DNA of 63,120 bases, counting the filler, from Folioceros fuciformis (Eukaryota), in the NCBI GenBank assembly GCA_049999805.1. It is 9 parts of 9 records of this genome, joined end to end, with 100 filler letters (N's around TTAATTAATTAA, not from the genome) between each part and the next. Parts side by side here need not be neighbours in the genome. Positions count along the whole stretch, not along the records: positions 4,948 to 32,325 come from JBNGIO010001886.1; 8 more parts are not named here. One strand, written 5' to 3'. Shown piece by piece: positions 1-63,120 of the stretch; the first letter of the stretch is position 1; each line of letters opens with the position of its first letter. Under the pieces are notes generated by a model. That model ran no database searches. It had not been told where the DNA came from and worked only from the letters and a program-made list of their open reading frames with translations. The translations under genes were made by a program, and so were the position numbers.

Positions 1-605
1 TTTTTCGCGAACATCTAGGACCGTGACGGAGTCGGCATGGGGAGGATCGACGCCTCGGGTGTTGCAAATGCGCATCTTTTGGGACACTGAGCTGCTGCTT
101 TTCAGGATGTTCTCATCACCGCACACTGTACGCTTTGCAGCTTGCTGCAGCTTCCAACTCGTCGTTCGTTTGCTGTTGAGATTGCCAGGACATCTGGATG
201 CATCGTTCCTCATGTGTTTTCACTTTCCGGGCAAGTGCATTGACTGTGAAGTATGCACTCGGCAAGTGCGCCAGTATCAACCACGCCCAGCTTGACGTGC
301 AAATTCAAATCCTCTTGCTTTCCTGCAAACAATGCTTTTGTCGCATAAAGAACCTGATTATCACACCTTGCCGGGAAGCCCATATGTCCATGGCTGCCGT
401 CTCACAGGGCCCGCGCACCTGTCTCTCTTCACGATTCGGACTGCGTCGCTCATGGTTGCCAAGGCAGGGAAGGGCAGGGGACAGGCTTGTCATTTTCTTC
501 CCCGGCACCCAGGTTTATTAGTCTCTACTTGTAATGGGAGGATGGATGGGGGCACCAGCACAGGCAAGGTGAAACTCACGTCAACTGCCAGCTGCTCTGC
601 TCAGA

Positions 606-3600
606 ATGCAAGTACATGGCGGACCCATTGTTTTCAAGCGCTGTTTCCTGGCTGCCATTCTAATTGCCTCCCTTGCAACATCATCTGCACAGCCTGGTAT
701 GCACCACCCAAGTGCGAGTGCCTTTGATTTCTTGAAGCAGGAAACGAGCGGCGCTGACATGTTGGTTACACATGTACCACTACCACTCAGGTGCAAATTT
801 TGTAAGCGTCGACTGTGGGGGCAGTAGTGAGTTCACCAGCGCTGAGGGCATTGCCTGGAAACCGGACAGCGTGACCAACTTCGATCACTCTCCTGGGCTT
901 CCAGCTAGGATAGTATCCAACGTTTCTTCCATTCCCCGGGAGTTGCAGACTCTGCAGTACTTCCCAGATTCGGTTTCCTCGGTGAAAAGCTGCTACGTGA
1001 TTCCTGTGGAGTCTCCAAAATCGACCTACCTGTTTCGGGCAGGATTCCTCTACGCCAATTATGATCAGCTAAACAGGCCCCCTTCATTTCTCATCAGCCT
1101 GGATTACGATTACTGGGCATTTGTGCAGCTCAAGGCTGGGAATGACCCCGTGTATTATGAGGTCATCACAGCCATTTCTTCGGATCAGCTCACGTTTTGT
1201 TTGATCAGGGTGGATAATTCCGCTACTCCCCTGCTGAACACCCTTGAGCTGCGCCCTCTTCCTTATCCCGCCTATTCAGCTCCATCTTCAGGTAATGTAA
1301 CCATGTCAACCATGTTATCAACTCATTGCGGTGTGTACTAATCTCAAGCCTTGAAATGTCTGTCCAGGTTCAGCTGCTTACGTTGGGGGTGCTCCCATGT
1401 TGGATCGCTACTACATCTCAGTTCTACGCGTGAATTTTGGAGGGCCTTTCATCAGGTGGGAATTGCTGGGACGGGGAAGTCTGAGTACATTGTTCTCACT
1501 GTGGCACAGAGTGACGCCCGATCTCACCTGTGCCCCTGTCCCTTCGGTGCCGTGTGCAGATTTCCCGACGATGAATATGACCGCTTCTGGTCAGATTATC
1601 GCACTGTCCTCCCTGAGACTGGCAACCTTGAGGTCCTCAGCACTTTCCAATCGGTGAACACCACCGCAGCCACGAGGGACTTGCCTCCAGAGAGGGTGAT
1701 GCAAACTGCGGTATCTGGTACCTCGTTTTCCTTCTCTTTGACTCTGACGCCTCAACTGCTCGCTGGCTCCATGCTTCTCAACAAGTCGAAGTTAGCGGAC
1801 GCCTTCCCAAGTTTTTACTTTACAGAAATTGCCGATGTCAGCGAGGATCAAGATAGAATTGTCAGATTCGCCTGCTCTAATTTGCTGGAGGAGAACCTAG
1901 TGGACTTGAAATATCCTTTCTTGGCCCACGAGGCCTTCAGTTGGAATCAATTCGTAGCCTTCGACAAAAACACCACCTGTACATTTACGAGAGCCCCAAC
2001 TAGCACCTTGGATCCCCTCCTCAATGCTATTGACTTCTACACTGTACGGGATAAACTTCTTTCGGGGACTTCTGCGGTTGATGGTATAAACTACTCTTCC
2101 CTAGAGCTTCTTGACACGGCTTTGCCTTGTGCTTTGGTGGGCTCGGATAGCTGTTGACTACAATGCTATTTGCTACACAGTTCAAGCTTTGGACGAGGTG
2201 AAAGCACATTTAAGCATACAGCATCTCTGGTTTGGGGACCCCTGTCTGCCTGTGCCTTGGGATGCTGTCCTATGTGCTACCGACAGTACTTACACCATTC
2301 GAGTTACATCTTTGTATGCCTCCTGTCCCATGTGTGAAAGTTTGCAAACTCTGCTTCCAGGATCTCATTCTAACCTTCGTCACTCTTCTTGCGATGTCAG
2401 AAATATTTCCGGCATGAACTTGTCAGGTTCAATACCCTCAAGCATTTTGTCCATGACATCGTTGACACGATTGTAAGTTGTGATGTTTAGTGAGGGAGAG
2501 TTTCAGAAACTGTCAACAAACCAACGGGTAAGACCACTATGATGTGCATTTCGTTATATGAATGACTCCAACCCGTGTTTTGCAGGGACATTTCGAACAA
2601 TAGCATCAGCGGATCATTCCCTGGATGGCTGGGGACCCAGCTGCCCAATCTAGAATACCTGTATGTACTGTTACGCTTTTCTCCAAACGTAGCATGGTCG
2701 GTTGTGCCGAGTTAGCTTTTCTTGATGCTTTGCTTTTGGGCATGCAGGGATGTATCAAACAATCGGATTGGAGGTAGCTTTCCAGAGTCCCTAGTAACCA
2801 AGCTTGGCAAAAATTTCAGGTGTAGACACATACATAACTCTTTTTCTGAAGGAGCTCCGCGTCACAGCAAGATGCATTTGATCATCTTCAAAGTGCCATC
2901 AGTGCATGCCTGCGAGCAACCTTCACCAATTTTTCTAACCCTTGTGCAGTTCAAGTGTTGCAGGTACAGCGGAAATGCAGGATTGTGCAGTTCGAACGGC
3001 CAAGGTTGTAACAATTCTCATACTGGGCGGATGTTGCTGGGTGCAATTATTGGCGGAGCTTGCGCAGTTGCTATAATCTCGATTCCTGTCATCTACTTTG
3101 CCTTCTTTCTGGCACATTCGTCAAAGAACGGTGAGTACCCATATCCATCGCCATGACACCTTATCGGAGATTCCTTGTCTGGTGGGGCAGAAATTGAAAC
3201 CAGCATGGTTTTGCAGGCTTATTTGACAAGCAATATCGTCAGCTTCAATCACGACTCAAGACCAGCGGAGCACGGACCAGGCCATTTTCACTCTTTCGAA
3301 TCAGGCAGATTACGAAAGGCTTCAAAACGAAGATTGGTGAAGGAGGCTTCGGCCCAGTTTTCTATGGCCGGTTGAAGGATGGTCAGGAAGTCGCCGTGAA
3401 GGTACTATCTGCGAAGTCTCGTCAAGGAAGACAAGAGTTCTACAATGAGGCAAGTCATGATGTCGATGTTTCGGAGAGGGGACAGGACAGTGACATGCTT
3501 TGTCCTGTGCTGCTAGCAAAAGGGGAACACGTCTCTCAAACTGACGGGGCACCTGTGCAGATCGAGTTGCTGTCTGTGGTCCATCATAAGTACCTCGTTT

Positions 3601-4847
3601 GCTTGCTCGGTTACTGCCAATCCTGGAAACAACAAATTCTGGTCTACGAGTACATGAAAGGGGGAGACCTTTGCTCTCGACTTCATGGTAAAGCTGGGAT
3701 TTGTTCACGTTTCTTCCAGGATAGATTATGTGTCTTCCCTCGTTCTAGACTTTATCCTGAATTCTTGTCCAGGAAAAATGGCTTCAGCGAATCCCTTAAC
3801 CTGGATGGAAAGAATGAGCATCATCCTGGAGGTCGCGGAAGGTAAAAAAGAAACAGCTCCCCTCCTGCCTGTGAACATCTGCGGCTCCGGCAATAAGAAA
3901 ACAGTTCACCATTCCTGCGTTGTTTGAGCTTGCCCTTACCAATTATTCACAGGTCTCGAGTACCTGCATCATGGTTGTAGTCCAGCTATCATCCACCGAG
4001 ATGTCAAGAGCAAAAACATTTTGCTGACCGAGAGAATGACATCTAAGGTAGCAGACTTCGGGCTATCTAGATTGTTCACGCTGGAGGAGGAAGGTGCCAC
4101 GCATGTTACCACCGTTGTGAAAGGAACCACTGGCTACCTTGATCCCGAGTAAGCATAGACTGCCTCAAGACCTGTCTTCCAGCAGTGAATCACCAGGTAG
4201 CTCACGACCTCGCCTGCAGATACTACATCACCGAGAAACTCACGGAGAAGAGCGACGTGTACGGGTATGGCGTGCTACTCATGGAGACCATCACAGGACG
4301 AGCTGTTGTGGACCACAGCCAACCCTCGGAACATGTTTTCGTCGTAGATTGGGTAACAAAGGAACCCTAGCACGCCCCCTCACGTTTTGCGAGGATCGGT
4401 GATTTGAACCAGTGTCCGTGTCTGACCAGCTATGGCATTTGTATGCATTAACAGGTGCGCAGTGTATGGGCAGCAGACGACCTGGTCCAACTGGCGGACG
4501 TGAATTTGGCTGGCGACTACGATGCCACCACCTTCTCCGGGCTGGTGAATTTATCGCTGTGGTGTGTGGAGCGCAGCAGTGTTCACAGACCGCCTATGAC
4601 TGAGGTCCTGAAAGAACTGCGTCGGCTGGGCCTGGAAAGAGCCCTCACCAGCTCGTCCATCAAGGAGCAAGTGAATATGGATCATGACGGCTTCATCTAC
4701 GGGTCCGACTCGGAAAGCCTGGGGACAACCACATCTATGAGCTTCAACAGCAACACATCCAGTTGCCCTCGCCCTGGGACAAGTGGTCCCGATTCAGGCA
4801 CACACAAGAATCATGGTGTGGCCCCGAATTCCGACCACTCCAACATC
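606..4847 (+). CDS. Malectin-like domain LRR receptor-like kinase (LRR-I/IOS1-type), paralog 1; multi-exon, runs into the contig end without a stop
   Basis: Signal peptide ([22 protein letters not shown]). Malectin-like exons ([45 protein letters not shown]), [12 protein letters not shown], three LRR exons and a TM helix. Kinase motifs [38 protein letters not shown]. Short introns. Confidence 0.93.
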
Positions 4848-4947
4848 NNNNNNNNNNNNNNNNNNNNNNNNNNNNNNNNNNNNNNNNNNNNTTAATTAAT
4901 TAANNNNNNNNNNNNNNNNNNNNNNNNNNNNNNNNNNNNNNNNNNNN
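4848..4947. other. Artificial contig linker (N-run, TTAATTAATTAA, N-run)
   Basis: 100-nt spacer with stops in all six frames; the same spacer recurs eight times. Confidence 0.97.
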
Positions 4948-5083
4948 GTACCTTGGATACCTCCCAACAAGCGTCTGGCAGTTTGTTACGGATCGTCAGA
5001 TACCCATGGCCCTTCTGCTGCATCTGTCTGCAGCCAACAGAAGTGAGGAAGAGGAAGCATCATGACCCCCTCAGAGCTTAGCA

Positions 5084-8000
5084 ATGGTGCAGCTTTCCAT
5101 CCTCGCGCCGCTGCTTCTGCTCTTCCTCCTCATCCACCGTCGTGCCGAAGCTCTCGTCACTGCTCGAGGTGACGTCTTCTTTCTCCACGGTGCACCGTTT
5201 CCCCTCCTCTGCCTCTCAACTCTTGTTTGCCTCCTCTTACAGGCTTTGTAAGCATCAACTGCGGAGGCACCGCGGATTTCCTGGATCCTGAAGGAGTGTA
5301 CTGGAGGACCGATGCTCCAATCAAGGTCCGCCGCGCGGATGGATTGGCTGCCAACATCACCACCATTCCAGGGACGAGACAGGAGTTGCAGTCACTCCGA
5401 TATTTCCCGACCTCCACCTCTCCGGCCAAGAGTTGCTACATTGTGGCAGCGCCTCCTCCTCCCGACACTACGGATCCTCGTGCAACAGCCTACCTGGTCC
5501 GCCTGGGATTTCTCTACGCCAACTACGACAACCTGAACAGCCCACCATCCTTTTCTGTCAGCCTGGACCGGGACCCCTGGGCCCTTGTGCAGCTGGAGTC
5601 TGGTAACGACCCTCTCTACATTGAGACCTTCTCTTTTCTCCAAACCCCCACCACTGCAATCTGTTTCATCAGGCTCAAGGACACCCAAGCACCCCTTGTC
5701 AACTCCATCGAGCTTCGAGCTCTCCCATACGCATGGTACCCAGACCTTTACGGCACTCAGCTCCTCCACCTGCACATGCGAGTCAACTTTGGAGGACCAT
5801 CCTTGAGGTAACCCAGCCCCCGGGCGTGGCATACCGCTACCTGTCTTTCAACGATCGTGAGCTGCATTGAGCTCACACCATGTCTGTTTGCTGTGCAGAT
5901 TTCCTGTGGACCAATATGACCGAAAGTGGTCTAACTACTTAGATCTTTTCCCAAATCTGATAGACGTGCCGGTTGTGCAAACTTCTGCTTTCGTGGATGA
6001 CGGTGGCAATCCACATCCCCCACCTGAACAAGTGATGACCACGTCGATCTCAAGTCCTCATTTCTCCTTTAGCTTCTCGTCGGTTCCAAGCTTTCTGGTG
6101 AACGTAAATGCAACGTACAGAAGCTACCCTATCTTTTACTTTGTAGATTACTCATCGTCAGGGCAAGCAGGTTCAGAAATCAGGCAATTCAGGATGAAAT
6201 GCTCCAACCTGTTCGACCCCATAGTTATGAATCTAAGCTCAGTTCCGCCGTTAAGCTCTTTGGCCATAGACGTGCCTGCTGTCATCGGTTCATACGTTCA
6301 GGTCACTCCCCTCGTATCTCAGTGTGATCTATACCAAGATTTTCAGTCCATCAATATGTTGAATCCCACAGTCAGTGCTGCTGAACTTCTTCTACTCCAG
6401 GACAAAACTTTTGCTATCACTTCCAGCATTGATGGTATGATGTCAATTTTGTTATGTTGGATGCATTGTTTGCAATTCTGAGGTTGATCTTCTGATTCTT
6501 CAAGCGACTTTCTTGTGTGCAGTTTCTGCATTGAGTGGATTAAGCAAAGAATTAAATTTTGAACGACTATGGCTTGGGGACCCTTGTTTACCTGCACCTT
6601 GGCAAGCCCTAGTATGTGTTGCAATATCATCCACCAATTTCGAAGTTACCATCCTGTAAGTGTTTGAAGAAAATGGTGAGCTCAGCTTAAGTTTTGGCTT
6701 AAAACTCTAAATGCTAAACATATTTTAACTTAATAACTTTTTTTGTTAACATGTGATAGAGATCTATCAGGAATGAATCTGAGTGGACCCATACCATCAA
6801 ATATCTCATTACTGCCTGCTTTAACTTCACTGTGAGTTTACGTAACTCATGTTCATAATCTGTTGTCTTGTTGTTGCACTAGTTTAGTTTACAAAGTGTC
6901 TATTTTAAATATTTTTTAGAAATCTATCCAACCACAAACTAAACTTTAATTTAAATGTTTTCTCAGGAATCTATCCAACAATCATTTTAAGGGTTCTCTA
7001 CCAAATTGGTTGAACAACTTGACTCAACTTACTTCTTTGTAAGTATATATATTTTAATTTAATATTTTTATAAAGATATTTTGAAGCTTTTTCTTTCTTT
7101 TTAATATGTCTCCATATCCTTTTAAATGCATTGGTTCAGAGATGTCTCCAATAATAATCTCCAGGGCACAATTCCGCCTTCATTAATTACCAAGTTGGGT
7201 AATAATTTTAGGTAGGTTATATTTTTAATAAATTTATAATCTAATTTAAAAAGAACATACTATGATATTCTAATCATCTTCTTGGCATTGACGTAGGTAC
7301 ACTGGGAATGATGGTTTAATTTACAAACCGCACAAAACGTTCAACAAATTGATACTAATAATTGCTACATTTTCATTCCTTGCTCTGATAATTTGTATTA
7401 TACTAGTTTTCTTGGGATATAAGGTGATCCTATCGAACTCTTCAACAAATGGTACGTCTTTCTTGGAAGGGACATTTGGAATTTAGTAATTACTGTTGCA
7501 AGGACAAAGAATAGTCCTAGCCTGACGTAAATGTGTGCAGGCCTTTTTGACAAGGAATACAGAGAGCTTCAAAGAAGGTTACAAAGTCAGGGAGCAAAAG
7601 CTCAACCCTTGTCACTTGCGAAAATCAAGCGCGCCACAAACAATTTCGAGAAGAAAATAGGCGAAGGTGGTTTTGGACCAGTCTATCATGGCACACTAGA
7701 AGACGGACAAGAAGTTGCAGTGAAGGTTTTGTCAACAAAATCTAGTCAAGGGCGACGTGAATTCTGCAACGAGGCAAGAGTATTGGGTGCTGCATAGAAA
7801 AACTCCTGCAGAAGAGGTACCCTGTGCAGAGAATGGTCTTTTTGACGACACTTTGTCCGGCAGGTTGAGCTGTTATCTACAGTCCATCACAGAAATCTGG
7901 TCTCCCTACTTGGGTATTGCCAAGTCTTTGGAGACCAGATTCTTGTTTACGAGTACATGAAAGGAGGGGATGTCTATGACAGGCTTCACGGTAGGCACGG

Positions 8001-9326
8001 GTACTCTCTATATGACTTAGCTGCTCACTGACTTCACTGGTTCCCAGAACACCAGTTCAGTAATGTTTCCTTTGCAGGAAAAACAGCATCGGCCAATACA
8101 CTCACTTGGTCGGAGAGGAAAAGCATTATCATAGAAGTAGCAGAAGGTGAGGAAGGTTGATCAAACTTTACCTGCATTGCGCCGTCCGTTTCATCCTGCT
8201 GAATTCCGGGATCCTCACCTTTATGCAGGTCTCGAGTATCTCCACCAGGGCTGCAATTTGTGCATCATTCATCGGGATGTCAAGAGCAAAAACGTCCTCC
8301 TTTCAGAAACAACGAAAGCAAAAGTGGCAGATTTTGGACTCTCAAGGCTCAAGTCCATTGAAGAGCAGGAGGCCACCCACATCACGACAACAGTGAAAGG
8401 AACCACCGGTTACCTTGATCCCGAGTAGGAGATCACAGCCCTGATCCCATGTTATCTCCACATGTGCCCCTTCTCACAAGTTTGCTGGCCTTCATCCTGA
8501 CGGCATATTGTGTGTCACAGGTACTACGTCACCAAGAAGCTCACAGAGAAGAGTGATGTGTATGGATTTGGTATCCTTATGATGGAGATAATATGCGGCA
8601 GAGCTCCAGTTATTCGTAGCCTCCCAATGGAGCAGATGTATATTGCTGATTCTGTGAGATAAGCTCCTTTCCAGCAAGTCTACATTTCTGTCTTGATGAG
8701 CTGCGAAACAAATGGAAAGCATGTTGATAAGGATTTTGGTTGCGCTGCAGGTACGAACAGCTTGGAAGGCAAAAGCACTTGAAGACATAGTCGATCCCAA
8801 CCTGCAGGGCAACTTTGAGGACGAAACTTTGTACAATCTTGTCAACTTGGCTCTGTGGTGTGTAGAGCACACCAGTAAACGGAGACCATCGATGACAGAA
8901 GTGGTGCAGGAGCTACGCCAGTTTGGTCTAGAGCCTTCAGCCTCCTTAAGCTGGAGCATGAGAAATATGAAGATTTGCAGCTGTGGACAGTTTGGATGTG
9001 ACAACGAGGACCATCATCAATTTTCTAGCAGTGACTCCGAGTCCTCCATCTCGGAGGTCTCCATTCAGCTCAGTATCCGCCAAGATGAGGAGACCTCTCC
9101 TGACGGTGAAATTTCATCCCTCCAGATGACTAACCCTATTCAAGCAACCATCGAGAGAACCGGCAGCAACACTCTGCTCACAACAGCGATTGTTAAGGAG
9201 GACAATCAGGATTCCGTCTGCAGAGAGACCGTGGAATCCAACCTTGAGGAAGCTAAACACAGGGGTGGGAAGTCGATATGGAGGACATTGGGCAACCGGA
9301 CATCCCTAATTTTCCACAAAAAATGA
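5084..9326 (+). CDS. Malectin-like domain LRR-RLK, paralog 2 (complete, multi-exon)
   Basis: [16 protein letters not shown] signal, [32 protein letters not shown], three LRR exons, [13 protein letters not shown] juxtamembrane segment resembles paralog 1. [20 protein letters not shown]; Ser-rich tail; stop at 9324-9326. Confidence 0.93.
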
Positions 9327-11781
9327 GAATTGCAATGACTGTGATCGTGAATGCCCACTAAAATGCGGAGTCCACGCACTGCAACGACACGACATTATTA
9401 TGATACTTCTCTCCCCTTTTAAGACAAAGGATTACTTTACCCACCCCTCTTGTGTGTTGAACGCAGAGAGAGGTTCGGGGAAATGAGCAAATCCTTCTAC
9501 TCAGAGCGAACGTGCTCTTGTGACCTTCGGGAAGCGTGCAAGGGTAGCACCGCGCCGGATGGATATGCAGGACACCCTGGCGTCACACTTGAATTCAGAA
9601 TATATTCTACCTTCAGCTATTTTCGGCTAAAGTGCTCCAGTCACTAGTCGGGCTCCACAGGGCAAGAAAATGTACCTCTTACGCGGCAAGTACATCTATA
9701 ACCCTTCGAGATTGTCAGCGAAGCACCAGCTTCGTTTCACATCATTGACGAGGGGGAAGAGAAAGGAGCGAGAGGATAAAGACGGGAAGGGCTGCAAGCA
9801 AGACGGGAGGAGGGCAGGCTCGACCCCCAAGGGAGGAAGACAATGAATTCAAGGCAATCACGCAAACACAGTGGCAAGAAATTCAACTCACAGAACAGGA
9901 CAGCATTTTTTAGTAGAAGGTATACGTATATACAACATCCCCAGAACCTGAGTGGAACCCAAGCCGTAAACGGGCTGCTTGTTAGGATCACACTTCTTCT
10001 TCCACCGTGTCGTCGGCATCCCGCATCGCCGGAAGGTATACCCTGTACGAGGCCATGTCCTGTGTGGTAAGAAACCCGGGCAGCTAAATCTGCAGGTCCA
10101 CCACTGGAGAACTGTGACTGCGACCATACTAGGCCTAGCCCTGAGAACACAGTATCCCGGGCAGACGATGCGCCTCGCGGAATGCACTGTTCATCTACTG
10201 GACAGAATTCCGCATCGTCAGGGGCTGTAGCCGAGATACCCTAAACCAGAACGAGTGGGCCAGCAAGCGGCGCCTTTTCATCTCACACGGTAGCGTAGGA
10301 GGCCATTCTCTGCGCACTTGACCTGACCACCCATGAGATGCAACCATAATTGAAATCAACAGTCGTGGACCGTCAACCAACTCATGTACAATCATCCGCC
10401 CGTTTTCGCCAGTCATCCCATCCCGCTTGGTACATGGTCGGGGGTATCAGTAAAGACGGAGTGCCATTGCCAAATATAAGGATGCTGCAGACTGGAACTC
10501 ATGATCTGAGGGTCCTGAGTGTGGCAAGTCACATCACCATTCAAAAAAGAATTCCAGGGTAGATTCTCGTCGTCGTTGCAGAATCATACTGTTCCCTATC
10601 AGACTGGAAAAATCTGCCTGGGGAAAGCAATCCTGTCCTGTCCGAGATGACACATCCTATCAGGCCCTCCAGATATGAAGACGTGAGAGCTAGTGGAACA
10701 CACAACAACAGAGTCCTATGTTGGCCCTATATGGTGGTCACTGCGTATACTGTATATTGCCCTTACTGGTGATTCCTGTTGTTCCCAGTTCTGGAGCATC
10801 AGCACATCAGGTGGTCCTTTCATATGGTATCCCACTAAAGCTAATGCAGCAACGGCGAGCAGCATGTCCCACAGCCACCATCCACCACAGTGCCGTGGAA
10901 TCCTTGGCTTCTAGACTAGCAAACTGCTAGCGGACAAGAATCAACAAGGGATCATTGAAGCACTGATCAAACCGGTATACCAACCAGCCGCAATACCAAG
11001 AGGACATTTCGTCAGTGTTCACGTGGGGCCCGGCTTCCTTCAGCACCGGCTACGGCGTACTTCACTCTCGCTTGAAAACATCATTTGTCAGCTCCAATCC
11101 CCATCAGCACCAACCCAACTGAGCCAACATCGCGTTGATGTCGCAAAACAAAAGTGGGCCAGGGCTGAGTGGAACAATCCCAAACAAGTCTTCCCTTCCA
11201 ATTGGCTCTTGCTGCCTTGAAAATAGTGGAAGTCACGGTCCCAGAAGCAGACACAGGCTGCACGGAATTCGTACTTCCATTATGGGTACTTTTTTGGAAG
11301 ACTCCCCGGAGAATCACCCGTAAAGCTTCTTCGTCTTACCAAGTGCAACTTCGTCAAAGTGACTGCACCAGCATTGTAAGTCCTCAATCAAGAACACCTC
11401 CTACATGAAAGAGCAGCCACGATATGACATTCAGCAGATGAGAAAGCTGCGGAAATTGCATCATACAAAACTTTGACGAGCAGTACTGCTGACTGTGTAA
11501 GGCCATAGGGGCAACTGAATTGAGGTCCTGGCTTTTGCCAGAAATCTGGAAAGAGCACCATGCTGCTAGCACAATTTATAGTTTTTGTTGTCTTGTGCAC
11601 AGCACAGGACAGCAACCTCCACAGATGTGTGACTGCCATTGTAGCAAACAAACCCACCCTGAGGGGGAGGCTGCAACCACTGGGTATGATAACCCCAAAC
11701 GACACAATTCTAGTATGGCAGCGAGCCAAAAAGTATTTGCTTGCCAAACAAATCTCTGAGACTGTGTCCTGTACAAAATGC

Positions 11782-13503
11782 CTAGCTATCTGACGACCTG
11801 ACTGAATCTTTGGGAAGTTGCAAGCTCACTATATCCTCACGGGGGAGGCCGCCCCCAAACAACTCTACTTCATTTTGGTCAGCACCCGGATCCTCCTGCG
11901 CTCTCCTAGCCTCGCTCTCCTCCACGGGAAGCAGGTAAGTCACCTCTCTGTCTGTGCGGAATGCCAGATACCCGATTCCGGCCAAGTAGACAAGAATTCC
12001 AGAGAAGCCAATAATCCCCATGAAAGCCTTCCAGGCAACATGGATTCCGAGATGAATGAGCCAGCCGACGAAAGCCGTGGACAGGTAGTAGATGTTGACC
12101 GTCATGATCGCAAATCCAATGACCCAGGTTGTGACCGCAATCATCTTAGAGTTCTTGTGAGGCCCCATCTTGACTGCACTGCTGGTGAACTTGAGCAGCG
12201 GTAGCAGCGCAAAGGGCAGCTCGAAGGACAAAATCATGGAGGCTATGATGATGAGCCTTCCAGCACCCTTGGAGCCCGAGATGATAGCCACAATCAAACT
12301 GGGCACGATGGCCACACACCTGGTCAACAAATTCCGCAGCCAGGGTTTGATCCGCAGGTTGAGAAACCCCTGCATCACAAACTGGCCCGCATAGGTGCCA
12401 GTGATGGTAGAGCTCTGGCCCGACGCCAGCAGGGCAATAGCGAAGAGAGTGGAGCTCCACCTCCCCAACACATTCCTGAGCAAAAAGGAAGCCCTGTTGA
12501 GATCCAGATCGTCGCAGTGGCTCCGGTTCTCCTCCGACAAGCCCTGGCTGCCGCACACCGCCCCGGACACGGAGATGACAGACACGTTGATCAAAAAGGC
12601 GAGGAAGAGAGCAAATGCGCTCTCCAGCATGTAGTACCGGCAGCCGTCCTTGATCCCTCGGAGGGAGCGGGGGATTTTCCTGGACAGCACCAGCGCGGAG
12701 TGGAGGAAGAGGTTGTGCGGCATGACCATGGCCCCGAGCAGCGAGATGGCGAGCCCCGTAGCCCCGCTGCCCTGCAGCCGGGGCACGAACATGCCCTTCA
12801 GCACCTCCCCGGGTGCCGGCTTAGCGTAGCCCAGCTCCACGAAGAAACAGCCCGCCATGGTGAAGACGAGCAAGGCGATGAGGATCTCCAGCTTGCGCAC
12901 CCCATACTGCTGCAGCGCGAGCAGGATGAGCGTGCTGAGCCCCGTGAGCAGCACCCCCGCCCACACCGGGATGCTGAAGAGCATGTTGAGCCCGTACGCC
13001 GTGCCGATCACCTCAGGGATGTCGGAAGCCACAATGGCCACCTCCGCCACAACCCAAAGAGCGTAGTTCACCCGCCTCGGGTACTCGGCCCGACAATGCT
13101 CCGCCAGGTGCTTCCCCGTCACCACCCCCAGGTTGGCCGCCAGCATCTGGATGATGAGCGCGGAGCAGGACGCCACCAGGATCACCCACAGCAACTCGTA
13201 CTGGTACTGAGCTCCCGACTGCAGGTCGCTCTCGAAATTCCCCGGGTCGATGTAGGCGATGGCCACCAGGAAGCCCGGCCCCAGGTACGCCAGGAACTGC
13301 TTCCATCCCCTCTTCTCCGGCACGTGCACCAGGCTCTTGCCCTCCTGCTCCTCGTCCCCCGCCACTGGCCCTCCTGCCACCGTGCTGCTGCTGCTCCTCT
13401 GCGGCTGCTGCTGGTTTTGCGGATGGAGAGGGTTTGTGCCGGAGAAATGCGGCGGGGACACGCTGCTGCTGCCGCCGCCGCTGCGTCCCCCAAACGGAGC
13501 CAT
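11782..13503 (-). CDS. NRAMP: NRAMP divalent metal (Mn/Fe) transporter, NRAMP1/6-like, single exon
   Basis: Uninterrupted ORF from ATG 13503 (MAPFGG). Signature motifs [33 protein letters not shown] and [19 protein letters not shown]; many TM segments. Confidence 0.96.
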
Positions 13504-13629
13504 AACCGATCCTCGATCTGTCACGCCTTCTTCTGCCTCTCCTTCGCCTCCGATCGGCTGCCCCTGAATCGGGCAGAGATGGAGGAAGCGCAAGAGAGGG
13601 TCCGCGAACGCCGAGAGTGCGTGCCGCTT

Positions 13630-13730
13630 TCACGCGATCCACATCCCGGGATCGCGCAAACCTCCTTGGCCCCGGTGGCCGGAAGGAGGGGAAAGGCTCA
13701 CATCCGCAATAGCATGGGAATAGGCATCAT
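13630..13730 (-). promoter_or_regulatory. Two uORFs in the inferred NRAMP 5' leader: MMPIPMLLRM* (13730-13698) and MWIA* (13644-13630)
   Basis: Read directly on the minus strand between the TATA-like box (13797-13791) and the NRAMP ATG. The transcription start is inferred, not observed. Confidence 0.55.
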
Positions 13731-13790
13731 GGGCGGTCCAGTCCTGGCCAGGTCCTGCCTGCGAATGTCTCTCTAGATAAAGACTCGCTG

Positions 13791-13797
13791 TTTTATA
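13791..13797 (-). promoter_or_regulatory. Putative TATA box (TATAAAA) for NRAMP
   Basis: The + strand ttttata reads TATAAAA on the minus strand; it is an AT element within a GC-rich upstream region. Confidence 0.5.
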
Positions 13798-15220
13798 CCT
13801 CCTAGTCTATACGGGACAGCGAAGGTGAGAAGTGGGTTTGTGGCGAGCGGCAGTCAGGCAGCATGCGCCCGGCCCAAGCTGGTGCCCGCCGCGCGCGTGT
13901 CGCGAATCTTCCTGCGCACTCGGACTCGGCCCCAGACCAGACCCGGGTCTTGAGCCAATCCTTTGCCGTCGTCACCACTCGCACGGTAACTGGCATTGTT
14001 GTGTTGTGTTGTGTTGTGTTCAGTTCTGTTGCTGCTGGACAATTCAAGGACTTCCAGGACTGGCCCTGAAACGCCCTCCAACACACCCTTACCGGGTGCC
14101 ACGTCGTGAGCGATCTCGAGTTTGAAACAGGAAAATCCTTGCAAGGGGTTTGCAGCCCGATCTTGGGTCTTCGAGTTAGGTAATTCCTGGAGCGCATTCC
14201 AACCAGCGCCGCGTCCTCCTGCAGCTTAGGGCGGGGGGGGGCCCTGAACGTGGGGATGGATGGGTGGGTGGACGGATGGTGTGAAGTCGGGGTCCAGTGA
14301 AGTCATATTCGCCTACGCCCTACCTACACGCCAGGCTTGTCCAGGAGGAAGTCGTCCTGCGCATGCCCAGCAAGTGCAGGATGCGAAGAAGCCCTGGAAT
14401 CGTCTGCCGAATCGCCCATTCGCCAAGTGAGATAACGAAAGATACATAGAAGGGTGGAAGCCACACGCGCAAAATCCCCACCCGGATTCTCCTCCCCCTG
14501 CGCGCAAGGAGTGTGCGCCCCCGTGGATGGCGTTCATGGATATCGGACTGGAGCTTTGGAAATCGGTCAGAATCCAAGCCCAGGTCCGATCATGGACGAA
14601 GGTAAAGTGCCCGTGCCCGTAATCAGCATCAATTTGCACACCGGATTATCGCACACTGGTTGTACTGAGTTACGGCCAGCATCAATCAAGAGTTCTGGTT
14701 TGTAACAGGGACGAGAAGCAAGTAGGGCCTGTAGCAGCAAGTAGGCAAAGTACCCACAAAATGCGGAGACTGGAACGGGAGGCCTGTGGTTTCCTCTGCA
14801 GAATCTGCTGCCACATATTTGTGAGCTGTAAGGAGATGCGTGCTAGGCTAGCCCTACGGTTTTAAAAGGTAGGTGACAGGTTTACTCGTTGATCCAGTCA
14901 AGTGTCATACCACCCCGACGCAGCTCCACACACAGGTCCCAACTGAGGGAGAAGAGAGAAGCAGGTAGCTGTAGGCTTCACAGTGAAGAAATCCCTTCTT
15001 CCCCCATTCCCCCTTTGCTCAGCTTTCCACATCCGTGCCTCAGGATCGTCATCGGGATCGGGACTCATCTCCGCCGGACCTCGGCCTATGCGCGATTCAA
15101 ATTCGCGGAAGGAGGAATGCTCGCGCGCACTCGAACGGCATCGCCACGGGATCTGCTGCCCATTCCCCATCGGCGCCCATTCCTATGAGGGAGGATCCCC
15201 TGGAGTCGCGAGGATCTTCC

Positions 15221-20131
<4,911 letters not shown>

Positions 20132-20612
20132 CAAGGGGTCATACGCTTGCTCGATTCCAGGGCCTCTGGGGCACATTGCTCGCCATTGTCCTTGCTGTGT
20201 TGTCGTTCGTAACTAAAAACGATCTGTTTGCAAGCCGTTTGCCTTGATTGTACTGTACTCCTCTCCGTGTGCTTGCGACTCGTAGCAATCCTAAACACTT
20301 TTCTCACCATCCATTTCTACAGCCTGTAATGCACGGAGAGGAGAGGAGTTTTGCCACAAAAAAACAGGCATGGCAATATTTTTTGTGCGCACAGTATTAT
20401 GACGTACCAACAGAACAGAGTCCCCGGCACTTCTACTGCCAAACCTCTTACCCCAGAAATCACAGTCCATGGCTGAAGGCGAGTAGCCTCCGTCGGGGCG
20501 GAGGGAGGGGATGGGCTTCGTAGCCTCAAACCCTCTGAAGCAACAGCCCGCTTGACGTCCAAGCCACATCTGGTTCCTGTGGCCATCGAATTCAGCAAGG
20601 AAGTTGCAGCGC

Positions 20613-20842
20613 AGGGTAGCTAGACTCAAACCCAAACGTGAGGGTTAATGTGGCCATCGTAAGGCGAGTTCGCAACGCGTGCGCGTTAGTGGAGAGTTGA
20701 AGTGCGTTCCACAAATGGTTTCCATGGCACGGGGTAGCGAGACTCAAACCCAAACCTGAGGGTTAGTGTGGCCAGAGGCATGCGAGTTCGCAGCGCGTGC
20801 GCGTTACTGGAGAGTTGAAGCGTGTTCCACAAATGGTTTGCA
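20613..20842. repeat. Imperfect tandem duplication, about 118-bp unit x2, just upstream of the Dabb gene
   Basis: gggtagc.agactcaaacccaaac.tgagggtta.tgtggcca...tggagagttgaag...ttccacaaatggttt occurs at about 20613 and 20731. Confidence 0.85.
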
Positions 20843-20892
20843 CAAAAAAGTGCTGATCGGAGTTTCGCGCAGCAACTGCACTGCTGGAATCC

Positions 20893-22566
20893 ATGGCTAG
20901 CACAGGGTGGAAGCGGATAGTGACCTTGTTCATGGTGTCCGCTGCACTGGTTGCCGCGATCCAAGCAAGTGATGAACTTGAAAGGAGGTGCGCTTTTTCT
21001 CACAAGCCTCATATAGCGTGATCAGAATGCTGTCTTTCCGGGTGGATCGATTGTGACACAAGGCTCCGTTGATGACGAGCTGTCAGGGTGGTGATGACTG
21101 GGTAGCAGGAACGTGGTGGATCATGTAGTGTGCTTCCAGATTCCTCACCTTTCCACCGAGCAGGAACACGCGCTGTTGCAGGCCATGTGGGAGTTGCAGT
21201 TCAAGTGCACTGAAGCTCCTGATGGCCTCTCCATCTCTTCCCTCTCCGCAGGTGAGCCTCGTGATCACGTCCAAGCTTGTGATTGCAGCCGGAGCTTCTC
21301 TGCGAAACTTGTGCTTTGTGGTTATGCCCGGACGCTTGTCGGCAGGACAGGCCGTCTTGTCAGTACCGAGACCAGTCGCAACTGCACCTACGCTCTGTTT
21401 GTGAGGTTTCCATCTTGGGAAGACCTATACACCTACTGGAGGCATCCTTGCAAAACTGAGGTTGCCGACAAGTACATCGTCCCTTTCTTCGATGTGAGGA
21501 GTTGCCAATGTGCCCTTGCCCTGTCCATGGACTTGATAGCTCAAATTCCTTTTGTTCACTATGTTCTTTAGATCTCTTACACCTGTGAAGCCTTGTCCTG
21601 CAGGGCGAGGTCGACGTAGACTACGAGGCCGAAGTTCCCAACACCATCGCTGCTGTTGAACGGAAAGGCCCGGTATGATCTCATCTGCCCGCCGTTATCT
21701 TGATCTAAGAAGTCTCTGGAAATGATTGCGGTGCAACGCGTCATACTTGTGTTGCAAACGTGAAACGTGAAACTGGCAGAGTTTCGATTCCGGGGTGGAG
21801 CATGTGGTGCACGTCCTGTTGAAGGACAGCACTGAAGTGGAAGCTGTCTTACAAAAATTGGACACCCTAGCCACCGAGCTGGGCCCCGATCTCATCCTCC
21901 AGCAAACGCGGGGTACGCTGTTTGCCACTTCGCACAATCTTGCGTACTTTTTCAAAGGCAAGTGCCGTGTCCGTGGCGATCGGTTTGAGTTCTGACACCT
22001 GTGAAATGAACGCACTGCCAATCGCAGGCTTCAATTTGTTCCCAGTGGAATTCGAGCAGCGAAGTAAGAATCCGCATTTTCAAGTCGGTGTCGTTGCGCG
22101 TGTAGCATCAGGTAACATGATTCTGCCAGCTTTCTCGTCCGAAACGGAACATTCTATTCCCAACACGTGTCTGACCGATCTGAACCCGTCCGTGGCGAGG
22201 AAAATGCAGAGGAGGTTGCGGAAATGTACGACAAGCATCCCATGTTCTTAAGTGTAAGTAAATTACTGTGTACTGTTCTGGCCACTGGTTTGCTTGCAAG
22301 ACCTGGCGCCCCCGTATGAGGCGTGACAATCGCGTTCCTGTGCTCACAGATTTTGGAGAAGACCACGACATTCATGTCATACACCTACATCCCCTTTGTC
22401 CCCGCTGCCACAAGCTACATCGCCTCGTCCTAGAAGCTGTGCGTGTGTCCGGGTTTGCAAACTGGTGAGAGACTGTTGGAAACCGTTGCCAACTTTATAT
22501 GCTACATACATGCCTGGCTCTATGTGGCTGGGAGTAGGTAATAACGTCGGCTTGGTTGTGTGGTAA
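20893..22566 (+). CDS. Stress-responsive dimeric A/B-barrel (Dabb) double-domain protein, multi-exon; 3' end uncertain
   Basis: Exons VVDHVVCFQ..EQEHALLQAMWELQF, NCTYALFVRFPSWEDLYTYWRHP, VDVDYEAEV..RKG and FDSGVEHVV resemble, as recalled, the plant two-Dabb-domain family. Exon 1 (20893-20987) splices in phase to 21109. Confidence 0.75.
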
Positions 22567-23309
22567 AGCCGCTATTTGCTCTGCCCATGAGTAGAAATTG
22601 AAAAGAGGTAGTGGTGCAAGTGTAAGAGAAGCATCCTATTTTCTAAAATTGGAAAGAGGTAGTGGTGCCATGTGTAGGAGAAGCATCCCATTTTCTGAAA
22701 TGTCCAGTCACTGTATGTGTCTAACTTGTCCTATAAGATATAATCCTTAAGGCCTTGCAATGTTGACATCTTCCACATAGTGTACCCCTTGGGAGTGTTT
22801 ATACGCTGTAGGGAGTGTTATCCGCCATAAAGCGGCCTTGAATGTTGAGTAGGATTGGAGATCTGCAATGATAGCCGCCACGGCTCCATGGCACCTGTCC
22901 GAGGTATACAACAGGAAGAATCGGGGAGACTTGTGTACGAGGTCTGCAGCAGAGTGAGCCAGCGATATCGTGTGCTCAAGTGTCACCGTGCAACCTACAA
23001 GGTACGGGTTCCCGTGCTTCTTCGTGCGGGCACAGGGGAACGTGGCGGAACCGGAAAGCTGGCTTGTTTTGGAACCGAGCACATGCGATCGATTCGGTCT
23101 TGGCGGACTCACAGAATTCTTCTCCTTCACGGGGCCGGTAGTGCTCCCGGACGGGAGGTCGGCAAATACTTGGGTCTATATTTTCTGTGGACAGGTGTTT
23201 TTTGAAAGCCAGTGTTGGACGGGAGGTCAAGCGAATCTGCGTCTTGAAGGGAACTCTGTGTGTGTGAGAAACCAAGCTATCGCCGCGGGGGCTGCAAGGT
23301 GCGAGAGCC

Positions 23310-24285
23310 ATGGCAGACACAGGAAGATAGGCGGCGGGCGGGGCCGGCCTGGAAGTGAGCGTGGAAGAGAGCACGCTGAGGATCGGGGCAGTGACGGTGT
23401 ACTTTAACCGCACTATCCGCATTCCTGACCATGGTAGAACTTACCCCTTGCCGCCGAACCTGGGCGCGTTCCCCCTGCGGAGAGTGGCAGATTACGCGGG
23501 CAAGGTCCCGGAGAAATGGCGGCAGCACTGCGGGGTGTTCCTGCCCATCTTCCAGCGAGGGGCCACGTGACTTGGGTTCAGCGGGCGACATTGGCGGCCC
23601 AATGCTCTTAAGGTGGGCGTGGGCAAGGTGTGCGCCATCACGAGCACTCCATGGTCGGAGGAGCTGCATGCGGATCCGCAGGACTACGTGGTGGTGCCGG
23701 ACCAGCCCTGGTTGGACGGCATCAACAACGGGGACGGCACCATCCGGCAGTTCGTGACGATGCCCTTGGGGTTGGGATACAGCGTGGAGGACCAGGTGAC
23801 GGGGGAGGAGACTCACGGGAGGGTTGCAGCTCTGCGTCTTCGATGCCGTGCCGGGGAGGTTCCCGGACGAGCTGCCGCTGGGTCGACGCCGCCCGGGCGT
23901 CATATCCACCGACGGACCGTCCTCGGATGTGGAGATGGCCGTGGCTGTGGGGGGCAAGATGAAGCAGGACGTCTACGAGGATGACTACGGCCTGGACACC
24001 TGGGACCAGAAGACGAGAGGGCGGATTTTCGTGCATCTCTGTAACTCTAAAATGTGGACAAGGGTCACCGGGGAGGCTCCCCCAGAGTCGCCTCTGTCAG
24101 CGGCCACGTGTGCGCAACATGGGTACCCTTGGTTTGATCTGTACAATGAGGGCAGGGCAGCGGTCTCCGGATCGGATTTGCTGCAGGGGCTGAAGTCTCA
24201 GAAGGAGTTGGATAAAGAGAAGGGGCTGAAGTCTGAGAAGGAGTTGGATAAAGAGAAGGGGCTTCCGCCGCAGCAGAACGACTAG
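23310..24285 (+). pseudogene. Intronless GC-rich pseudogene of an uncharacterised bacterial/fungal protein family
   Basis: Reconstructed protein FNRTIRIPDHGRTYPLPPNLGAFPL..VFLPIFQR..QDYVVVPDQPWLDGINNGDGTIRQFVTMPLGLGYSVEDQVTGEE..GGLQL..GGKMKQDVYED..RIFVHLCNS..GYPWFDLYNE. Broken by TAG 23328, TGA 23568 and a +1 frameshift at about 23820. Confidence 0.8.
24185..24263 (+). repeat. 36-bp in-frame tandem repeat (GLKSxKELDKEK x2) at the pseudogene 3' end
   Basis: aggggctgaagtct.agaaggagttggataaagaga at 24185 and 24221. Confidence 0.9.
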
Positions 24286-25635
24286 TCCGTCCCTGTTCCT
24301 CACGTTGTCCAGTACCATAAAGTAGAGGATAGTGCCTGGTAGGGGGCGACGTGTTGTGGGCTTGTTGGCTGCAACGCAATTCCGCTCTACTCTTCTTGTT
24401 CCCGGAGTAGGCTACGAAACGAGCAGGTGTGGACGTTAGTCTCCTTTCCTTCGCAGACATTTCCCTCAGTTTAGCTGTTGAGAAGGTTGCAAATCTTGCA
24501 TTTTCTGGTTTCTTCGTGCTGAAATGGCAGATCATGCGGGTTTCACAGCCAGCCCATGTTGTGTTGTTTTTTGTTGTGGTGCGATTGGGGAAGAAGAGCG
24601 GTTCTCGAACAAATGAGCACTCACTTGCCGTCGGTGAACAAGCGATGACTTGGCGGTATGGTTTTCGGACCGTTCTTAATACTTCACGGTAGATTCTACT
24701 TTCCTCACCTTCCGTCACCGGAGGATGCATGAGAGCAGCCATGCCGCGGCCCCTTAGCTGGCCTTGTGAGCGTACAAACCAACAGCGTAAGCTAATTCTG
24801 GATCGCCATGCAAACCCGCGGTCAAAGCATTAGGAGCGCACTGTTCGCGGGCTCCCGTCCTGCTGACAGCGAGAGCGAGAGCGTTGAGGCTTATCCCCTA
24901 ACAGCCTAACCCCTATCAGACACCGGAAAGCCGTGTACACGTGGCTCAGGGAGAAGGAAACCGTGAACACCAATCGGCTGAGCCCAAGCCATGACCTCCA
25001 CTTTCCCGCTGGCTGCTAGGAACGCTGGAACTCCTCAGGGCCGCGGAAGGTAAAACGTGTCGGCCTGCTTCCGCCAGCCGCCATTGCCTTTGCTCGTAAC
25101 ACTGCGGCCTCGGAACTGGAGAGTGCATTTTTGGGTGCAGCGGCGAGTGGTCACTTTCTTTGTGTCATGTATGTGGAGCATCCAGTTACTGTAGACAGCT
25201 GTCAGCACTAGCGCTGTGGCCGGAAGGGTTATACTCTTCCACGAGCCCGTGCCTGCCAGGGCTGTCCTCAGCACAAAGACTTGTCGTTCTACAACTGAGG
25301 CTGCACCGATTCGATGAGGGCTGTTGGCCATAATCATTCCCACTAACGCGCCTCTCTACTCACAAACTTTAAATCTGGATTCAGGGTTTCTTTAATTCAG
25401 ACTGAACACAGTGTGGACTTGATGTCCTTGGGATGGCTACTGAATGAGACCATATGATTGCAGTCCTGTGAAGGGAAGGGTACTAGCCTTGTTACCTGTT
25501 GAAGGCATCAGCTTGAGCCGACGGTTCCCATCTTTCTGTCTGATGATGCCTGTTTTGGTTTGCACTTTGAGTCACCTGGCAGCTCATCCAACACTGAGGG
25601 AGACCTCACCGCATTAGACCATCGTGCTGCCGTAA

Positions 25636-25770
25636 CTCCTCAAAGCTCACACTGGGCCACGCGAGGTGTGCGTTCAATTGGCGAATCCGACCAAGGATCA
25701 TGCGCGCTGGCAGAGGCCCGAGGAAGTGCAGACTGACCATCCTGCCTACAAGATGGACATGCTGCATCGA
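25636..25770 (+). pseudogene. Isolated fragment of a GH9 endo-1,4-beta-glucanase
   Basis: LLKAHTGPREVCVQLANPTKDHARWQRPEEVQTDHPAYKMD resembles the GH9 motif LLKA....LxVQVGD...DH.CWERPEDM.T.R..YKID. No other GH9 exons were found. Confidence 0.6.
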
Positions 25771-26341
25771 ACTGTTGAAACATCGAAAGCAGGCATGCCA
25801 AAGTTCTACAGCAAGCATATAGATGTTACGCAGTTAGGCAGAGAGAGGGGCTTGAAAGTGTGGACAGTCGTCAATAAAATTAGTAGTAGTTGTGTTCAAG
25901 GCACGATTCTCAGTAACGAATGCCGCCACGGTGCATCCCTACCTTGGTACGCAAGATAAAGGCATTGTTGTTTGCCAGTGACAATGGTGGTGTTGTGCAT
26001 CGAGCCAACAAGTAGCGAATAGAAAGGAGAGACTTCTGGCCCTTTAGAAACCTGTCGAGTTACACGTGTGAACACAGCTATCCCCTTCTCGTCAAGCAAT
26101 CTAAGTTGAGCGCAAGCATAGAGATCGTGCAACTAGGCTGCCCGACAGCGAAGGGGTCTCTAATGACAACTTCAGCACGATATGTTTTCTGTAAGGTTCA
26201 AGCAGGACATTTGCACATGCATACTCCGAGAGCTTCCACTTCAGCAGTGGGCTGGAGGCGGAAATTTCCAGCGTTGAGCGCCGCGTTAATCATCCACTCG
26301 AAATCCGCCTCCATGGTGAAGCTTGCGTCGGTTTGCGCACT

Positions 26342-26587
26342 TCACTTGCAGTCGCACTTGTTGGCATCGTCGTTGCACTTGCTGCAGTCGGGGTCACCCC
26401 CGGCCACAACCGCCAGGACCAAGATCATGCTACTGCAAACACGTACACCAGCACAAAAATTGATGGACTGTCTCAAGCAAACGCTTCCAAATCATCATGG
26501 TCAAGACATTAAAGAAAGGAAAGCCATTTTCCAGCCCAGCAACTCTCGGCGTGAGCAGTGCAGCACGTACACATTTCCGTAGGCCAT
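26342..26587 (-). CDS. Tiny two-exon Cys-rich ORF (35 aa), metallothionein-like or small secreted peptide; may be decayed
   Basis: Exon 1 26587-26571, GT..AG intron 26570-26433, exon 2 26432-26342. They splice in phase to MAYGNVSMILVLAVVAGGDPDCSKCNDDANKCDCK*. Confidence 0.5.
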
Positions 26588-27159
26588 GAAGCTGCTGCGG
26601 GTCCGAGAAGCAAGAGATCGACGAGCAAGAAGTCGGAGAGAGGCAAACTTTAAGGCGGTGATGGCGAGTATGGAAACTGCCGAGCGGCTCCTTTATTCGC
26701 AGGGAGGGAGGCCTGAAATCGGTGGGCCTCTGGCCACTGGGTCCCGGTATCTACAGTGGGGCTTTCCGATTTGGTTTTCGCCGTCCGGCTGGTTGTCCCA
26801 AGTTGCAAGTTGCGGCAACCGCCAGTACGTTGAGCGTCGTACCAGTGCCAGAGGTGGTCCGATGCCAGAGATTGGCTCCAGGACCACATGAGGGGCTGGG
26901 ATTCCACAGCGGCAGCCCTTGACTGGTCTTAGGTTGGGTTCGGTTGCCATGGGCATTCATGAATACATTTTAGTTTCTCGTAATTTATCACTTGGTCGAG
27001 AGTTATAGTTAAAATAACATTTTCATTTTTCATAAATAATCACTCATATTCTTGGCTAAGAGTCATAGTCAAAGCAATATTTCATTTCTTGTTCTTTCTT
27101 TGAGCTCTCCAAAAGTGGGGTTGAGGGGTTAAGCTATCTAAATGCAGCGTCCGGTCTCC

Positions 27160-27306
27160 TTCAGTTATCACTCCCGCCCTTCGATTCAGTTATCACTCCC
27201 GCCCTTCGATACTTGGGGAATGTTGCCTCTTCGTAGAGACTTGAAGTCTTGGGTGTTCTTCGGGAATGTTGCCTCCTCGTAAAGACTTGAAGTCTTGGGT
27301 GTTCTT
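27160..27306. repeat. Two short tandem duplications (about 25 bp x2 and about 45 bp x2)
   Basis: ttcagttatcactcccgcccttcga x2; gggaatgttgcctc.tcgta.agacttgaagtcttgggtgttctt x2. Confidence 0.8.
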
Positions 27307-27466
27307 GTAGGACTTCCTGATTCTATTCATACTTATGTGGATGCAGCCGTAGATGAATGAGATTTGGCTCATATCATGGACCTCTCTCAAATTAGTGACC
27401 TTTATATTGCATTTTGTATTCTTTCATCATGTTTTGCATAGCGATTAGGTTACCTCACTAAAACTA

Positions 27467-27757
27467 TTGTGCCTTTTTTTATTAAGTCTCAAGAAGTTCA
27501 ATAATCTAGTTATGCAAGCTCTGAGGGACATCATAGGTCTTGGCACCTTCAAGTGTGTCATCGATGATTTGGCTCGGCAGCAAGCTTCCTTATTGATCGC
27601 TTTTGGAGGTGTGGGCCTTTTAGGCATAGAGGCCTCTGCTTCAATTTCCTTTCTTAGTAGCCAAGGTCCCATCTAACACATTGTCCCATCGGGAGGCACT
27701 GCATTGCTAGCCATGAAACAGTTCAAGATAGCATGTTCTCAATGGCTAGGGAATGTG
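27467..27757 (+). mobile_element. Internally deleted fragment of a CRE/REL-type non-LTR retrotransposon
   Basis: LARQQASLLIAFGGVGL..ASISFLSS (post-RT QASLP..GGLGL motif) is followed by HLTHCPIGRHCIASHETVQDSMFSMARE (H..C..GG....HD.VRD zinc-knuckle motif). Confidence 0.55.
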
Positions 27758-28395
27758 TTATGGATAATAATAATAATAATACATTACTATTTTACATTGG
27801 GTTATACCTAATATGAGGGTAAACCCTAAAGTCAGTTATTAGATTCATTTGCCAAGTAACCCCAAGGTACTATGGAAGGATGCCTCGCAAGAATTCTTGC
27901 ACGCAATCCTGGCCAGAGACTGAAGGGAGAAGGGCGCACCAATCATTTGAGTAAGAATTTGAAAGGAGGTACTTCAAGAAGGTTGTATCCGCTGCAGACA
28001 GGGCCTATTTCTTAAGCCCCTTCCTCAATTCTTTGGCCTCAATATCAAACAGCCATAACAGTGTGCAACTTTTGATAAACCTGAACCCAAAGAGAAGGGA
28101 GTTCAGGCCCATCGGCCTTCGTGTATTAAATACATGAAGAAATCGAAGCCTTATCCTGAGACTTTTACAAAGCATGAAGTCATTCTCAATTCTATTCTAA
28201 ATATCAAGAGCACAGTGTCAGAGTACACTACCAGAATTGACAACGTGCTATCCAGGCAGGAGAGGCTTGAGAGTCTTTGCATTTCAGACCTGATGACCAT
28301 GGCAAAACAGGAGTAGGAAATTATTGAACTCGGGAGAAACTTGCTCACTGACTAAAGCCTCCTTATAATTTTTGCCAAGACTGCTCGCAGGCACG

Positions 28396-29446
28396 ATGTC
28401 GGGTGCTGATGCTGACACATTGTCAGACAAGCTGCAAGACAAGGATAGACTCACCCTGAATAATTACGATGCCTGGAGCTTCAGGGTGCACTGCATCCTA
28501 GAAGAAAAACTTCTCATGGATGTTGTAGACGGTACTATACCTAAGAAGATTGCTGGACTGCTCTCTGGGTTAACAACACCAGGAGGCACTGTTATAAATT
28601 GGAACCTCAAGGATAAATTAGAGTGGGCGTTCAAGGATAGGAAGACACGTACCATACTTGTGTCTTGTGTCTCACATGAGATGATTTCTCATATAAAATT
28701 GACTCAGTCCTCAAACAAAGTTTGGTCACTTTTATCTAAAACCTACGAGTCAAAAGACATGATGACCGAGGTAGCTACAATGCTACACTTCCAAAATATC
28801 CGTATGAAGGAGACCGACGCCGTTGAGAGTCATGTTGCTAGGTTTAGGGCTGCTAGAGCCAAACTAGCATCTTACGGAGTCATCTTATCTGAGTCTAGGG
28901 CTATTGTACACTTGCTAGCCTCACTCCCTCCTAGTTATAAGCAATTTAGTTCCACTCAGCAAGCAACAACAATTGTAGTTCTTGCCACTGCCACTCAACT
29001 TGCATCATCAAACCTCACTGTTCAGAAAGTTGTTGGAGCCCTCCTACAGGCTGAAGCCAACAGAAAACACATGCAAAAGGGAGCATCCTCTAGTTCTTAC
29101 AAGTAGAGTGATACTGCCCTTTATTCTGGCAGAGGTCGAGGTAGAGGAAAGGGACGTGGACGTGGTGGTACAGGGGGCTTTGGCAGAGGACGTAGTCAGT
29201 CTTCGCAGCCCAATTCAAATTCCTCTTCATCAACCAAGCCTGGTAATTGCAATTATTGCAACAAACTAGAACTCTGGATTAAAGACCGCAGTAAGAGGAT
29301 TAGAGATGAAGTAGCAAAAGGTAAGCACACATCAGAGTCAAATACAACCAAAGCTAGTACATTAGGCTTACTAGTGGCGTGTCTTACCTCATTGAAGAAA
29401 AGGTGTCATAAGTGGTTTCTTGATAGTGGGGCCTCGAATCACTTGT
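28396..29446 (+). mobile_element. Degenerate Ty1/Copia gag-protease region
   Basis: RLTLNNYDAWSFRV gag N-terminus, UBN2-like core, stop at 29104, RGG-rich linker, decayed knuckle CNYCNKLELWIKDR, protease WFLDSGASNHL. Confidence 0.85.
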
Positions 29447-29476
29447 CGGCTCCATTTTGGCCTCTCATTTTTTTTT

Positions 29477-29980
29477 CTAAGATTTCCCTCTTCTTAAAGG
29501 TTTGATCTCACATGTTGAAGAGGGCGTTTTCCCATTATAGGCATTTCTTAGGCAAGCGAAGGACTCTTTGCCTTTGGACACATAGATCTTCCTTGTACAT
29601 GCTTCAGCCCCATACAATTCAATGTCGCTATCTTCAACTTCAATTGTAGCGTTTTCGGCATTGTCCACATTAAATTTGTCTATACGGAACGAGTCCAGAG
29701 TCCCATTTGCTACCACTAACTGACTGCCTATAAAAGTTGCCATGCACTCATACACACTATGATGAAACAGTTTAGACAACTTCTAGCCTTCTTGTTCTGC
29801 TTTCTCCATGTATCAAAAAGAGGACTTGCCAGAATGAGAATTCGGCCTCTCCAAGTCATTCATTTGTTTGAAATATGTTGTTAGAGCCTCCCACTTGTCT
29901 CAACATGGCTTCCTTGTTTTGTGATGTTGTAGCTTGACAGCAATACAAAACTTCCTTGCCACCTGACCTCAGTAGTGGCA
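29477..29980 (-). mobile_element. Degenerate trihelix/Myb-SANT-like ORF, probably PIF/Harbinger-associated
   Basis: The minus strand reads ..C*DKWEALTTYFKQMNDLER..GKSSF*YME..KLSKLFHHSVYECMATFIG, with stops. Confidence 0.5.
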
Positions 29981-56191: not shown

Positions 56192-57228
56192 CATGGCCTC
56201 CCGAGGACTCGAGTCAGGGTATGCCCCATGTCCTCCCTCCCACTTAGCAACGGGATGGAGGCCGTAGATTGAATTGTGTTGAAGGCTAGCTTCACACTTC
56301 CTCTTGTGGAAAAGCACGCTATATTTTTGTTCGGTGAGTTTGTTCTAGCTATTAGGAGCTAAAACAAATTGGCTAGCATGTTGCTCTTGAATTGTGATTA
56401 TGCCTCATGATCAAGAGATGCAAGATTGCATAGTTTCTTGCACATGACCATTTAACTATGCCCGCCCATTTTGTGGTATGCAACCCTCGAGCTAGTCTCA
56501 TTGAGTTATACAAAAATATAATGAAGACCATATTTGAATATAATATGATATAATATAATATAAATAAAATAAATTATATAAAAAATAATACATAAATAAT
56601 TTTCTGTTACATAGTACTTATGTATTACCCAATGGATCCCTTGACCATTCCAGGTAGTCATCTTTGTTTTCAACTTCATATCCGCTGGTTTATCAAATTC
56701 ATGCTCAACTACAACTTGGCTAGTTGATCAGTGGCCAGCAGGAACCTGGTTCTTCATGATTGAAGTGTAAGGATGAAGCGAACATACATAAGATACCTAG
56801 GATATTGCGAAGGTTACGATCTTCTATTATGAGGGTACATTATTATATTTCATACAATCTCATTAAAATTCCTAAAAATCAGCTCTCCTTCTATCAGACA
56901 TCCACCCAGCGACCGCAATCGGAATCAATCCTGTACAAACAGTTACAGATCACTACTACATCTGGTTCAACTCTATACAAAAGTCTCCCCATGTGCCCAG
57001 GGGCGGAAAGCTGCCCAAGTGCGTACAATGGTCCAGAACTTGTACAGCATTGATTTACAAGGGATCAGAATGTGTATGCTACAACGGCCATTCAGCAAGC
57101 ACCCTTCAAAGGTAAGGGACAAAATTTAGCGCTTGGCATCCGAAGTAGAGACAACGTAGTTTGGAAGAAATGAGTGCAGGTCTCACCTTTTCAGCGGTGA
57201 ATGGGCAGCCATCCCTCGGTTCCTGATC

Positions 57229-59406
57229 TCATCGACCGCTGTCAGGCCCACTTCCTGTAGAGTCAAATCTTGGCCTCTTCTGAGACATCAGTTCTTCGAA
57301 GGTATCAATCAATTGTTCAGCTAACTGTTCCGGTTGGTCATACATTGTATCTATGAAAACGTTGACCACCTCCTTCTCTCTGTCTGAGGCCCTCCTACTT
57401 AACCAGGTTAGAAACGCTTTCCGGAACGCAGACGGCAGATGACTCTTTCTTTCCAAGCTGAGGATGACTTTTACACACAGCTCAAATGCAGTGGCAGAAC
57501 CCCTGAGTCCCCTACTTTCCATAACATTATGCATACAGCTCACGTGCTGAAGCTGACATCCTTCCATTTCCATGGCACTTGGTTTGGAACTGACATCTTG
57601 ATAAGTCTTGCAACCTTCTGCCTTTATGTTTGTAGACTTGGGACTGACATGCTGAACCTGCTGTCGCTGAACTCCCGTCGTACTTGGCATTGGATCAAGA
57701 TGTTGCAGATGATGTACCTCAGCTTGAATGTTGATTGCCCTAGAACTGCCGTTTTGAAGTCTATGTCCCTCGATATCCATGGCGCTCGGATTCGGACTTG
57801 TGTGTTGAAGATTTTGTGCCTCAGTCTCGTGAATACTTTGCTTGGCACCCGCGGGTTCAGTTTGGCACATCACAATAGGTTCAACGGCGCCCCTGTCCAT
57901 GGCTATAGGCGTCACTTTCTGCTCTGGTTCTGGAAGGTGGGAGTCCGTCTGAATCTCGTTCTCCTGCTCCAATCCAGCTGGGCCCTGAGATGTCTTTCCT
58001 CGTTCAGCAACTTCACATTGTGGGTGGCCTTCCTCAGCAACCCGTACAACGGTAAGGAAAGTTTGCTGCGCCGCTGGTAACTCCTCTTGCACCCGTTGAA
58101 CGACATTGCCATCTAGCTGTTTACAGTCCTCAACTTGGACAGGTTCTTGCACGTCTTCCTGCTGCACAAGAGTGGTACCTGGTGACCTCACCTCCTCTAA
58201 TTCCATTACCTTTAACTTTGCACCTTCTGATGCAGAAGCCGACTCATCCGCTTCTCTCCCTGTCTCCACTGTCTGATGTGCCTGCTGTGATTTCTCCTCG
58301 GCTTTCTCAGTCTCTACCTCTTTGGACGAAACCTGGGGGGTTTCCACAGGTAATTGCCCGCTGCTGTGAGTAACGGATGAAGCTCCATGAGAGTTCCCGA
58401 ACCCCACCTGTCCTTCCCCGTCTGAGACCTGCGGCGACCTTTCCTTGCCCCTGCCTCGATGGTCTTGTAAATCCTTCTCCACAGAGATTGTCTCCCCGTC
58501 CGCTTTCCCCCAATTCTGCAGACTGCTGACAGCACGAGCCGCCTCACATATATCCCGCATTTTGTCATCCTCTTTCCCGTGCACAGACTGAGGCCTCGCA
58601 GGTTCAGGCTGCTTAGGCTCCTGTGGTGGTACTAGCAGCGAGTCCTTGACCTCCTGTTCATCCTTTTGCGGGGGAGGTGGAGGAGCATTGGCCTTAGGCG
58701 TACTACCAGTAACCTCCCCAAGGCCTATAACCTTATCATCCTCGAATGCCACCAACTTGAACACATAATCGGTGCCCTCGTCCAAGTAATGGGCAATGGC
58801 TCTCCTCTCTGTACTCTTGAACACACAGTTTGGGGCAGCTGTGAAGTTTAACTCACCTACTTTGCATATCCAAATCTTAAACTCCGACACAATATCTTCC
58901 AGCACCTGGTCGTCAGTCCTCCAGCTCACAGTAATGGAATCAGACTTCACAGCCTTGACCTGCACCTCAATGGGCCGCCCTGTAACTTTGCCTGAAAACA
59001 GCGACAATAGCCATCACCACCTGGCCACCCCGTCCACCGCACCAAGCATCTCACACACGACAGAAGACCGCACAAGCACAACTCACCTTCAGGCTGACAT
59101 TGGGGAAATTTGTCAGGACTCTGCAACTGGCTATGAACCATATCCAGGGCATACCCCAGACAGACCGTGAGCTGGTCCCAGATGTCGTTCTTCAGCCGTG
59201 TCACGCAGCTCCTGCTGGCGCTCACAGCCGCAGTATCCAGCTGCCCCACTTCCTTCTCCAACGTATGCACGGCTTCCGTCACAACCGAGTGCAACTCCTT
59301 GTGCCGCTCCGTCCCGTGCAAAATCCGGTCGGCCAGCGAGAGCCGTTGGCAAACCGTGTCCACGCGCCTGGCTTCCTTAGCCTTCTCCAGCTGCTTCTTG
59401 CAACTC
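57229..59406 (-). CDS. VIN3-like (VIL/VEL) PRC2 accessory protein, last two exons; PHD exon lies beyond the contig end
   Basis: SCKKQLEKAKEARRVDTVCQRLSL..GTERHKELH..LEKEVG helical region, an FNIII-like domain, and the C-terminal VEL/VID domain FELCVKVILSLE..FRKAFLTWLS..VVNVFIDT..LAEQLIDTF. Confidence 0.9.
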
Positions 59407-59443
59407 CTGCGACCAAGACAAGGAGTAGGCACTCACCCAACCC

Positions 59444-59543
59444 NNNNNNNNNNNNNNNNNNNNNNNNNNNNNNNNNNNNNNNNNNNNTTAATTAATTAAN
59501 NNNNNNNNNNNNNNNNNNNNNNNNNNNNNNNNNNNNNNNNNNN
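59444..59543. other. Artificial contig linker
   Basis: N-run, TTAATTAATTAA, N-run. Confidence 0.97.
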
Positions 59544-60283
59544 CTCATCCTGAGTCATGCTAACGGGTTTCACTCCTAACAGCTTGATGGGCTTGATTTG
59601 CTTCTTCTGTACTAGAACATTATACACTTGTTCTTTCCAGAACGGGAAGTTAGTACCATATAACTTCTCAATATTGAACATGACGTTTTCTGAGGACGTC
59701 ATGATTCAAAATCGATGCAAATCAACCAAAAGGCTAGTTAGAAAGCGATCGGAATGAAATGTAGATTCTGTTACCCTCAATCTCATTCTGAATCGACTAT
59801 CCACAAGCCGACCCAACGGGCCTAAATACTCCGATTCAGATCTCGCTGCTTCGTGGCCGGGATCTCAGCTAGCTCGCGCTCGCGTCGTTCTCGTCATTTG
59901 TCCGTCCTCCAGCACTCCGGCGCACCGGCGTCCGCAATGCCTGCTTCATATGCGCTTCTTGTGAAGCTTCCTACGGAGCTTTGATACCACTTGAAGGATC
60001 TCTACAGGAGCTACATGGTGAAGGAGGAGAGGAGGAGGCAAAGAGGAGAGGAGAAAGAGAGGTCACACCCTCACATAGAGTCTCAATATGCAAGGGAGCT
60101 CAAAGGGGTATTTACACCCTCTAGAAGAGCTCCCTAGGAAGCTTCACAAGAAGCGCATAGGAAGCTGCGCAAGAAGCTTCCGACATATTAGCTTAAGCTA
60201 ATCTAAACTAATGGTACCTAACTAGACACTAATCTTAGACTAAACACATTAGTCTAAGTACATTGGGCTTTAATAACCCTACA
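59544..60283 (-). mobile_element. 5' end of a Copia LTR retrotransposon: 292-bp LTR (60283-59992), tRNA-iMet PBS (59989-59978), gag start (59702)
   Basis: LTR reads TGTAGG...CCTTCA on the minus strand; PBS TGGTATCAAAGC; gag MTSSENVMFNIEKLYGTNFPFWKEQV. Confidence 0.92.
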
Positions 60284-61284
60284 GCATGTTCTCTGTAGGA
60301 CAGTAAGCTAATTCTATTTCTTTCCATCTTTATTCCTACGAAATAATGGAGCTGGCCCATGTCTCGCATATCGAAACTTTCTTTGAGATTCCTCTTAGTT
60401 GAGTTTAAAAGTTCTACATGGTTGCAAGCAATGATCAATTCATCTACGTACACATCAATGATAACAATGGATTCTCCCACTTGCTTCACATATATATTCC
60501 AATTAGTGCTAGTTCCCTTGAAATCTTTAGACTGTAAGTGATTTTCGAGCTTACGATACCAAGCAAGGGCAGATTGTTTAAGACCATAGAGAGCCTTCTG
60601 CAGCTGACAAACTTTGCCTTCTTGTCCTCGTACCTCAAACCCTTCTGGTTGTTCCATATATATTTCTTCATCTAGATCGCCATTCAAAAAAGCAATTTAG
60701 ACATCCATATGATGTATCTCCATATTGCAGGCAGTTGCGATAGCGAGAAGGGATCGGATAGATGCTATCTTAGCAACAGGAGAGAAAGTGTCGGTATAGT
60801 CCATGCCAAGGACTTGTTTATACCCTTTCCCTACTAACGTCACCTTGTATCATTTTATGCTACCATCACTTTATGCCTTTTGCTTAATCTTGAAGGTCCA
60901 TTTAGACCCTATGCTTTTCCTTCCAAGAGGTAGAGGAGTAATTGTCCATGTGTTTTATTTTTGATAAGTGAGTTGTACTCACTATCCACAACTTTTCTCC
61001 ATTCCTTTGCTTTCGGACCTTGTAACGCTTCTGTCAGGCTTTGTGGTTCTTCAACACCTGTAAAACATGCTAGCTCCTCCTGTACACATCCATTGGTGGA
61101 GTCTAAAAGCTTTCGTGAAGGTTTCCTTTCTCTAGTTGATCTTCTTAAGATTGGTTGCGTCTCTGGAATACTTAGTTTTGCATTTTCATCTTCAACTACA
61201 ACAATTCCCAGAGGTGCATCCGCTTCTTCAACTGCAATGACAGTAGGAGTATCTCTCTTTCCCCCCTCTATGTCAGAAAGTTGA
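60284..61284 (-). mobile_element. Older decayed Copia reverse transcriptase, interrupted by the LTR at 60283
   Basis: FLNGDLDEEIYMEQPEGF..LQKALYGLKQS..VYVDELII..FDMRDMGQLHYFVGI. Upstream frame contains stops. Confidence 0.9.
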
Positions 61285-61384
61285 NNNNNNNNNNNNNNNN
61301 NNNNNNNNNNNNNNNNNNNNNNNNNNNNTTAATTAATTAANNNNNNNNNNNNNNNNNNNNNNNNNNNNNNNNNNNNNNNNNNNN
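61285..61384. other. Artificial contig linker
   Basis: N-run, TTAATTAATTAA, N-run. Confidence 0.97.
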
Positions 61385-62367
61385 GTCCGACCCTCCATCC
61401 ATAGCAGCAAGGAACCCCATCGCTCCTTCGTGGGAACGAAACCCAATGTCTCAACGACAGTGGGATAAGTGTGGCCACTAAAGGTGGAACCCGTCGGCAA
61501 TCAGTGCCCGGGGTTTTGCCTCCACACCCACCGATCTGCATTAGGCAAACACGCTTGAAAGAAACACCAAATCGTAAACCTGACCTTGGGTGGGACTCAT
61601 GTGGATTTCCATAGGAGCTTGATGGCTTTCCTTTGTCATCGTCTAGCTAGCTGCAGTCGGGGCGCCATTGGTTGTCTTTGCTTGACTTTCTGCGCTCACA
61701 CCAACCAGAGGAACAGATCCGCCGTTGGGAAGTTGAAGAAAGATCGAGAAGTATCCTTCTTGCACCCCGGACGCTTGGGCCACCTGTAAAGATCTGGTCT
61801 AAAGGTCATAGCCACTGGTTCTCACCTAATCGGAACCAAACACTGAACCTTTGTTTTATCAGAGGTACGTGACTCAATTGGGCGTTCGTCTGCCATATAC
61901 CATCGCCCTGCTCAAGCGGATTTACAGAGGACAGTGATAGCCCGCAGCTCTCCCCCTCGGCTTTCCCCATCGTCCCTATCCTGCACTTCTAGAGAACCGT
62001 CAGGAGCCATGACCTGGAACGACTCTAGCATCTCTTTGTCATCAGCTCTCGCAAACCAGATTGCCCTGTCCAAATCCACTGCTTCGTCATGCTCATCCTC
62101 CTCCTCGGACTCGCTTCCCCTACTATCCATGGAGTAAGCGTACCACCCTTCGTCTCCCATGGTAGGTTTCTGCCTTAAGAGCTGTTGCACCTTTTCCTCT
62201 AATCCCTCGTGCAACCATGAAAAAATGAACTTGACGTGCCGGGCCCCAATGCCAAACTCCCCTTTGACCTCCGCTACTTCCTTCCAGCGGGACTCAACTC
62301 TGTTCCATAAATGTCCAAGCCGGATAACACCTTTCCGACAAGCTAGCCCGAAGATTTGTGACGGATA
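61385..62367 (-). mobile_element. LINE fragment related to 52317-54503
   Basis: EGLEEKVQQLLRQ..EGWYAYSMDS..LDRAIW aligns with the 53366-53773 ORF. Confidence 0.8.
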
Positions 62368-63120
62368 TGAAGGAACGCTCTAGGAGCTACATGGTGAAGG
62401 AGAGGAGAGGAGGAGGCAAGGAGGAGAAGAAAGAGAGGTCACACTCTCACAATAGAGTCACACTAGAAAGGGAGCTCAAGGGAGTATTTATACTCTCTAG
62501 AAGAGCTCCCTAGGAAGCTTCACAAGAAGCGCACAGGAAGCTGCGCAAGAAGCTTCCTACAGATTAGCTTAAGCTAATCTAGACTAATGGTACTTAACTA
62601 GACACTAATCTTAGACTAAACACATTAGTCTAGGCACATTGGGCTTTAATAACCCTACAACCGCCCTCTTAAAGGTCAATTTGCCCTTAAAGAAGAGTGG
62701 CTACCTCATGCCCATGAGTGTCCGAGCTTGTGCGAATTGCTCCGTAGAGAGCCCCTTGGTAAGAACATCTACAGGGTTCTGACTGGTGTGAACTTTGACA
62801 AGTTGTACCCTCTTGTCTTCCAACACCTCTCGAATGAAGTGATACTTCACTTCCACATGTTTGGTCTTCGCATGAAACACTGGATTCTTCGCCAATTGGA
62901 TAGCACTCTGGCTATCACAATGCAACACTGGCAGCTCAACCTTGATCCCCAAATCTCCCAATAAACGAGCAAGCCACATGGCTTCCTTGCACGCCTTAGT
63001 CGCTGCAACATACTCGGCCTCTGTGGTAGATAGCGTTATGCACGATTGCAAACGCGATCGCCATGAAACTGCCCCTCCAGTGCACATGAAGACATAACCT
63101 GATGTGGACCTCCTTTTGTC
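62368..63120 (-). mobile_element. 3' end of the same Copia family: open RNase H frame, PPT, 292-bp 3' LTR (62659-62368)
   Basis: GGAVSWRSRLQ..LSTTEAEYVA..CDSQSAI..TKHVEVKYHF..VDVLTKGL. The purine tract aagagggcggt abuts an LTR homologous to 59992-60283. Confidence 0.93.

Follow-up and report, generated by a model that had tools for sequence, protein, structure and literature searches.

That microbial genes can find a home in non-seed land plants is by now well documented, and the genes that passed from microbes into these plants have been reviewed (PMC12448838 and PMC12513842, on portions of which we draw here); one dead copy more, taken alone, adds little to that record. A second body of work concerns the conflict systems of multicellular bacteria, in which the EADs are, according to the part of the account that we use, adaptor domains (Kaur et al. 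2020, PMC7159879). The closest system of all hardly counts as described: it is an unnamed family of bacterial “hypothetical proteins” some 320–350 amino acids long, of which P0156, P0157 and the L081 gene are examples. The locus that we treat here, in the plant Folioceros fuciformis, has the length of these proteins and their order of motifs. It lies within what we call the window, which is the whole stretch of DNA that was analyzed, 63,120 nucleotides with filler included, and all positions are counted along that stretch.

What is such a gene doing among the genes of a plant, and what became of it there? A reading of the stretch made from its sequence alone (the sequence-only reading) had proposed a microbial gene, horizontally acquired by this lineage and recently pseudogenized. 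We have tried to ask how much of that proposal stands once the gene, its family, its surroundings, and its transcription are looked at together. The death of the gene and its place in the chromosome turn out to be plain matters; its origin is a question of probabilities.

A Gene Broken in Four Places

Table 1. Features of the relic gene, of the gene upstream, and of the RNA contig that covers both, in window positions
Feature	Position	Strand	Basis or remark
Whole relic of bacterial-type gene	23310–24342	+	~340 codons, intron-free, two frames read through
TAG at codon 7, in an unconserved N-terminal stretch	23328–23330	+	Frame reading
TGA replacing the invariant Trp in QREAMWL	23568–23570	+	Frame reading, alignment with relatives
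+1 base, an A between two GGG codons	23820 (placement ambiguous, 23817–23821)	+	Frame 0 to frame +1
In-frame tandem duplication, 2 × 36 bp, 97% identity	24185–24256	+	Repeat search, alignment A2
Premature TAG, Ser in relatives	24283–24285	+	Alignment A2
3′ exons of the upstream A/B-barrel (Dabb-like) gene	21464–22433	+	Joints of X1 RNA contig
Unspliced 3.5-kb block of X1 RNA contig	22350–25848	+	Whole relic inside, sense orientation

The breaks (Table 1) can be followed from the 5′ end. Downstream of the early TAG, no in-frame ATG comes before 23760, by which point the conserved N-terminal motifs are well past. The TGA takes the place of a Trp that is present in 46 of 46 relatives (W81 in alignment A1), and the frameshift can be read directly, the relic’s “cac ggg A ggg ttg cag” standing opposite H-G-G-L-Q in the relatives. 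The tandem duplication adds 12 residues (GLKSxKELDKEK) that the relatives do without. The last TAG removes the final 19 codons (24286–24342), and the frame beyond it still reads SVPVPHVVQYHKVEDSAW followed by a stop, to 24342, matching the family tail “..QQDDSxVxVP...DGxW” with its Trp-stop end. The disabling lesions, then, are four and of two kinds: three in-frame stops and one insertion of a single base. An uninterrupted reading frame is what the relic fails to offer, with the same breaks in RNA and DNA contigs, and it is unable to encode the family protein.

Here the sequence-only reading did well, if not perfectly. The three lesions that it had named (TAG 23328, TGA 23568, and +1 at ~23820) reappear in the frame listing, in the alignment, and in the change of tblastn frame; its list was incomplete, lacking TAG 24283 and the 36-bp duplication, and the end that it had given to the gene, 24285, is that premature TAG, the homologous tail continuing to 24342. 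Its central statement, that plant DNA holds a pseudogenized copy, is borne out by lesions that are identical in RNA and DNA contigs.

Can a gene in this condition still be placed in a family? A profile built from alignment A1 gives the read-through, scored with X at every break, 422.6 bits over profile positions 3–304 of 328 and read-through residues 13–322 of 325, and intact relatives score 436–496 bits against the same profile; the match is far beyond chance. Four relatives used as tblastn queries have the relic as their sole match in the window, in frame 3 and then in frame 1. With the bacterial members, the relic shares 57–59% identity over ~295 columns and a string of motifs: RTLRIPD..YPLPP.LG.FP, QREAMWL, QDY.V.P.QPWLDGI, IRQFVAMPLG.GYTVE.Q.TGEE, GGxQL, HG.PWFDLYDE, and the C-terminal ..DG.W. 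It keeps 39 of the 45 columns that are conserved at ≥95%; a typical other row departs at none of those 45 columns (median 0, mean 0.69), and six or more departures are seen in just 5 of 318 rows. Because 6 of 45 conserved columns have changed and the end branch of the relic is long, constraint on it would seem to have been relaxed.

How long ago did the gene die? A random substitution in the codons of the relic creates a stop with a probability of 0.0389 (that is, in 3.89% of cases), so that its three stops correspond to ~77 substitutions, or 0.076 per site. A figure of this size predicts that ~15% of codons have changed, and 13% is seen at the conserved columns. On this reckoning, the loss of constraint would lie some 0.08 neutral substitutions per site in the past, an age of millions, not hundreds of millions, of years. 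The word “recently” in the earlier proposal is only roughly supported, within a Poisson range as wide as 0.016–0.22 that comes from three stops only.

The relic has a GC content of 0.60–0.64 and a GC3 of 0.77–0.81, and its flanks have a GC content of 0.50–0.53; that its coding-type GC3 is still distinct from the flanks fits a moderately young pseudogene. The conspicuous GC richness named in the sequence-only reading is real beside those flanks, but it is not conspicuous beside a gene of the host itself, the intronless Nramp gene on the minus strand at 11782–13629 (GC 0.61, GC3 0.80). GC richness, with a host gene at the same GC3 as the relic, is not diagnostic of origin. We considered GC3 as a mark of foreign origin and rejected it, both for the Nramp gene and because family genes in 80 bacterial loci vary from 0.29 to 0.97.

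The Family to Which It Belongs

The family is easier to find than to name. Queried with the first 170 residues of the N-terminal part, a phmmer search of 1.84 billion representatives of clusters made at 50% identity gives 2,433 matches at E ≤ 1e-3, of which 1,364 reach 1e-10 and 321 reach 1e-30, the best being 1.1e-60. Pfam finds nothing in the three pieces of the relic except a chance WTF match (E 0.067), and neither NCBIfam nor PADLOC holds a model matching its core; the intact relatives likewise have no Pfam, NCBIfam, or PADLOC model for theirs. The motifs that the sequence-only reading had given as those of an uncharacterized family are the motifs of a real one, large and unnamed: 2,433 clusters by phmmer and a model in none of the three collections. 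Literature searches on horizontal transfer into land plants turned up no mention of the family, which, being nameless, is not searchable by name.

Where organisms are named, they are bacteria. A word-indexed search returned 346 matches among 901 candidates, led, over their N-terminal half, by P0153 (68%) and P0155 (69%); five of the best 120 of these 346 carry the name of an organism, and all five are bacterial (Thermodesulfobacteriota, Pyrinomonadaceae, Polyangiales, Solirubrobacteraceae, and Deltaproteobacteria). The best 120 of a second family search again include five organism-named matches, all bacteria, and one further match from EukProt. Among contigs of bacteria and archaea, at one genome per species, at least 573 matched stretches encode relatives (573 of the 603 listed), from at least 10 phyla, and the best 80 loci come from Planctomycetota, Cyanobacteriota, Actinomycetota, Myxococcota, Chloroflexota, Gemmatimonadota, Acidobacteriota, Verrucomicrobiota, Nitrospirota, and Proteobacteria. 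P0157, a near relative, is encoded on a metagenome contig of 70–79% GC, next to genes for peptide deformylase (def) and a PriA-like protein (priA), and because of this contig and these neighbors we take it to be bacterial; the closest full-length match to the relic, at 57–58%, is a gene on that same contig. Judged by its database matches, the family is overwhelmingly bacterial, large, and uncharacterized.

It has other members, too. In P0119, a ubiquitin domain (PF00240) is inserted in the central loop, at residues 232–303, and among the 75 representatives scanned there are further fusions of a eukaryotic type: ubiquitin plus RING in P0095, UBA in P0005, and ZZ in P0032. The Atlas has an Ascomycota cluster named “Ubiquitin-like domain-containing” (score 0.78–0.84), which we treat as a lead only. 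The earlier claim that some members carry a ubiquitin-like insert is right for P0119 and P0095; its fungal side comes down to the Ascomycota cluster. Several near relatives of the relic have proline-rich N-terminal extensions and a eukaryotic look, and carry no label.

The Relic in Its Plant Chromosome

The relic keeps company with ordinary plant genes. By their Pfam domains, three malectin-like receptor-kinase genes, the Nramp gene, a VIN3-like gene, and also a copia gag are among the contents of the window; the Nramp is 70–74% identical to those of ferns, Ginkgo, and angiosperms, with nothing closer in the database. Genes of this sort mark the host as a land plant, most simply one of the non-seed plants. 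The surroundings of the relic in the plant chromosome contain no bacterial neighbor genes. Between 19000 and 29000, there is no LTR, TIR, or target-site duplication around the relic. Scanned for Rfam families and for tRNAs, the window yields nothing, and a sigma-70 promoter scan found 0 sites, a result of no relevance in a plant.

Is the relic silent? Positions 22700–24900 were used to search public runs, and three runs match. X1 (2017, from one study) contains 100% of the sampled words; X2 (98%) and X3 (80%) date from 2025, belong to a study and sample other than those of X1, and are possibly the source of the assembly. Runs X4–X8, which have next to no sampled words, are not used as evidence. 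X1 yields one contig of 4655 nt, with 0 differences and 0 gaps over 21500–26000 and a mean word depth of 84.5, a single figure for the whole contig. It crosses four GT..AG joints (21671/21779, 21911/22027, 22108/22207, and 22253/22350), and its loose end maps to 21464–21493. Over the same locus, X2 and X3 show 0 differences from the window and no joints, and DNA contigs at 21866–23616, 23605–24432, and 24426–26000 bridge both flanks of the relic. Because of the GT..AG joints, which are missing from the DNA runs, we read X1 as the spliced RNA of a plus-strand gene; it is called RNA solely from those joints, no run being recorded as RNA.

That gene is the upstream one in Table 1. Its exons run to 21493, then 21604–21671, 21779–21911, 22027–22108, 22207–22253, and from 22350 on, and joined together they form one open frame that ends at the stop codon 22431–22433. 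Its Dabb match is weak (E 5.6e-5; 24.2 bits, where the cut-off is 25). The relic starts 877 nt downstream of that stop codon, and an AATAAA stands at 25873–25878, shortly past 25848, where the unspliced block of the contig ends.

Transcription of the relic in sense orientation goes on, for it lies inside the unspliced block of an RNA contig that is spliced to the upstream exons. We infer that a noncoding role is all that is left to it, whether within a long 3′ UTR or in an overlapping read-through transcript; one contig cannot prove that the Dabb-like gene and the relic form a single transcript. What the contigs do establish is that the relic is a physical part of the host chromosome, in nuclear DNA, by the joint in the RNA contig and by the DNA contigs of another sample over both flanks. 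The sequence-only reading had put the gene on the same contig as spliced plant genes, which the spliced RNA contig now demonstrates directly, and it had proposed a check for a chimeric contaminant, which the locus passes, the RNA contig spanning plant exons and relic and the DNA contigs spanning the flanks.

Where the Gene May Have Come From

For a member of an overwhelmingly bacterial family, the simplest assumption is that it came from bacteria; the origin of the relic is, at any rate, probably microbial. The explanation that we favor, and hold to be likely, is that the locus is a transcribed, dead, single-exon copy of a bacterial-family gene that entered a eukaryotic ancestor from a bacterium and later decayed. 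On this account, the gene would have passed from a bacterium into a eukaryotic ancestor of this plant, would have been retained for a time and then freed from constraint, and would persist, broken, as transcribed noncoding sequence downstream of the Dabb-like gene.

Suppose, however, that what died here was not the gene but a copy of it. The relic could be a dead duplicate, made through DNA or as a retrocopy, of an intact and expressed paralogue elsewhere in the genome, and the plant lineage would then own a working gene of the family. A score of 422.6 bits and a coding-type GC3 that stands apart from the flanks would fit a constraint lost fairly recently, and intronless genes of high GC3 are present in this genome, the Nramp among them. 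Against this, tblastn finds no second copy of the family gene in the 63-kb window, no A-run follows 24342 and no direct repeats flank the relic in 19000–29000 (the marks that a retrocopy might have left), and the 120 best matches of either family search include no plant-labeled relative. We regard a dead duplicate as rather unlikely.

A second idea asks us to look much further back. The family may be old in eukaryotes, whether by vertical descent or by one gain before the land plants, and may have been lost from most plants, so that this locus would be its last remnant. The members with ubiquitin, RING, UBA, and ZZ fusions, the Ascomycota cluster, and the EukProt protein P0273 are all of the kind that one would hope to see, and the trees have something to say for it as well. 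FastTree, with 319 rows, places the relic beside P0171 (support 86) and within an 18-row set (95, starred) that includes one named Actinomycetota MAG. P0171 has low-complexity inserts, its best relative is P0273, which is a transcriptome protein, and both look eukaryotic. When the relic, P0171, and P0273 are forced into one group, the resulting tree is the best found, 46.9 log-likelihood units above a quick free search (p-AU 0.966), for a group that was picked after a tree had been seen; the data would allow the grouping. Because it is allowed, and because P0171 and P0273 are eukaryote-like, the transfer may predate this species, and a eukaryotic clade, implying either an old transfer or vertical descent within eukaryotes, is possible.

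Yet, the same relic behaves differently under a different model. IQ-TREE with the C20 mixture model, on 64 rows, leaves it in a polytomy, and none of the starred sets includes it. Its end branch measures 1.25 there against a median of 0.57 (in FastTree, 0.68 against 0.32), and long branches attract. Its identities are flat, at 0.56–0.59 with P0219, P0155, P0154, P0156, L081, P0153, P0171, and others, and P0171 and P0273 (0.56–0.57) come no closer to it than bacterial rows (0.57–0.59). Rare shared residues, tried as support for a eukaryotic clade, gave no signal, the relic sharing 1 with the P0171/P0273 pair and 0–3 with control pairs. No members lie farther from the relic than those of the ubiquitin type, and the choice of the group, as we have said, was post hoc. 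An old eukaryotic family reduced to this one remnant therefore strikes us as distinctly unlikely. What the comparisons do show is an orphan, set on a long branch of its family: the best identity of the relic is 0.588, against a median nearest-neighbor identity of 0.696 among 60 random rows (18% of which also fall below 0.60). This is also where the earlier claim of a transfer into this particular lineage shrinks to a possibility, given a polytomy on a long branch under the mixture model and no relative more than 59% identical.

Why not a fungus as the donor? Non-seed plants live in intimate contact with fungi, and fungal members of the family exist. The eukaryote-type members that bear ubiquitin, UBA, ZZ, or RING are, however, 42–53% identical to the relic where the bacterial-type rows are 57–59% identical, and the central loop of the relic is short, with no ubiquitin insert. 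A fungal donor is, accordingly, very improbable.

One might wish to rescue the gene altogether by supposing that it is functional, that it is transcribed for good reason, and that its breaks are sequencing errors, sites of RNA editing, or recoding signals. The letters at all of the breaks are the same in the RNA contig and in DNA contigs from different studies, the disabling lesions are four, independent, and of two kinds, and 6 of the 45 conserved columns have changed along with them; editing would not even mend the TGA at 23568, since U-to-C editing turns TGA into a codon for Arg, not the required Trp. We find a functional gene barely credible. Bacterial contamination or a chimeric assembly, to which an intronless, GC-rich gene of bacterial type might lead one’s thoughts, is ruled out for practical purposes, because a single RNA contig runs from spliced plant exons into the relic, second-sample DNA contigs span its flanks, and a broken frame is unexpected in a live contaminant.

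What the Intact Protein May Do

If the relic can no longer make its protein, what would that protein have been? AlphaFold2, run on alignment A1 with P0156 as its first row, gives a beta-rich model (pLDDT 88.5, pTM 0.87), in which a disordered loop at residues 193–221 is the site where other members carry ubiquitin or MshEN inserts. The intact protein is, by this model, a predicted beta-rich module of two lobes with a variable central loop. It has no match, in sequence or in structure, to any characterized protein in the comparisons made: a sequence profile finds 0 matches in PDB at E ≤ 1, Foldseek finds 0 in PDB at E ≤ 0.001, and a wide VIA-align search has as its best (Z 4.3) generic Ig-like sandwiches, which is no proof of a new fold. 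The Foldseek comparison had been recommended in the sequence-only reading, and it came back with no solved relative and a best E of 5.7e-2.

The company that the bacterial genes keep is more talkative. Among 98 immediate neighbors at 54 bacterial loci, a peptidase gene (Trypsin_2, Astacin/PPC, or papain) adjoins the family gene in 10 of the 54. Trypsin_2 is the neighbor at 5 loci, two of them with EAD5 or EAD1; Astacin and/or PPC at 5 more; and papain at 1, which also has Astacin/PPC. HTH_31 appears as a neighbor in 4 loci and an ECF-type sigma region 2 in 3. Within the family, the fusion partners are Trypsin_2, FGE-sulfatase, protein kinase, TPR, Sel1, RuvB-like AAA, and MshEN. These neighbors and fusions, above all the EADs and peptidases, are the ground for a tentative guess, one that we think may well be wrong: that the protein is a protein-binding adaptor, which in bacteria would be linked with peptidases and with conflict systems (neighbors of this kind standing in a minority of loci) and in eukaryotes would work with domains of the ubiquitin system.

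One can be bolder still. Perhaps an early green or land-plant lineage would have taken up such a bacterial adaptor; intact, expressed copies, whether paralogues or orthologues, would live on in this species or in related ones as an undescribed family of non-seed plants; and the dead copy, co-opted as a 3.4-kb 3′ UTR, would govern how stable the mRNA of the upstream A/B-barrel gene is, a gene of a stress type. It is a pleasing picture, and we doubt it strongly. Should intact plant copies exist, they would make a new plant gene family.

Comparison with Known Systems

Against the bacterial members of its family, the relic differs in being broken at four places, in carrying a duplication of 12 residues, and in having changed 6 of 45 conserved columns, and also in where it sits, which is a plant chromosome without bacterial neighbor genes. 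With the eukaryote-type members (P0119, P0095, P0005, P0032, and the Ascomycota cluster), it has the core domain in common; they have inserts in the central loop, whereas the loop of the relic is short and holds no ubiquitin, UBA, ZZ, or RING part.

The NTP-dependent conflict systems are a more distant comparison and can be made here with part of their published description (PMC7159879). Like them, the family has Trypsin_2 neighbors accompanied by EAD1 or EAD5, in 2 of 54 loci, and fusions to Trypsin_2, FGE-sulfatase, TPR, kinase, and AAA, together with a range rich in filamentous and social bacteria. Unlike them, so far as that part of the description goes, its core matches none of their Pfam models, and a peptidase stands next to the gene in a minority of loci, 10 of 54. 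A family of 2,433 clusters with a confidently predicted fold is, in any event, a good target for curation and for structural work.

The genes acquired by plants from microbes, as portrayed in the portions of the reviews cited at the outset, are unlike the relic in that this copy is dead and its family is without a known function; like them, it is intronless, comes from a microbial family, lies amid ordinary plant genes, and is expressed. The find as a whole, a gene of bacterial type that is dead yet transcribed in a land plant, is of a kind already known. As a case that is proof against contamination, it shows that acquired genes can be lost again, and it bears on the number of transfers that were transient.

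The Family in Bacteria

In three Chromatiales-type genomes (loci L048, L054, and L056), the gene of the large, mostly bacterial family to which the relic belongs has an HTH_31 regulator on one side and a TraG_N conjugation gene on the other, neighbors that were identified by Pfam in L048 only and assigned in L054 and L056 by identical ORF layout. This order (HTH_31, family gene, and TraG_N) suggests that, in these genomes, the family gene is carried on integrative conjugative elements. Three family proteins (P0022, P0024, and P0103) bear an MshEN domain as an insert in the central loop of the family, and as MshEN is, going by its Pfam name, a cyclic-di-GMP-binding module, the insert hints that some bacteria have nucleotide second-messenger control here.

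Surroundings of the Relic

The 116-nt tandem pair lies directly upstream of the putative start, near 20894, of the Dabb-like gene (the spliced plant gene upstream of the relic), and the 52-bp repeat falls within the transcribed block, with the Dabb-like stop codon on one side and the relic on the other. The copia-type gag frame, about 4 kb downstream of the relic, lies ahead of a GC-poor region and probably marks an LTR retrotransposon.

Features in the window
Feature	Position	Strand	Details
Malectin-like domain genes (three)	736-6481 and 33096-34178	+	first gene: domain divided between adjoining frames, 736-1341 and 1342-2157; at least one gene: kinase domain, 3198-3845
Nramp frame, no introns	11782-13629	-	615 codons; GC 0.61, GC3 0.80
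116-nt unit, two tandem copies	20609-20842	+	87% identity
52-bp tandem repeat, 2.1 copies	22595-22701	+	89% matches
Copia-type gag frame	28369-29106	+	Retrotran_gag_2, E 4.1e-25
AAA ATPase frame	43514-47071	-	1,185 codons; GC 0.34, GC3 0.29; AAA ATPase domain, residues 797-940

Other Genes in the Window

The three malectin-like genes, at least one of which has a kinase domain, suggest a small receptor-kinase cluster. The uninterrupted AAA ATPase frame, whose one domain is its sole Pfam match, sits inside a low-GC block and is odd beside the other genes of the genome, which are spliced and rich in GC; it could belong to a mobile element or be of foreign origin. Plant Nramp1/6-type proteins are 70-74% identical to the window Nramp, and since Nramp genes in plants are typically interrupted by many introns and this copy has none, it may be a retrogene or belong to a lineage with intron loss.
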